From: a virus
Lineage: Duplodnaviria > Heunggongvirae > Uroviricota > Caudoviricetes
Length of the DNA: 6,439 nt
Strand: one strand, 5' to 3'
Virus record (IMG/VR): IMGVR_UViG_2695420565_000002
Shown here: positions 1 to 6,439 of the stretch, in pieces
How positions within the stretch are numbered: position 1 is the stretch's first letter
Layout: the number at the start of each line of letters is the position of its first letter
Translations under genes and position numbers: made by a program
Notes under the pieces: generated by a model
Told to the model about the DNA's origin: nothing
Database searches by the model: none
What the model saw: the letters and a program-made list of their open reading frames with translations, nothing else

Positions 1-34
1 GGACTTCAGGGGAAAAACGAGTATTTTTAGTCAT
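1..34 (-). CDS. IS3-family transposase OrfA, N-terminal 11 codons only (partial, continues beyond window)
   Basis: ATG at 34..32 (minus) preceded by AAGAGGT SD with 8-nt spacer; translation MTKNTRFSPEV; sits inside the IS terminal region. Confidence 0.65.
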   Translation of the reverse strand, partial: MTKNTRFSPEV

Positions 35-88
35 CCTGTTTACCTCTTTCTCAGGAAGTTTAGTCTCCAGGATTCCCGGGGCGGTTCA
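1..88 (-). mobile_element. Left end of an IS3-family insertion sequence (IS629/IS1203-like), partial; rest of element lies beyond the window start
   Basis: Minus strand reads 5'-TGAACCGCCCCGGGAATCCTGGAGACTAAACTTCCTGAGAAAGAGGTAAACAGG-ATG from position 88 downward: a TGA-initiated terminal inverted repeat followed by an SD and an ORF start encoding MTKNTRFSPEV, which I recall as the N-terminus of IS629-group OrfA. Identification is from memory, not a search. Confidence 0.75.
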
Positions 89-560
89 GTAAGGGGGTAT
101 TTGTATTTATTGTCTTTTGTATATTGTCTTTTGTGTTTAGCTGACTTGGCTTATACCCATTAGCCGACTTGGCTAATGTTTTATTAGCTGTTTTAGCTAA
201 TGTTAAGCTGTCCTGGCTAATCCACTGAGAAACCACCTTGTTCACTCCGATTTTCACGCCATCAGCAATGAGGAATTTACGCTCAATAAGCTGGCGCTTG
301 GCAGCGCAAACATGAGTGTGATGAATACCTGTCATGGCTGCTATCTGCGTGTTTGTGAGTCGATCCATCGGCTTATTGAATCCGTATGTCTTGCGCATGA
401 TAGCGAGCATCACCTTCAACTGCCGGACGGTTAAATCAGCCATCAGCAGACTGTCGGTAATCTCGTTAGCAACGCGCATGAAACCATCTTCGGTATCTGC
501 CACGCGATGCTCCACGACCTCCAGTTGAGGCCTGTAATCAGCTAACTTAACGACGCCCAT
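60..560 (-). CDS. O: Lambda O-like replication initiator, N-terminal iteron-binding domain intact; C-terminus replaced by IS-derived codons (truncated by IS insertion)
   Basis: 166-aa ORF; motif LTVRQLKVMLAIMRKTYGFNKPMDRLTNTQIAAMTG resembles lambda O N-terminal domain (LTKRQFKVLLAILRKTYGWNKPMDRITDSQL, recalled). Strong SD AGGAG 6 nt upstream of ATG at 560. Iterons lie inside the coding sequence as in lambda O. Codon 158 spans the IS junction at 88/89, so the last 8 residues and the stop (62..60) are encoded by the IS inverted repeat. Confidence 0.8.
   Translation of the reverse strand: MGVVKLADYRPQLEVVEHRVADTEDGFMRVANEITDSLLMADLTVRQLKVMLAIMRKTYGFNKPMDRLTNTQIAAMTGIHHTHVCAAKRQLIERKFLIADGVKIGVNKVVSQWISQDSLTLAKTANKTLAKSANGYKPSQLNTKDNIQKTINTNTPLLNRPGNPGD
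98..136. repeat. AT-rich region of the replication origin, with a 13-bp direct repeat TATTGTCTTTTGT at 108..120 and 122..134
   Basis: Directly visible; strongly T-rich on the plus strand, immediately flanking the iteron array, matching the iterons-then-AT-rich layout of ori-lambda when read in the O coding direction. Confidence 0.55.
137..220. repeat. Origin iterons: four imperfect 17-18 bp dyad-symmetric repeats (TTAGCyGnyTTrGCTAA)
   Basis: Copies at 137..153 TTAGCTGACTTGGCTTA, 160..176 TTAGCCGACTTGGCTAA, 184..200 TTAGCTGTTTTAGCTAA, 203..220 TTAAGCTGTCCTGGCTAA; spacing 23, 24, 19 bp; embedded in the O-like gene. Confidence 0.7.
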
Positions 561-708
561 GTTTCACTCCTGCTTTGGCTAGTCTGTAAACACCAACAAG
601 GCGTTCTACGAACGCCCTGTTATTTGCTGCGGCTACCACTAATCCCTCAGGTGAATCAGGGTGTCGAATCTCTTCTTTTTCCTGGTATTTCTTACGACGT
701 TTTGTCAT
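547..708 (-). CDS. Small basic hypothetical protein (53 aa) between cII and O, not in the supplied ORF track
   Basis: ATG at 708..706 preceded by AGGAG with 5-nt spacer; translation MTKRRKKYQEKEEIRHPDSPEGLVVAAANNRAFVERLVGVYRLAKAGVKHGRR; stop TAA at 549..547 overlaps the first codons of the O-like gene, suggesting translational coupling. No homolog recognised. Confidence 0.4.
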   Translation of the reverse strand: MTKRRKKYQEKEEIRHPDSPEGLVVAAANNRAFVERLVGVYRLAKAGVKHGRR

Positions 709-717
709 AATTACTCC

Positions 718-785
718 TGTAGATTGATCCAGTCTTTCTACATCAGGCCTCGAAGAATTCGCCGTTCTTCGGGGCTTTTTCTTTT
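718..785 (+). ncRNA. Candidate OOP-like antisense RNA ending at an intrinsic terminator inside the cII 3' end
   Basis: Plus-strand hairpin with 11-bp stem 747..757/765..775 (one G-U pair), 7-nt loop, then TTTTTCTTTT 776..785; antisense to the last about 40 nt of cII. Possible extended -10 TGtCATAAT at 703..711. The 5' end is a guess. Confidence 0.4.
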
Positions 786-1024
786 GTCAGGTAATCGGCA
801 AGCCGCTTAGTCAATTCAGCCATTTCATCGTCTTCGATTCCGTATTCCAGAACAGCAAGCATCATGCTTACCTGCGAGAAGAAACCATTCTTCCATCGGC
901 TTACCTGATATTCAGGAACCCCCATTGCTCGAGCGAATGTCTTCTGCCCCATCAGTGCCAGTTTGTTCAGCAAGGCCGACTCGATGCGAGCCGCTTTCTT
1001 GCTTTTAGTTGCAATAGTACCCAT
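743..1024 (-). CDS. cII: Transcriptional activator CII (lambda cII homolog)
   Basis: 93 aa; RIESALLNKLALMG...QVSRWKNGF...FSQVSMMLAVLEYGIEDDEMAEL parallels lambda CII (RIESALLNKIAMLG...QISRWKRDWIPKFSMLLAVLEWGVVDDDMARL, recalled). SD AAGGA 8 nt upstream; located downstream of cro and nutR as in lambda. Confidence 0.9.
   Translation of the reverse strand: MGTIATKSKKAARIESALLNKLALMGQKTFARAMGVPEYQVSRWKNGFFSQVSMMLAVLEYGIEDDEMAELTKRLADYLTKEKAPKNGEFFEA
747..785 (+). terminator. Rho-independent terminator, antisense to cII 3' end
   Basis: GCCTCGAAGAA-ttcgccg-TTCTTCGGGGC followed by TTTTTCTTTT. Confidence 0.7.
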
Positions 1025-1100
1025 AGATAATTTCCTTAATGATTAGATAGAGTTGGCTTCGCAAAGAAACGCAAAACCATAGAGATTTGTTTCTGGTAAT

Positions 1101-1132
1101 GCCCTTTTTCAGGGCGGGGATGTGTAAGAGCG
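1101..1132 (-). promoter_or_regulatory. nutR antitermination site (boxA + boxB)
   Basis: Minus strand reads CGCTCTTACACATCC (boxA, 1132..1118) then GCCCTGAAAAAGGGC (boxB, 1115..1101); boxB matches lambda nutR boxB as recalled; placed between cro and cII. Confidence 0.8.
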
Positions 1133-1140
1133 GGAATGTC

Positions 1141-1356
1141 TTAAGCGGCTTTGTGTTCCGGCGGGAACACGTCATCAAGACTGACTTTTGCGCCTAACTT
1201 GTTTAGGCACTCAACAAGAGCACGGCATGTTTTAAGGTCTGGGAAGCGACGACCAGATTCCCAATGTCCGATAGCTCCCTGTGTGCATCCAACTGCCTTA
1301 GCAAGTGTTGTTTGAGAGATATTCAGTGACTCTCGATATTTTCGTAGGTTGCTCAT
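1141..1356 (-). CDS. cro: Cro-like HTH repressor (71 aa), non-lambda immunity type
   Basis: ATG at 1356 preceded by GGAGG (4-nt spacer). [26 protein letters not shown] resembles the cI HTH in this window ([23 protein letters not shown]). Divergent from cI across an operator region. The track's longer ORF begins at a TTG inside the predicted pR -10 and is not used. Confidence 0.8.
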
Positions 1357-1382
1357 ATGCCCTCCATAGTAACCATGAAACA

Positions 1383-1411
1383 ATAATACGATATGTACTT
1401 TTAGAATGCAA
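1383..1411 (-). promoter_or_regulatory. pR-like promoter for cro/cII/O
   Basis: Minus strand -35 TTGCAT (plus 1406..1411), 17-bp spacer, -10 TATTAT (plus 1383..1388); operator OR1 lies in the spacer. Confidence 0.6.
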
Positions 1412-1457
1412 GCAAAAATACATCTTGTGCATGGATGGTTTTAGTACAGAGCGTAAT
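1385..1457. promoter_or_regulatory. Right operator region with three 15-bp candidate repressor sites of the form ArTAC-N5-GTnnT
   Basis: 1385..1399 AATACGATATGTACT, 1417..1431 AATACATCTTGTGCA, 1443..1457 AGTACAGAGCGTAAT; related to the perfect dyad AGTACAAATCGTACT at pL (2264..2278). Confidence 0.5.
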
Positions 1458-1472
1458 AATAAGGGTATGAAA

Positions 1473-2126
1473 ATGAAATGGTATGAACTGGCTAGATCCA
1501 GAATGAAAGAGCTCGGCATAACTCAAGAGAAGTTAGCTGAAGAGCTTGGTATGACGCAGGGTGGAATTGGTCACTGGTTGCGCGGATCTCGTCATCCATC
1601 TCTTGACGAGATTGGTGTGGTGTTTAAATACCTTGGTATTGATAACGTCTCATTCAACCACGACGGTACATTTTCACCTGTTGGCGAATACTCATCTGCC
1701 CCCGTTAAAAAACAATATGAGTACCCTGTTTTTTCTCATGTTCAGGCAGGGATGTTCTCGCCTGAGCTTAGAACCTTTACCAAAGGTGATGCGGAGAGAT
1801 GGGTCAGCACAACCAAAAAAGCCAGTGATTGTGCGTTTTGGCTTGAAGTTGAAGGTAATTCCATGACCGCGCCAACAGGATCGAAGCCAAGCTTTCCTGA
1901 CGGGATGTTAATTCTCGTTGACCCCGAGCAGGCTGTTGAGCCAGGTGATTTCTGCATAGCCAGACTTGGTGGTGACGAGTTTACCTTCAAGAAACTGATC
2001 AGGGATAGCGGTCAGGTGTTCCTACAGCCACTAAACCCGCAATATCCAATGATTCCATGCAATGATAGCTGTTCCGTAGTAGGGAAAGTTATCGCCAGCC
2101 AGTGGCCTGAAGAGACATTTAGTTAA
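1473..2126 (+). CDS. cI: CI-type prophage repressor with LexA/S24-like autocleavage domain; hybrid (novel N-terminal HTH domain, lambda-type C-terminal domain)
   Basis: From [38 protein letters not shown] onward the protein matches lambda CI C-terminal domain almost residue for residue (recalled); N-terminal 80 aa differ and carry an XRE-type HTH. Start chosen at ATG 1473 (AAGGG 7 nt upstream); ATG 1467 is an alternative. Confidence 0.92.
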
Positions 2127-2157
2127 CAGCCTCACCACTCTAAAACACACAACAATA

Positions 2158-2188
2158 ACCCGACCTTAGCGTCGGGTTTTCTTTTTCC
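2158..2188 (+). terminator. Rho-independent terminator downstream of cI
   Basis: ACCCGAC-cttagc-GTCGGGT 7-bp stem followed by TTTCTTTTTCC. Confidence 0.7.
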
Positions 2189-2251
2189 AAAATATAAACC
2201 CATTAAATACAAAGCGTTATAAAAAAGTAGTTATATTTAGAACATTTTGTA

Positions 2252-2287
2252 TTGACTCGATAAAGTACAAATCGTACTATTTAGCCA
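2252..2287 (+). promoter_or_regulatory. pL-like early-left promoter with operator OL1
   Basis: -35 TTGACT 2252..2257, 17-bp spacer, -10 TACTAT 2275..2280; perfect dyad AGTACAAATCGTACT 2264..2278 overlaps spacer and -10; downstream ATCAGCAGGACGCACTGACCACCATGAAGGTGA matches the lambda pL transcript start as recalled. Confidence 0.75.
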
Positions 2288-2319
2288 TCAGCAGGACGCA
2301 CTGACCACCATGAAGGTGA

Positions 2320-2350
2320 GGCTCTTAAAAATTAAGCCCTGAAGAAGGGC
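2320..2350 (+). promoter_or_regulatory. nutL antitermination site (boxA + boxB)
   Basis: GGCTCTTAAAAATTAA then boxB GCCCTGAAGAAGGGC (2336..2350), matching lambda nutL as recalled. Confidence 0.85.
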
Positions 2351-2548
2351 AGCATTCAAAGCAGAAGGCTTTGGGATTGGATGAATGAGCAGGCTTATGC
2401 TCGACCAATGTATAAACAGCGCTCATGGCAAGCAGTAACCAATCTGCGCCTCAAGACAGCGTCACTGGTAGTGCGGGCGCTCTAACCAGTAAGCCGGGGT
2501 TCAGCGCCGGCCATCCAATCACCAAAGCTAACTGACAGGAGAATCCAG

Positions 2549-2881
2549 ATGGATGCACAAACACGCCGCCGCGAACGTCGCGCAGAGAAACAGGCTCAAT
2601 GGAAAGCAGCAAATCCCCTGTTGGTTGGGGTAAGCGCAAAACCAGTTAACCGCCCTATTCTCTCGCTGAATCGCAAACCGAAATCACGAGTAGAAAGCGC
2701 ACTGAATCCGATAGACCTTACAGTGCTGGCTGAATACCACGAACAGATTGAAAGCAACCTGCAACGTATTGAGCGCAAGAATCAGCGCACATGGTACAGC
2801 AAGCCACGCAGTGAAATGGGTGTGACCTGTTCAGGCCGCCAGAAGCAACGCGGAAAATCAATTCCAGCTTATTACGATTGA
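2549..2881 (+). CDS. N: Antitermination protein N
   Basis: 110 aa beginning MDAQTRRRERRAEKQAQWKAANPLLVGVSAKPVNRPILSLNRKPKSRVESALNPIDLTVLAEYH, matching lambda N from memory, including the arginine-rich boxB-binding motif; AGGAG SD; downstream of nutL. Confidence 0.95.
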   Translation: MDAQTRRRERRAEKQAQWKAANPLLVGVSAKPVNRPILSLNRKPKSRVESALNPIDLTVLAEYHEQIESNLQRIERKNQRTWYSKPRSEMGVTCSGRQKQRGKSIPAYYD

Positions 2882-2888
2882 GGTGGTC

Positions 2889-3026
2889 ATGCTCAAGAAA
2901 ATCAAACGCCGACTTTACAAAGAAGGTAGATATTCATGCCAATTGCCAAAATGCGACACAACAAAATGGAGTGTCGATGATTGGTGTAACTGGATAGATA
3001 GATACGGAACTTGGTGGGATAAATAA
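2889..3026 (+). CDS. Hypothetical small Cys/Trp-rich protein (45 aa)
   Basis: ATG 2889 with GAGGTG just upstream overlapping the N stop; MLKKIKRRLYKEGRYSCQLPKCDTTKWSVDDWCNWIDRYGTWWDK; occupies the position where lambda carries sieB. Below the ORF-track length cutoff. Confidence 0.3.
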   Translation: MLKKIKRRLYKEGRYSCQLPKCDTTKWSVDDWCNWIDRYGTWWDK

Positions 3027-3080
3027 CAGGTAACTTAAGCGTATTTACTTTCGCGGCAAACCACATATTTGAGGTGAGAT

Positions 3081-3167
3081 ATGGAAGAAGAATTTGAAGA
3101 GTTCGAAGAGCATCCGCAGGATGTGATGGAACAATACCAGGACTATCCGTATGACTACGACTATTGA
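3081..3167 (+). CDS. Highly acidic 28-aa peptide (lambda orf28 equivalent)
   Basis: GAGGTG SD 4 nt upstream of ATG 3081; MEEEFEEFEEHPQDVMEQYQDYPYDYDY; overlaps the ral start by 17 nt in another frame; same position as lambda orf28 upstream of ral. Confidence 0.55.
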   Translation: MEEEFEEFEEHPQDVMEQYQDYPYDYDY

Positions 3168-3351
3168 TACAAATCAATGGTGTGGACAATTCAAGCGATG
3201 CAATGGATGCAAGCTGCAATCGGAATACATGGTTAAGCCTGAAGAAATGTTTCCTGTAATGGAAGATGGGAAATATGTCGATAAATGGGCAATACGAACG
3301 ACGGCAATGATTGCCAGAGAACTTGGTAAACAGAATAACAAGGCTGCCTGA
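3151..3351 (+). CDS. ral: Restriction alleviation protein Ral
   Basis: 66 aa MTTTIDTNQWCGQFKRCNGCKLQSEYMVKPEEMFPVMEDGKYVDKWAIRTTAMIARELGKQNNKAA, nearly identical to lambda Ral as recalled. Confidence 0.92.
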   Translation: MTTTIDTNQWCGQFKRCNGCKLQSEYMVKPEEMFPVMEDGKYVDKWAIRTTAMIARELGKQNNKAA

Positions 3352-3390
3352 TGGTGGCCTTTATTTTTGGCATAAACAACAGAGGATAAC

Positions 3391-3687
3391 ATGGAATTTA
3401 AAGGTACTGAAGGCAAGTGGGAAATAATGATGGATGGCGATGAGATTAAAATAATCCAGGCAGACTCACTTGAAAATGGCGCAGGCTGGCGTTCGTATAT
3501 TGCAATCTGTGAGGAAGTTCAATGTATTGAAGATGCCAATCTAATAGCGGCAGCACCTGACCTTCTCGAAGCACTTCAGTTATTACTTAAGCAATCCAAA
3601 AATAGAACAACGACAACATATCCAGAATGGTATGGAGCTGTTAATAAAGGTCTTGCAGCAATCAGCAAGGCTCTGGGAGGTGAATGA
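3391..3687 (+). CDS. Hypothetical protein (98 aa), early-left operon
   Basis: AGAGGA SD 4 nt upstream; protein-like composition; stop overlaps the next start (ATGA). No family recognised. Confidence 0.7.
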   Translation: MEFKGTEGKWEIMMDGDEIKIIQADSLENGAGWRSYIAICEEVQCIEDANLIAAAPDLLEALQLLLKQSKNRTTTTYPEWYGAVNKGLAAISKALGGE

Positions 3688-3887
3688 TGTGCGAGTTTTA
3701 TGAAGCAGATATCAAACGCCCAGAAATGGCAAGTGATGCGACATTACGTGATTACTTCGCGGCAAAGGCTATGCAAGCAATGATTAGCAATCCATCGATT
3801 ATCGATAATGATTCTGATGGAGTTGTTAATTATGCAGCAAGCGCTGCATATAAGTTTGCAGACGCAATGCTCAAAGCTCGCGAATAA
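3684..3887 (+). CDS. Hypothetical protein (67 aa; 66 aa if starting at ATG 3687)
   Basis: GGGAGG SD at 3675..3680; ATGA overlap with the upstream gene; MMCEFYEADIKRPEMASDATLRDYFAAKAMQAM...; no family recognised. Confidence 0.65.
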   Translation: MMCEFYEADIKRPEMASDATLRDYFAAKAMQAMISNPSIIDNDSDGVVNYAASAAYKFADAMLKARE

Positions 3888-3892
3888 GCACT

Positions 3893-3920
3893 GTGTATTC
3901 ATTCCAACGAGTGAATACAC
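3893..3920 (+). other. Strong RNA hairpin without U-tract (12-bp stem GTGTATTCATTC / GAGTGAATACAC, loop CAAC)
   Basis: Stem seen directly in sequence, 5 nt after the stop of the 67-aa gene; not followed by a T-run, so not a typical intrinsic terminator. Confidence 0.5.
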
Positions 3921-3982
3921 GGAGCAATGTCGCTCGTAACTAAACAGGAGCCGACTTGTTCTGATTATTGGAAATCTTCTTT

Positions 3983-4010
3983 GCCCTCCGATGTGGGGGG
4001 CCTTTTTATA
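3983..4010 (+). terminator. Rho-independent terminator within the early-left operon, upstream of the cIII-like gene
   Basis: GCCCTCC-gatgt-GGGGGGC (7 bp, one G-U) followed by CTTTTTATA. Confidence 0.6.
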
Positions 4011-4073
4011 TGCATACCAATAACGCTTCACTCGAGGCGTTTTCGTTATGCAATCAAACAGAAGGAGCATCCT

Positions 4074-4244
4074 ATGCAACAGTTCGCTATTGCAGGGGCG
4101 GCATCGGTTCGCCCTTTCAACCCGATTTTATCGGTACAGCATTCACGAAAAAACATTTTAACCGGAGCAGACTTTAAACAACCAAGAATGAAAAGTTTGC
4201 TCGAAAAGCTTTGGGATATTTTGAAACAACAAGGCCGTCCATGA
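4074..4244 (+). CDS. CIII-like protein (56 aa), putative FtsH/HflB inhibitor
   Basis: GAAGGAG SD 6 nt upstream of ATG 4074; N-terminus MQQFAIAG and C-terminus SLLEKLWDILKQQGRP resemble lambda CIII (MQYAIAG...RLIDILNQPGVP, recalled); the central region differs. The longer track ORF from 3927 would span the terminator and is not used. Confidence 0.5.
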   Translation: MQQFAIAGAASVRPFNPILSVQHSRKNILTGADFKQPRMKSLLEKLWDILKQQGRP

Positions 4245-4411
4245 GTTTTACAGATAACTGGTCAGACGAAGAATTCATTCGTCAGATGAAAGAATTAATC
4301 GGTAACGAAGGAGATATTCATGTCACTTGCAACCACAGTGAAGGAGAGCAAGTTACAGAGACGCATGTACACGCAGCAGGCGTTAATGTATCGCCAGAAG
4401 GGAGATCGTGA
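4241..4411 (+). CDS. Hypothetical small acidic protein (56 aa), start overlaps cIII-like stop (ATGA)
   Basis: MSFTDNWSDEEFIRQMKELIGNEGDIH...; weak SD; C-terminal half looks less protein-like; overlaps an alternative-frame ORF with a much better SD. Confidence 0.4.
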   Translation: MSFTDNWSDEEFIRQMKELIGNEGDIHVTCNHSEGEQVTETHVHAAGVNVSPEGRS

Positions 4412-4490
4412 AGGTGTTCGCGTATTTTTAAATGCGGCAAAGACTGAAGTATTAAATCAGCGTTATTTCCTTGGGCCATGTCCATTCTGA
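4320..4490 (+). CDS. Hypothetical small protein (56 aa) in alternative frame, not in the ORF track
   Basis: AAGGAG SD at 4308..4313, 6-nt spacer, ATG 4320; MSLATTVKESKLQRRMYTQQALMYRQKGDREGVRVFLNAAKTEVLNQRYFLGPCPF; ends 8 nt before the SSAP start. Sits where lambda has kil/gam. Confidence 0.45.
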   Translation: MSLATTVKESKLQRRMYTQQALMYRQKGDREGVRVFLNAAKTEVLNQRYFLGPCPF

Positions 4491-4498
4491 GGTGAATT

Positions 4499-5206
4499 AT
4501 GGATTTGAATAAATTCGATGAGCCATTCAGCCCTGAAGATATCGAATGGCGAATACAGCAAAGCGGTAAAACACGCGATGGCAAAGTGTGGGCTATGGTG
4601 CTGGCTTATGTCACGAACCGGGCAATCATGAAACGCCTGGACGATGTTTGCGGCAAAGCAGGATGGCGCAATGAATACCGCGATATTCCCAACAACGGCG
4701 GCGTTGAATGCGGCATATCGATAAAGATTGATTCCGAATGGGTAACCAAATGGGATGCTGCTGAAAACACGCAGGTAGAAGCCGTCAAAGGTGGTCGTTC
4801 CGGTGCAATGAAGCGCGCTGCCGTTCAGTGGGGAATCGGTCGGTATCTGTATAACCTTGAGGAAGGTTTCGCACAAACATCTCTCGATAAAAAGCAGGGG
4901 TGGCACAGGGCAAAACTGAAGGATGGAACAGGATTTTACTGGCTACCTCCATCGCTGCCGGGATGGGCAATCCCAGCATCAGATAACAAACCATCACCAG
5001 AAAATACCAACCAGAAATCTCCATCGGTTGACTGCGAACAAATCCTGAAAGACTTCAGCGATTATGCATCAACAGAAACTGACAAGAAAAAACTCATAGA
5101 ACGTTATCAGCATGACTGGCAATTAATGGCTGGCAATGAGGATGCGCAGGCTAAATGCGTTCAGGTAATGAACATCAGAGTTAACGAACTAAAACAGGCG
5201 GCATAA
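4499..5206 (+). CDS. Rad52/Sak-type single-strand annealing protein (phage recombinase)
   Basis: 235 aa; motifs AYVTNRAIMKRLDDVCGKAGWRNEY and GAMKRAAVQWGIGRYLYNL match the Rad52-superfamily signature (ALKRxxxxFGIGRYLY) as I recall it; immediately followed by ssb. Confidence 0.8.
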   Translation: MDLNKFDEPFSPEDIEWRIQQSGKTRDGKVWAMVLAYVTNRAIMKRLDDVCGKAGWRNEYRDIPNNGGVECGISIKIDSEWVTKWDAAENTQVEAVKGGRSGAMKRAAVQWGIGRYLYNLEEGFAQTSLDKKQGWHRAKLKDGTGFYWLPPSLPGWAIPASDNKPSPENTNQKSPSVDCEQILKDFSDYASTETDKKKLIERYQHDWQLMAGNEDAQAKCVQVMNIRVNELKQAA

Positions 5207-5713
5207 ATGGCAAGCAGAGGCGTAAATAAGGTGATTATCCTTGGTCGGGTAGGACAAGACCCGGAAGTTCGATACTCACCATCAGGAACAGCGTTCGCTA
5301 ACCTGACAATAGCCACGTCAGAACAATGGCGAGATAAAAATACTGGCGAGCAAAAGGAATTGACTGAATGGCATCGTGTTGCTGTATCCGGGAAACTGGC
5401 TGAGGTCGTGGGGCAGTATGTGAAAAAAGGTGATCAGATTTATTTCGAGGGAATGCTGAGAACCAGAAAGTGGAAAGACCAGTCAGGGCAAGACCGTTAC
5501 ACAACCGAGGTTCATGTCGGAATTAATGGCGTGATGCAAATGCTTGGCGGCATTGGCGACAGCAAACAACAAGCAGCCAGCAGGCAATCACAGAAGCCAC
5601 AGCAGCAATCATCACCAGCACAACACAACGAACCTCCGATGGATTTTGACGACGATATACCCTTTGCACCAGTAACTCTCCCCTTCCCTCGTCACGCTAT
5701 TCACGCAATTTAA
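5207..5713 (+). CDS. ssb: Single-stranded DNA-binding protein SSB, with C-terminal extension beyond the DDDIPF motif
   Basis: N-terminal OB-fold region [23 protein letters not shown]...[15 protein letters not shown]...[19 protein letters not shown] closely parallels E. coli SSB; Gln/Pro-rich linker; [10 protein letters not shown] is followed by 15 more residues ([15 protein letters not shown]) before the stop. Confidence 0.93.
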
Positions 5714-5726
5714 TCAGGAGAAAATC

Positions 5727-6023
5727 ATGCCAGCGCCTCTGTATGGTGCGGATGACCCGCGCCGCTGTTCCGGCAATTCCGTATCGGAGGTGCTGGATAA
5801 ATTCAGAAAAAACTACGATCGGATAATGTCTCTACCGCAGGAAACGAAAGATGAAAAGGAATTTCGCCATTGTATATGGCTTGCAGAGAAAGAAGAACGA
5901 GAGCGAATTTACCAGACATCAATCCGACCATTCCGCAAAGCCACATATACCCACTTCCCTGAATATATCGACCCGCGCCTGCGTAATTACCGCTCACGCT
6001 ATGGCGCTATCAGTAATGACTGA
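5727..6023 (+). CDS. Hypothetical protein (98 aa)
   Basis: AGGAG SD 6 nt upstream of ATG 5727; basic, protein-like composition; no family recognised. Confidence 0.6.
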
Positions 6024-6033
6024 GGAATTTACC

Positions 6034-6198
6034 ATGAGAGGACTTGCATACAATCCCGGCATTCTTCCGGCAGAAATGATTATTCGCCAACGCGTAAAGC
6101 CAATGCCATCGAGAGAGGAATTGCTTAAGAGAAATAGTTTCTGTTCTGTTAATGACAACAAATATCTGAATGCAATGTGGCGGAGTGGGAAAAAATGA
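6034..6198 (+). CDS. Hypothetical small protein (54 aa)
   Basis: TGAGGAA SD 6 nt upstream of ATG 6034; the track's longer ORF (5851..6198) overlaps the upstream gene and lacks an SD at its start. Confidence 0.45.
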
Positions 6199-6320
6199 CA
6201 ATCACAAAACAACGTGTAGAAGAAATCATATCCCGCATTGAAATGTATGGGCATGGTGCAGGGTATACCGCTGACGAGGTTTATGACCTGGCTGTACTGG
6301 CGCTGAATTTATCAAATTGA
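6195..6320 (+). CDS. Hypothetical small protein (41 aa), possibly a gene fragment terminated by the IS terminal TGA
   Basis: ATG 6195 overlaps the upstream stop (ATGA); [41 protein letters not shown]; its stop TGA 6318..6320 coincides with the first three bases of the IS inverted repeat. Confidence 0.4.
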
Positions 6321-6439
6321 GGTAGCCTGAGTTTAACGGACACTCCTTCCTGAAATAGAATGGCATCAGAAGGAGCTAATAATGAGCAGAAAAACCCAAC
6401 GTTACTCTAAAGAGTTCAAAGCCGAAGCTGTCAGAACGG
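6318..6439 (+). mobile_element. Left end of a second IS3-family insertion sequence (IS600-like), partial; continues beyond window end
   Basis: TGAGGTAGCCTGAGTTTAACGGACACTCC... terminal repeat starting with TGA, then AAGGAG SD and orfA start MSRKTQRYSKEFKAEAVRT. The SxEFKxEAV motif is typical of IS3-family OrfA HTH proteins; the IS600 assignment is from memory. Confidence 0.7.
6382..6439 (+). CDS. IS3-family transposase OrfA, N-terminal 19 codons (partial)
   Basis: ATG 6382, AAGGAG SD with 6-nt spacer; MSRKTQRYSKEFKAEAVRT. Confidence 0.7.
   Translation, partial: MSRKTQRYSKEFKAEAVRT

Follow-up and report, generated by a model that had tools for sequence, protein, structure and literature searches.

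The window analysed here, 6439 bp of DNA, corresponds to the full length of draft contig CYCZ01000107.1 (E. coli assembly GCA_001283765.1), read as its reverse complement. Two different multicopy insertion sequences bound this contig, IS629 on the left (1..88) and IS600 on the right (6319..6439), and the genes lying between them are those of the early region of a lambdoid/P22-like prophage. A sister contig that differs by one mismatch (L004) extends through an intact integrase gene to sbcB, which the prophage adjoins. The genes and sites discussed below are collected in Table 1, together with the rearrangement junctions that were found at the same site in other sequences. The small ORF that overlaps the start of the initiator gene has a counterpart, annotated as a hypothetical protein, at the matching position in L001, L012 and phage ST104 (orf27). 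At the other extremity of the window, positions 6319..6439 match the left end of IS600, an element of the IS3 family, with 100% identity; the TGA with which IS600 begins overlaps the stop codon of a 47-aa ORF (6177..6320), and the same ORF is 105 aa long in L004, where this insertion is absent. On the plus strand, positions 745..777 can form a strong terminator-like hairpin, a stem of 14 pairs with a T-run after it; it is antisense to cII, at the 3' end of that gene, and located where the oop terminator is annotated in P22; a scan of the window at Rfam gathering thresholds, this hairpin included, gave no match.

Table 1. Features of the window, and junctions clustered at the right edge of the origin (positions are window coordinates, or nucleotides of gene 18 where marked nt)
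Feature	Position	Strand	Details
IS629 left end (IS3 family)	1..88	-	nt 1-88 of the 1310-bp element; same orientation as the O-like gene; contig ends within the IS
IS629 orfA start	1..34	-	ATG at 34..32, MTKNTRFSPEV..., broken off where the contig ends
IS629 left terminal inverted repeat (IRL), 25 nt, TGAACCGCCCCGGGAATCCTGGAGA	64..88	-	23 of 25 positions match the right-end repeat of the reference copy
Truncated gene-18/O-like initiator	60..560	-	166 aa: 157 native codons and 9 IS-coded, stop TAA at 62..60
G/C-rich right edge of the origin, retained left part, GTAAGGGGG	89..97	.	from comparison with intact sequences
AT-rich tract of the origin	98..136	.	20.5% GC; contains TTGTCTTTTGT twice
Four iterons, AGCYGNNNTRGCTWAT	139-154, 162-177, 186-201, 206-221	.	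each a TAGC...GCTA dyad; spacing 23, 24 and 20 nt
Phage_rep_O winged-helix DNA-binding domain, coding region	222..506	-	PF04492, aa 19-113; wholly retained
53-aa ORF	547..708	-	overlaps the initiator gene at its 5' end; conserved upstream of intact alleles
cII-type activator gene	743..1024	-	PF05269, E 4e-30; upstream of the initiator, in the same rightward early operon
Prophage genes on one side: N, S24-type repressor, cro-like HTH protein, cII, 53-aa ORF, minus-strand replication-initiator gene			
Prophage genes beyond the repressor gene: Ral, Rad52-type recombinase, SSB, anti-RecBCD protein			
Junction, left part kept	to nt 471		L015
Junction, left part kept	to nt 472		IS629 junction, window and L008
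Junction, left part kept	to nt 478		L016, L020, L021, L023; four different partner sequences
Junction, left part kept	to nt 480		L018
Junction, left part kept	to nt 481		L022
Junction, right part kept	from nt 468		L009
Junction, right part kept	from nt 476-479		L025
Junction, right part kept	from nt 478/479		L024

The initial annotation, made from the letters of the window, had taken its first 88 positions for the end of an IS629-like element. When reverse-complemented, these positions are identical in 88 of 88 nucleotides to the annotated IS629 of the Stx2a phage Stx2_499 (LC567824.1), and the mobile_element boundary annotated in that record coincides exactly with window position 88. The check that had been suggested, an alignment of positions 1..90 to IS629/IS1203 ends, returned a perfect match over 1..88, so that an IS match is present where its absence would have spoken against the proposal. 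The window copy also carries the terminal 5'-TG of IS629, and its ATG aligns with the annotated OrfA start of the IS629 in L002, about 54 nt inside the left end. Such IS copies are labelled by PGAP as 'IS3-like element IS1203 family'.

On the prophage side of the junction, similarity to the intact alleles of complete E. coli genomes begins exactly at position 89, with 99-100% identity, and IS629 is joined at nt 472 of an initiator gene of the P22 gene-18 type. Across the break, the intact allele reads CCGCCCCCGTTAGGGG up to the point of joining and GTAAGGGGGTATTTG beyond it. The first three or four nucleotides of the retained edge (GTA or GTAA) are a candidate for the left-side copy of a target duplication. 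The 166-aa product is encoded on six draft contigs, coming from NCBI assemblies and from Logan assemblies of separate runs, and all six end inside the IS. Two NCBI assemblies and the Logan sets ERR137813, ERR137818 and SRR7358276 arrived independently at the same junction. The idea that IS629 targets sequences resembling its own end was considered and rejected, the nearby match found by eye being of only 7 nt (CCGCCCC), which is too weak.

As had been read from the frame at the outset, the initiator ORF runs into the IS: after the native residues ...NTNTPL it enters the element by 28 nt, adding LNRPGNPGD before the stop codon. Intact alleles continue instead with ...PLPPNGGGDGQ... (more fully, ...NTNTPLPPNGGGDGQ...) up to 273 aa. 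The truncated protein falls in a cluster of 1543 members whose representative is 273 aa long, as are 12 of the 15 members listed. The Phage_rep_O match is strong (E 1.9e-33, 115 bits against a Pfam cut-off of 28.7) and lies upstream of the break. The loss of the C-terminal domain, also claimed by the initial annotation, is borne out, since the native residues end at 157 in a protein whose intact homologues have 273 aa; the comparison with these homologues stops at window position 89, where none of them has its natural end.

An AlphaFold model of an intact allele, built on a 21-sequence alignment (mean pLDDT 61), gives moderate confidence to a winged-helix region at aa 41-108 and low confidence to aa 109-174, the stretch that corresponds to the origin DNA, and predicts with confidence a helical C-terminal domain at aa 175-269 (pLDDT 82-88). 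Since the break at codon 157/158 falls within the low-confidence stretch, the whole C-terminal domain (about aa 175-269) is removed, and what remains of the product (aa 1-157) is the winged-helix domain with the greater part of the flexible linker. The C-terminal 116 aa are found unchanged behind unrelated N-terminal/iteron segments, which marks them as a separate module. Foldseek searches against the PDB gave only weak matches (E > 0.03), to winged-helix regulators of the MarR type, and no match for the C-terminal domain; a PDB sequence search with the intact protein gave no match either. In the window, a C-terminal domain with a helicase or loader gene next to it is lacking: the frame leaves the gene after codon 157, and since intact alleles keep both the domain and the helicase, the window holds a disrupted member of the family.

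The origin lies within the gene of its own initiator, as is the rule in the O/gp18 family, and consists of four iterons followed by the AT-rich tract. The iteron sequence is absent from the rest of the 6.4-kb window; four copies were found against 0.04 expected, and none of 200 shuffled sequences reached four. Iterons and AT-rich tract are collinear with the rep_origin annotation of P22, and in the alignment the break falls 13-14 bp inside the right boundary of that feature, so that the origin is split and not merely neighboured by the IS. IS629 comes between the AT-rich tract and the greater part of a small palindrome, CCCCC-TAAC-GGGGG. The initial annotation had drawn the AT-rich region as we find it (98..136) and the iterons at 137..220, only 1-2 nt off. 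Its statement that the initiator-binding sites are kept agrees with the retention of all four iterons, the predicted binding sites. It had also placed the IS beside the origin, which is correct insofar as the element abuts the AT-rich tract and needs amendment insofar as it sits inside the origin of the P22 type.

On sequence comparison, the gene is of the P22 gene-18 type and does not belong to a lambda O/P module. It shares 94% DNA identity with gene 18 of phage ST104, and its protein shares 51% amino acid identity with P22 gp18 in an alignment that reaches aa 265-269. With P22 it has in common the PF04492 N-terminal domain, four intragenic iterons followed by an AT tract, an alignable C-terminal domain, a DnaB-type helicase gene overlapping the stop codon, and, at the AT tract, a block in which about 57 bp are identical, AAACACAAAAGACAATATACAAAAGACAATAAATACAAATACCCCCTTACCCCCTAA. 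It differs from P22 in being cut after codon 157 and in the sequence of the iterons, here of the TAGC-N8-GCTA type, so that the specificity of the origin differs as well. P22 gene 18 contains four repeats of about 20 bp (PMC8022706), and the P22 record annotates a rep_origin inside it; P22 genes 18 and 12 are not singly exchangeable with those of phage L and can be swapped only as a pair (PMC8022706). Within the shared block (window 98..154, about 1925..1981 in the P22 sequence L011) the AT tract and the C-runs are identical, whereas the flanking iterons and the proteins have diverged; the block has the appearance of a conserved cassette, or of a joint where origin-specificity modules have recombined. 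In the lambda record, too, recombination points are marked in the AT-rich tract.

Similarity to lambda O is restricted to the N-terminal domain (42% identity over aa 17-149) and to the arrangement of four iterons followed by an AT tract in the middle of the gene. The C-terminal domain shows no similarity to lambda O in BLASTP, where only aa 17-149 align. All intact relatives examined have as their next gene, overlapping the stop codon, one for a 458-aa helicase of the DnaB family (PF00772 and PF03796) and of the P22 gene-12 type, and not a lambda P gene. The gene is therefore not a lambda O in the strict sense of a P-recruiting initiator, its C-terminus being unlike and its partner carrying PF00772 and PF03796, and the O-P picture of lambda applies by analogy and not by homology. 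Thus, of the picture drawn in the initial annotation, an 'O-like' initiator without the domain that in lambda recruits the P/DnaB complex, the O-like N-terminal domain stands; the partner is a DnaB-type helicase of the gp12 type and the C-terminus does not resemble that of lambda O. Moreover, the 'P/dnaC-like gene' expected beyond the IS has to be replaced, because intact relatives carry a DnaB-family helicase gene there.

These results show that IS629 is joined to the initiator gene at nt 472, at the edge of the origin of a lambdoid/P22-like prophage, and that the initiator is truncated; from this we infer a replication defect, and regard the reading as a whole as very probable. The lost domain would couple the origin-bound initiator to the DnaB-type helicase of the phage, by analogy with lambda O-P and with the 18/12 pair of P22. 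On induction, the truncated protein may still bind the iterons and would fail to load the helicase, and the prophage would be unable to initiate its own replication unless a co-resident prophage supplied the same type of initiator. The IS would come between pR and the helicase, nin, Q and late genes, if present, and add at least 1.3 kb to their distance. In that case the description suggested in the initial annotation, cryptic and replication-defective, would apply. The finding is relevant to whether the prophage can still be induced and spread and also to typing, since IS629 sites serve as lineage markers; taken alone, it is one more way in which a resident prophage gets disabled, that is, ordinary prophage damage.

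Searches with both halves of the protein returned many chimeras that change at ...TPL, TPLPP or TPLPPN. A 14-nt stretch of the gene (nt 468-481), at window 89..97 and at the equivalent site in L009 and L014-L025, contains at least 12 rearrangement junctions; they comprise the IS629 junction in two backgrounds, seven deletions that keep the left part and three that keep the right part. In the numbering of gene 18 used here, TTA occupies nt 469-471 and is followed by C472-C476, T477, A478, A479, C480 and G481-485. The centre of the palindrome lies between nt 478 and 479, and nt 478 is the last native nucleotide of four junctions with different partners. Among the partner regions, identified directly or from their neighbours, are gp20, tail genes, a gtr operon, ninB, ninD/E and a capsid gene, which indicates large prophage deletions. 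Three of the deletion junctions are also present in independent assemblies, and the only junction whose intact partner is cleanly readable has a microhomology of 2 nt. Among aberrant products that keep at least 157 native residues, most break in codons 157-161 and two in the remaining 110 codons or so, a distribution in which clustering at 90% identity may hide distal junctions. Two variants of 182 aa (P0029 and P0048) were not counted as independent inactivations: they have a frame shift within the C-run (codons 156-159) in predicted proteins, and the assembly behind P0029 (FRIK920) is an older draft.

We tentatively suggest that the right edge of the gene-18 origin, with its AT tract and palindrome, could be a fragile site that repeatedly seeds the inactivation of prophages. 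Speculatively, the DNA might break where the origin bubble ends, or at a hairpin that forms at this edge; one broken end might be held by the initiator-iteron complex, and the other might be resected and rejoined by microhomology. As single-stranded DNA the hairpin of the palindrome is weak (-5.4 kcal/mol, z -0.6 to -1.8), so that its energetics alone do not support the hairpin mechanism. If the suggestion is true, lambdoid prophages would decay as a result of their own origin activity, which would also bias the landing sites of IS elements; a recurrent breakpoint would link the decay of prophages mechanistically to the replication origin of the phage itself and would offer a precise DNA position for studying illegitimate recombination in lysogens. 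Two of the junctions, L009 and L015, would also fit IEE-type deletions beside a former IS629 (PMC9943667), because both are large deletions with an endpoint in gene 18 that lies 1-4 nt from the insertion point. Most of the other clustered junctions differ from this scheme in lying a further 6-9 nt along the gene, in the middle of the palindrome, and no IS is left in L009 and L015, which makes the link to IS629 excision circumstantial.

A second, smaller cluster of chimeras breaks between ...AKSAN and G, near window 161/162 (codon 133/134, close to the boundary of the third and fourth iterons). P0121 joins the C-terminus of an IS3-family transposase at this point, P0126 and P0122-P0125 break at the same place, and the internal deletions P0002 and P0009 resume at NGYKPSQ.

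Other readings of the junction differ widely in probability. The open reading frame, considered by itself, would allow the 166-aa protein to be a natural short form of the initiator. We give this virtually no credence, because IS629 supplies the stop codon and the 9 residues that precede it, so that the position of the IS boundary (window 88) refutes the idea, and because the ordinary homologues listed have about 262-291 aa, while the short ones examined are chimeras, frameshifts or partial proteins at contig edges. Because the window is a complete draft contig and a multicopy IS lies at each of its ends, one might also suspect a chimeric contig end produced by reads collapsed on the repeat; such an artefact is very unlikely, since the same junction was assembled independently in two NCBI and three Logan sets, and a contig ending in a repeat still reads the true junction between unique and repeated sequence. 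Somewhat less far-fetched, and still improbable, is the idea that the truncated initiator and the iterons have been retained for some benefit, such as titration or blocking of the replication machinery of incoming phages that share this origin type. In its favour, neither the DNA-binding domain nor any of the four iterons is damaged, many independent rearrangements retain exactly this N-terminal part, and plasmids carrying lambda oop and iterons block the replication of rep-lambda phages (PMC3349717). However, the gene lies downstream of the repressed pR and the repressor gene is intact, so that it should be silent in a lysogen; a fragile site is the simpler explanation for the clustered breakpoints, and signs of selection are absent.

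The far side of the IS bears on a more serious alternative. A simple insertion predicts, beyond the right end of IS629 (...CCCGGGGCGGTTCA), the expected target duplication of 3-4 bp (TAC or TTAC in the orientation of the gene) and then CCCCTAACGGGGG/CCCCTAACGGGGGCGG... leading into the helicase gene. With either a 3- or a 4-bp duplication allowed, this right junction was found in none of the metagenome contigs searched. In complete genomes, a synthetic query composed of the IS end and the gene gave full-coverage matches only in three O157 strains, where IS629 lies elsewhere. Ten predicted read-through proteins (two guessed alleles, both duplication lengths and several guessed contig offsets) were absent from the protein collection, and a search with the C-terminal fragment did not return the partner contig and exposed instead the clustered junctions described above. 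The junction may thus possibly derive from an IS629-linked deletion or inversion, in which case the 3' part of gene 18, the helicase gene and perhaps the late region would not lie beyond the IS, although we regard this as the minority reading. Every contig that bears the junction stops in the IS, and L009 and L015 are large prophage deletions that end 1-4 nt from the site. Moreover, matching duplications are found at only 21 of 47 IS629 sites in O157 genomes, fewer than half (PMC3271280), which makes a rearranged junction a real possibility, and IEE-dependent excision of IS629 yields adjacent deletions of a few nt to more than 40 kb (PMC9943667). On the other hand, the negative searches say little, resting as they do on guessed alleles and contig ends, and the left arm of the prophage is intact to int and sbcB in L004, which fits a simple insertion and suggests that the event is fairly recent.

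Whichever form the far side takes, the joining of IS629 to the initiator gene is an event of a well-known kind. IS629 is the commonest IS of O157-type E. coli. Lambdoid prophages host 62% of its copies in O157:H7 (PMC3271280). The window copy resembles the IS629 of EHEC prophages (isoform IS1203) in its terminal 88 nt, which are identical and include the inverted repeat and the orfA start, and in having a lambdoid prophage as target. The instance at gene-18 nt 472 is nevertheless new: the left junction occurs in 0 of 5426 complete E. coli genomes, and an exact 34-mer scan of species-representative genomes gave no match, yet the junction recurs in the last 700 nt of L008, a contig from run SRR7358276. 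There the same nucleotide is joined in the same orientation, in an O157-type prophage with another cII/immunity region, and the inverted repeat of the IS differs by one base (GGAAAT versus GGGAAT). The 472 nt of the gene beside the junction are identical in the window, in L008 and in the intact O157 allele, the differences being located only further upstream and at that one base of the IS end. The shared junction may reflect an independent insertion at the same nucleotide, or recombination upstream after a single insertion. Three complete O157 genomes carry IS629 in the same orientation between cII and an intact gene 18 (L013, which is strain 7784; Z1835; Z1836), and in strain 7784 the downstream helicase gene is annotated as frameshifted.

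Follow-up and report, generated by a model that had tools for sequence, protein, structure and literature searches.

The 53-codon open reading frame (ORF) located between the cII-like gene and the O-like replication initiator of the DNA analysed here (6,439 nucleotides of the IMG/VR virus record IMGVR_UViG_2695420565_000002, hereafter the window) is in all likelihood a genuine, conserved gene of the HK97 gene 53 family, which is already known and annotated and whose function is uncharacterised. Beyond the gene call, the present analysis contributes evidence of selection on the ORF, an overlap of invariant length with the initiator gene, a start cassette of the lambda O type, a portable unit comprising the ORF plus ten initiator codons, and a hairpin embedded in the coding sequence.

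Genomic context, family membership and conservation

The window contains a lambdoid immunity-replication region in reverse orientation (Table 1). The gene order cII – small ORF – initiator on the pR strand is common to the window, HK97, Sf6, ES18 and an E. coli prophage. The cII-like ORF ends at position 743, leaving a cII–O gap of 182 bp (561–742), whereas the same gap in lambda is 32 bp long (cII end 38653, O start 38686), which bears out the short lambda spacer claimed in the preliminary description. The position of the ORF, its Shine-Dalgarno (SD) sequence with a 5-nt spacer, and a stop codon lying inside the O start region were likewise found as that description had given them. The downstream O-like gene is interrupted by the end of an insertion sequence. 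Homology to intact 273-aa relatives, whose gene is 822 bp long, stops at position 89, and the gene is reduced here to 166 codons. Positions 1–88 match a feature annotated as “IS3 family transposase” and are multicopy: in 3542 of 5426 E. coli genomes, a match extends over 80% or more of the query. Because this element lies inside the O-like gene, the prophage is defective in replication, and the question of an initiator-linked role for the small ORF does not arise here. An Rfam search over window positions 1–2200 gave nothing exceeding noise.

Table 1. Positions of genes, signals and predicted elements in the window.
Feature	Position	Strand	Details
IS3-family insertion sequence end	1..88	minus	100% identity; interrupts the O-like gene
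O-like replication initiator (Phage_rep_O), truncated	60..560	minus	PF04492, E=1.9e-33; ATG 560..558
Small 53-codon CDS, HK97 gp53 / Sf6 gp42 / ES18 gp58 family (PHROG 1331)	547..708	minus	ATG 708..706; stop TAA 549..547
Overlap of small ORF and initiator	547..560	minus	14 nt, ATGGGCGTCGTTAA; small-ORF stop within the first five initiator codons (MGVVK)
SD of the O-like gene, AGGAG	567..571	minus	6-nt spacer; within small-ORF codons 46–48
mRNA hairpin	595..621	minus (mRNA sense)	12-bp stem, 3-nt loop; codons 30–38 (N-R-A-F-V-E-R-L-V); dG −19.9, z −4.1
Putative pO-like promoter of an antisense RNA	683..711	plus	−10 CATAAT 706–711; TGn 703–705; weak −35 TGGTAT 683–688
Boundary cassette	700..733	minus	ACTGGATCAATCnACAGGAGTAATTATGACAAAA; alignment of window, lambda, HK97 and Sf6
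SD of the small ORF, AGGAG	714..718	minus	5 nt ahead of the ATG; read as AGGAG 718..714, spacer TAATT 713..709
oop-like antisense RNA	719..787	plus	5′-end GUAGAUUGAUCCAG, resembling lambda oop; overlaps the 3′-end of cII
cII-like transcriptional activator, upstream neighbour of the small ORF	743..1024	minus	PF05269, E=4.1e-30
cro-like gene	about 1141–1356	minus	
cI-like repressor	ends at 2126	plus	

The product of the ORF (MTKRRKKYQEKEEIRHPDSPEGLVVAAANNRAFVERLVGVYRLAKAGVKHGRR, 53 aa) matches phrog_1331 along its entire length (residues 1–53 on profile positions 1–53, E=1.4e-36). A tblastn search found it in 97 phage records at 74–98% identity, most of which annotate it. The annotated homologues include HK97 gp53, Sf6 gp42, ES18 gp58, epsilon34 gp49, ST104 orf27, and proteins of several Stx-converting phages. 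The record note of Sf6 gene 42 reads “Phage HK97 53 protein homolog,” and that of ES18 gp58 “function unknown; similar to phage HK97 gene 53.” HK97 gp53 and Sf6 gp42 share 98% protein identity with the window protein, the difference being a single residue (V35 in place of A). As in other members of the family, the ORF of the window falls within a range of 52–55 codons and ends 14 nt inside an initiator gene beginning MGVVK (overlap 547–560); length, position between cII and the initiator, SD–ATG cassette and overlap are the same as for HK97 gp53, with no substantive difference. Unlike in the HK97 gp53 relatives, the downstream initiator of the window is cut by the IS3-family element. The ORF had initially been regarded as unannotated and likely to be missed by standard annotation. 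This view did not hold: gene 53 is annotated in the original HK97 record, both PHROG and PGAP cover the family, and the majority of related public records list this ORF among their annotations. In an E. coli prophage of 99.3% identity, it is called by PGAP as a “hypothetical protein” (WP_000166961.1). The window itself carries no annotation.

Searches against broader collections added little to this assignment. The 53-aa protein had no matches in Pfam (E up to 1) or NCBIfam, and no match was obtained in a profile search of PDB sequences. The PADLOC models, checked for resemblance to known defence or counter-defence proteins, also gave no matches at E up to 1. When 1.84 billion representatives were searched exhaustively with an HMM, no more than 30 clusters came up at E up to 0.001; the strong matches were short ORFs of comparable size, none of which was linked to a characterised family. 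Literature searches on the HK97 gp53 family found no functional study.

Conservation was assessed in loci collected from one genome per species, and from IMG/VR by protein search and by a degenerate DNA pattern for divergent copies. The DNA pattern, which encodes HPDSPDG(L/F)V, supplied many of the divergent loci (91 stretches) and inflates the apparent constraint at residues 16–24. All 183 loci with an extractable complete ORF have an intact frame of 52–55 codons. They represent 77 distinct DNAs and 57 distinct proteins, and every length difference is in-frame. Since the frame is intact in so many related loci and distinct DNAs, the small ORF lies far beyond what chance would produce. Frameshifts or stops in related prophages, which the preliminary description had named as the observation that would speak against a gene, were found in none of these loci, and this result clearly favours a gene. 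Each of the 92 distinct flank variants has an SD core (GGAG, GAGG, AGGA or GGGG) 3–9 nt before the ATG, in agreement with a real small coding ORF that has a good ribosome-binding site (RBS).

Sequence variation in the ORF falls mostly on third codon positions, with summed entropies of 32.6, 22.0 and 64.2 for codon positions 1, 2 and 3, respectively. The dN/dS ratio is about 0.14 (pooled Nei-Gojobori, residues 4–48), with dS above 1 and synonymous sites near saturation, and it ranges from 0.12 to 0.28 in segments unbiased by the collection pattern. Residues 14–28 form the most constrained segment, although part of this constraint is due to the way the loci were collected. Protein identity drops to 57–60% in Serratia and Symbiopectobacterium, and the motifs HPDSP(E/D)GLV and FAER are retained from Escherichia to these two genera. 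These patterns of substitution indicate that the small ORF is a protein-coding gene under purifying selection.

Boundaries of the ORF and the cII–initiator slot

The 5′-end of the small ORF is a mosaic boundary. The conserved cassette that supplies its SD and ATG also begins the lambda O gene, HK97 gene 53, Sf6 gene 42, and Orf48 (DUF2740) of mEp043 and P22, and it is labelled as boundary sequence bsq5 in the Sf6 record. The sequence ACTGGATC(A/T)ATCnACAGGAGT(A/C)ATTATGACAAA is common to the window, HK97, Sf6 and lambda, where it constitutes the start of O. In lambda, as in the window, the cassette of roughly 33 nt provides an SD and an ATG (MT...) on one strand and the −10 region of oop, a putative one in the case of the window, on the other. 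The lambda cassette starts O, whereas the cassette of the window starts the 53-codon ORF, with a separate O start 148 nt downstream. Aligned with lambda O, the small ORF matches no further than the SD and first three codons, and the Phage_rep_O domain is encoded by the next gene. The N-terminus of lambda O is a recognition signal for ClpX, and it is this N-terminus that the small ORF displaces.

The strand opposite the cassette carries a candidate pO-like promoter facing codons 1–9 of the small ORF. Its lambda counterpart is TTGAGT-17-CATAAT, the CATAAT of the window being located where lambda has the pO −10, and the P22 record annotates a lambda-homologous promoter and terminator opposite the start of orf48, at the equivalent position. 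A consensus promoter scan made no call at 683..711, and the promoter of the window is inferred only, from its sequence and its homology to lambda. The oop-like RNA next to it folds into two hairpins (dG −27.5, z −5.55), and its intrinsic terminator consists of a stem at 745–777 (14 pairs) followed by a T-run (TTTCTTTTGT). Lambda and the window both have an oop-like two-hairpin RNA with a terminator over the 3′-end of cII; the arrangement of oop, pO and tO in lambda has been described previously (PMC5869508).

A different small ORF occupies the same slot in other lambdoid phages. Phages mEp043 and Sf101 share the window sequence from cII up to position 699; from the ATGACAAAA that they have in common with it, they run into another ORF, of 48 codons. 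This ORF is P22 Orf48, which belongs to Pfam family DUF2740 (PF10872; the mEp043 Orf48 matches at 8.9e-29) and occurs in 127 phage records, P22 and VT2-Sakai among them. P22 Orf48, or the HK022 gene 53 family, lies in the same slot between cII (or c1) and the initiator, is of similar size (48 aa), starts in the same cassette (ACAGGAGTAATTATGACAAAA) opposite the oop promoter, and, when folded as a single sequence, likewise shows a hairpin in the middle of the ORF. It overlaps the initiator start by 8 nt (ATGAGTAA), as opposed to 14 nt for the ORF of the window. Homology between the gp53 family and DUF2740 was considered and rejected, as hhalign gave a probability of 0.7% against the mEp043 Orf48 and only the first residues are shared. 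On this comparison, P22 Orf48 is best described as a positional analogue of the gp53 family and not as its relative. Lambda, with no ORF between cII and O, represents one of at least three arrangements of the slot. Because lambda works without a small ORF, and other phages carry the unrelated DUF2740 there, any role of the ORF would be accessory.

At the 3′-end, the overlap between the small ORF and the initiator gene is exactly 14 nt in all 168 loci with a complete downstream gene, which fits the translational coupling proposed in the preliminary description. Of the 92 distinct variants, 91 retain the SD of the initiator in the form GGAG, GGGG or GGGT. Downstream initiators are either of the Phage_rep_O type, as in HK97, or of the Sf6 gp43 type, which has no match to Phage_rep_O or any other Pfam family. 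The initiators of epsilon34 and ES18 are lambda-O-like from residue 17 (PMC2629481). Judged from these sequences, the small ORF travels with at least two initiator types, and probably with three. Nearly all of the downstream initiators begin with MGVVKLADYR or a close variant, whatever their type. Given this common start, the ORF and the first ten codons of the initiator move as one portable unit, lying between the cII/oop module on one side and an initiator body of any of these types on the other.

In overlapping-gene coupling in bacterial and phage operons, the upstream stop codon lies just past the next AUG and the next SD lies inside the upstream coding sequence. The window shares both of these features; the overlap in such systems is commonly 1 or 4 nt, whereas here it measures 14 nt and is accompanied by a strong downstream SD. 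From this geometry, translation of the initiator is probably coupled, at least in part, to that of the small ORF, in a manner that would fit termination-reinitiation or ribosome-mediated unfolding. Since the initiator has a strong SD of its own, the coupling may be weak. No slippery site was seen that would support a programmed frameshift from the ORF into O, and O starts from a conserved SD and ATG of its own. No motif matching a LexA box was seen either.

A hairpin within the coding sequence

A short hairpin is predicted in the second half of the small ORF (Table 1). Its folding energy is −19.9 when read as mRNA, compared with −13.5 for the opposite strand. Among 74 distinct sequences, 85% of the cells in the stem are paired, compared with 35–46% in slid-partner controls, and the pairing and covariation scores were unmatched by any of 500 shuffles. 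The pair 131–145, for instance, occurs as GC (32), GU (18), CG (17) and UG (7), and is unpaired in no sequence. Mapped on a neighbour-joining tree, G-to-T or G-to-C substitutions on the 5′-side occur together with C/T-to-G substitutions on the 3′-side at no fewer than three distinct points. RNAalifold, applied locally, recovers only the inner 4 bp of the hairpin.

The amino acids themselves impose much of this pairing, as Phe codons are complementary to Glu codons, and Ala codons to Arg codons. The hairpins were therefore compared with synonymous-codon randomisations (60 per sequence), and in 95% of 77 sequences the local hairpin exceeded this null in stability (mean z −2.36). Of the 12 possible pairs, 10.2 are formed on average in the mRNA sense, 8.4 in the antisense RNA and 7.7 as a DNA palindrome. 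The larger number in the mRNA sense points to a hairpin that belongs to the pR transcript, and speaks against a DNA palindrome or an antisense-strand structure. A conserved U-tract is missing and the tail differs between clades, which speaks against the hairpin as a pR-strand intrinsic terminator. That an mRNA-sense hairpin has been selected beyond the requirements of the protein sequence is a moderately supported conclusion. As to its role, we can offer only guesses, namely mRNA processing or stability, or the pacing of ribosomes ahead of the initiator start.

Possible functions of the ORF and its peptide

In the mechanism that we propose, ribosomes on the pR early-right transcript would start at the lambda-O-type site, translate the small ORF and reach its stop codon shortly after the AUG of the initiator, so that translation of the initiator would be coupled, at least partly, to that of the small ORF. 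The internal hairpin could modulate mRNA processing or stability, or the transit of ribosomes before the initiator start. The peptide, for its part, might act in trans on functions of the early-right operon, most plausibly on the expression or handling of the initiator, a tentative reading to which we give slightly less than even chances.

A purely cis-acting leader ORF, in which translation itself delivers ribosomes to the initiator start or opens it and the peptide has no function, is an unlikely alternative to a functional peptide. The invariant length of the overlap is in its favour. So is the presence of the unrelated DUF2740 ORF, with its 8-nt overlap, in the slot of P22, mEp043 and VT2-Sakai, together with the lack of any ORF in lambda, which suggests that the slot outweighs the peptide. 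The SD and AUG of the initiator also pair with small-ORF codons 16–24 in the single-sequence minimum free energy (MFE) fold, and the helices concerned (helices 4–6) are 81–90% paired across the family. This long-range pairing, however, shows almost no covariation and is not favoured over the synonymous-codon null: the unpaired probability of the initiator SD–AUG is only marginally lower than in the null (0.38 against 0.41, mean z −0.33), and the folding energy of the whole region is no lower than that of the null (z −0.19). RNAalifold found no consensus structure in the full sequence set. A long-range structure hiding the initiator RBS, seen in one MFE fold, thus finds no support in the synonymous-codon nulls. 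The strong conservation of amino acids at near-saturated synonymous sites (dN/dS 0.14, dS above 1), and the retention of both peptide motifs as far as Serratia and Symbiopectobacterium, also argue against a leader whose product is dispensable.

It is very improbable that the frame is a non-protein by-product, kept only through the pO promoter, mRNA hairpin and initiator RBS/start that overlap it. These three elements are present and together span a substantial part of the 162 nt, and the hairpin appears to be under selection of its own. Such a by-product would not account for the concentration of variation at third positions, the in-frame length differences, or the complete lack of stops in 183 loci. 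The most constrained residues (14–28) lie outside all three elements, with the reservation that their constraint comes partly from locus collection. A chance ORF, or a decayed remnant of the 5′-end of an ancestral O gene left by mosaic recombination, would be in keeping with the SD and first three codons of the lambda O start and with the mosaic junctions at both ends of the ORF, but is effectively refuted: purifying selection has kept the frame whole in several enterobacterial genera, with protein identity falling as low as 57%. Past residue 3, moreover, the ORF shows no similarity to lambda O.

Many lambdoid phages, Stx-converting phages included, carry an ORF of roughly 50 codons between a lambda-type O start cassette and the real start of the initiator, and at least two unrelated families occupy this cII–initiator slot. 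This slot, the exchange of the ORF along with the first ten initiator codons between different initiator types, and the hairpin suggest an as yet unstudied layer of control over the expression of replication initiators. Control of the initiator bears on prophage induction and on the replication of toxin-encoding phages, although such a role for the small ORF is only putative.

Returning to a peptide that acts in trans, nucleic-acid binding is one of several possible modes of action. Only the composition of the N-terminus, with a basic cluster at residues 3–7 (KRRKK), speaks for such binding, a speculative idea that the preliminary description had put forward. The AlphaFold model is a weak one of medium confidence (mean pLDDT 66.5), and consists of a basic tail and a helical hairpin; a Foldseek search of the model against BFVD gave nothing below E=7. 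Arginine-rich peptides of the lambda N type combine a basic N-terminal motif with a boxB-like hairpin that has a GNRA-like loop. The small ORF of the window has a basic cluster and a hairpin in its own mRNA, whose loop is a variable 3-nt Ala/Val codon and is not boxB-like. Autoregulation, in which the basic N-terminus would bind either its own hairpin or the initiator start MGVVKLADYR and thereby control the synthesis or turnover of the initiator, is a speculative and rather improbable extension. If it were true, the small ORF would be a portable controller of initiator dosage that is swapped together with the first ten codons of the resident initiator, and P22 Orf48 (DUF2740) would represent an independent solution to the same problem.

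The hairpin and the initiator genes downstream

The 53-codon small ORF of the HK97 gp53 family, which lies between the cII-like and O-like genes, contains a hairpin on its mRNA-sense strand (see table). In 95% of 77 homologues, this hairpin is more stable than expected from synonymous-codon nulls, and one of its base pairs occurs as four pair types with zero unpaired cases. Comparison of the genes downstream of the small ORF (those of loci L002, L011 and L106, among others, and positions 1449-2297 of the ES18 locus, L188) indicates that the ORF is followed by at least two, and probably three, different types of initiator. In nearly all of these initiators, the N-terminus is MGVVKLADYR or a closely similar sequence. 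Their LADYR codons vary synonymously; past the 14-nt overlap between the two genes, it is therefore the amino-acid sequence of the decapeptide that is conserved.

Features of the window and of the comparison loci
Feature	Locus	Position	Strand	Remark
IS3-family insertion sequence, end	window	1-88		inside O-like replication gene (60-560)
12-bp mRNA-sense hairpin	window	595-621	-	internal to small ORF
Putative promoter of oop-like RNA	window	about 683-711	+	
oop-like antisense RNA	window	719-787	+	opposite 3′ end of cII
Intrinsic terminator of oop-like RNA	window	745-777 plus T-run	+	
Early-left-operon-like part	window	2549-2881 and 4499-5713	+	
P22 Orf48 family (Pfam DUF2740) ORF	mEp043 (L187)	1893-2039		
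P22 Orf48 family (Pfam DUF2740) ORF	P22 (L189)	151-297		
P22 Orf48 family (Pfam DUF2740) ORF	Erwinia phage Midgardsormr38 (L190)	151-297		

A second family in the same slot

The slot is also occupied by a second small-ORF family, P22 Orf48 (DUF2740), which is unrelated to the gp53 family. The DUF2740 ORFs and the small ORF of the window start from the identical ACAGGAGTAATTATGACAAAA cassette. The DUF2740 ORF overlaps its initiator by 8 nt and, in single-sequence folds, also contains a mid-ORF hairpin, the version in Midgardsormr38 being shifted and 5 bp long. Some RefSeq phage records label the DUF2740 ORF as a “tail protein”, which appears to be a mis-annotation.

The oop-like antisense RNA

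The oop-like RNA forms two hairpins (dG -27.5, z -5.6). The putative extended -10 of its promoter (TGnCATAAT) overlaps the start codon of the small ORF; the same overlap is annotated in P22, and the corresponding one is known in lambda.

Insertion sequence, early-left side and host labels

A new minus-strand ORF (MTKNTRFSPEV...), which probably resembles IS629 orfA, begins at position 33. Related prophages match the window only from position 89 onwards, and their initiator is intact (273 aa). In its remaining part, the window resembles an early-left operon of lambdoid type. This part encodes an N-like antiterminator, whose N-terminus (MDAQTRRRERRAEKQAQWK) presumably resembles the arginine-rich motif of lambda N; a near-identical prophage has “antitermination protein N” annotated at the corresponding place. 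Farther along lies a 235-aa ORF, followed by one that, judged by eye, resembles a single-strand DNA-binding protein. Two loci carry non-enterobacterial names, a MAG labelled Bacillota (L004; 98% protein identity) and an assembly labelled Chryseobacterium sp. (L006; 81%). Both contigs contain this same enterobacterial lambdoid region, which probably reflects contamination or mis-binning.

Follow-up and report, generated by a model that had tools for sequence, protein, structure and literature searches.

A predicted short OOP antisense RNA of the P22/BTP1 type opposite the cII 3' end of a lambdoid prophage

The window, by which we mean the whole stretch of 6,439 nucleotides that was analyzed (IMG/VR virus record IMGVR_UViG_2695420565_000002), holds the early and immunity region of a lambdoid phage, read leftward; its plus strand corresponds to the strand on which lambda makes OOP. 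The ORF list and Pfam matches identify the following genes.

60-560, minus strand: O-like replication gene (ORF; Pfam Phage_rep_O, E = 2e-33)
547-708, minus strand: 53-aa ORF situated between the O-like gene and cII; begins within the predicted oop promoter
743-1024, minus strand: cII, 93 aa, the putative antisense target (ORF; Pfam Phage_CII, E = 4e-30)
about 1141-1356, minus strand: cro-like HTH gene (ORF; Pfam HTH_3)
ORF end at 2126, plus strand: cI-like repressor gene (ORF list)
2549-2881, plus strand: N-like gene (ORF list)

The 53-aa ORF was not matched in the Pfam search. Its positional counterparts are orf27 in ST104 and orf48 in P22, and related phages annotate a hypothetical protein. 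A cII gene identical to that of the window is found on a GTDB contig of Escherichia sp. E1V33, which ends within the oop region.

Several other elements were noted in this region. The plus strand opposite the first cII codons carries the repeat TTGC-N6-TTGC (TTGCTTTTAGTTGC, 999-1012), which we take to be the classic CII-binding repeat at the -35 region of pRE, the repressor-establishment promoter; P22 records annotate an equivalent site. The protein of the N-like gene starts with MDAQTRRRERRAEKQAQWK / MDAQTRRRERRAEKQAQWKAANPLL and in this part presumably resembles lambda N with its arginine-rich motif. A lambda-like N beside a P22/BTP1-type cII and oop illustrates the usual mosaicism of lambdoid phages. 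A perfect GC-rich hairpin of 8 pairs (2157-2178), about 30 nt past the stop codon of the cI-like gene, has a T-rich tail on each strand and resembles a terminator acting in both directions, placed between cI and the leftward genes that follow.

The far end of the replication region is disrupted. An IS3-family insertion sequence contributes its terminal 88 bases to the window (positions 1-88, junction 88/89). They are 100% identical to many E. coli copies annotated as 'IS3 family transposase', and in related E. coli prophages the match to the window begins at base 89. An ORF inside the element (34-2, minus strand), starting MTKNTRFSPEV, presumably resembles IS629/IS1203. The O-like gene is broken after about codon 157, and its ORF stops inside the IS. 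Because the element interrupts this gene, the prophage is probably replication-defective, and the circuit discussed below may have lost its biological importance in this host. The remaining part of the O-like gene contains four iteron-like direct repeats at about 138-225 (TTAGCTGACTTGGCTTA, TTAGCCGACTTGGCTAATG, TTAGCTGTTTTAGCTAATG and TTAAGCTGTCCTGGCTAATCC), in the place occupied by the ori iterons in lambda. The terminator scan also gave a match at 158-178, which is more likely to be one of these repeats than a terminator.

Between the 53-aa ORF and the end of cII, and extending into both, we recognized the following features.

683-688, plus strand: weak -35-like TGGTAT, read from the sequence; 17-nt spacer to the -10, 2 of 6 matches to TTGACA
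703-711, plus strand: extended -10 TGTCATAAT with the hexamer CATAAT at 706-711, identical to lambda pO
713-718, minus strand: Shine-Dalgarno AGGAGT of the 53-aa ORF (ACTCCT on the plus strand), read from the sequence; adjoins the 5' end of the predicted oop RNA
717-732, plus strand: LexA-box-like CTGT-N8-CCAG (CTGTAGATTGATCCAG), a pattern match; overlaps the predicted transcription start
719-784, plus strand: predicted oop RNA of about 63-66 nt (alignment with lambda, P22C-oop, covariance model, identity with BTP1)
about 719-741, plus strand: 5' stem-loop GUAGA..GAU...GUC..UCUAC, from folds; lies between the cII stop codon and the 53-aa ORF
745-777, plus strand: terminator hairpin of 14 pairs (11 Watson-Crick and 3 G-U) with a 5-nt loop (terminator scan, folding)
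776-785, plus strand: T-run TTTTTCTTTT, conserved in all alleles; the other strand encodes K-E-K of cII

In the consensus scan, the hairpin at 745-777 is the best terminator-like site of the window, with the tail TTTCTTTTGT. The original prediction had proposed a strong terminator with an 11-bp stem on the strand opposite cII, overlapping its last codons. Such a terminator is indeed present; the 11 bp correspond to the Watson-Crick pairs among the 14, and the hairpin spans the last 11 codons (...APKNGEFFEA) and the stop codon. The segment 715-790 folds with -28.2 kcal/mol (z = -4.8), and none of 200 shuffled sequences was as stable; in this fold the 5' stem-loop extends over 718-742. A covariance model of the window-type RNA finds a single match in the window, at 719-790 on the plus strand, with 106 bits. 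The predicted RNA has the plan of two stem-loops, the second forming a rho-independent terminator, and a U-run. With the RNA at 719-784 on the plus strand, cII at 743-1024 on the minus strand and the cII stop codon at 743-745, the RNA would be complementary to about the last 42 nt of cII (including the stop codon), and the terminator lies within this part of the gene.

The RNA is expected to begin either at G719, from homology to lambda OOP, or at G722, as in the P22 product found by RNA-seq, and to end within the U-run, at about 784 according to the same P22 product. We take the 5' end of lambda OOP to be the G that follows ACTCCT. A bidirectional role of the hairpin, stopping rightward transcription as well, was considered and rejected, as a T-run is missing when the minus strand is read and the scan gives the site for the plus strand only; rightward transcription into the replication genes would therefore not be stopped.

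The extended -10 that had been suggested at 703-711 is present as TGTCATAAT, the only occurrence of TGNYATAAT in the window. As 0.53 such motifs are expected by chance, we rejected it as stand-alone evidence for a promoter; its significance derives from homology to lambda pO and not from the motif count. The two sequences have TTTGTCATAAT-ACTCCTGT in common, and more than 120 viral loci share it. As had also been pointed out, the 53-aa ORF on the minus strand begins within this -10 (start codon CAT, 706-708). The same is true for lambda, where CAT of the pO -10 is the start codon of O, with the same Shine-Dalgarno arrangement upstream of O. Since both the -10 and ACTCCT are also needed for translation of the 53-aa ORF, as its start codon and ribosome-binding site, their conservation may in part be unrelated to promoter function. 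In every allele, the spacing between the -10 hexamer and the conserved 5' block is constant. Erwinia phage 49 has TATAAT as its hexamer, and its small ORF is annotated as starting 4 nt further upstream; if the annotation of this record is followed, the -10 has been retained there although it is no start codon.

The -35 region is less convincing. With only 2 of 6 matches to TTGACA, the promoter would depend on its extended -10. At the position of TGGTAT, P22 has TGGTCA, which forms the first six bases of the annotated P22 'promoter oop' (585-613 in our locus L002). Upstream of about 699, the promoter of the window is of the ST104/HK544 type, whereas the RNA evidence belongs to the P22/BTP1 type. 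This upstream module with its weak -35 is the main remaining uncertainty, and transcription from it is predicted.

For comparison with lambda, positions 37900-39200 of its genome were fetched and the oop strand was read directly against the window. Direct reading, folds of the individual sequences and a model-fitted alignment replaced two MAFFT alignments, a pairwise one with lambda, in which the register had slipped, and one of the short-class RNAs, in which the stem arms were misaligned. Window positions 701-733 (TTTGTCATAATTACTCCTGTAGATTGATCCAGT) agree with lambda (TTTGTCATAATGACTCCTGTTGATAGATCCAGT) in 30 of 33 bases; this stretch covers the -10 of pO and 15 nt at the 5' end of OOP. For the transcribed 5' end alone, GTAGATTGATCCAGT in the window and GTTGATAGATCCAGT in lambda, the agreement is 13 of 15. 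Past GATCCAGT, window and lambda diverge completely.

Both RNAs are antisense, start between cII and the next rightward gene and terminate inside the cII 3' end. They also have in common the extended -10 TGTCATAAT placed over the start codon of the rightward gene, the first approximately 15 nt (GUnGAUnGAUCCAGU) including the CTGT-N8-CCAG box, and the plan of two stem-loops followed by a U-run. They differ in length (77 nt in lambda versus about 63-66 nt in the window) and in the 3' two-thirds, which are unrelated in sequence and include the closing half of the 5' stem as well as the terminator. Moreover, cII is followed by O in lambda and by the 53-aa ORF in the window. The overlap with cII is about 42 nt in the window and presumably about 55 nt in lambda, as calculated from the coordinates of lambda OOP and the end of lambda cII. 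The original prediction had expected an analogous regulator with a different sequence. This description holds for the 3' two-thirds of the RNA, but not for the promoter and the first approximately 15 nt, which are homologous to their lambda counterparts.

Closer relatives are found in Salmonella phages. OOP-BTP1 has been annotated from the transcriptome of prophage BTP1 (Salmonella Typhimurium D23580) as an RNA that takes the position of lambda OOP and runs antisense to the 3' end of cII (Owen et al., 2020, PMC7067206). The BTP1 sequence is identical to window positions 722-790, scores 104.7 bits with the window-type covariance model, and belongs to a cII gene of equal length. It has T at the third transcribed position versus A721 in the window, and ACCCCT versus ACTCCT in the Shine-Dalgarno stretch just upstream of the start. 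Further upstream, BTP1 continues with TGGCATAAT and has the small ORF and -35 region of the P22 type, in contrast to the ST104/HK544-type region of the window. No transcript coordinates for OOP-BTP1 were present in the supplements of Owen et al. that we searched, so that the connection with BTP1 is based on the identical sequence and on the positional description in the paper.

For P22, GenBank record OQ031658 annotates a 'promoter oop' and a 'terminator oop', both 'similar to phage lambda', in the corresponding place over the end of c1. A 63-nt RNA, P22C-oop, was recovered in a small-RNA-seq study of 2026, in infected samples only (PMC13397905); the original description of P22 oop is by Backhaus and Petri (1984), as cited there. 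The first 30 nt of P22C-oop are identical to window positions 722-751, and its end lies in the U-run. In window coordinates the product extends from about 722 to 784, which fits the 65-80 nt and the 3' end near 783-785 that had been predicted from the window. P22 oop and the window have the 5' 30 nt, the base of the terminator stem, the U-run and the position relative to c1 (the P22 cII) in common. They differ by paired substitutions in the upper terminator stem and in the loop, with one A/C mismatch in P22, and the C-terminal residues of CII are PQDCGNSFEA in P22 versus APKNGEFFEA in the window.

BLAST against phage records found the segment in 230 records, mostly of P22-like and lambdoid phages of Salmonella and Escherichia. 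When viral contigs were scanned for the conserved pO block, at least 120 loci were obtained, with four 3' modules behind one 5' block: the 77-nt module of lambda, a second 77-nt module, the module of the window, BTP1, HK620 and ST104, and that of P22. More distant alleles are present in Erwinia phage 49 and Enterobacter phage MII_001. The oop arrangement is also kept at cII loci of Lonsdalea, Pantoea and Atlantibacter, which were found via the protein and not via the motif. All alleles fold into a 5' stem-loop and a long terminator hairpin, followed by a U-run.

The comparison also bears on the mosaic structure of these phages. The pO/oop 5' block of about 33 bp (701-733 in the window; loci L004-L123) is a mosaic joint, behind which at least four unrelated 3' modules are found. 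The upstream modules joined to it are likewise unrelated (lambda O, P22 orf48 type, ST104 orf27 type), and the block may act as a recombination linker between immunity and replication modules. In Enterobacter phage MII_001 (L128, 292-348) and Atlantibacter sp. RC6 (L134), the terminator base and the U-run are kept together with a different 5' part (GATGTGTTGGCGTAACACAGTGTGATC type) that lacks the CTGT-N8-CCAG box. This part looks like a fifth oop 5' module, which may lie outside LexA control.

In order to describe the conservation of the RNA structure, a covariance model was built from the window-type RNA and nine distinct short-class sequences were aligned to it. In this alignment, which is fitted to the model and represents no more than about five independent hairpin alleles, standard pairing is seen in 97.4% of cells, versus 30-57% with slid partners. 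Seven of the 22 pairs change on both sides, six of them among the 14 terminator pairs. The terminator stem is paired in 97.6% of cells and helix 1, the 5' stem-loop, in 97%. In the Erwinia/Pantoea type, one pair of the 5' stem-loop is changed on both sides (G-C to A-U) and two are changed on one side only. The alleles come from seven enterobacterial genera, and the terminator stem is kept among them by compensatory changes, as required by the original prediction, which depended on conservation of the hairpin in related phages.

Two further observations are independent of the model-fitted alignment. The cII residues encoded by the hairpin differ between window and P22 at 6 of 10 positions, with pairing kept. 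In Atlantibacter, a change of G752 to T, which replaces Phe by Leu in CII, is matched by a change of C770 to A in a synonymous Pro codon, converting G-C to U-A. As the tails of window and P22 differ and still pair, and as the Atlantibacter swap is compensated, the comparison argues that the RNA structure itself is under selection, and not the protein alone.

Together, the anatomy of the locus, its homology to lambda, P22 and BTP1, and the evolutionary conservation of structure, all of which were observed directly, bear out the original prediction of an OOP-type antisense RNA that starts just past 703-711 and ends inside the cII 3' end. We are confident that positions 703-785 of the plus strand hold the oop gene of a lambdoid prophage together with its promoter pO, and that the gene is of the short P22/BTP1 type. 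Judged by sequence, position, promoter homology, homology of the 5' sequence, terminator and architecture each place the predicted RNA in the lambdoid pO-oop family. The one deviation is the length of 77 nt that is typical of OOP from lambda and Stx phages, compared with a predicted 63-66 nt in the window and 63 nt in P22. This length is a mark of the lambda allele rather than of the family as a whole, given that the literature treats P22 oop and OOP-BTP1 as oop.

The allele is thus the short form, already known from P22 and BTP1 of Salmonella, of the lambdoid oop antisense RNA, which in lambda lowers expression of the lysogeny activator cII. Its RNA-coding sequence equals that of OOP-BTP1 and comes close to P22 oop, which has been both annotated and detected. 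As far as its predicted sequence goes, the RNA of the window is the same molecule as the reported OOP-BTP1, apart from the third transcribed base. Annotation of the gene is nevertheless sparse: among the related GenBank records listed by BLAST, an oop feature is annotated only in one P22 record and in the HK633 records. An Rfam scan of the window gave no family match at E <= 1, and a control scan of the lambda oop region gave no relevant family either. As even the oop gene of lambda is unmatched, Rfam 15 has no OOP model, and the empty scan of the window is uninformative.

We considered three other explanations, which even when taken together are unlikely. The terminator might be real, but only stop stray leftward (plus-strand) transcription originating in the replication region or the IS element, shielding cII-cro from antisense read-through, with no discrete oop RNA made from this promoter variant. 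The weak -35 (TGGTAT), the IS3-family element about 600 nt upstream and the upstream module, which differs from the types with RNA evidence, would all fit such a role. We still consider it very improbable, as the extended -10 is separated from the conserved 5' block by exactly the same distance as in lambda pO and is kept with several unrelated upstream modules, as RNAs starting just past the -10 have been found in P22 and annotated in BTP1, and as the 5' stem-loop shows a compensatory change for which a bare terminator would have no need. Compensatory change also speaks against the idea that only rightward coding and translation needs are conserved, namely the C-terminal cII codons and the signals of the 53-aa ORF, with the hairpin as a by-product or as a stabilizing 3' structure of the cII message. 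It is true that the hairpin lies wholly inside cII codons, that the T-run corresponds to Lys-Glu-Lys, and that CATAAT and ACTCCT also provide a start codon and a Shine-Dalgarno sequence. However, coding needs alone would hardly explain why pairing is retained between window and P22 while 6 of 10 hairpin-encoded residues differ, or why an amino acid change on one arm in Atlantibacter has a synonymous match on the other. Erwinia phage 49 keeps the -10 (TATAAT) without the start codon, and transcripts have been detected in P22 and BTP1, so that we give this explanation almost no weight.

Finally, the RNA might be made and have its main role elsewhere than at cII, in replication via pO, in translation of the 53-aa ORF or O, or on a host target in trans. 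Its 5' end adjoins the Shine-Dalgarno sequence of the 53-aa ORF, reviews describe an importance of pO in replication control and further effects of OOP (PMC12197685, PMC3985674), and the RNase III cuts in lambda fall outside cII (PMC5869508). Yet the present evidence points to no target other than the perfectly complementary cII 3' end, and the overlap with cII is constant in all alleles, whereas the downstream gene varies (O or one of several small ORFs). A main role of this kind is accordingly hardly to be expected, and an oop RNA directed at cII is the reading that we retain.

For such an RNA, the following course of events would be expected. RNA polymerase would start at about G719 from the extended -10 promoter and stop in the U-run near 784. 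The resulting RNA, 63-66 nt long, would fold into a 5' stem-loop and a long terminator hairpin. As for any cis-antisense RNA, this product would be perfectly complementary to its target because it is made from the opposite strand, in this case to the last approximately 42 nt of the cII message and the next approximately 24 nt, up to the ribosome-binding site of the next gene. Lambda OOP lowers cII through RNase III-dependent cleavage of the duplex and favors lytic growth (PMC5869508, PMC12197685); the relation between OOP, RNase III and cII in lambda goes back to Krinke and Wulff (1987, 1990), as cited in PMC7067206, PMC5869508 and PMC12197685. By analogy, the duplex of OOP and mRNA would be cut in an RNase III-dependent manner, the cII message would decay, and the lower level of CII would shift the phage towards lytic growth. 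In the literature found, RNase III dependence and the effect on CII are described only for lambda, and we infer them for the short alleles.

Control of the promoter by LexA is suggested by the CTGT-N8-CCAG box over the start site, although 0.30 occurrences of this pattern are expected per window. At the place of CTGTAGATTGATCCAG, lambda has CTGTTGATAGATCCAG, of the same form. The box lies in the block that is conserved between all major classes, and is absent from the Enterobacter MII_001 and Atlantibacter alleles. A LexA-binding sequence has been reported within lambda oop-pO, in a statement that gives no position (Hayes et al., 2018, PMC5869508, citing Lewis et al., 1994). The box at 717-732 may be the counterpart of this lambda site, in which case LexA would repress the promoter until DNA damage occurs.

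A wider role can also be envisaged, though we think it unlikely: the short OOP might be an SOS-induced RNA that in addition gates translation or stability of the message for the small ORF and the replication gene. This idea arises because the intergenic 5' stem-loop ends one base from the ribosome-binding site of the small ORF and because the LexA-like box is kept. If it were true, DNA damage would be coupled to both cII shut-off and the replication module, and the role would be new for P22-like phages.

As OOP is a textbook phage antisense RNA, the value of the finding as a discovery is small. It has a modest value for annotation, and the comparative set could seed a covariance model for OOP. 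This set comprises four 3' modules on one conserved 5' block, with compensatory changes within the cII coding sequence, and provides a clear case of an RNA structure that constrains the C-terminal codons of a protein gene.

Follow-up and report, generated by a model that had tools for sequence, protein, structure and literature searches.

A lambdoid immunity module of probable VT2-Sakai type, with a mosaic CI repressor and six predicted 15-bp operators

In the genetic switches of phages 434 and P22, the N-terminal domain of CI and the Cro protein are paralogous, all-alpha HTH domains that read the same operators. Engineered chimeras from the Hochschild laboratory, in which the C-terminal domain of lambda CI was placed on the N-terminal domain of the 434 or P22 repressor, reportedly kept cooperative binding.

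Sequences and annotations of the immunity type considered here, from VT2-Sakai, Nil2 and an Stx1-converting phage, date from about 1999-2003, and the type has been classed as 'Clade I' of the Stx-phage CI proteins, the clade closest to lambda CI; it is already known and very common, and is not new. The Sakai-type group consists of VT2-Sakai (Sp5), AP005153, Stx2 II, Nil2, 2851 and the PA/PST1 phages, while Dewey, Louie, vB_EcoP-720R6, phi458 and 2B8 are non-Stx phages of the same type. Superinfection immunity and induction behaviour are set by this immunity type in a major class of Stx2a phages. The published operators of VT2-Sakai are predictions. The only EMSA that we found in the literature placed lambda CI on the VT2-Sakai operators, with weak, micromolar binding, and we found no published direct binding of the cognate CI or Cro to these predicted operators.

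Here, these systems are compared with positions 1141-2290 of a viral DNA stretch of 6,439 nucleotides (IMG/VR virus record IMGVR_UViG_2695420565_000002), the whole of which is referred to below as the window.

Gene layout and setting of the immunity region

The region contains a divergent gene pair, cro (1141-1356, minus strand) and cI (1473-2126, plus strand), with three predicted operators in the gap between the two genes and three more at pL, upstream of N. Divergent cI and cro with tripartite OR and OL dyads constitute the arrangement of a lambdoid immunity region. The near-identical CI N-terminal domain, Cro and six operators that distinguish the VT2-Sakai / Stx1-phage / Nil2 type are all found here, and we are highly confident that this is the lysis/lysogeny switch, or immunity module, of a lambdoid phage of that type. 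The features of the module and its surroundings are as follows.

743-1024, minus strand: cII (Phage_CII, E=4e-30), not the lambda allele
999-1012, plus strand: TTGC-N6-TTGC, a pRE-like repeat read from the sequence
1101-1115, minus strand: nutR boxB, GCCCTGAAAAAGGGC, downstream of cro, read directly from the sequence
1141-1356, minus strand: cro, 71 aa, all-alpha HTH_3 (Pfam E=1.4e-12)
1473-2126, plus strand: cI, 217 aa, HTH_3 and Peptidase_S24 (Pfam)
1473-1715, plus strand: cI N-terminal domain and immunity-specific part of the linker, aa 1-81, recognition helix TQGGIGHW
1716-2126, plus strand: cI lambda-type cleavage-site region and S24 dimerisation/autocleavage domain, aa 82-217
2157-2186, plus strand: intrinsic terminator after cI, a stem-loop followed by a T run
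2336-2350, plus strand: nutL boxB, GCCCTGAAGAAGGGC, a hairpin within a 98.9% lambda match that covers the annotated lambda NutL
2549-2881, plus strand: lambda-type N antiterminator (Pfam N36, E=1.6e-26), the first gene transcribed from pL

Judging from lambda, we take the TTGC repeat at 999-1012 to be pRE and the element at 1101-1115 to be the lambda boxB; the nutR region aligns to lambda nutR-cII at 65%. Downstream of cI, window 2149-2184 matches lambda 35799-35834, the terminator region downstream of rexB, at 89% identity, and rexA and rexB themselves are absent from the window. A lambda-like leader with nutL, 98.9% identical to lambda, starts at 2286 and is followed by an N gene that is 99.3% identical to lambda N at the nucleotide level over 286 bp, in a backbone that is P22/Sf6-like.

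The preliminary description, made from the DNA letters, had held that the N-terminal HTH domain of CI, Cro and the operators were not those of lambda, and the features that define imm-lambda were indeed not found: the front 81 residues of CI are 25% identical to lambda CI (20/81), Cro gives no BLASTP alignment with lambda Cro and no detectable similarity to it, and a search of both OR and OL returned no lambda-type operator. The description nevertheless went too far for the N-terminal domain, which is also HTH_3, gives weak PDB matches to 1LLI/1LMB and is a distant homologue of its lambda counterpart, that is, another specificity allele of the same kind of domain.

An IS3-family element lies at either end of the window and O is shortened to 166 aa; the copy in the window is an IS-flanked prophage remnant, and a scan of complete E. 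coli genomes found none that contains at least 80% of the window. Representative genomes, scanned for exact copies of the IS/O junction, yielded none, and a degenerate pattern for OR2-OR3 matched only one E. coli contig and two MAG contigs that are probably mis-binned. The IS600 and IS3-family content hints at Shigella or E. coli as the host. An IS-flanked remnant with a truncated O would also be expected of a dead relic, an IS-disrupted prophage in which the switch at this locus is no longer expressed or functional, but we think this improbable, as cI, cro, the six operators, pL, the terminator and N are intact and 99-100% identical to those of isolated phages (for CI and Cro, the phages Dewey, 720R6 and phi458). 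Moreover, the repressors retained by defective prophages commonly still confer immunity.

The two parts of CI and the age of their junction

The N-terminal part of CI has its HTH_3 domain at aa 9-56 (Pfam E=8.3e-11) and an alternative start codon at 1467. Comparison with phage repressors gave 96% identity (78/81 aa) to the Stx1 phage / VT2-Sakai type, and Cro is likewise identical at 70/71 aa to the putative cro of the Stx1-converting phage AP005153. From Y82 (window 1716) to its end, CI is identical to lambda CI at 133/136 aa (98%); the Peptidase_S24 domain (Pfam E=8.7e-29) matches the lambda CI C-terminal structures 3bdn, 8gmu and 1f39 in the PDB, and Ala92-Gly93, Ser130 and Lys173 fall opposite their lambda counterparts, within the same surrounding sequence. 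An HTH domain, an S24 Ser/Lys dyad and an Ala-Gly in the linker are the marks of the LexA/CI-type autocleaving repressors, all present in this protein, and the 98% identity of its cleavage module to that of lambda suggests RecA-stimulated self-cleavage leading to induction.

Within cI, homology to lambda DNA starts abruptly at window 1716 and ends at the stop codon. CI is a natural domain mosaic, and its point of exchange falls within the linker, immediately ahead of the cleavage site. A junction inside cI had been proposed in the preliminary description and alignment to lambda cI now locates it at residue 82. The accompanying claim of a lambda-identical C-terminal domain was upheld as near-identity for the protein but does not extend to the DNA: here identity to lambda is no more than 92.7%, and of the codons that differ, 26 do so synonymously and 3 non-synonymously.

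This divergence bears directly on the age of the junction. A recent swap, in which a lambda phage or lambda-immunity prophage took over the N-terminal domain, OR and cro of a heteroimmune phage, would account for both the sharp homology boundary inside cI and the 99% identity of the neighbouring pL leader and N to lambda, but not for C-terminal DNA with 26 synonymous changes, far more diverged than N. Pairwise identities among the C-terminal alleles of the window type, the Sakai type and lambda are all 91-93%, which makes the three about equally distant from one another. The same mosaic occurs in more than 60 phage records, its immunity-specific 575 bp turned up in 776 (~14%) of the 5426 complete E. 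coli genomes, and in S137 and g341c still other N-terminal types are fused to lambda-like C-terminal domains at this junction. Among the phage records, we saw no lambda-immunity phage with cI C-terminal DNA more than 99% identical to that of the window; the lambda-immunity matches to this domain were identical at the protein level only. The reading as a fresh lambda recombinant was rejected because of the divergence of the C-terminal DNA, and we give it very little credence.

The junction is not recent, since the C-terminal DNA is 92.7% and the neighbouring N gene 99.3% identical to lambda, and the module in the window is instead a mosaic allele that is old and stable. Its cro-OR-cI segment recurs at 93-99% DNA identity in VT2-Sakai, the Stx1-converting AP005153, Nil2, 2851 and many non-Stx phages. 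Neither repressor can be singled out as the hybrid protein, and lambda CI could equally be the changed one. As a discovery the module is of little importance. It does offer a clear textbook example of mosaicism between the domains of phage repressors: a highly constrained cleavage/oligomerisation module is common to at least four DNA-binding specificities and is always joined to them at the same linker position.

Predicted operators and promoters

Cro and the CI N-terminal domain are 35% identical (E=4e-13) and, as the preliminary description had noticed, their recognition helices are similar (TQGGIGHW in CI, TQGAIGHW in Cro). Cro, for which the N-terminal domain of P22 C2 is a weak PDB match, is a paralogue of the CI N-terminal domain. 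The sites that the two proteins would share, and the promoters that these sites would control, are listed below.

1383-1411, minus strand: candidate pR, TTGCAT-17-TATTAT, -35 at 1411-1406 and -10 at 1388-1383
1385-1399: predicted OR1, AATACGATATGTACT, pattern on both strands, overlapping the pR -10 and spacer
1417-1431: predicted OR2, AATACATCTTGTGCA, abutting the pRM -35, centre at about -43 from the ATG at 1467
1432-1460, plus strand: candidate pRM, TGGATG-17-AATAAT, 8/12, the best plus-strand consensus match in the gap
1443-1457: predicted OR3, AGTACAGAGCGTAAT, pattern match, overlapping the pRM -10
2206-2220: predicted OL3, AATACAAAGCGTTAT, pattern match, annotated as a putative operator in AP005153
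2239-2253: predicted OL2, AGAACATTTTGTATT, pattern on the minus strand, overlapping the pL -35
2252-2280, plus strand: pL, TTGACT-17-TACTAT, 9/12 in a standard promoter scan
2264-2278: predicted OL1, AGTACAAATCGTACT, a perfect dyad, overlapping the pL spacer and -10

The operator pattern ARTAC-N5-GTNNT (ARTACNNNNNGTNNT) gave seven strand-matches at five sites (1385, 1443, 2206, 2239 and 2264), confined to the two control regions; chance level, taken from 200 shuffles, was 0.23 matches, and seven were reached in 0/200. These are the five operators of the preliminary description, which also recognized the perfect dyad overlapping pL, but the total is six. The site that had been missed, OR2, is one base off the pattern (it ends in A) and has two mismatches to the consensus for the 15-bp dyads, ARTAC-N5-GTAYT. 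Its position and half-sites are kept in six relatives and it is annotated as a putative operator in AP005153, as is OR1 at the same position, the half-sites of which are also kept in relatives. OR2 and OL3 each deviate from the consensus in one half-site. The operators are spaced 32/26 bp apart in OR and 25/33 bp apart in OL. With 32 bp between OR1 and OR2, against 24 bp in lambda, pairwise cooperativity in the lambda style is not guaranteed at these two sites despite the near-identical C-terminal domain.

Comparison with related phages revealed that substitutions avoid the half-sites. Between the window and VT2-Sakai, changes fall at 1/60 half-site positions, 6/30 central positions and 34/123 other intergenic positions (Fisher tests: half-sites versus central, p=0.005; versus other intergenic, p=5e-6), and a comparison with phage 2B8 shows the same pattern of conserved half-sites with drifting central bases and flanks. 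Operator number and spacing (3+3) are kept in six relatives, though inserted genes place OL 0.1-2 kb from cI, and in the independent annotation of AP005153, pR, pRM and a set of six putative operators stand at matching positions. That the dyads might be AT-rich coincidences of promoter regions while the repressor reads another motif would suit the off-consensus half-sites of OR2 and OL3 and operators that are, in the cognate systems, predicted only, but is very unlikely given the excess of matches over chance, the selective conservation of half-sites in two independent comparisons, the 3+3 layout kept at both promoters and the ATAC-N5-GTAT core annotated in phages whose N-terminal domain is 55% identical. 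Motif enrichment, half-site conservation and CI/Cro paralogy together argue for shared 15-bp operators, as had been proposed.

Only pL was returned by the standard promoter scan; pR and pRM fall below its threshold and come from a relaxed custom scan, so that both are best regarded as candidates drawn from weak consensus matches (8/12 each). The candidate pR is the best minus-strand match in the cro-cI gap and coincides with the 'putative major rightward promoter' annotated in AP005153. The start predicted for pRM, near the ATG at 1467, suggests a leaderless cI mRNA as in lambda. The geometry of pRM relative to OR2 and OR3 presumably also resembles that of lambda.

Proposed switch and comparison with known systems

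In the switch that we propose, CI would bind as a dimer, through its HTH_3 N-terminal domain, to the six 15-bp dyads of consensus ARTAC-N5-GTAYT. At OR1 and OL1, which lie over the -10 and spacer of pR and pL, it would shut off transcription of cro and N, and at OR2, adjoining the weak -35 of pRM, it could activate its own, probably leaderless, transcript. Cro, acting at the same sites, would turn down pRM, the -10 of which is overlapped by OR3, and later the early promoters as well. The C-terminal two-thirds of CI, comprising the Ala-Gly hinge and the S24 Ser/Lys domain, would provide dimerisation, dimer-dimer cooperativity and the RecA-stimulated self-cleavage needed for SOS induction. OL is a second immunity-specific patch, with lambda-like DNA between OL and OR.

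Three further readings, which we consider doubtful when taken jointly, concern the consequences of such a design. Because the dimerisation/cooperativity domain is 98% identical, lambda-immunity and Sakai-type CI may form mixed dimers or tetramers/octamers in E. coli strains with several lambdoid prophages; if so, two nominally heteroimmune switches would be coupled or destabilised. The remnant between the IS elements, in which cI and the operators are still intact, may persist as a domesticated cassette that shields its host from Sakai-type (including Stx2a) phages. Lastly, the conserved distances of 32 bp for OR1-OR2 and 25-26 bp for OR2-OR3 and OL1-OL2 could reflect a cooperative pairing other than lambda's, despite the same C-terminal domain.

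The closest known systems are the Stx phages of the Sakai type and the non-Stx phages that share their immunity type. The CI C-terminal domain is identical to that of the Stx1 phage at 132/136 aa, and the window has the same six operators as the Sakai type, at the same spacing, with 59/60 half-site positions identical to VT2-Sakai. Identical recognition helices make it probable that the window and the Sakai-type phages are homoimmune. The window differs from the Sakai-type allele at ~7% of the DNA, with most of the changes at the centres of operators, in the spacers between genes and at synonymous sites; where the Stx phages have an additional 1.4-2 kb of genes separating cI from OL, the window has the terminator only.

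With lambda, the window shares divergent cI and cro, 3+3 operators, a first operator over the -10 of both pR and pL, an OR2 that adjoins the weak -35 of pRM, a CI hinge, cleavage site and S24 domain that are 98% identical, the same N, the boxB elements of nutL and nutR and the same terminator after the cI operon. Unlike lambda, it has an HTH_3 Cro that is unrelated in sequence to lambda Cro, 15-bp ARTAC-N5-GTAYT dyads in place of 17-bp sites, operator spacings of 32/26 and 25/33 bp rather than 24/23 and 24/20, and neither rexA nor rexB.

More distant relatives are the C1 proteins of Salmonella phages g341c, epsilon34 and SPN9CC, which are full-length homologues of the window CI. Identity to the g341c group is 55% in the N-terminal domain, 79% in the C-terminal domain and 46% in Cro. 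The repressor sites annotated in this group, ATAC-N5-GTAT, share the operator core of the window but are 13-bp only, and the group has a distinct allele, with the recognition helix TKGAVSHW rather than TQGGIGHW. Finally, CI in the window embodies the same design as the engineered chimeric repressors, with the difference that it is a natural allele and has operator sequences other than those of 434 and P22.

Gene organization and borders of the fragment

The window carries a lambdoid early region in the orientation opposite to that of the standard lambda map. Its main features are as follows.

60-560, minus strand: truncated O (Pfam Phage_rep_O)
743-1024, minus: cII (Pfam Phage_CII)
1101-1115, minus: lambda-type nutR boxB
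1141-1356, minus: cro (Pfam HTH_3)
116 bp between cro and cI: control region
1473-2126, plus: cI (Pfam HTH_3 and Peptidase_S24), with a second in-frame ATG at 1467
2157-2186: intrinsic terminator, 3' of cI
2252-2280: pL (TTGACT-17-TACTAT), in a second control region
2336-2350: nutL boxB, in a lambda-type leader
2549-2881: lambda-type N (Pfam N36 peptide of N)

We take the nutR boxB at 1101-1115 (minus strand) to match that of lambda. A TTGC-N6-TTGC repeat, TTGCTTTTAGTTGC, lies at 999-1012 on the plus (cI-sense) strand within the 5' end of cII; its location presumably corresponds to the CII-binding site of lambda pRE and, by this analogy, it probably serves as the establishment promoter of cI. 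To the right of N is a P22/Sf6-like recombination region (erf, ssb and an anti-RecBCD-like gene).

Phage homology spans only about 89 to about 6198-6317. Positions 1-75 are 100% identical to IS3-family element ends, and positions 6315-6439, just after a small ORF (6177-6320), are IS600 at 100% identity (orfA start MSRKTQRYSKEFKAEAVRT at 6383); the window therefore represents a piece of prophage with an insertion sequence at either end. An IS3-family transposase ORF (MTKNTRFSPEV...) starts on the minus strand at the left end. Since the O ORF is cut to 166 aa, comprising the N-terminal O domain only, the remnant is replication-defective. The remaining O coding region contains, at 100-235, repeated TTAGC(T/C)GACTTGGCT(T/A)AT-like units and a duplicated TATTGTCTTTTGT, probably the ori iterons of this O allele. 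Within this remnant the immunity genes and sites have stayed intact, at 99-100% identity to their counterparts in isolated phages; judged from sequence, it may still make its host immune to Sakai-type phages.

The repressors and the mosaic around them

The preliminary description portrayed CI as a lambda-type C-terminal domain joined to a foreign DNA-binding domain, and BLASTP bears this out, with near-complete identity to lambda CI from the linker to the C-terminus and weak similarity N-terminal to it. The first 81 residues are 25% identical to lambda's, although both domains belong to HTH_3, and give weak PDB matches to lambda N-terminal structures. 'Lambda-identical', the term applied to the C-terminal domain, holds for protein but not for DNA: from Y82 (window 1716), 133/136 residues are identical, compared with 381/411 nucleotides (92.7%) codon by codon, with 26 synonymous and three non-synonymous codon differences (C120/S, D198/E, S217/G). 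Ser130 and Lys173 align with the lambda catalytic pair, and cleavage is predicted at Ala92-Gly93. In DNA alignment and local BLAST, the lambda homology block of cI spans 1716-2120, with no similarity to lambda detected in cI 5' of 1716. The junction therefore lies inside cI, as had been proposed, in the inter-domain linker ten residues N-terminal to the Ala-Gly cleavage site.

Cro, likewise described as not being lambda's, gave no BLASTP alignment to lambda Cro. It is 35% identical to the CI N-terminal domain (E=4e-13), and the predicted recognition helix, ...TQG(G/A)IGHW..., is common to both proteins, in agreement with the likeness first noticed by eye. The sole solved close relative of Cro in the PDB is 28tn, a recent 82-aa 'lambda repressor-like protein' (E=2.4e-16, residues 1-69); the PDB holds no structure for the CI N-terminal domain of Sakai-type immunity.

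The lambda homology of the window falls in blocks of very different age.

Identity to lambda by segment
N gene: 99.3%
pL leader and nutL: 98.9%
cI C-terminal segment: 93.3%
Terminator after cI: 89% (counterpart downstream of lambda rexB)
nutR-cII region: 65%
cro, OR, cI N-terminal domain, OL: no homology detected

Between any two of the window-type, Sakai-type and lambda alleles, the C-terminal segments are 90.8-92.9% identical in DNA and 97-99% identical in protein, and they therefore represent an old, strongly constrained unit serving two immunity specificities; the N-terminal domains of the window and Sakai types are 95% identical in DNA. A recent graft of this module from lambda is rejected by the divergence among the alleles, so that the junction is old, and the sequences do not indicate whether lambda CI or the window CI is the hybrid partner. 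Salmonella phage S137 (L010, 1764-2411) joins a third, unrelated N-terminal domain to a lambda-like C-terminal module (82% identical), and Salmonella phage g341c (L009, 1737-2411) provides a fourth combination (79%). Both junctions fall at exactly the same linker position, beginning (Y/F), suggesting that repressors of this family have repeatedly exchanged domains there.

The lambda genes rexA and rexB are absent and the terminator directly follows the cI stop (window 2127-2186 versus lambda 35799-35834), implying that this cI operon is lambda's minus both genes. In relatives, the post-cI slot holds a 1047-nt ORF (phi458), an 858-nt ORF (2B8) or several ORFs (Stx phages), which would fit an insertion hot spot for cargo genes. 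Between nutL and the start of N, about 145 bp (2376-2519) lack a lambda counterpart, with flanks that match lambda at 99%; by alignment, this is a small substitution within an otherwise lambda-identical pL-N segment.

Operators and promoters

All five operators initially proposed match the motif ARTACNNNNNGTNNT, two of them on both strands (seven strand-matches); shuffled sequence is expected to yield 0.23 matches, and 0/200 shuffles reached seven. A sixth site, OR2, must be added.

Putative operators in the cro-cI gap (OR) and at pL (OL)
OR1, 1385-1399: AATACGATATGTACT
OR2, 1417-1431: AATACATCTTGTGCA (departs from the motif only at the last base)
OR3, 1443-1457: AGTACAGAGCGTAAT
OL3, 2206-2220: AATACAAAGCGTTAT
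OL2, 2239-2253: AGAACATTTTGTATT
OL1, 2264-2278: AGTACAAATCGTACT (perfect dyad)

The symmetric consensus is A-R-T-A-C-N5-G-T-A-Y-T. As first reported, the perfect dyad, OL1, overlaps pL, covering its spacer and -10; OL2 overlaps the -35. The best promoter matches in the gap, each 8/12 to consensus, are a candidate pR on the minus strand (TTGCAT-17-TATTAT, 1411-1383), whose -10 and spacer OR1 overlaps, and a candidate pRM on the plus strand (TGGATG-17-AATAAT, 1432-1460), whose -35 adjoins OR2 and whose -10 is covered by OR3. We infer both assignments from sequence. The start predicted for the candidate pRM is near the ATG at 1467, and therefore points to a lambda-like leaderless cI mRNA.

In the mechanism that we envisage, CI dimers on OR1 and OL1 would block pR and pL, CI on OR2 may activate pRM, and OR3 would give negative autoregulation, with Cro competing for these operators. 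Dimerization, cooperativity and RecA-dependent cleavage would come from the lambda-type C-terminal domain.

Between the window and VT2-Sakai (the Sakai Stx2a phage), differences affect 1/60 half-site positions, 6/30 central positions and 34/123 other intergenic positions (half-site versus central, Fisher p = 0.005; versus other intergenic, 5e-6), and comparison with 2B8 gave the same result. The half-sites are thus selectively conserved, and the central five bases behave, in these comparisons, like uncontacted spacer.

A known immunity type and its relation to lambda

The region is the immunity module of the VT2-Sakai/Stx1-phage/Nil2 type. Megablast of 1141-2290 matched 101 phage records, four of them (vB_EcoP-720R6, Dewey, 683R2 and Louie) over the full length at 98.8-99.1%; phi458 is 97.8% identical. 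In about ninety Stx and related phages, including Nil2, the Stx1-converting phage, Stx2 II, 2851, the PA series and 2B8, cro-OR-cI is 92.9-93.9% identical, and VT2-Sakai shares the layout and operators. Of 5426 complete E. coli genomes, 776 contain the immunity-specific 575 bp (1141-1715). Klebsiella phage phiKp_30 (LC768498.2, 704-916) encodes, near the start of its record, a protein 97% identical to the window Cro; the type therefore reaches beyond Escherichia and Shigella.

AP005153, the Stx1-converting phage record, annotates 17-bp 'putative operators' at precisely these six sites, and also a putative pR and pRM. Yin et al. 2015 equate their PST1 phages with the Sakai Stx2a prophage, for which they give predicted OR1-3 and OL1-3, crediting Fattah et al. 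2000. In the classification of Fagerlund et al. 2022, VT2-Sakai-type CI belongs to 'Clade I', nearest of the clades to lambda CI (61% overall identity). Sedhom and Solomon, noting no published CI-DNA structure for VT2-Sakai, observed weak binding of lambda CI to the six annotated VT2-Sakai operators by EMSA (apparent Kd 4-6 µM); we found no direct biochemistry of the cognate repressor. In g341c, whose C1 repressor has an N-terminal domain 55% identical to that of the window CI, the annotated repressor-binding sites (ATACACATCGTAT, ATACAAATTGTAT and ATACAAAATGTAT) have the same ATAC-N5-GTAT core as the window operators. Phage records, annotations and E. coli counts therefore mark the module as known, annotated and very common; the feature is an ordinary one.

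The six sites keep their order and spacing in VT2-Sakai, the Stx1-converting phage, Nil2, 720R6, phi458 and 2B8 (centre to centre, OR1-OR2 32-33 bp, OR2-OR3 26 bp, OL3-OL2 33 bp, OL2-OL1 25 bp), although inserted genes vary the distance from cI stop to OL from ~0.1 kb to ~2 kb. The OR2-OR3 and OL1-OL2 spacings are lambda-like, roughly 2.4 helical turns, while the 32 bp of OR1-OR2, about three turns, are conserved in all relatives examined and so are a property of the family, not of the window. Lambda's operator spacing differs from this asymmetric pattern despite a 98%-identical C-terminal cooperativity domain and, with a cooperativity surface essentially like lambda's, CI may favour cooperative operator pairs other than those favoured in lambda.

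Follow-up and report, generated by a model that had tools for sequence, protein, structure and literature searches.

A predicted small RNA gene orthologous to lambda PreS in the gap upstream of cIII in a lambdoid phage

What does a lambdoid phage keep in 186 bp between two early genes? In the 6,439-nt stretch of Caudoviricetes DNA analyzed here (IMG/VR record IMGVR_UViG_2695420565_000002; hereafter, the window), a gap of this size, 3888 to 4073, separates the stop codon of a small open reading frame (ORF) at 3887 from the ATG codon of cIII at 4074. The original prediction, made from the DNA letters, had read this gap as a non-coding spacer in which a hairpin is followed by an intrinsic terminator, and had suggested that a small RNA (sRNA) might be excised from it in the manner of DicF of the Qin prophage; any such RNA, it held, would be new. 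The boundaries of the gap and both structures proved to be as described: the hairpin occupies 3893 to 3920, comprises 12 base pairs, and has no U-tract after it, and the terminator begins at 3983, with a stem formed by 3983-3989 and 3995-4001 and a tail that reaches 4008. The supposed novelty did not survive. Because every feature of the lambda sRNA PreS (LPR1) that can be compared in sequence is found in the gap, the element is already known: on this comparison, the gap holds the phage copy of the published PreS gene.

The operon and the gap upstream of cIII

The window carries cII, cI, N, ral, cIII, erf, and ssb in the lambda order, together with nutL, and its plus strand carries a lambdoid early-left (PL) operon. 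Two genes lie on the minus strand, O (60-560) and cII (743-1024); nutR (1101-1132) is on the strand opposite to nutL. The gene for a cI-like repressor is found on the plus strand within 1305-2126. It is followed on the same strand by nutL (2320-2350), which consists of a boxA-like sequence (GGCTCTTA, 2320-2327) and a boxB (2336-2350) that is an exact copy of the lambda boxB, and then by a lambda-type N gene (2549-2881; Pfam N36, E value of 1.6e-26) and ral (3151-3351). Next come two genes of unknown function, orf98 (3391-3687; XkdD/Y8K6 family by its RefSeq name) and orf67 (3684-3887, 67 aa; PHROG 2201, E value of 1e-18). After the gap, cIII (4074-4244, 56 aa; PHROG 550 CIII, E value of 1e-22) is preceded by the Shine-Dalgarno sequence AAGGAG at 4062-4067 and followed on the plus strand by two small ORFs, erf, and ssb. 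Since the operon contains both nutL and a lambda-type N, PL transcription through 3888-4073 would be N-antiterminated. The gap had been singled out as the one long interval in a tightly packed operon; in fact, the N-ral and cI-N intervals, of 269 and 422 bp, respectively, are also long. In an E. coli prophage that is 99.3% identical, RefSeq has the same 56-aa start of cIII and leaves the gap without annotation.

Elsewhere in the window, a bidirectional terminator-like hairpin (AACCCGAC...GTCGGGTT; 2157-2178, both strands) directly follows the repressor gene, on the upstream side of PL. On the plus strand, 706-785 is likely to encode a homologue of oop RNA, antisense to the 3' end of cII. This candidate has a CATAAT hexamer resembling a -10 element at 706-711, a start region (GTAGATTGATCCAG) that resembles the 5' end of lambda oop, and, at 745-777, a strong terminator of 14 pairs, with TTTCTTTT after it; it has no match in Rfam. 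Two plus-strand ORFs of 56 aa each are found 3' of cIII (4241-4411 and 4320-4490); they overlap by 92 nt in different frames, and both match PHROG families labelled "recombinase". Probably, the start of one of them has been mis-set; otherwise, the overlap is real.

The gap as a whole folds with a z score of -6.5. In addition to the hairpin and the terminator, it contains a second terminator-like hairpin with a T-run (4022-4041), which the original prediction overlooked. This structure belongs to the cIII leader (4009-4073, plus strand), a region homologous to the lambda ea10-cIII spacer that includes the Shine-Dalgarno sequence. The leader forms a nested hairpin of -16.9 kcal/mol, with an outer stem (4012-4017/4045-4051), an inner stem (4022-4029/4034-4041), and then the T-run. 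The match to the lambda spacer extends over 4011-4073, and the part at 4022-4041 corresponds to the lambda sequence just upstream of cIII; this hairpin may be the equivalent of lambda tL2b. A literature search on tL2a yielded nothing but unrelated work in chemistry and physics. As in the lambda tL2 cluster, intrinsic terminators that N-modified polymerase would pass are located between ral and the recombination genes, but here ea10 is missing and the PreS terminator is therefore separated from the cIII-leader hairpin by 35 nt. The alternative offered along with the original prediction, that the terminator is simply one that N-modified transcription reads through, fits the locus well: the GC-rich hairpin and its U-run have a lambda-type N gene and an exact nutL boxB upstream and cIII and further genes downstream. 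This interpretation and the sRNA interpretation are compatible, and both hold.

A different view of the gap would be that it encodes protein, either an N-terminal extension of cIII or some other small product. An ORF that starts with ATG at 3927 is indeed open in frame into cIII (3927-4244, 105 aa), and some deposited records have coding sequences (CDSs) here, such as a 91-aa "putative cIII" in mEpX1 and the hypothetical proteins annotated for VT2-Sakai and YYZ-2008. However, the extension (3927-4073) has no PHROG match; the PreS bodies that adjoin a cIII leader are 86, 87, or 88 nt long, so that indels of 1 to 2 nt in the terminator break the frame; in lambda, ea10 lies between the two halves; and the cIII called by RefSeq has 56 aa. 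For these reasons, the ORF from ATG 3927 was rejected as coding. Two other candidates, a minus-strand ORF (3744-4079) and a plus-strand ORF with a TTG start (3968-4177), were rejected as well, neither having a match to any family. The gap is almost certainly non-coding, as had been predicted, and we give the coding alternative hardly any credence. The annotated genes that run over PreS in deposited phages (mEpX1, positions 2582-2857 of locus L001, as well as YYZ-2008 and VT2-Sakai; hits H57, H78, and H84) are an observation in their own right. The mEpX1 protein starts at a TTG codon inside the PreS seed, and its extension, owing to a 1-nt terminator indel, lies in a different frame of the window. 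Such CDSs across PreS are probably mis-annotations.

Correspondence with lambda PreS

The sRNA LPR1, renamed PreS, was described in 2024 as a transcript that is encoded between ral and ea10 of lambda and ends at tL2a (Silverman et al., bioRxiv 10.1101/2024.10.31.621285). On Northern blots it gives bands of ~88 and ~68 nt, the shorter one being a processed form, and it is strongly enriched with Hfq; it belongs to the lytic cycle only, being absent from lysogens and seen within 10 minutes of induction (10.1101/2024.10.31.621285). Lambda PreS activates translation of dnaN by opening its ribosome-binding site, which raises the level of DnaN, the sliding clamp, and it represses alaS; compensatory mutations bore out both effects (10.1101/2024.10.31.621285). 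Deletion of the seed or of the full PreS lowers spontaneous phage release, as measured by plaque counts, 2- to 4-fold, and PreS deletions result in less lambda DNA after UV induction; PreS supports lytic replication (10.1101/2024.10.31.621285). These reported phenotypes are modest. The preprint contains no mapped PreS 5' end and names no nuclease; we took the lambda 5' end from the band size and the cloning primers. When the literature was searched for older accounts of the ral-ea10 region, only strain constructions came up, and two papers of 2025-26 dealing with sRNAs of prophages (PLoS Pathog e1014486 and the Pas sRNA preprint) mention none of cIII, ea10, PreS, or dnaN.

Among the phage genomes searched, hundreds of lambdoid phages show homology that begins exactly at position 3888. 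On the PL-sense strand, the lambda sequence between ral and ea10 and the segment 3888-3989 are 100% identical. With the ends of lambda LPR1 set by the cloning and in vitro T7 primers of Table S5 of the preprint (88 nt, from GAGCAATG to GATTTTTTA), the counterpart of lambda 34011->33924 is a predicted RNA of 87 nt encoded at 3922-4008 on the plus strand. Its segment 3922-3989 is identical to nucleotides 1 to 68 of LPR1, the whole seed included; only in the loop, the 3' arm, and the tail of the terminator do the two RNAs differ. The minimum free energy fold of the 87-nt RNA agrees with that of lambda; the full-length form has a predicted 5' stem-loop (3922-3961), in which the first 6 nt pair with UUGUUC of the seed. 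The seed region spans 3957-3983, with dnaN-complementary blocks at 3957-3967 and 3971-3983. As placed from primers P838/839, P888/889, and P970/971, the block that defines the lambda delta-seed mutant (TGTTCTGATTATTGGAA) is at 3957-3973/4, and the M1 and M2 triplets are CTG at 3961-3963 and GAA at 3971-3973; the block and both triplets are identical to those of lambda. Going by size, the short (~68-nt) form would begin near 3942.

The predicted 3' end of PreS is the terminator at 3983-4008 (plus strand), the equivalent of lambda tL2a, which ranked second window-wide in the terminator scan. Like its lambda counterpart, it is a GC-rich hairpin with a U-tail. Its 7-bp stem is combined with the loop GATGT, the 3' arm GGGGGGC, and the tail CTTTTTA, whereas lambda has AGTGTG, GAGGGC, and GATTTTTTA, respectively; the calculated stabilities are -13.5 kcal/mol here versus -12.9 kcal/mol in lambda, and other terminator alleles in relatives retain the pairing. 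The tail of the window copy has 5 U residues (CCUUUUUA) versus 6 in lambda (GAUUUUUUA), which could weaken termination or Hfq binding. A stable plus-strand RNA of about 90 to 120 nt ending near 4007 had been anticipated for this interval; it corresponds to the RNA documented experimentally in lambda (88 nt, ending at tL2a), to which the window copy is identical through the seed.

The location in the PL operon corresponds as well, the order being N, ral, the two inserted ORFs, PreS, and cIII. PreS is thus encoded on the same strand of the same operon as in lambda and has the same upstream hairpin, but two extra genes precede it after ral, and its 3' neighbor is the cIII leader instead of ea10. 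Even this layout has a precedent: Table S4 of the preprint includes NC_031946.1 (10.1101/2024.10.31.621285), and we find the same PreS-cIII arrangement there, with 97.6% identity.

Very probably, then, the gap is the lambda ral-ea10 region fused to a cIII leader, which gives a PreS orthologue acting on dnaN and alaS to the benefit of lytic replication, and we infer that the present phage makes the RNA. Upon loss of the repressor, PL transcripts with N would cross the gap, and the part from 3922 to the terminator would accumulate as an sRNA of ~87 nt that binds Hfq through its U-tail and terminator hairpin and is probably trimmed to ~67 nt. The single-stranded seed would base-pair with the final dnaA codons, immediately ahead of dnaN, and this pairing would open the dnaN ribosome-binding site, leading to more sliding clamp; alaS would be repressed. 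The net effect would favor phage DNA replication in lytic growth. Read-through transcripts would express cIII, kil, and the recombination genes, with cIII being expressed only through passage of both terminators.

An Rfam scan of the whole window at E values of up to 1 gave no match, including to DicF, in agreement with the earlier impression that the sequence is unrelated to that sRNA; Rfam has no existing PreS model. The two RNAs would still have much in common, as prophage sRNAs that are cut from an operon transcript, end at a terminator, and act on host mRNAs in an Hfq-dependent manner. They differ in sequence and structure and in their targets, which are ftsZ and others for DicF versus dnaN and alaS for PreS; moreover, the RNase III and RNase E steps are established for DicF, whereas for PreS they are hypothetical. 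AgvB and AsxR of the lambdoid prophages of enterohemorrhagic E. coli are also Hfq-bound but, unlike PreS, are encoded at the moron site downstream of PR' and not in the PL operon. An identity with AgvB, AsxR, or EcOnc was rejected on account of this PR' moron site; the PreS seed is also absent from the supplementary files of the AgvB/AsxR paper.

Pairing with the host dnaA-dnaN junction and distribution of PreS

The dnaA-dnaN junction was rebuilt from the primers of the preprint and confirmed in 5417 of 5426 E. coli genomes. The PreS seed shows an antisense match to this junction at 28 of 31 nt; the antisense alignment score is 40, compared with 17.3+-3.3 in shuffled sequences, and 0 of 2000 shuffles reach it. 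These results rely on antisense alignment and on duplexes restricted to the seed; RNAduplex runs on the entire length of PreS and dnaN were set aside, since they ignore intramolecular structure and therefore over-extend.

Beyond the short seed match, the middle part of PreS (3957-3983) is a collinear antisense copy of the dnaA-dnaN junction (locus L128, about 1201-1281), and the resemblance raises the possibility that PreS arose by inverse capture of this host segment. The target itself varies among E. coli strains: the dnaA 3' end has GATTTTTCAAAT versus GATTTCTCTAAT (about 238-300 of locus L130 and 1201-1260 of L128), and the 81-nt target site is only 95 to 99% identical in 1733 of the 5417 genomes; the second dnaA allele has a slightly longer contiguous match to the seed.

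A divergent form of PreS is encoded upstream of cIII in the P22-like Salmonella phages g341c, SEN22, UPF_BP1, and phage L (at 701-805, 701-806, and 542-645 of the retrieved g341c, SEN22, and UPF_BP1 loci, respectively). Like the E. coli type, it precedes cIII, has a hairpin that abuts +1 and a terminator at its 3' end, and is antisense to the dnaA-dnaN junction; the 19 nt at the 5' end are also shared. It differs in its length of 102 to 107 nt, its seed (TCGTTCTGGTTAATCGAAAAATCATCCCTTGAT), and its terminator stem (GCCGC.../...GCGGC). The middle part of this RNA has a collinear antisense match of ~45 nt to the junction, with the Salmonella target represented by one genome, that of Salmonella enterica subsp. 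diarizonae (L182, about 238-300), and it matches the Salmonella-specific synonymous bases of dnaA (TCGAAAAATC versus GATTTTTCGA and ACGACGAC versus GTCGTCGT). The Salmonella type scores 52 on the Salmonella junction, with a duplex of -44.9 kcal/mol, versus 39 and -33.0 kcal/mol on the E. coli junction. For the E. coli type, the scores are about equal on both hosts: 41 (-29.8 kcal/mol) on the E. coli junction and 44 (-30.4 kcal/mol) on that of Salmonella. With one Salmonella genome as the source of the target, this pattern provides independent evolutionary support for the view that pairing with dnaN is the selected function of the PreS family. The host-matched Salmonella type is not found in the preprint, which required at least 92% identity in BLAST, a threshold too strict to retrieve it (10.1101/2024.10.31.621285), and constitutes a modest addition to that work.

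PreS is widespread. Its region is matched by 385 phage records, and positions 3380-4250 of the window are matched in 2245 of 5426 complete E. coli genomes (about 40%); the full arrangement of the window occurs in 12 of the 2245, strain YZ3-11 being one of them. The PreS 5' motif retrieved 117 loci; what comes after the PreS body is a cIII leader in 47, an ea10-like gene in 38, and some other gene in 32, which makes the ea10-less PreS-cIII layout the commonest one in this sample. Compared with lambda, two genes have been inserted in the window (about 3385-3887), after the ral terminator and before the hairpin. The PreS module has its left mosaic junction in the last codons of orf67 (GCGAATAA), the cassette ending as GCGAATAA/GCAC, and in other phages GC GAA TAA and then GCAC recur upstream of the hairpin behind unrelated genes. 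A terminator-like hairpin at 3340-3361, conserved with lambda, overlaps the ral stop codon, and the orf98-orf67 cassette comes directly after it.

The hairpin at the PreS 5' end

The upstream hairpin (3891-3922, plus strand) has a core stem formed by 3893-3904 (GTGTATTCATTC) and 3909-3920 (GAGTGAATACAC) around the loop CAAC (3905-3908). One of its 12 pairs is G.U, and the stem can be extended to 14 pairs, which takes in the whole of 3891-3922. Its calculated stability is -17.7 to -18.2 kcal/mol (z score of -6.4), a value equalled by 0 of 200 shuffles. The core ends 1 nt before PreS +1, and a hairpin abuts +1 in 117 of 117 loci; the 35 distinct upstream sequences from these loci all fold into one there, with stabilities of -11 to -18 kcal/mol. 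Four hairpin types with unrelated stem sequences can be distinguished in the 117 loci: the one seen in the window and three others (B, C, and D), with the stems TATAGCAGATT/AGTCTGCTATG, TAATGACCATT/AGTGGTCATTG, and TAATGCGGA/TCCGCATTG in the second, third, and fourth types, respectively. The stem has 12 to 14 bp in the window and 9 to 11 bp in types B to D, and the hairpin types combine freely with different PreS bodies.

Covariation of the hairpin in related phages, a point raised by the original prediction, is pronounced. In an alignment of 11 distinct variants, 8 of the 12 pairs show compensatory (two-sided) changes, and 97.7% of the cells are paired, compared with 22 to 51% in slid controls. 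The covariation score of 0.789 stands against 0.225 in shuffles, of which 0 of 500 reach it. Three apical pairs (A-U, U.G, and U-A) are nearly invariant among these variants. By its compensatory changes, the hairpin is a conserved structured RNA element. It goes unmentioned in the preprint, where the full-deletion primer leaves it in place (10.1101/2024.10.31.621285); its covariation is a modest addition beyond that work. Because of its location at the PreS 5' end and its strong covariation, a role in PreS biogenesis is plausible, and we propose that the hairpin acts as a 5'-end determinant or insulator that would set or protect this end.

How would the 5' end be formed? In a DicF-style scheme, the hairpin at 3893-3920 is a substrate of RNase III, and its cleavage frees the sRNA. 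Such a scheme would account for a covarying hairpin 1 nt before +1 in all 117 loci; in addition, the hairpin can stack on the adjoining 5' stem-loop of PreS, and lambda PL transcripts have other RNase III sites, in the N leader and at sib. However, stems of 12 to 14 bp here and 9 to 11 bp in the other three types amount to approximately one helical turn, whereas classical E. coli substrates of RNase III have about two. They fall short of the ~20 bp typical of the hairpins in lambda sib, T7 R1.1, and the DicF precursor. We consider RNase III cleavage at this site doubtful. An RNase E cut beside a structured clamp and a purely insulating or 3'-protective hairpin are further candidates. PreS could also be a primary transcript from its own promoter overlapping the hairpin. 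Many terminator-linked Hfq sRNAs do have promoters of their own, and a separate promoter would be compatible with the preprint (10.1101/2024.10.31.621285). Against this, the promoter scan found no sigma-70 match upstream of 3922; the -10 position would fall in the 3' arm of the hairpin, which has a wholly different sequence in types B, C, and D; and lambda LPR1, absent in lysogens and present within 10 minutes after induction, behaves as a product of PL. As the 30 nt of upstream sequence have been exchanged as a block in relatives, which retain just the pairing, a promoter at the hairpin is unlikely; with none predicted either, the PreS 5' end probably results from processing of the PL transcript. 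Finally, the gap could be just an attenuator with an mRNA-stabilizing hairpin, the terminated RNA being an inert by-product in this phage. The terminator belongs to the lambda tL2 cluster, which was known long before any sRNA (10.1101/2024.10.31.621285), and its tail, with 5 U residues, is shorter than that of lambda. Such a role would, however, leave unexplained why a 60-nt body is invariant while the terminator loop, the tail, and both flanks vary and why two divergent body types are both antisense to the host dnaA-dnaN junction; we regard it as very improbable.

We thus return to a PreS orthologue processed from the PL transcript as the preferred reading. Beyond it, we suggest tentatively, and with somewhat less than even confidence, that the hairpin is a dedicated and previously undescribed biogenesis element, either an endonuclease guide or an insulator, and that PreS constitutes a family with host-tracking seeds, of which the E. 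coli and Salmonella types are members. This family might have originated by inverse capture of the dnaA-dnaN segment.

The main result of this analysis is a corrected annotation, in which an unannotated gap becomes a published phage sRNA gene. PreS is absent from Rfam and from genome annotation, and in some records it has been mis-called as protein coding. Follow-up of the hairpin and of the Salmonella type would show by which route PreS is excised and whether it is tuned to the dnaN leader of each host.

What the first reader, a model, noticed from the sequence alone, without database searches (positions are those of the whole stretch)
4241..4490. Two mutually overlapping small ORFs in different frames between cIII and the recombinase
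A 56-aa frame (4241..4411) overlaps the cIII-like stop, and a second 56-aa frame (4320..4490) has a far stronger SD and ends just before the SSAP gene; they overlap by 92 nt. These may be genuinely overlapping genes (lambda kil, cIII and gam also overlap) or a single ancestral gene split by a frameshift. Neither full model is in the ORF track.
Basis: seen in the sequence. Interest (0 to 1): 0.5.

Follow-up and report, generated by a model that had tools for sequence, protein, structure and literature searches.

The report
Two overlapping small phage recombination-module genes
The two overlapping 56-codon frames are real, but they are two separate small genes already annotated in lambdoid phages, not one gene split by a frameshift, and only the downstream gene is under protein-level constraint where they overlap.

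Summary
ORF1 (4241-4411) starts on the cIII stop (ATGA). ORF2 (4320-4490) has an AAGGAG Shine-Dalgarno and ends 8 nt before the Rad52-type annealing-protein gene. They overlap by 92 nt.

Both are known small-ORF families: ORF1 = PHROG 2123 (HK022 p38, Sf6 gene 30), ORF2 = PHROG 1723 (Sf6 gene 29, HK620 HkaM). Sequences 100% identical at the protein level occur in mEp235, which annotates both overlapping ORFs.

ORF2 is a solid gene. It is an intact 56-62-aa ORF in every relative down to about 46% identity, including phages where the ORF1 frame is closed. It always lies directly upstream of the annealing-protein gene, of four different kinds.

ORF1 is probably a gene too. Its non-overlapping first 26 codons show coding-type constraint and occur alone as a 35-aa ORF elsewhere. 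It shares a weak [FW]SDEEFI motif with P22 Arf.

Inside the overlap, substitutions are ORF2-synonymous and ORF1-changing 11:1, so the ORF1 tail looks unconstrained. An 82/83-aa fused ORF exists (HK97 gp42), but that exact sequence is found only on HK97's own genome.

Function is unknown for both. Ordinary, already annotated, low interest.

The parts
4074..4244 (+). cIII-like gene (56 aa) upstream of the pair. Its stop codon overlaps the ORF1 start (ATGA).
   Evidence: PHROG 550 'CIII' E=1e-22, no Pfam hit. Annotated as CIII in HK542 and SPN9CC.
4241..4411 (+). ORF1, 56 aa, acidic (pI 4.6). Small ORF of the PHROG 2123 family (HK022 p38, Sf6 gene 30), possibly Arf-like. Probably translated by coupling to cIII.
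   Evidence: PHROG 2123 E=4e-40. Annotated in HK75, HK542, mEp235 and Sf6. The exact sequence occurs on 166 contigs. AF2 gives only one helix (residues 9-20), mean pLDDT 56.
4241..4319 (+). Non-overlapping 5' part of ORF1 (codons 1-26). This is the part of ORF1 that looks protein-constrained, and it carries the WSDEEFI motif.
   Evidence: 29 distinct mutations in 41 haplotypes fall at codon positions 1:2:3 = 3:8:18 (chi-square p=0.0024). Omega is about 0.38 (p=0.016). Observed indels are in-frame. The first 16-21 aa recur with other C-termini in HK140, SEN22 and SPN9CC.
4308..4313 (+). AAGGAG Shine-Dalgarno of ORF2, lying inside ORF1 codons N-E-G-D, 6 nt before the ATG.
   Evidence: Read from the sequence. 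Invariant in the alignment of six phages.
4320..4411 (+). 92-nt overlap. The ORF1 tail is read in the -1 frame of ORF2 codons 1-31.
   Evidence: 17 distinct mutations: 11 ORF2-synonymous/ORF1-changing, 5 changing both, 1 ORF1-synonymous/ORF2-changing. Mutational opportunities were 47:125:55.
4320..4490 (+). ORF2, 56 aa, basic (pI 10.1). Member of the HkaM / Sf6 gene 29 / PHROG 1723 family. Predicted helical hairpin with an invariant C-terminal FLGxxPF.
   Evidence: PHROG 1723 E=4.5e-34. Intact in all 205 fully matched loci, down to 46% identity. AF2 pLDDT 88.5, helices 7-27 and 30-50. RefSeq annotates it as WP_000050554.1. The exact sequence occurs on at least 1000 contigs.
4489..4495 (+). GAGGTGA Shine-Dalgarno of the annealing-protein gene, overlapping the ORF2 stop. 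The point where relatives switch to a different annealing-protein gene lies just after it.
   Evidence: HK97 and HK542, which carry an Erf-type gene, diverge from the window right after CCATTCTGAG.
4499..5206 (+). Rad52/Rad22-type single-strand annealing protein gene.
   Evidence: Pfam PF04098 E=5e-26; PHROG 1097 E=4.6e-130.
5207..5713 (+). Phage SSB gene, next in the recombination module.
   Evidence: Translation; annotated as SSB in HK75 and mEp235.

Best explanation
These are two separately initiated small genes at the head of the recombination module of a lambdoid prophage's early-left (pL) operon.

ORF2 is the well-constrained gene. It is a 56-aa basic protein predicted to form a helical hairpin, and it belongs to the HkaM / Sf6 gp29 family. 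It starts from its own strong SD. Its stop overlaps the SD of the annealing-protein gene, so the two are probably co-expressed.

ORF1 is a small acidic protein. Its functional part is the first ~20-26 residues: a single predicted helix carrying WSDEEFI, similar at motif level to P22 Arf. It most likely starts by coupling to the cIII stop (ATGA). Its ribosomes then run on through the ORF2 start in the -1 frame until the first chance stop. That produces a variable tail under no detectable protein-level selection.

The overlap is therefore an incidental read-on, not a dual-coding segment and not a broken gene.

Shown: the anatomy, the independence of the two ORFs, and which frame is constrained where.

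Inferred: that ORF1 is translated, the coupling, and any role in recombination. Neither protein has a known molecular function.
For: 1. Both ORFs hit established phage small-ORF families. Both are annotated as overlapping CDSs in mEp235 and Sf6.
2. ORF2 is an intact ATG-to-stop ORF of 56-62 aa in all relatives, including L094-L099, L188-L200 and HK620, where the ORF1 frame is closed after a few codons.
3. ORF2 always lies 8-17 nt upstream of, or slightly overlapping, the annealing-protein gene, whichever kind it is: Rad52-like, two Erf types, or Sak4.
4. I drew an unbiased sample of 118 loci by matching a 29-nt pattern in the ORF1-only part. Of these, 103 have both ORFs intact (52 or 56 aa plus 56 aa), 11 have a 35/36-aa ORF1-like gene with no ORF2, and 1 is fused, which is HK97 itself.
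5. Overlap substitutions are NS 11, NN 5, SN 1 (first letter = effect in ORF1, second = effect in ORF2). NS versus SN gives p=0.0014. ORF2 omega is about 0.17 (p=0.0007). The ORF1-tail omega is about 2.2 and not significant.
6. The ORF1-only part shows third-position bias (3:8:18) and omega 0.38.
7. Window versus L187: ORF2 is 76% identical across the overlap, while the ORF1 tail is 29% identical.
8. AF2 is confident for ORF2 (hairpin, pLDDT 88.5). For ORF1 it gives only an N-terminal helix.
9. ORF1 length varies between lineages (52, 53, 56, 60 aa), whereas ORF2 stays at 56-62 aa with a fixed C-terminus.
Against: - No expression data for either ORF were found.
- RefSeq/PGAP annotates only ORF2 in the identical E. 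coli M18 prophage.
- The constraint on the ORF1 N-terminus is moderate and rests on 29 mutations. One natural allele has a stop at ORF1 codon 8 (L237/L113).
- An ORF1 tail overlapping ORF2 by 86-95 nt is kept in three diverged lineages (window, L187, SPN9CC). That could hint at some selection on the arrangement itself.
- The mutation counts in the overlap are small (17).
- The sample is dominated by closely related E. coli prophages.
Confidence: 0.68

Rival explanations
1. One ancestral ~82-aa gene was split by a frameshift, and the two frames are its halves.
For: HK97 gp42 is a single 83-aa ORF made of ORF1 residues 1-43 followed by the ORF2 C-terminal part. 81-82-aa fusions occur in the protein database.
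Against: - HK97 differs by two 1-nt insertions from the five other phages aligned, and its exact protein is recorded on one contig, HK97's own genome.
- The other fusions switch frame at different positions and are clusters of 1-4 members. Any indel within a 92-nt overlap creates such a fusion.
- Distant ORF2 homologues start at the same MSLATT with no ORF1 upstream.
- ORF1-like genes exist alone.
- Only 1 of 107 ORF2-bearing loci in the unbiased sample is fused.
Confidence: 0.04
2. Only ORF2 is a gene. ORF1 is a non-functional open frame, left over where mosaic modules were joined downstream of cIII/kil.
For: - PGAP annotates only ORF2.
- The ORF1 tail is unconstrained and ORF1 is predicted largely disordered.
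- A natural nonsense allele exists.
- DNA similarity to other prophages stops around ORF1 codon 17 (hits H89-H91), so a recombination joint lies inside ORF1.
- The -1 frame of ORF2 is often open by chance.
Against: - The ORF1-only segment shows third-position bias and omega 0.38 in the ORF1 frame, and not in the other two frames.
- Indels there are in-frame: a 15-nt deletion in phiKp_30 and 21-nt duplications in P0004 and P0011.
- The ATG-on-stop arrangement is kept behind two different upstream genes, cIII and kil.
- The same N-terminus heads 35-aa and 60-aa ORFs in other contexts, and the 60-aa form matches its own PHROG over its full length (phrog_17766, E=1.9e-47).
Confidence: 0.22
3. Programmed +1 ribosomal frameshifting from ORF1 into ORF2 makes an ~82-aa fusion protein in addition to the two short products.
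For: - The constrained frame switches from ORF1 to ORF2 near the ORF2 start.
- The fused form is viable in HK97.
- In the window allele an SD-like GAAGGGAG lies just before the ORF1 stop.
Against: - By inspection of the sequence, I saw no recognisable slippery site of the CUU-UGA type.
- The SD-like element and the position of the ORF1 stop are not conserved: the commoner allele stops 12 nt earlier in a different sequence.
- ORF2's own SD and ATG are conserved where ORF1 is absent.
- The RNA fold around the junction is unremarkable (z=-1.2).
Confidence: 0.03
4. True dual-coding overlap: both reading frames encode functional sequence across 4320-4411.
For: An 86-95-nt overlap is retained in three diverged lineages, and both frames are intact in 103 of 107 ORF2-bearing loci.
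Against: - Within the overlap, changes are 11:1 in favour of ORF2-silent/ORF1-changing.
- The ORF1-tail omega is not below 1.
- The tail is 29% identical where ORF2 is 76% identical.
- The tail's end point shifts between alleles.
- The tail has low pLDDT.
Confidence: 0.05

Closest known systems
Sf6 genes 30/29 and mEp235 gp34/gp33 (also HK633, HK544, Sf101, HK106, mEpX2)
   Same: The same two ORFs in the same 79-nt offset overlap, placed between kil or cIII and the annealing-protein gene. The mEp235 proteins are 100% identical to the window's.
   Different: In most of these phages kil rather than cIII lies upstream. Sf6 carries the 52-aa ORF1 allele. No function has been assigned; the RefSeq label 'recombinase' comes from PHROG propagation.
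HK620 HkaM (NP_112046)
   Same: Same family as ORF2 (PHROG 1723): a 62-aa basic protein ending in LPF, directly upstream of the annealing-protein gene.
   Different: About 30% identity. It follows kil directly with no ORF1, and the downstream gene is Sak4. Hutinet et al. 2018 (PMC5928155) call it an orphan of unknown function. In their assay sak4+ssb alone matched the whole module in oligonucleotide recombineering, so HkaM was dispensable there.
P22 Arf (accessory recombination function; Pfam PF17585, PHROG 2445)
   Same: Same slot (kil-arf-erf). Small and very acidic. Shares [FW]SDEEFI near the N-terminus with ORF1.
   Different: Similarity is at motif level only: PHROG 2445 E=0.04 to 8e-4, hhalign probability 29% over 16 columns, no Pfam hit. 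Arf abuts erf directly and P22 has no ORF2. Arf aids recombination but is not essential for it, and its mechanism is unknown (PMC12315714).
HK97 gp42 / gp42.1
   Same: The same DNA segment. These names are the source of the 'gp42.1' labels on E. coli homologues.
   Different: In HK97 two extra bases fuse ORF1 codons 1-43 to the ORF2 frame, giving 83 aa. gp42.1 is an internal start in that same frame. The fusion is unique to the HK97 record.
Short start/stop overlaps of lambdoid early-left genes (cIII/kil, kil/next gene)
   Same: Tightly packed small genes with ATGA-type junctions in the same operon.
   Different: Those overlaps are 4-16 nt. Here ORF1 runs 92 nt into its neighbour.

Membership tests
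PHROG 1723 / HkaM / Sf6 gp29 family (ORF2) | Significant full-length match to the family profile | tested here: met
   E=4.5e-34, residues 1-56 on profile positions 3-58 of 58. HkaM-like SPN9CC protein E=1.4e-31 and a distant member E=1.1e-18 on the same profile.
PHROG 1723 / HkaM / Sf6 gp29 family (ORF2) | 56-62 aa with conserved C-terminal N-x-[RK]-[YF]-F-L-G-x-x-P-F ending the protein | tested here: met
   Alignment A1 has N46 Q47 R48 Y49 F50 L51 G52 P55 F56 invariant. All full-length representatives end in PF, and HkaM ends in LPF.
PHROG 1723 / HkaM / Sf6 gp29 family (ORF2) | Gene lies immediately upstream of the phage annealing-protein gene | tested here: met
   The window has an 8-nt gap. 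The position is the same in 15 diverse loci with four kinds of annealing protein and in HK620.
PHROG 2123 (HK022 p38 / Sf6 gp30) (ORF1) | Significant full-length match to the family profile | tested here: met
   E=4e-40, residues 1-52 on profile positions 1-52 of 52.
P22 Arf family (Pfam PF17585, PHROG 2445) (ORF1) | Match to the curated family model | tested here: not met
   No PF17585 hit at E<=1, although every true Arf relative carries PF17585.
P22 Arf family (Pfam PF17585, PHROG 2445) (ORF1) | Remote homology by profile comparison | tested here: inconclusive
   PHROG 2445 E=0.042 for ORF1 and E=8.4e-4 for the L187 variant, always over residues ~4-27. hhalign probability 29%, P=5.9e-4, 16 columns.
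P22 Arf family (Pfam PF17585, PHROG 2445) (ORF1) | Small acidic protein encoded between kil/cIII and the annealing-protein gene | tested here: met
   pI 4.6 versus 4.05 for Arf. Synteny shown.
P22 Arf family (Pfam PF17585, PHROG 2445) (ORF1) | Stimulates Erf-dependent recombination | not testable with these tools
   Needs genetics of the kind used by Poteete et al. 1991, cited in PMC12315714.
Programmed-frameshift gene pair | Conserved slippery site and stimulator; fusion product is the conserved entity | tested here: not met
   No slippery motif seen by inspection. The ORF1 stop and its context differ between alleles. There is no stable RNA fold. Hard-wired fusions are rare singletons.
Dual-coding (overprinted) overlapping genes | Purifying selection detectable in both frames within the overlap | tested here: not met
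   ORF2 omega is about 0.17 (p=0.0007). ORF1-tail omega is about 2.2 and not significant. NS:SN = 11:1.

The most novel reading that the evidence does not exclude
ORF2/HkaM could be a general accessory factor of phage annealing-protein modules that works through its invariant free C-terminal ...PF. That ending resembles the tip of SSB tails (E. coli DDDIPF; HK620 SSB NDYPPF, whose last six residues matter for Sak4 stimulation, PMC5928155). The protein might occupy SSB-tail pockets on host or phage recombination proteins. Because the family accompanies four different kinds of annealing protein, a shared partner such as SSB or a host factor would fit better than a contact specific to one annealing protein. 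This rests only on sequence pattern and gene position. Nothing here tests binding, and HkaM was dispensable for oligonucleotide recombineering.
Probability: 0.08. Interest if true: 0.6.

Novelty: already known. Interest (0 to 1): 0.18.

Why it matters
It matters little beyond annotation. It shows that this widespread prophage segment carries two small genes, where automatic pipelines usually annotate one. The segment matches 1160 of 5426 complete E. coli genomes, at least in part. It also shows that HK97's 83-aa gp42 is an outlier and not the ancestral form, and that a long same-strand overlap can be a passive read-on and not dual coding. The one open biological question is what the HkaM-family protein does, given that it precedes nearly every kind of lambdoid annealing-protein gene. 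That question is old and is not made more tractable by this window.

Tried and rejected
- Pfam gave nothing for ORF1, ORF2 or cIII.
- Foldseek of the ORF2 model against the PDB gave only generic helical hairpins, E>=2.
- A profile search of 1.8 billion cluster representatives found only 20 hits, all short phage or prophage ORFs plus a few spurious long proteins. The family is narrow and there was no functional lead.
- ORF2 versus the Arf profile showed no relation (probability 0.1%). This rejects the idea that Arf equals an ORF1 N-terminus joined to an ORF2 C-terminus.
- The RNA fold of 4270-4370 is not unusual (z=-1.18), so there is no evidence for a structure gating the ORF2 start.
- A second, independent test of selection in the SPN9CC-type pair failed because only 5 loci were found.
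A DNA pattern search was used instead.
- The first locus sets were selected by ORF2 identity and are therefore biased towards ORF2-silent changes. They were not used for the overlap test, only for the ORF1-only segment.
- Literature searches found no study of gp42/gp42.1 or of the overlap.

Full report
**Setting**

The window is the immunity and early-left region of a lambdoid prophage, with the pL operon on the + strand. The gene order is a cI-type repressor, N (2549-2881), two small ORFs, a cIII-like gene (4074-4244), the two frames in question, a Rad52/Rad22-type annealing protein (4499-5206, Pfam PF04098 E=5e-26), SSB (5207-5713) and a 98-aa ORF (5727-6023) in the position where relatives encode Abc2. 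Window 4200-4520 is 100% identical to a prophage of E. coli M18. At least part of that stretch matches 1160 of 5426 complete E. coli genomes.

- ORF1 is 4241-4411 (56 aa). Its ATG overlaps the cIII TGA as ATGA.
- ORF2 is 4320-4490 (56 aa). AAGGAG lies 6 nt upstream of its ATG. Its stop overlaps the GAGG Shine-Dalgarno of the annealing-protein gene, which starts at 4499.
- The overlap is 92 nt, with ORF2 in the +1 frame of ORF1.
- The overlap length alone is not remarkable. Random synonymous recoding of ORF2 leaves the ORF1 frame open for at least 80 nt in 38% of trials and for at least 92 nt in 12-21%.

**Both ORFs are already known as annotated hypothetical genes**

- ORF1 matches PHROG 2123 (E=4e-40) and ORF2 matches PHROG 1723 (E=4.5e-34).
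- mEp235 annotates both, overlapping exactly as here and 100% identical at the protein level. Sf6 annotates them as genes 30 and 29.
- HK75 and HK542 annotate only ORF1. RefSeq's pipeline annotates only ORF2 in E. coli genomes, as WP_000050554.1.

**ORF2 is a robust gene**

I collected about 200 loci with ORF2 relatives. Every one of the 205 fully matched loci has an intact ORF2 of 56-62 aa, down to 46% identity. In the distant ones (L094-L099, L188-L200) the ORF1 frame is closed within a few codons, so ORF2 stands alone there.

HK620 HkaM (62 aa, ending ...SELPF) belongs to the same family and follows kil directly.

In all contexts examined, ORF2 lies 8-17 nt upstream of, or slightly overlapping, the annealing-protein gene. 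That holds whether the downstream gene is Rad52-like, either of two Erf types, or the RecA-like Sak4.

The family is narrow: 20 representatives at E<1e-3 among 1.8 billion. It is always 54-62 aa, and every full-length member retrieved ends in PF, usually within FLGxxPF.

AlphaFold predicts a confident two-helix hairpin (pLDDT 88.5). Fold search gave nothing specific.

**ORF1 is probably a gene, but only its head is constrained**

To avoid bias, I drew a sample by an exact 29-nt pattern inside the ORF1-only segment. The 118 loci break down as follows:

| Arrangement | Loci |
|---|---|
| ORF1 52 aa + ORF2 56 aa | 70 |
| ORF1 56 aa + ORF2 56 aa | 33 |
| 35/36-aa ORF1-like gene, no ORF2 (HK140/SEN22 type) | 11 |
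| Fused 83-aa ORF (HK97 itself) | 1 |
| ORF1 nonsense allele | 1 |
| ORF2 with an in-frame 18-nt duplication | 1 |
| ORF2 frameshifted | 1 |

Within the overlap, 17 distinct mutations were seen:

| Effect in ORF1 / effect in ORF2 | Observed | Mutational opportunities |
|---|---|---|
| Changing / silent | 11 | 47 |
| Changing / changing | 5 | 125 |
| Silent / changing | 1 | 55 |

From these counts:
- ORF2 omega is about 0.17 (p=0.0007).
- The 11:1 asymmetry has p=0.0014.
- The ORF1-tail omega is about 2.2 and not significant.

The ORF1-only segment (nt 4-78) was analysed on the sample selected by ORF2, which is unbiased for this segment. It has 29 distinct mutations at ORF1 codon positions 1:2:3 = 3:8:18 (p=0.0024), with omega 0.38 (p=0.016). 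The other two frames show no such pattern.

Indels are in-frame: 15 nt in phiKp_30, 21-nt duplications in P0004 and P0011, and 9 nt in P0036.

Comparing the window with L187, the ORF1 head is 44% identical, the ORF1 tail 29%, ORF2 within the overlap 76%, and ORF2 outside the overlap 60%.

AlphaFold gives ORF1 a single helix (residues 9-20) and a low-confidence remainder.

The ORF1 head (MSFTDNWSDEEFIRQM) recurs with other tails: a 35-aa acidic ORF in HK140 and SEN22, and a 60-aa ORF in SPN9CC that matches PHROG 17766 over its full length.

**Relation to P22 Arf**

P22 Arf occupies the same slot (kil-arf-erf). It is small and acidic and shares [FW]SDEEFI with ORF1.

The statistics are weak. PHROG 2445 gives E=0.04 to 8e-4 over about 22 residues. 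hhalign gives 29% probability over 16 columns. There is no Pfam PF17585 hit. I treat this as 'possibly Arf-like', not as membership.

ORF2 shows no relation to Arf.

Arf aids P22 recombination, is not essential for it, and has no known mechanism (PMC12315714).

HkaM is described as an orphan of unknown function. The sak4+ssb pair alone reproduced the recombineering level of the whole HK620 module, so HkaM was dispensable in that assay (PMC5928155).

**The split-gene idea**

- HK97 has a single 83-aa ORF (gp42) because of two 1-nt insertions 7 nt apart, compared with the five other phages aligned.
- That exact protein is on record on one contig only, HK97's own genome. ORF2 and the 52-aa ORF1 allele are each on at least 1000 contigs, and the window's ORF1 is on 166.
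- Other 81-82-aa fusions in the protein database switch frame at different points and are clusters of 1-4 members. That is what sporadic indels or sequencing errors within a 92-nt overlap would produce.
- The fusion is therefore derived or artefactual, not ancestral.

**Frameshifting**

By inspection I saw no slippery site. The SD-like GAAGGGAG before the ORF1 stop is specific to this allele; the commoner allele stops 12 nt earlier in a different sequence. The local RNA fold is unremarkable.

**Conclusion**

These are two independent small genes. ORF2 is a conserved HkaM-family protein that is probably co-expressed with the annealing protein. ORF1 is a short acidic protein, possibly Arf-like, whose translation reads on into ORF2's start region and produces an unconstrained tail.

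That ORF1 is translated and that either protein acts in recombination are inferences from position and substitution pattern. Function remains unknown.

The arrangement has been annotated since the HK97/HK022 and Sf6 genome papers, so the finding is ordinary.

Noticed in passing
window 3983-4010 and 4022-4047 (+): Two tandem intrinsic-terminator-like hairpins with T tracts lie just upstream of cIII. HK75 annotates two terminators at the matching position, and HK620 annotates tL2A and tL2B there. The scan found 5 terminator-like sites in 3850-4560 against 0.6 expected.
   Followed up: partly
window 4407-4432 (+): A weak terminator-like hairpin (CGTGAAGGTGTTCGCG followed by TATTTTTAAA) sits exactly on the ORF1 stop, inside ORF2. 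The commoner allele has a different sequence here, so it is probably chance. HK620 does, however, annotate a terminator (tL2D) inside hkaM.
   Followed up: no
window 5207-5713 (+), C-terminus: The phage SSB carries the canonical DDDIPF tip but continues for 15 more residues ([15 protein letters not shown]). The motif is therefore internal, although the SSB tip is normally recognised as a free C-terminus. The same extension occurs in L093 and L094, while other relatives end at DDDIPF.
   Followed up: no
L208 (HK97 NC_002167) 1001-1252: HK97 gp42 (83 aa) is an ORF1-ORF2 fusion caused by two single-base insertions (GCATGT[C]ACACGC[G]AG). The exact protein is found only on HK97's own genome, so it may be a sequencing error from 2000 or a mutation of the laboratory stock.
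   Followed up: partly
L209 (SEN22) and L210 (HK140) 1001-1108: An unannotated 35-aa acidic ORF (MSFTDNWSDEEFIRQMN..HKEQEKDDDSDSE) follows cIII via ATGA in phages with RecT/ExoVIII modules. It has the same head as ORF1 with a different tail and no ORF2. DNA similarity to the window ends near ORF1 codon 17, so a recombination joint lies inside the gene.
   Followed up: partly
window 4137-4205 of ORF coordinates, i.e. nt 137-205 from the ORF1 start (window about 4377-4445): The two common alleles (ORF1 of 56 aa versus 52 aa) are identical except for a 31-difference patch confined to about 70 nt. Some haplotypes look like recombinants between them. This is a small mosaic block inside a 171-nt gene.
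   Followed up: partly
window 4074-4244 (+): The cIII-like protein is an atypical 56-aa variant (MQQFAIAGAASVRPFNPILSVQHSRKNILTGADF...) with no Pfam hit and only a PHROG 550 match. It alternates among relatives with a classical short cIII plus kil upstream of the same ORF1.
   Followed up: no
L189, L192, L196, L200 (about 2397-2504 in 5168-nt loci): In distant phages a conserved 35-aa ORF (MDIVKALQLLAVDA.RVGNNDLFQVA..LFYRG.K) sits between cIII and ORF2, joined to both by ATGA. It has no PHROG hit at E<=1. It occupies the position of kil, but its identity was not established.
   Followed up: no

Follow-up and report, generated by a model that had tools for sequence, protein, structure and literature searches.

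The window, that is the whole stretch of 6,439 nucleotides that was analysed, comes from a lambdoid prophage, of which it is the immunity and early-left region. Its features are listed below with coordinates, strand and, where one was used, the supporting profile match.

1-88, minus strand: end of an IS3-family element, lying inside the O-like gene (from reading of the sequence and plasmid matches)
60-560, minus strand: O-like replication gene, covering only profile positions 4-171 of 232
547-708, minus strand: small conserved ORF
743-1024, minus strand: cII
about 1141-1356, minus strand: cro-like repressor gene
about 1467-2126, plus strand: cI/LexA-type repressor gene
2549-2881, plus strand: N
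2883-3026, plus strand: small ORF
3151-3351, plus strand: ral
3391-3687 and 3684-3887, plus strand: two ORFs with no assigned function
3983-4001 and 4022-4041, plus strand: two terminator-like hairpins in the tL position, 5' of cIII
4074-4244, plus strand: cIII-like gene (PHROG 550 'CIII', E=5.8e-22)
4241-4411, plus strand: small acidic ORF A (PHROG 2123, E=7e-40)
4320-4490, plus strand: small ORF B (PHROG 1723, E=4.5e-34)
4499-5206, plus strand: single-strand annealing protein of the Rad52/Sak type, 235 aa (PF04098, E=5.1e-26)
5207-5713, plus strand: bacterial-type SSB, 168 aa (PF00436, E=1.6e-36; TIGR00621)
5727-6023, plus strand: Abc2, anti-RecBCD protein (PF11043, E=1.3e-61)
6034-6198, plus strand: DUF2737 gene, homologue of P22 orf56 (PF10930, E=2.4e-29)
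6195-6320, plus strand: PHROG 3126 gene, of which an IS leaves only the 5' part (profile positions 1-41 of 105)
6318-6439, plus strand: left end and orfA start of IS600 (IS3 family)

Since both 1-88 and 6318-6439 are IS ends, the prophage piece at 89-6317 is bracketed by insertion sequences. For positions 1-100, 2,879 plasmid records had matches that cover at least 80% of the segment, annotated there as 'IS3 family transposase'. We take this left end to be IS629-like; its orfA starts with MTKNTRFSPEV on the minus strand. Homology to E. coli prophages, to which the window prophage is 97-99% identical, begins at position 89. Judged by this identity and by the types of IS, the host is probably an Escherichia or a Shigella; the junction of prophage and IS600 had no match among contigs of one genome per species. 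On the right side, 400 plasmid records matched over at least 80% of the IS600 query, one of them annotated 'IS3-like element IS600 family transposase', and the IS that an earlier note on this DNA had placed at 6318 is the end of this element. The O replication gene is broken at 88/89 by the IS3-family element, and IS600 cuts the gene 3' of the DUF2737 gene and, as read from the sequence, supplies the stop codon of the PHROG 3126 gene. Therefore, the recombination genes described here probably no longer serve phage growth in the present host. No Chi site occurs in the window; this fits the avoidance of Chi by Abc2 phages, but 6.4 kb is too short for the absence to be meaningful.

The earlier note had proposed that a Rad52/Sak-family annealing protein followed immediately by an SSB takes the place of the lambda Red module. 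Both identities were confirmed, the coordinates given were exact, and the pair does occupy the Red place in the leftward operon, 3' of N, ral and cIII. The 235-aa protein matched PF04098 (Rad52_Rad22, Pfam) over residues 4-136 with 91.9 bits against a cut-off of 20.3, and PHROG 1097 with E=4.6e-130. Its relatives form 5,599 clusters, and PF04098 was present in 120 of 120 among the matches listed. A single-sequence search of the PDB returned only a weak WW-domain-like stretch (E=0.1). In the fold comparison of the AlphaFold model (pLDDT 84), the top 16 PDB matches were Mgm101 and human RAD52, with probability 0.93-1.0 and E down to 1.8e-4; a Rad52-like fold with a beta-beta-beta-alpha core is thus predicted for the protein. 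It begins with an N-terminal domain of the Rad52/Sak type (about residues 1-160), which a disordered linker (about 162-175) joins to a C-terminal domain of three helices (179-234).

The C-terminal domain is homologous to that of P22 Erf. Residues 157-235 are 66% identical to residues 134-205 of P22 Erf, and the alignment to Erf is limited to these C-terminal 79 residues. The ERF N-terminal annealing domain (PF04404) was not matched by the window protein, whereas P22 Erf itself matched it with E=4.6e-46. A chimera of a Rad52-type N-terminus and an Erf-type C-terminus was named 'Erf domain swap' in the genome paper of epsilon34 (PMC2629481), which cites earlier papers for it as well. Modelled alone, the C-terminal domain is a confident three-helix bundle (pLDDT 91). 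Its fold gave no significant match in the PDB, the best being MIT domains with E=0.68, and the Red-beta C-terminal domain was absent from the top 50 fold matches. When PDB sequences were searched with a profile, nothing but a colicin coiled coil (E=0.009) was returned, which was judged compositional, and Pfam gave no match to this domain.

The two small ORFs upstream of the annealing gene overlap in different frames. ORF A resembles HK022 gp42 and Sf6 gp30, and its counterpart in HK75 is HK75_33. At its N-terminus stands SDEEFI, which P22 Arf shares; the match to Arf is 7 residues long, and ORF A may be the Arf analogue. ORF B resembles Sf6 gp29 and HK97 gp42 and lies directly 5' of the annealing gene, which is the arf position of P22; its frame is annotated by PGAP in E. 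coli. In the region 4241-4319, five of seven substitutions fall on third codon positions of ORF A, and in the overlap of the two ORFs 12 of the 17 variable sites are third positions of the ORF B frame.

The gene packing is tight. The stop codon TAA of the annealing gene abuts the ATG of ssb (5204-5209), gaps of 10-13 nt hold ribosome-binding sites, and there is an ATGA overlap at 6195-6198. The SSB matched TIGR00621 with 166.9 bits (cut-off 53.95) and E. coli SSB (1eqq) with E=6.6e-58. It consists of an OB fold (residues 1-115), a Gln-rich linker and the acidic tip DFDDDIPF at residues 146-153 (nt 5642-5665), beyond which it continues for 15 residues.

No exonuclease gene had been recognised before the IS, and the earlier note had left room for a nuclease domain in 5727-6320. 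Such a domain was looked for and is absent: no nuclease family was matched by any ORF from N (2549) to 6320 in Pfam, PHROGs and NCBIfam, and no ORF of the window matched Exo/YqaJ, Red-beta/RecT or Gam. The first small ORF downstream of ssb, which had been overlooked, is Abc2. It scored 205.2 bits (cut-off 25) with PF11043 over all 97 profile positions (1-97 of 97). It shares 92% identity with P22 Abc2 and aligned with 'Anti-RecBCD protein 2' of the RecBCD complex structures (PDB 8b1t/8b1u) with E=3.4e-56. Pro68, which the eLife structure placed in the active site of PpiB (PMC9836394), is conserved in the motif IRPF.

The same arrangement is found in phage HK75. The segment 4241-6198 is 98.7% identical to HK75 DNA over 1,958 bases without a frameshift, and gene order and gene lengths are the same. 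Like the window, HK75 carries an anti-RecBCD gene, an SSB gene and an annealing gene and has no nuclease, and it is plaque-forming. The differences are that the cIII/kil segment (window 4098-4240) is another allele and that the window prophage is cut by two IS elements. Table 1 of PMC12315714 gives the HK75 class as anti-RecBCD present, SSB present, nuclease absent and SAP present, with 27 of 325 lambdoid phages (2025). The window belongs to this type, as the annealing, SSB and anti-RecBCD genes are contiguous in the early left operon and no nuclease match occurs in 2883-6320. The suspicion that the recombination module may be incomplete is therefore not supported, because 5727-6023 encodes Abc2 and the identical layout of HK75 is viable. 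The identities of the genes, their intactness, the synteny with P22 and the near-identity to a viable HK75 module are established. From all this, 4241-6198 is probably a recombination module that is P22-like, intact and of the HK75 type, in a lambdoid leftward early operon, and its nuclease would be borrowed from the host through Abc2. Its gene order is two overlapping small ORFs in the arf position, the annealing gene, ssb, abc2 and the DUF2737 gene.

The module can be compared with other lambdoid systems. It shares with P22 the operon position and the order c3-kil-arf-erf-abc1-abc2-orf56, 74% identity between the DUF2737 protein, whose gene is a conserved 3' neighbour of abc2, and the orf56 product, and presumably the use of host RecBCD as a nuclease. 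In contrast to P22, its annealing domain is Rad52/Sak (PF04098) instead of ERF (PF04404), ssb replaces abc1, and its ORFs in the arf position share just the 7-residue stretch with Arf. HK620 (hkaM, sak4, ssb, abc2) also combines a recombinase, a cognate SSB and Abc2 and lacks a nuclease, but its recombinase is the RecA-like Sak4 and its SSB is non-homologous to bacterial SSB (PMC12315714, PMC5928155). The HK620 SSB strongly stimulates the neighbouring recombinase through its C-terminal residues (PMC5928155), and by analogy the window SSB may co-operate with its annealing protein. With lambda Red (exo, bet, gam) the module shares the place in the pL operon and an annealing recombination that is independent of RecA, with RecBCD neutralised. 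On the other hand, Exo, Gam and Red-beta are missing, RecBCD would be modified and not blocked, and an SSB is encoded. Close relatives with an added gene are Sf6 (genes 30-25) and the ES18-type modules. By eye, Sf6 gp28 differs from the window annealing protein by few residue changes, and abc2 and the small upstream ORFs are the same, whereas an endonuclease gene of the HNH type, gp26, is inserted in the 3' end of the Sf6 ssb.

How such a module would work without a nuclease can be drawn from the studies of P22. P22 Abc2 binds RecC, and in Murphy's model, as PMC9836394 cites it, RecBCD becomes through Abc2 the resection nuclease and the loader for the phage recombinase. The RecBCD-Abc2 structures of 2022 agree with this model, and the authors point out that phages encoding Abc2 apparently have no exonuclease, which the hijacked RecBCD would supply (PMC9836394). 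PMC5928155 likewise states that Abc2 turns RecBCD into a 5'-3' exonuclease. By homology, the Abc2 of the window would bind RecC and alter RecBCD. The module would thus lack a nuclease because that of the host is borrowed, and on the Abc2/RecBCD model the absence of a phage exonuclease is therefore what one would expect rather than a gap. Even for P22 the model is unproven, and the loading of the recombinase by Abc2-RecBCD 'remains to be tested' according to the eLife authors (PMC9836394).

Expression of the module presumably takes place only after induction, from antiterminated pL transcription. The transcript would pass the terminators at about 3983-4041 with the help of N; we infer this N dependence because in HK75, too, a pair of terminators is annotated at the corresponding position. 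Abc2 would then bind RecC of host RecBCD, and the response to Chi would be lost. As Murphy's model has it, the modified enzyme would resect double-strand ends and pass 3' single strands to the phage recombinase, by which RecA would be bypassed. The phage SSB would coat the resected single-stranded DNA, and the annealing protein would pair the coated strand with its complement, for example at a replication fork or at a second resected end.

Abc2 could instead merely shield linear and rolling-circle phage DNA by disabling RecBCD, while the annealing protein and the SSB act without dedicated resection, on single-stranded DNA at forks or on ends produced by host nucleases such as RecJ. Some observations point in this direction. 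Oligonucleotide recombineering with the HK620 system was aided by its SSB and gained nothing from abc2 (PMC5928155), the effects of Abc2 on RecBCD have been called complex and less well understood (PMC9836394), and relatives from Yersinia, Hafnia and Erwinia have the same annealing protein without an Abc2 recognisable by Pfam. However, Murphy's finding, as cited in PMC9836394, that the Abc2-modified enzyme resembles a constitutively Chi-activated complex with increased 5'-exonuclease activity does not suit a mere shield, and we regard this account as unlikely. The borrowing of a modified RecBCD is preferred.

To place the module among its relatives, 80 viral contigs with a near-identical Abc2 were surveyed; these are close relatives and not independent samples. 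The annealing gene was of the Erf type in 48 loci and of the Rad52 type in 24, and the remaining loci end at contig ends. In 47 of the 48 Erf-type loci the annealing gene is followed by the gene of a 127-aa OB-fold SSB, and all 24 Rad52-type loci carry the SSB family of the window. Each type of annealing domain thus travels with its own type of SSB in these 72 abc2 loci. The Erf-related C-terminal domain was found in 72 of 72 annealing proteins, Erf type and Rad52 type alike. The idea that this domain is strictly coupled to Abc2 as a docking domain was nevertheless rejected, because diverged family members from Yersinia, Hafnia and Erwinia still have the domain although Pfam recognises no Abc2 in their neighbourhood, and because the Abc2 of HK620 is paired with Sak4, which is non-homologous to Erf.

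The space between ssb and abc2 varies among the Rad52-type loci. Twelve of them have ssb and abc2 directly adjacent, one of these with extra small overlapping ORFs in other frames. Five add a 182-aa exonuclease (Rv2179c-like, PF16473, E=1.3e-73), and seven add an HNH-type endonuclease of 155-159 aa. Complete E. coli genomes show the direct ssb-abc2 junction as well, in 188 of 5,426 cases with E2348/69 among them, and in E. coli prophages with the module the RefSeq names are 'Rad52/Rad22 family DNA repair protein', 'ssb', 'phage anti-RecBCD protein' and 'DUF2737'.

These added genes raise the question of whether the window module is a decayed form that has lost a nuclease gene, given that relatives keep a DnaQ-like 3'-5' exonuclease or an HNH endonuclease beside ssb. 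Between ssb and abc2, mEp235, mEpX2 and epsilon34 have the 182-aa Rv2179c-like exonuclease, and Sf6 and IME10 have an HNH-type endonuclease; moreover, the window prophage is itself damaged by IS elements. Against this, all ORFs of the module are full length, and the ssb-abc2 junction is clean and free of scars with an intact ribosome-binding site. The layout without a nuclease is that of plaque-forming HK75 and of 27 phages of the 2025 panel (PMC12315714). The extra genes of the relatives are also of the wrong kind for a Red-type partner, one encoding a 3'-5' exonuclease and the other being a cassette inside the ssb frame. The exonuclease gene is a clean cassette directly 3' of the ssb stop codon, and its enzyme, acting 3'-5', is not a Red-type partner. 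Decay is thus highly improbable, and the module is best regarded as complete for its type, ordinary and already catalogued.

The HNH gene is inserted in a particular way. In two of the surveyed loci, L062 and L040, the alignment with the window ssb runs to the Phe codon of ...IPF, is interrupted by a cassette of about 440 bp and resumes at the codons of the 14 extension residues, continuing into abc2. Identity to the window is 98-99% downstream in both loci and also upstream in L062, while the ssb of L040 is a diverged allele, about 72% identical to that of the window. The cassette brings an ssb stop codon, a ribosome-binding site and an ORF in frame with the old ssb extension. The ORF reads into this extension, and therefore the C-terminus of the endonuclease is made of ssb extension residues. 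The same is seen in Sf6, where the SSB gp27 ends with ...DDSDIPF and the endonuclease gp26 ends with the 14 extension residues; the Sf6 record notes '14 contiguous amino acids identical to E. coli SSB'. The PHROG endonuclease profile stops before the ssb-derived tail. The cassette was assigned on three grounds: its match to PHROG 2340 'endonuclease' (E about 1e-39 to 1e-47), the names given in databases, and a motif HH...CH...H seen by eye; Pfam gave no match for the cassette proteins. Two different HNH genes occupy the same ssb site. Judged from these sequences, the cassette looks like a selfish insertion of a homing endonuclease, and on this reading the window carries the uninterrupted allele, the 'empty site'. 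In PMC12315714 the HNH nuclease was cautiously counted as a member of the Rec module, but it is probably not an exonuclease partner either.

The site of this insertion is also the point at which the SSB departs from its bacterial counterparts. The alignment to solved SSBs ends at residue 153, which corresponds to the last residue of E. coli SSB (178 residues, 1eqq), and the 15-residue extension (nt 5666-5710) follows. The acidic tip ...DDDIPF therefore does not end the protein with a free Phe carboxylate. In SSB the terminal Phe binds partners through its ring and its free carboxylate (PMC6393309). Because the extension buries this residue, partner binding should change, and the usual contacts that depend on the tip may not be used. 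A tblastn search with the 28-residue tail found 166 phage records covering at least 80% of it. The tail occurs on unrelated scaffolds, such as proteins of Klebsiella phage KB57 (407 aa) and E. coli phage VivaForever (316 aa), and also on SSBs of Vibrio phages, canonical as well as non-canonical. With a profile of 11 tails, 49 clusters were obtained at E<=0.001 among 1.84 billion representative proteins, and this library was used for the counts, as the same search in a collection of 5.8 billion proteins gave short fragments only. In about 46 of the 49 clusters the motif ends at most 3 residues from the C-terminus, and the proteins range from 50 to 415 aa. When ten long proteins with the tail were compared with Pfam, PF00436 was found in one, DUF669 in one and no domain in eight. 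The consensus is roughly D-D-I-P-F-A-P-[IV]-G-L-[QP]-[YF]-x(3,4)-hydrophobic-[HY]-x-[IFM]-COOH, and the string DIPFAP did not occur in the papers that were searched. We tentatively propose, at somewhat less than even confidence, that the extension exemplifies a portable C-terminal motif, so far undescribed, which phage ssDNA-binding proteins carry. The motif would bury the Phe carboxylate that partners of host SSB recognise. It may keep the phage SSB from recruiting host partners such as exonuclease I, or direct it to another target, and the junction of tip and extension would be a hot-spot of HNH insertion. The extension is not essential, since phages of the Sf6 type live with an SSB that has the canonical end.

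The finding as a whole is already known, given the HK75 class in PMC12315714, the RefSeq annotation, the 188 E. coli genomes and the domain swap of PMC2629481. Abc2 is the textbook answer to why an exonuclease is missing, and little changes in this respect. For the choice of recombineering parts it is of practical use that the annealing protein is accompanied by a cognate SSB and by a modifier of RecBCD. What might be new is confined to the extended tail of the SSB and the insertion site of the HNH gene. If the tail is a real partner-switching motif, the encoded SSB would not be a simple copy of host SSB, and this would bear on the matching of annealing proteins and SSBs for portability across species. 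If the HNH gene is a selfish insert, the 'HNH nuclease' of the ES18- and Sf6-type modules would not be a recombination partner. Judging by the site, one of the four 'nuclease types' that have been tallied for lambdoid Rec modules may lie outside the recombination machinery.

The SSB (window 5207-5713, 168 aa) continues for 15 residues beyond the tip DFDDDIPF, and tip and extension together occupy window 5642-5710 (SSB residues 146-168). Phages of Klebsiella, Vibrio and E. coli have unrelated ssDNA-binding proteins that end in a motif similar to this tail, DDIPF-AP[IV]GL[QP][YF]...[HY]x[IFM]. This motif was present in 49 representative clusters, nearly every time at the extreme C-terminus. The string DIPFAP was not found in the literature searched. 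In the DNA-binding domain of the same SSB, Ser at residue 61 (window 5387-5389) is aligned with the Phe of the E. coli SSB segment HRVVLFGKLAEV, the DNA-contacting Phe60.

In relatives, the boundary between tip and extension, at the equivalent of window 5665/5666, is the exact insertion point of a cassette of about 440 bp that encodes an HNH-type endonuclease. In these relatives the SSB terminates at IPF, and the endonuclease itself terminates with a 14-residue stretch. The one insertion site is used by two different HNH genes. The HNH-type cassette looks like a homing endonuclease rather than a recombination nuclease. A 182-aa Rv2179c-like/DnaQ-type 3'-5' exonuclease gene is found in mEp235, mEpX2, and epsilon34, where it forms a clean cassette that follows the stop codon of ssb and precedes the ribosome-binding site of abc2. 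This exonuclease cassette is absent from the window and from HK75. The cassettes were located as follows.

Locus L062, 3502-3941: HNH-type cassette
Locus L040, 3496-3941: HNH-type cassette
Locus L095 (Sf6), 3121-3609: HNH-type cassette
Locus L002 (mEp235), 4415-4987: exonuclease cassette, corresponding to window 5713/5714

The annealing protein's C-terminal domain (residues 157-235, window 4967-5206) was confidently predicted as a three-helix bundle, for which no PDB match was obtained. The domain swap in this protein is already in the literature. A conserved segment rich in Trp and Pro, GWHRAKLKDGTGFYWLPPSLPGWAIP, covers residues 129-160 (window 4883-4978), and W148, P151, L153, P154, W156, and P159 are invariant among 30 relatives. 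Against PRP40, the segment gave a weak WW-domain-like match (E=0.1).

Upstream, window 4241-4490 holds two overlapping ORFs in different frames, ORF A (4241-4411) and ORF B (4320-4490), which belong to separate PHROG families, each labelled 'recombinase'. The choice of frame varies between annotators. Judged by the substitution patterns, frame B is favoured where the two ORFs overlap, and frame A in the part upstream of the overlap. Near its start, ORF A contains ...SDEEFI..., as does P22 Arf.

The ral gene is placed between N and the recombination module.

Window 3151-3351: ral (restriction alleviation), PHROG 1055, E=1.7e-48

The O-like replication gene (window 60-560) is interrupted by an IS3-family element end (window 1-88), which we take to be IS629-like. 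The prophage fragment thus lies between two IS elements, this end and the IS600 that begins at 6318, which makes it very likely that the prophage is defective.

Diverged relatives carry, in place of abc2, a gene for an unrelated protein 129-170 aa long.

Locus L089 (Yersinia), 4195-4584: protein at the abc2 position
Locus L092 (Hafnia), 4158-4670: protein at the abc2 position

No Pfam family was found for these two proteins, and they have the motif ITxFHRxxxSVGG...GGATGGxTLN in common. Each could be another RecBCD-directed protein.

Follow-up and report, generated by a model that had tools for sequence, protein, structure and literature searches.

A conserved peptide beyond the acidic tip of phage SSBs and a predicted homing-endonuclease polymorphism at its boundary

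The SSB (single-stranded DNA-binding protein) encoded by a lambdoid phage segment does not end at its acidic DDDIPF tip, but continues for 15 residues beyond it. This extension is a real and widespread variant of the SSB C-terminal interaction peptide, accompanied by a predicted homing-endonuclease polymorphism; its function is one that we infer. The reading considered most probable, at roughly 0.55, sees in these residues a C-terminal peptide module that is conserved in phages of Enterobacterales, temperate ones and some lytic ones, and is moved around by recombination; it would both block canonical docking of the tip and provide for a new partner.

In the textbook view, SSB bound to ssDNA organizes replication, repair and recombination enzymes through its C-terminal tip, where the Phe carboxylate is free. 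Canonical partners bind the side chain of the terminal Phe together with its free carboxylate. The family described here is large and natural, occurring in well-known phages and in about 5% of complete E. coli genomes. It keeps a tip identical to that of the host yet buries it under a conserved peptide, which points to either a new binding mode or partner or a natural switch-off of the tip. The question bears on how temperate phages protect their recombination intermediates, on the choice of cognate SSB-SSAP pairs for recombineering tools and on the evasion of tip-sensing defence systems.

No description of the extension was found in the open-access literature, even by searching for the exact tail string, although an earlier mention outside open access is possible. 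A 2025 survey of lambdoid Rec modules classifies such proteins as SSB-1, which “have not been studied experimentally”, and lists HNH genes as possible Rec nucleases, without describing the extension (PMC12315714). Nor is it described in the genome paper of phage epsilon34, which calls the SSB “bacterial type” only.

An SSB with an internal tip

The window (the whole stretch of DNA that was analysed, 6,439 nucleotides) carries a lambdoid early-left (PL) segment, as judged from its open reading frames and Pfam matches, with genes for a cI-like repressor, a Rad52/Rad22-family annealing protein, ssb and abc2. The relevant features are the following:

1467-2126: cI-like repressor (ORF list and Pfam)
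4499..5206, + strand: Rad52/Rad22-family single-strand annealing protein, directly 5' of ssb (Pfam PF04098, E=5e-26)
5207..5713, + strand: ssb, 168 codons plus TAA; lambdoid Rec-module “SSB-1” type with a C-terminal extension
5222..5518, + strand: OB-fold ssDNA-binding domain, aa 6-104 (Pfam PF00436; AF2 strands E8-113, pLDDT 76-88)
5546..5632, + strand: Gln/Pro/Ser-rich disordered linker, aa 114-142 (AF2 pLDDT ~30-43 from residue 114; poorly conserved alignment columns)
5633..5665, + strand: acidic tip, aa 143-153, internal rather than terminal, 11 residues identical to E. coli SSB
5665..5666, + strand: Phe|Ala codon boundary, empty insertion site of a predicted HNH homing-endonuclease cassette (DNA alignment and census)
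5666..5710, + strand: 15-codon extension, followed by the TAA stop at 5711-5713
5727..6023, + strand: abc2 (anti-RecBCD protein 2), starting 13 nt after the ssb stop (Pfam PF11043, E=1.3e-61)

The stop codon of the annealing gene overlaps the ssb start (TAAATG), and an AGGAG ribosome-binding site lies in the gap between ssb and abc2. The ssb product matches the Pfam SSB family PF00436 over residues 6-104 (E=1.6e-36) as well as phrog_44 (E=1.6e-66), and the window ssb is the commonest allele in IMG/VR (33 of 96). The prophage also carries an IS600 insertion about 590 bp downstream, which is unrelated to the extension.

Pfam, AF2 and the sequence together reveal the features of a bacterial-type SSB: an OB fold, a disordered linker and a D-D-D-I-P-F acidic tip. 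In the AF2 model, which was based on a 108-sequence alignment, the OB domain folds as a β-barrel (pLDDT ~80-88), while residues 114-168 have a pLDDT of ~30. The tip motif DFDDDIPF occupies residues 146-153 (5642-5665). A PDB sequence search with a 28-mer found no solved structure containing the extension and matched only the 13 canonical residues at the tip, which are identical to the C-termini of the solved enterobacterial SSBs 1eqq and 7f2n. A free Phe α-carboxylate at the extreme C-terminus is absent, as 15 codons follow the Phe. The original prediction, made from the DNA letters, had placed 15 extra residues after an internal DDDIPF, and its coordinates and sequence were exact: the reading frame occupies 5207..5713, with the tip at 5642-5665 and the stop at 5711-5713. 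The consensus of the extension family is [AS]-P-[VI]-[TG]-L-x-[FY]-x-[RKS]-H-x-[IV]-[HYN]-x-[ILV], with ends such as ...RHAIHAI, ...RHAIYVI and ...SHSIYAL, and there is a second subfamily of tails that ends in ...L[LM]xC[ICM].

Distribution and selection

An identical allele is found in plaque-forming phages and in hundreds of genomes. Phages HK75, mEp235 and mEpX2 have the ssb gene at 99.4-100% DNA identity. The Salmonella phages epsilon34, g341c and NM-3 have it at 89% with the same tail, as do ECP1, HZ41 and CP-1639 at ~74%. Among 5,426 complete E. coli genomes, 297 cover 80% or more of an 84-nt probe that spans the junction.

Alignment with related SSBs, the check suggested by the original prediction, covered the 120 closest SSB clusters, which are 66-93% identical and come from E. 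coli, Salmonella, Klebsiella, Citrobacter, Enterobacter, Kluyvera, Phytobacter and Pluralibacter. About 108 of them have a 15-residue extension after D-D-[DE]-[IV]-P-F. As far as conservation goes, this is the observation that the original prediction had named as a refutation, namely that related SSBs share the extension. Substitutions within the extension are conservative in these clusters (A/S, V/I, T/G, F/Y, R/K/S, H/Y, I/L/V). In the 108-sequence alignment, where the SSB bodies are 67-90% identical, P152, F153, P155 and L158 are invariant and V156, T157, P159, F160, P161, R162, H163, I165 and I168 are conserved at 90% or more, in contrast to the linker before the tip, which is hardly conserved.

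Fifteen open codons after a lost stop are not improbable in themselves, with a chance of ~0.49, or (61/64)^15. The evidence beyond chance lies in the fixed length of the extension, its prevalence in the nearest clusters, its synonymous codon variation and a pN/pS of 0.23-0.31. The lower of these values comes from DNA collected by two degenerate-pattern scans, in which the tail uses 3-8 different codons per position; the patterns fixed several tail positions, which biases these samples. Positions outside the search pattern are nevertheless kept as well (Ile+12 in 37/37, Pro+6 in 36/37 and Pro+8 in 36/37).

A second sample of 80 loci was picked by SSB body and tip, and not by tail. It contained 32 loci with the standard extension, ~6 with a variant extension, 8 with a canonical SSB and an HNH-plus-tail gene downstream, and 33 plain canonical loci, mostly of more distant SSBs. 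The pN/pS values in this tail-independent sample, which like the others are crude Nei-Gojobori proportions uncorrected for relatedness and recombination, were:

tail: 0.31
OB domain: 0.25
tip: 0.03

Across both samples, the tip has a pN/pS of 0.03-0.06. The pS is lower in the tail (0.40-0.51) than in the OB domain (0.66-0.82), which means that recent recombinational spread accounts for part of the uniformity of the tail. On these codon comparisons, the extension is shown to be under purifying selection.

These observations bear on the simplest alternative, that a lost stop codon, a sequencing error or pseudogenization in a decaying prophage lets the frame run into the spacer up to the next TAA. 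The downstream IS600 and the plausibility of 15 open codons by chance would suit such an origin. However, the identical allele resides in viable phages and in 297 E. coli genomes, the extension is kept with synonymous variation in SSBs that are 66-75% identical and on unrelated protein bodies, and the 45-mer that encodes it was never found as a non-coding spacer after a stop codon (0 of 128 occurrences, described below). This explanation can hardly be credited. A lost stop in a decaying prophage had been offered as a possible cause at the outset, together with the advice to check for a sequencing error, and neither survives the comparison with viable phages and many genomes; the other option named then, a real variant, proved to be the correct one.

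The extension is nonetheless dispensable for phage viability, since SSBs that end directly after ...IPF are found in the same phage backgrounds (the HNH-carrying Huey and Sf6 alleles; P0008/P0011-type alleles). Within the clade there are also canonical alleles that stop after ...DDDIPF, lack any HNH gene and are followed by another spacer and another gene, indicating that the module is exchangeable and non-essential.

A predicted homing site within the coding sequence

In phages Sf6, IME10, N7 and Huey, the SSB ends right after ...IPF and is followed by a gene for an HNH endonuclease of ~155-160 residues, and then by abc2. The HNH protein in these phages carries the tail at its own end: Sf6 gp26 and the Huey HNH gene both finish with it, over 14 codons. 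The one trace of the extension that turned up is in the Sf6 GenBank record, which notes that gp26 has 14 contiguous residues in common with an “E. coli SSB” but offers no interpretation. At the junction, the window reads ...CCC TTT | GCA CCA GTA... and the HNH gene reads ...GAC GAG GAA CCA GTA...; from CCA on, the two alleles are identical through the stop codon and the abc2 ribosome-binding site.

A census of the 45-mer in IMG/VR contigs and other fetched loci yielded 128 occurrences, of which 96 were fused after ...IPF-Ala and 32 formed the end of an HNH gene, with no third context. Three HNH types occupy the identical Phe|Ala boundary, one of them reading ...PDE-A(GCA)-PVTL and thus containing the junction codon of the fused SSBs. 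Between the window and Huey, there are no differences from -500 to -29 and then 8 within the 28 nt that adjoin the junction, and 5 of the 7 changed codons are synonymous. The recoded patch, CCTATGAACTTCGACGAT, is common to Sf6-type and Huey-type alleles, whose HNH proteins are only 47% identical. Judged by alignment, such clustered changes are the usual signature of homing with co-conversion or of target-site self-immunity. What was found here is thus what is expected of an empty target site: endonuclease-plus and endonuclease-minus alleles with shared flanks, an exact insertion point and clustered changes.

The first hypothesis considered was that the tail is the scar of a deletion. On this view, ssb and abc2 would once have been separated by an HNH gene, whose 3' end was joined to ssb when an in-frame deletion removed everything from the ssb stop to HNH codon -15, leaving an initially meaningless tail. 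This fits the 14 identical codons with which Sf6 gp26 and the Huey HNH gene end, the GCA (Ala) junction codon in one HNH allele, and the flanks shared by alleles with and without the HNH gene. However, HNH proteins that are 69-86% identical to Sf6 gp26 match it up to ...WHKHNKPIYP[DE][DE] and then, where they lack the tail, end in unrelated short sequences (...PEGLEVA, ...PEDLKAA, ...PDEPKSA and ...PEDNQANTPSNPDLTQ). The family phrog_2340 aligns to HNH residues 1-143 only, and the alignment of remoter relatives, among them the intron homing endonuclease I-KsaII, stops at residue ~131-133. The tail is therefore foreign to the HNH family. It is also much older and far more diverse and widespread on SSBs than on HNH proteins, whose tails mirror the local SSB variants (...PRHAIYAI; AIYAI; APITL...HAL), and the presence of the same junction on at least five protein bodies would require repeated identical deletions. 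The tail-less close HNH relatives and the breadth of the extension led to the hypothesis being dropped, and a deletion scar is now regarded as very improbable.

On the alignments, the parsimonious history is instead that HNH cassettes entered between the Phe and Ala codons of an ssb gene that was already extended. Such an insertion would provide ssb with a stop codon and restore a canonical SSB ending in ...IPF, while the HNH frame would read into the last 14-15 ssb codons. If so, this is a clear case of a predicted homing endonuclease within a coding sequence that converts one protein isoform to another. In phage ES18, a different HNH gene (T7 7.7-like) lies at the same position between ssb and abc2 and lacks the tail, which makes this junction a hotspot for such genes. 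The Sf6-type HNH gene is present in ~98 complete E. coli genomes, where PGAP leaves it unannotated.

It might also be asked whether the 45 nt are kept as DNA, either as a neutral passenger or as a recombination boundary, a homing recognition sequence or a signal for abc2. Many E. coli and Salmonella phages have the 45-mer at 100% identity although 11-26% of their ssb bodies differs, the tail has a lower pS than the body, and the HNH gene inserts at the very edge of the 45-mer, all of which would be consistent with such a role. Across genera, however, the synonymous sites vary freely while the peptide is kept. A signal for abc2 is contradicted by epsilon34 and its relatives, where the tail is followed by an exonuclease gene, and by P22, HK97 and HK022, which have abc2 without the 45-mer. 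No promoter-like or terminator-like site was found in the tail DNA. Overall, a DNA-level explanation is improbable.

Two related candidates were rejected. The 45-mer is not the 3' end of P22 abc1 or an upstream module of abc2, as the abc2 regions of P22, HK97, HK022 and HK620 match only from the ribosome-binding site or start codon. Programmed frameshifting to a canonical isoform was considered because of a +1-frame TAA three codons after the Phe, but the Pro codon before it varies (CCC, CCA, CCT) and a slippery heptamer is absent.

The module on other proteins

A degenerate-pattern scan of 185,579 species, with one genome per species, gave 19 matches, of which 18 were real and one, in Thermoplasmata, was spurious. 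Of the real matches, 17 of 18 fell in Enterobacterales, in the families Enterobacteriaceae, Erwiniaceae and Morganellaceae, and the eighteenth in a record titled Chryseobacterium. Besides a gp4-like primase/helicase, five or more SSB bodies bear the module, which consists of IPF and the tail; the carriers are the following:

Window-type SSB
Long host-like SSB of Enterobacter, 192 aa
“MAINxITxSGNVGKD” (MAIN-type) SSB of ~153 residues (Pfam SSB, E ~1e-18)
phrog_743 SSB of 243 residues, without a Pfam match
A further SSB body (locus L204), from a second, viral scan
gp4-like primase/helicase of 691 residues ending in ...GPDDDTPF-APIGLQYAKHAIYVI, from the second, viral scan

The gp4-like primase/helicase is found at two loci (L173 and L253), and the gene of the 691-residue protein adjoins an HNH gene and a Pol A gene that is itself split by another HNH gene. 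Genera with carriers other than the window-type SSB include Providencia, Pantoea, Buttiauxella, Kluyvera and Enterobacter. Among the Providencia-type carriers, the acidic positions ahead of IPF are relaxed (DDPIPF, DEPIPF, DGNIPF) while IPF-AP[IV]GL is fixed, a pattern of conservation that suggests that IPF is part of the core of a longer motif and more than a buried canonical tip.

The genes next to extension-bearing SSBs vary, and may be Rad52-like, RecE/RecT-like, Sak4-like, or a DnaQ-like exonuclease together with a methyltransferase. Among the loci compared, no phage partner gene co-occurs with every extension-bearing SSB, and these differing neighbours indicate that the module is not tied to a single phage partner. 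Two other proteins were considered as carriers and rejected: HK97 gp40 (“SSB-1b”) ends in ...DDSNPILI and the HK620 SSB ends in NDYPPF. A phmmer search with the last 30 residues against a 50%-representative library returned only 13 short fragments; it is uninformative about the range of bodies, since the extended SSBs cluster beneath canonical representatives.

What the extension may do

Addition of a single C-terminal Gly to E. coli SSB makes χ binding undetectable and impairs complementation (PMC3045619). By analogy, the extension should block canonical docking. The suggestion in the original prediction that partner binding is impaired or altered is thereby upheld in one respect, that docking of the canonical tip should be prevented; what might be bound instead is a matter for the proposal that follows. 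With its carboxylate engaged in a peptide bond, the Phe would be unable to use the canonical pocket of χ, ExoI, RecQ or PriA. The tip and extension may instead form a single, longer linear motif that docks with a different partner. The likeliest such partner is a host protein shared across Enterobacterales, which is favoured over a phage protein since the phage recombination genes alongside are not the same from locus to locus. In the AF2 model, the extension looks like a portable short linear motif within a disordered tail, and its alternating conserved positions (hydrophobic, x, Leu, x, aromatic, or [VI]-x-L-x-[FY]) would fit an extended peptide lying in a hydrophobic groove. The β sliding clamp is a candidate partner, proposed with low confidence. 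The net effect would be that ssDNA coated with the phage SSB recruits a different set of factors from ssDNA coated with the host SSB.

Two other functions deserve consideration. The first is that the C-terminus ...[RK]HxI[HY]A[IL]-COOH acts as a degron that makes the phage SSB short-lived and so limits its interference with host replication. This hydrophobic or basic end bears a resemblance, and no more, to ClpX C-motifs, reportedly described by Flynn et al. in 2003, such as those of MuA (...RRKKAI) and ssrA (...YALAA); these motifs end in ...LAA or in basic-basic-x-x-A-I with a free carboxylate. The extension conserves an aliphatic residue at its end, a small one before it and basic ones further upstream, the tail is disordered in the AF2 model, and several replication proteins whose rapid turnover might suit a phage carry the module. 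However, a degron needs neither the invariant IPF-AP-hydrophobic-x-L-x-aromatic half nor a fixed length of 15 residues, and the second tail subfamily has a different end, ...L[LM]xC[ICM]. A degron is thus unlikely to explain the extension.

The second is that the extension is a cis-acting cap or pro-peptide, masking the tip against titration of host SSB partners or against tip-sensing defences, and perhaps removable by proteolysis at Phe|Ala. The internal tip is indeed still under very strong constraint (pN/pS 0.03-0.06), and alleles that end in IPF are viable. A defence system linked to ExoI can be triggered by a phage SSB-like protein with an FDDDIPF tip (bioRxiv 10.64898/2026.04.29.721553), which provides a possible reason for masking. 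Against this, the AF2 monomer model, in which the tail is disordered, has no intramolecular docking of the extension, although such a model is blind to intermolecular docking. Masking alone would also not keep 15 specific residues across protein bodies, and in the Providencia-type alleles it is the acidic tip that is relaxed and the IPF-AP core that is fixed. We know of no protease that would cleave at Phe|Ala. Masking or pro-peptide function as the whole explanation is unlikely.

A more specific form of the portable-module reading is put forward tentatively, as a possibility with rather less than even odds. It holds that this “capped SSB-Ct” is a portable docking peptide, not recognized before, grafted onto proteins that handle ssDNA (a primase/helicase and five or more SSB bodies), which would route them to a host hub beyond the canonical pocket, such as the β clamp, while keeping them hidden from ExoI, RecQ, χ and tip-sensing defences, with an HNH homing site at the module boundary.

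Comparison with known systems

The window SSB resembles proteins with the canonical SSB-Ct hub (...DDDIPF-COOH) in its OB fold, its disordered linker and its 11-residue tip identical to that of E. coli SSB. It differs in that the canonical tip is terminal, with a free Phe carboxylate, whereas the tip of the window SSB is internal and followed by 15 conserved residues. Its closest engineered counterpart in this comparison is E. coli SSB+Gly (Naue et al. 2011, PMC3045619), in which the tip is likewise extended at the C-terminus. That extension is artificial and consists of one residue, whereas the one described here is natural, 15 residues long, conserved and portable.

The P-[VI]-[TG]-L-x-[FY] segment also invites comparison with the β-clamp motifs QL[SD]LF, QLVLGL and QLSLPL, in which a conserved Gln contacts subsite 2 (PMC3716654). 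Near the C-terminus, its hydrophobic, small, Leu, variable and aromatic or aliphatic positions are spaced as in the hexapeptide class of these motifs, with [VI] at position 2, an invariant Leu at 4, a variable position 5 and [FY] at 6, in a segment predicted to be disordered. However, the Gln at position 1 is replaced by an invariant Pro, and eight further conserved residues follow, so that at the level of motif comparison the resemblance can serve as a lead only.

Among lambdoid Rec-module proteins, the HK620 SSB offers a precedent for a partner recruited through the tip, as its extreme C-terminal peptide recruits Sak4 to SSB-coated ssDNA (PMC5928155). It has a free NDYPPF end and one cognate SSAP, whereas the module described here is found beside four different recombination-gene sets.

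Phage T7 offers a second such precedent: the acidic C-terminal tails of both its gp2.5 SSB and its gp4 primase-helicase end in Phe and share gp5 as a partner. The present module is similarly one type of peptide that is used on SSBs as well as on a primase/helicase, the gp4-like protein at L173 that is encoded beside a Pol A gene. The T7 tails end at the aromatic residue, whereas the module continues for 15 more residues, and its carriers are mostly temperate phages without a polymerase of their own.

The polymorphism at the Phe|Ala boundary resembles that of free-standing phage HNH homing endonucleases, whose relatives include the intron-encoded I-KsaII of Staphylococcus phage K, in the presence or absence of the gene at an exact site with otherwise identical flanks and in the mostly synonymous patch nearby. 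MobE of Aeromonas phage Aeh1 is a gene-splitting HNH homing endonuclease. In contrast to the free-standing enzymes, the insertion here is within a coding sequence and supplies a stop that recreates the canonical SSB end, while the predicted endonuclease appears to read into the last 14-15 codons of ssb itself.

Distribution of the C-terminal module

The conserved 15 residues that follow the DDDIPF tip of the window SSB are also found on a gp4-like DNA primase/helicase (phrog_239, Pfam DnaB_C), which ends in ...GPDDDTPF-APIGLQYAKHAIYVI, the same module as on the SSBs. In one locus (L173), two HNH genes and a Pol A gene lie downstream:

L173 374-2449, also L253 8796-10871: gp4-like primase/helicase
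L173 2506-3015: HNH gene
L173 3012-5051 and 5748-6443: Pol A gene, two ORFs
L173 5182-5631: second HNH gene, which splits Pol A

More distant phage SSBs have other, partly unrelated extensions after DDDIPF (loci L317, L340, L342, L343 and L354; proteins P0208 and P0210), for example ...APIGLQYPNLLLCI, ...ARLGLQYPALMRCC, ...FRFAGHPSLMNCI, ...RDTFARGARTAYACS and ...LPVPYLAGI. A second extension subfamily, with the end L[LM]xC[ICM], appears to exist among them.

An enterobacterial-type prophage Rec module including an extended SSB is present on a 799-kb contig titled Chryseobacterium sp. 18061 (L148, CACSKA010000001.1); this assembly is probably mislabelled or contaminated.

An IS600 insertion in the prophage

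The early-left region of the prophage is broken by the left end of IS600 (IS3 family) and the start of its orfA, and this prophage copy thus bears an IS insertion:

6177-6320: 47-aa ORF; the IS600 left end lies directly past it or overlaps its end
about 6303-6439: IS600 left end and orfA start (MSRKTQRYSKEFKAEAVRT...)

The ssb extension has no relation to this insertion.

The ssb junction and its HNH genes

In epsilon34-type phages, the extended ssb (or an HNH gene) is followed by a DnaQ-like 3'-5' exonuclease gene and then by abc2. Since the exonuclease gene separates the two, the tail moves with ssb, not with abc2. The intact Sf6-type HNH ORF has ssb as its 5' neighbor and abc2 or the exonuclease gene as its 3' neighbor:

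L004 (epsilon34) 2016-2564, L006 2554-3102, also L009: DnaQ-like exonuclease gene
L005 2067-2546, L006 2066-2545: Sf6-type HNH endonuclease ORF, 159 aa

PGAP annotates nothing at this ORF (L005, L006; about 98 complete E. coli genomes), which leaves a seeming 500-bp gap in RefSeq annotations.

Chimeric or decayed products also occur around the junction (P0131, P0134, P0144, P0173, P0180 and P0199), including SSB-HNH fusions annotated as SSB, HNH N-termini joined onto the 3'-5' exonuclease, and a 120-aa protein in which an unrelated N-terminus precedes the last 40 residues of a window-type SSB.

The SSB of phage ES18 has a canonical end, ...MNFDDEIPF, followed by two stop codons:

L275 1501-2531: ES18 canonical SSB, then an unrelated HNH endonuclease

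With at least four different HNH genes inserted there, the ssb-abc2 junction is an insertion hotspot. The ES18 endonuclease, gp47, resembles T7 7.7 and occupies the position used by the other HNH genes.

Follow-up and report, generated by a model that had tools for sequence, protein, structure and literature searches.

The window analyzed here, a 6,439-nucleotide stretch of tailed-phage DNA, ends on its right side just beyond a reading frame of 41 codons whose stop codon coincides with the first bases of an insertion sequence (IS). Phage sequence also gives way to IS sequence at the left end. This arrangement raises the question of whether a prophage gene was cut by insertion and, if so, whether the rest of that gene and of its operon has been lost or lies on the far side of the IS. 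A sequence-only reading of the window had settled on loss, describing a prophage remnant bracketed by two different IS elements. We addressed the question by comparing the window with IS copies, phage genomes, and E. coli assemblies.

IS600 supplies the stop codon of a 41-codon frame

The last reading frame of the window opens with an ATG at position 6195 (+ strand), which overlaps the stop codon of the upstream DUF2737 gene (6034 to 6198, +; Pfam PF10930, phrog_1117) as ATGA. Read directly, the frame consists of 41 sense codons (6195 to 6317, +), the last of which is AAT (6315 to 6317), with TGA following at 6318 to 6320. In a megablast search against phage genomes, homology ends at window position 6317 (base 618 of the query), and from 6318 onward the window reads TGAGGTAGCCTGAGTTTAACGGACAC... 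The 122 bases from 6318 to 6439 match the IS600 of Shigella and E. coli plasmids at 100% identity (122/122 bases, 360 records), with a best E-value of 5e-57, and these matches are annotated as “IS600 ORF1” or “IS3-like element IS600 family transposase”. The second IS3-family element suspected at this end of the window is thus IS600.

As a reference we used a complete IS600 copy from an E. coli O121:H19 plasmid (L017), which is 1264 bp long and flanked by the 3-bp duplication CCT. Its orfA encodes a helix-turn-helix transposase N-terminal domain (HTH_Tnp_1, PF01527, 1.5e-20), its orfB encodes HTH_21 (PF13276) together with the rve DDE core (PF00665, 3.9e-26), and an A6G slippery motif is found at base 317. 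The right end of the window corresponds to bases 1 to 122 of these 1264 bases on the + strand, with no mismatch to the reference; it comprises the left inverted repeat (about 6318 to 6344, +), followed by an untranslated leader and, from the ATG at 6382 (+), by 19 codons of orfA, which begins MSRKTQRYSKEFKAEAVRT. The IS600 copy of the Shigella flexneri plasmid pWR501 was considered as a reference and dropped, its right end being cut by IS2. This copy is a case of IS-in-IS nesting: the last ~20 bases of IS600 are absent, and an IS2 end, TAGACTGGCCCCCTGAATCTCCAGACA, is inserted (L002, about 2850 to 2864).

The flanks of three independent IS600 copies are unrelated (..CCT, ..CAC, and ..GAC) right up to TGAGGTAGCC, which places the terminus of the element at the T of TGAGG, position 6318. 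Because phage homology ends at 6317, the TGA that closes the frame (6318 to 6320, +) is made up of bases 1 to 3 of IS600, as had been proposed from the sequence alone. For an insertion in random phase, the chance that the IS600 TGA is in frame is one in three, which makes an immediate stop at this junction unremarkable. A consensus scan also located a promoter-like sequence, TTAACG-17-TAGAAT, at 6333 to 6361 (+), in and just after the left inverted repeat and upstream of orfA. The scan returned one site, against 1.3 expected by chance, and is thus only suggestive of a promoter.

The interrupted gene is a truncated member of phrog_3126

If the 41-codon frame is a gene cut by insertion, longer versions of it should be found elsewhere. 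The 41-aa stub is 93 to 100% identical to the N termini of phage proteins of 100 to 205 aa. A tblastn search against phages gave 63 phage records that match over at least 80% of the stub frame, and all six complete homologues that we read continue beyond residue 41. The Sf101 protein that starts at this ATG is 205 aa long, with one difference from the stub within residues 1 to 41, and reading the gene in phages C1, LPST10, PhiR12_1, and IME10 gave proteins of 100 to 115 aa. Past residue 41, the homologues carry a conserved IA(K/N)(L/M)KRYELDM(D/G)GCDS...FDDVV core that extends to about residue 90. No natural 41-aa homologue was found among the phage homologues read, and a search with the 41-aa peptide returned short fragments only.

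An intact allele is present in the assembly of a sibling isolate (GCA_001285425.1, reads ERR137818), in which contig CYDC01000078.1 encodes a 105-aa protein whose residues 1 to 41 are identical to the stub. This uninterrupted protein matches phrog_3126, a family of unknown function, over positions 1 to 105 of 105 (3.7e-67), and has no match in Pfam. The window frame holds residues 1 to 41 only and is therefore assigned to phrog_3126 as a truncated member, not as a full-length one. The 41-codon frame is thus a truncated gene, and the suggestion that a gene had been cut here proved correct.

We also considered whether the 41-aa frame could be a natural short gene, or end at a module boundary, with the IS merely adjacent to it. 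Three unrelated contigs end at codon 41 or 2 bases past it (L003, 10001 to 10123; L007, 601 to 723; L006, 1346 to 1470), as a natural end at this codon would predict. These contig ends are without IS sequence and show several synonymous differences from the window, and L006 goes on with AT after codon 41, as the intact gene does. Moreover, database fragments of the gene end anywhere from 38 to 52 aa, so the three contig ends probably reflect breaks in the assembly of a region that recurs among co-resident prophages. Together with this scatter, the conserved core that follows residue 41 in the complete homologues and the 105 aa encoded in the sibling refute a natural 41-aa gene, to which we assign a virtually nil probability. 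The same core and the same scatter leave codon 41 without support as a module boundary or an insertion hot spot.

Two further features of the gene family emerged from these comparisons. First, gp22 of Sf101 (L001, 3549 to 4166; 205 aa) consists of a phrog_3126 module (residues 1 to 100) and, C-terminal to it, another module (phrog_9763 and relatives), which locates the true mosaic joint of the family near residue 90 to 100. Second, pieces of the gene occur elsewhere. These include an N-terminal piece of 48 aa (P0176 and P0180) and a piece of 54 aa from Met52 (P0154), with P0180 and P0154 both recorded from one 39,935-bp Logan contig, as well as an N-terminal 35-aa piece in phage YDC107_2 (CP025713.1, about 17271 to 17389). 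Apparently the gene has been split independently in other lineages, which suggests repeated decay in prophages.

Both IS600 junctions and the empty site

An exact-protein look-up identified the window as the entire contig CYCZ01000107.1 (6,439 bp) of the E. coli draft assembly GCA_001283765.1, whose reads are ERR137813. The contig reaches 88 bases into one IS and 122 bases into the other. Since the window is a complete contig assembled from short reads, it ends in IS sequence where the assembly broke at multicopy repeats; thus, the window alone says nothing about the DNA beyond them and gives no sign that any DNA is missing. The picture of a fragment bracketed by two IS elements therefore holds as a description, whereas the conclusion that it must be a prophage remnant does not follow and is unproven.

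The sibling assembly provides the uninterrupted counterpart of the right end. Its contig CYDC01000078.1 (L012, 13.8 kb) begins within the IS629-type element at the base where the window begins and differs from window positions 1 to 6317 by a single mismatch, at 4086. Where the window reads TCAAAT/TGAGG (the slash marks the junction), the sibling reads straight through the insertion point, with the empty site TCAAAT/ATCGCAAAACTC (TCAAAT/ATCGCA). Downstream of the intact gene, it encodes Ea22 (216 aa), a DUF551 protein (285 aa), a Lar-like protein (59 aa), and open reading frames of 114 and 63 aa, and beyond these small frames lie a 392-aa tyrosine integrase and the host gene sbcB.

The frame on the far side of the insertion was predicted first, as 54 aa starting from Met52, and this exact sequence was then found in the protein collection as CTW50975.1. 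It is encoded on contig CYCZ01000104.1 (L019, 7,128 bp), which belongs to the same assembly as the window. Bases 1 to 107 of this contig are the right end of IS600, ending ...ACACCTCA, bases 108 to 110 are AAT, and base 111 is exactly the next base after the insertion point in the empty site of the sibling; the right junction (105 to 116) reads CCTCA/AAT/ATCGCA. From base 111 onward, the contig differs from the sibling by 3 mismatches in 4243 bases, and it carries the 54-aa C-terminal remnant followed by Ea22, the DUF551 and Lar-like proteins, the small open reading frames, the integrase, and sbcB. The gene is therefore split into a 41-aa stub closed by IS600 and a 64-codon remainder, of which the 54-aa frame is annotated.

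The two junctions also define the element. Its termini are TG...CA (TGAGGTAGCC at 6318 in the window and ...ACACCTCA at bases 100 to 107 of CYCZ01000104.1), its ends form imperfect inverted repeats in which 20 of the 27 terminal bases pair, and the AAT at 6315 to 6317 is present again at the other junction and single in the empty site, constituting a 3-bp direct target duplication. Such features define the IS3 family, and the element is IS600. The right end is identical to the reference copy at 105 of 107 bases. This copy is represented by its two assembled ends, its interior having collapsed in the short-read assembly, and the length of 1264 bp is that of the reference copy.

An IS600 right end followed by AAT and the resumed phage sequence indicates a simple insertion, ...TCA AAT (IS600) AAT ATC GCA... 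We weighed this against a reading in which IS600 marks the end-point of a deletion that removed the int/xis side and what followed in the gene, leaving an IS-bracketed fragment behind. Within the window alone, phage sequence does stop at IS600, and at the opposite end it also stops in an IS. However, those stops are ends of a contig, and the same assembly contains the right junction with its AAT, the remaining 64 codons, and the left arm up to the integrase and sbcB. A deletion at the IS600 side is refuted by this second junction, and as an account of the locus we consider it extremely improbable. IS600 does lie in the early-left operon, as first described, but the operon is interrupted rather than truncated. 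The accompanying claim that the int/xis/exo side is missing did not survive: the integrase and a gene in the xis position are on CYCZ01000104.1, and no exo is expected in a phage of the type that carries a Rad52-like recombinase, SSB, and Abc2 instead of lambda-type exo.

We deduce the link between CYCZ01000107.1 and CYCZ01000104.1 from the duplication they have in common and from the empty site, rather than from reads that span both. It is conceivable that a simple insertion was followed by recombination between IS600 copies, such that an inversion or translocation separated the two halves of the gene. IS600 is multicopy in such strains, with 27 copies reported in an O121:H19 strain (PMC9397093), and contigs built from short reads do not reveal which of the copies connects to a given junction. 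Yet there is no sign of rearrangement; the sibling is collinear, and the two isolates differ by 4 mismatches in about 10.5 kb in total. So few mismatches indicate that the isolates are very close relatives and that the IS600 insertion is recent, and we think it very unlikely that such a rearrangement took place. The IS600 junction is covered by none of 5,426 complete E. coli genomes.

Taken together, these observations make it very probable that a single copy of IS600 entered the phrog_3126 gene by simple transposition, in an Sf101/P22-like prophage located beside sbcB, and that the far side was retained. Members of the IS3 family such as IS911, IS2, and IS3 transpose by a copy-out/paste-in route via a circular intermediate. 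We infer that IS600 would have used this standard route to insert between codons 41 and 42, duplicating AAT. An insertion on a codon boundary by an element that begins with TGA leaves an N-terminal stub ending on the first three IS bases. Still present beyond the element are the remaining 64 codons, Ea22, the DUF551 and Lar-like genes, the small gene at the xis position, and also the integrase. The window stops 122 bases into IS600 only because assemblers working with short reads cannot get through a repeat present in many copies. We presume that the interior of this IS600 copy is intact, and we assume that the phrog_3126 gene is inactivated.

The surroundings of the insertion point to its place in the prophage. 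The + strand of the window encodes a cI-like protein (HTH_3 and Peptidase_S24), N (PF11438), Ral, a Rad52-type protein, SSB, Abc2, and the DUF2737 protein, and on both CYCZ01000104.1 and CYDC01000078.1 the genes for Ea22, the DUF551 and Lar-like proteins, and the 63-aa frame, a small gene in the xis position, are co-oriented. Such an order, with co-oriented genes leading from repressor/N to xis and int, is that of lambdoid pL (leftward early) operons; on both contigs the terminal integrase gene reads in the opposite direction to the early genes. Judged by gene order, the interrupted gene is part of a predicted pL-type leftward early operon, in which N, Ral, the recombinase of Rad52 type, SSB, Abc2, and DUF2737 precede it. 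The integrase and the start of sbcB, which is apparently full-length (474 aa), are 181 bp apart (CYCZ01000104.1, 2773 to 5557; CYDC01000078.1, 1 to 1581), and this end of the prophage is thereby placed beside sbcB. The interval between the DUF2737 and phrog_3126 genes is variable (E. coli genomes H41 to H65; L001, 2972 to 3549; L008, 245 to 895): many E. coli prophages have an HNH endonuclease gene or another open reading frame there, and the two genes overlap directly in the window.

The IS629-type end, consequences, and known systems

The opposite end of the window presents a second insertion. Positions 1 to 88 (- strand) are the left end of an IS629-type IS3-family element, 100% identical to a 1310-bp copy that has the target duplication GTC, and phage homology begins at position 89. 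The elements at the two ends are thus non-identical, IS600 and IS629-like, and their transposase orfA starts (ATG at 6382, +, and at 34, -) both read outward; on each of these points the sequence-only reading was right. The IS629-type element cuts the gene for the replication initiator O (60 to 560, -; PF04492). Comparison with an intact 246-aa O protein showed that O is cut after about 157 codons and continues through nine IS-derived residues (LNRPGNPGD) to a TAA stop at 60 to 62. The cut O gene thus reads into the left end of the element before stopping, as opposed to the immediate TGA at the IS600 junction.

Because the IS629-type insertion is common to both sibling isolates, it is older than the IS600 event. 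None of the 5,426 complete E. coli genomes covers the IS629-O junction. The distal IS ends and target duplications were recovered in part: the IS600 right end and its AAT were found, whereas an exact look-up of candidate C-terminal O fragments, built from an intact O allele, returned none from this assembly and did not yield the second IS629 junction. If the insertion into O was simple, that junction should show the 3-bp TAC (O sense strand), then ...CCCCTAACGGGG and late genes. With O cut, the prophage is likely defective, and the term “remnant” could still be right for the O side.

We next consider what the IS600 insertion could mean for the prophage. No intrinsic terminator is predicted on the + strand within IS600, and an antiterminator of the N type is encoded by the phage; accordingly, polarity on the downstream pL genes (Ea22 and the gene in the xis position) during induction may be modest. 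A more ambitious interpretation is that the IS600 insertion and the IS629-type cut in O are steps in a stepwise “grounding” of the prophage, or that codon 41/42 is a recurrent site of insertion or breakage. Grounding would disconnect excision genes from pL and leave the host with the recombination and anti-RecBCD module, and the basis put forward for a recurrent site is that three unrelated contigs end at codon 41/42. We judge this interpretation most improbable.

The preferred reading, a simple insertion with the far side retained, describes an ordinary, recent, strain-specific, textbook IS600 insertion of a kind that is already known. Its biological weight is small, since it affects a prophage gene of unknown function, and its use could at most be that of a marker telling apart the lineages of two isolates that are nearly identical. 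The lesson is rather one of method. A whole short-read contig often begins and ends inside IS copies, and a contig that runs from IS to IS must not be taken as an IS-bracketed remnant or as the loss of neighboring genes.

Among known phages, Sf101 (Lederbergvirus) offers a close parallel, with Abc2, DUF2737, the phrog_3126 gene, and Ea22 in the same order, then xis and int. It is 95.8% identical in nucleotide sequence to window positions 5727 to 6317, and its int region, which adjoins sbcB, is 98.7% identical to that of this prophage. The two differ as follows: gp22 of Sf101 (205 aa) has another C-terminal module fused to its phrog_3126 module, Sf101 has an additional gene, of 126 aa, separating DUF2737 from gp22, and the recombinase is Erf-like in Sf101 but Rad52-like and followed by SSB in the window prophage. 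As for the element, the assembled ends of the present copy show no difference from the IS600 of Shigella pINV plasmids and of STEC and ETEC E. coli. Both IS600 and IS629 belong to the IS3 family, and STEC as well as some ETEC lineages show joint amplification of the two (PMC9397093). Whereas the target here is a prophage accessory gene without a known phenotype, the insertion reported in lacZ of STEC O121:H19 involves the same element, inactivating a gene by simple insertion in an IS600/IS629-rich background (PMC9397093).
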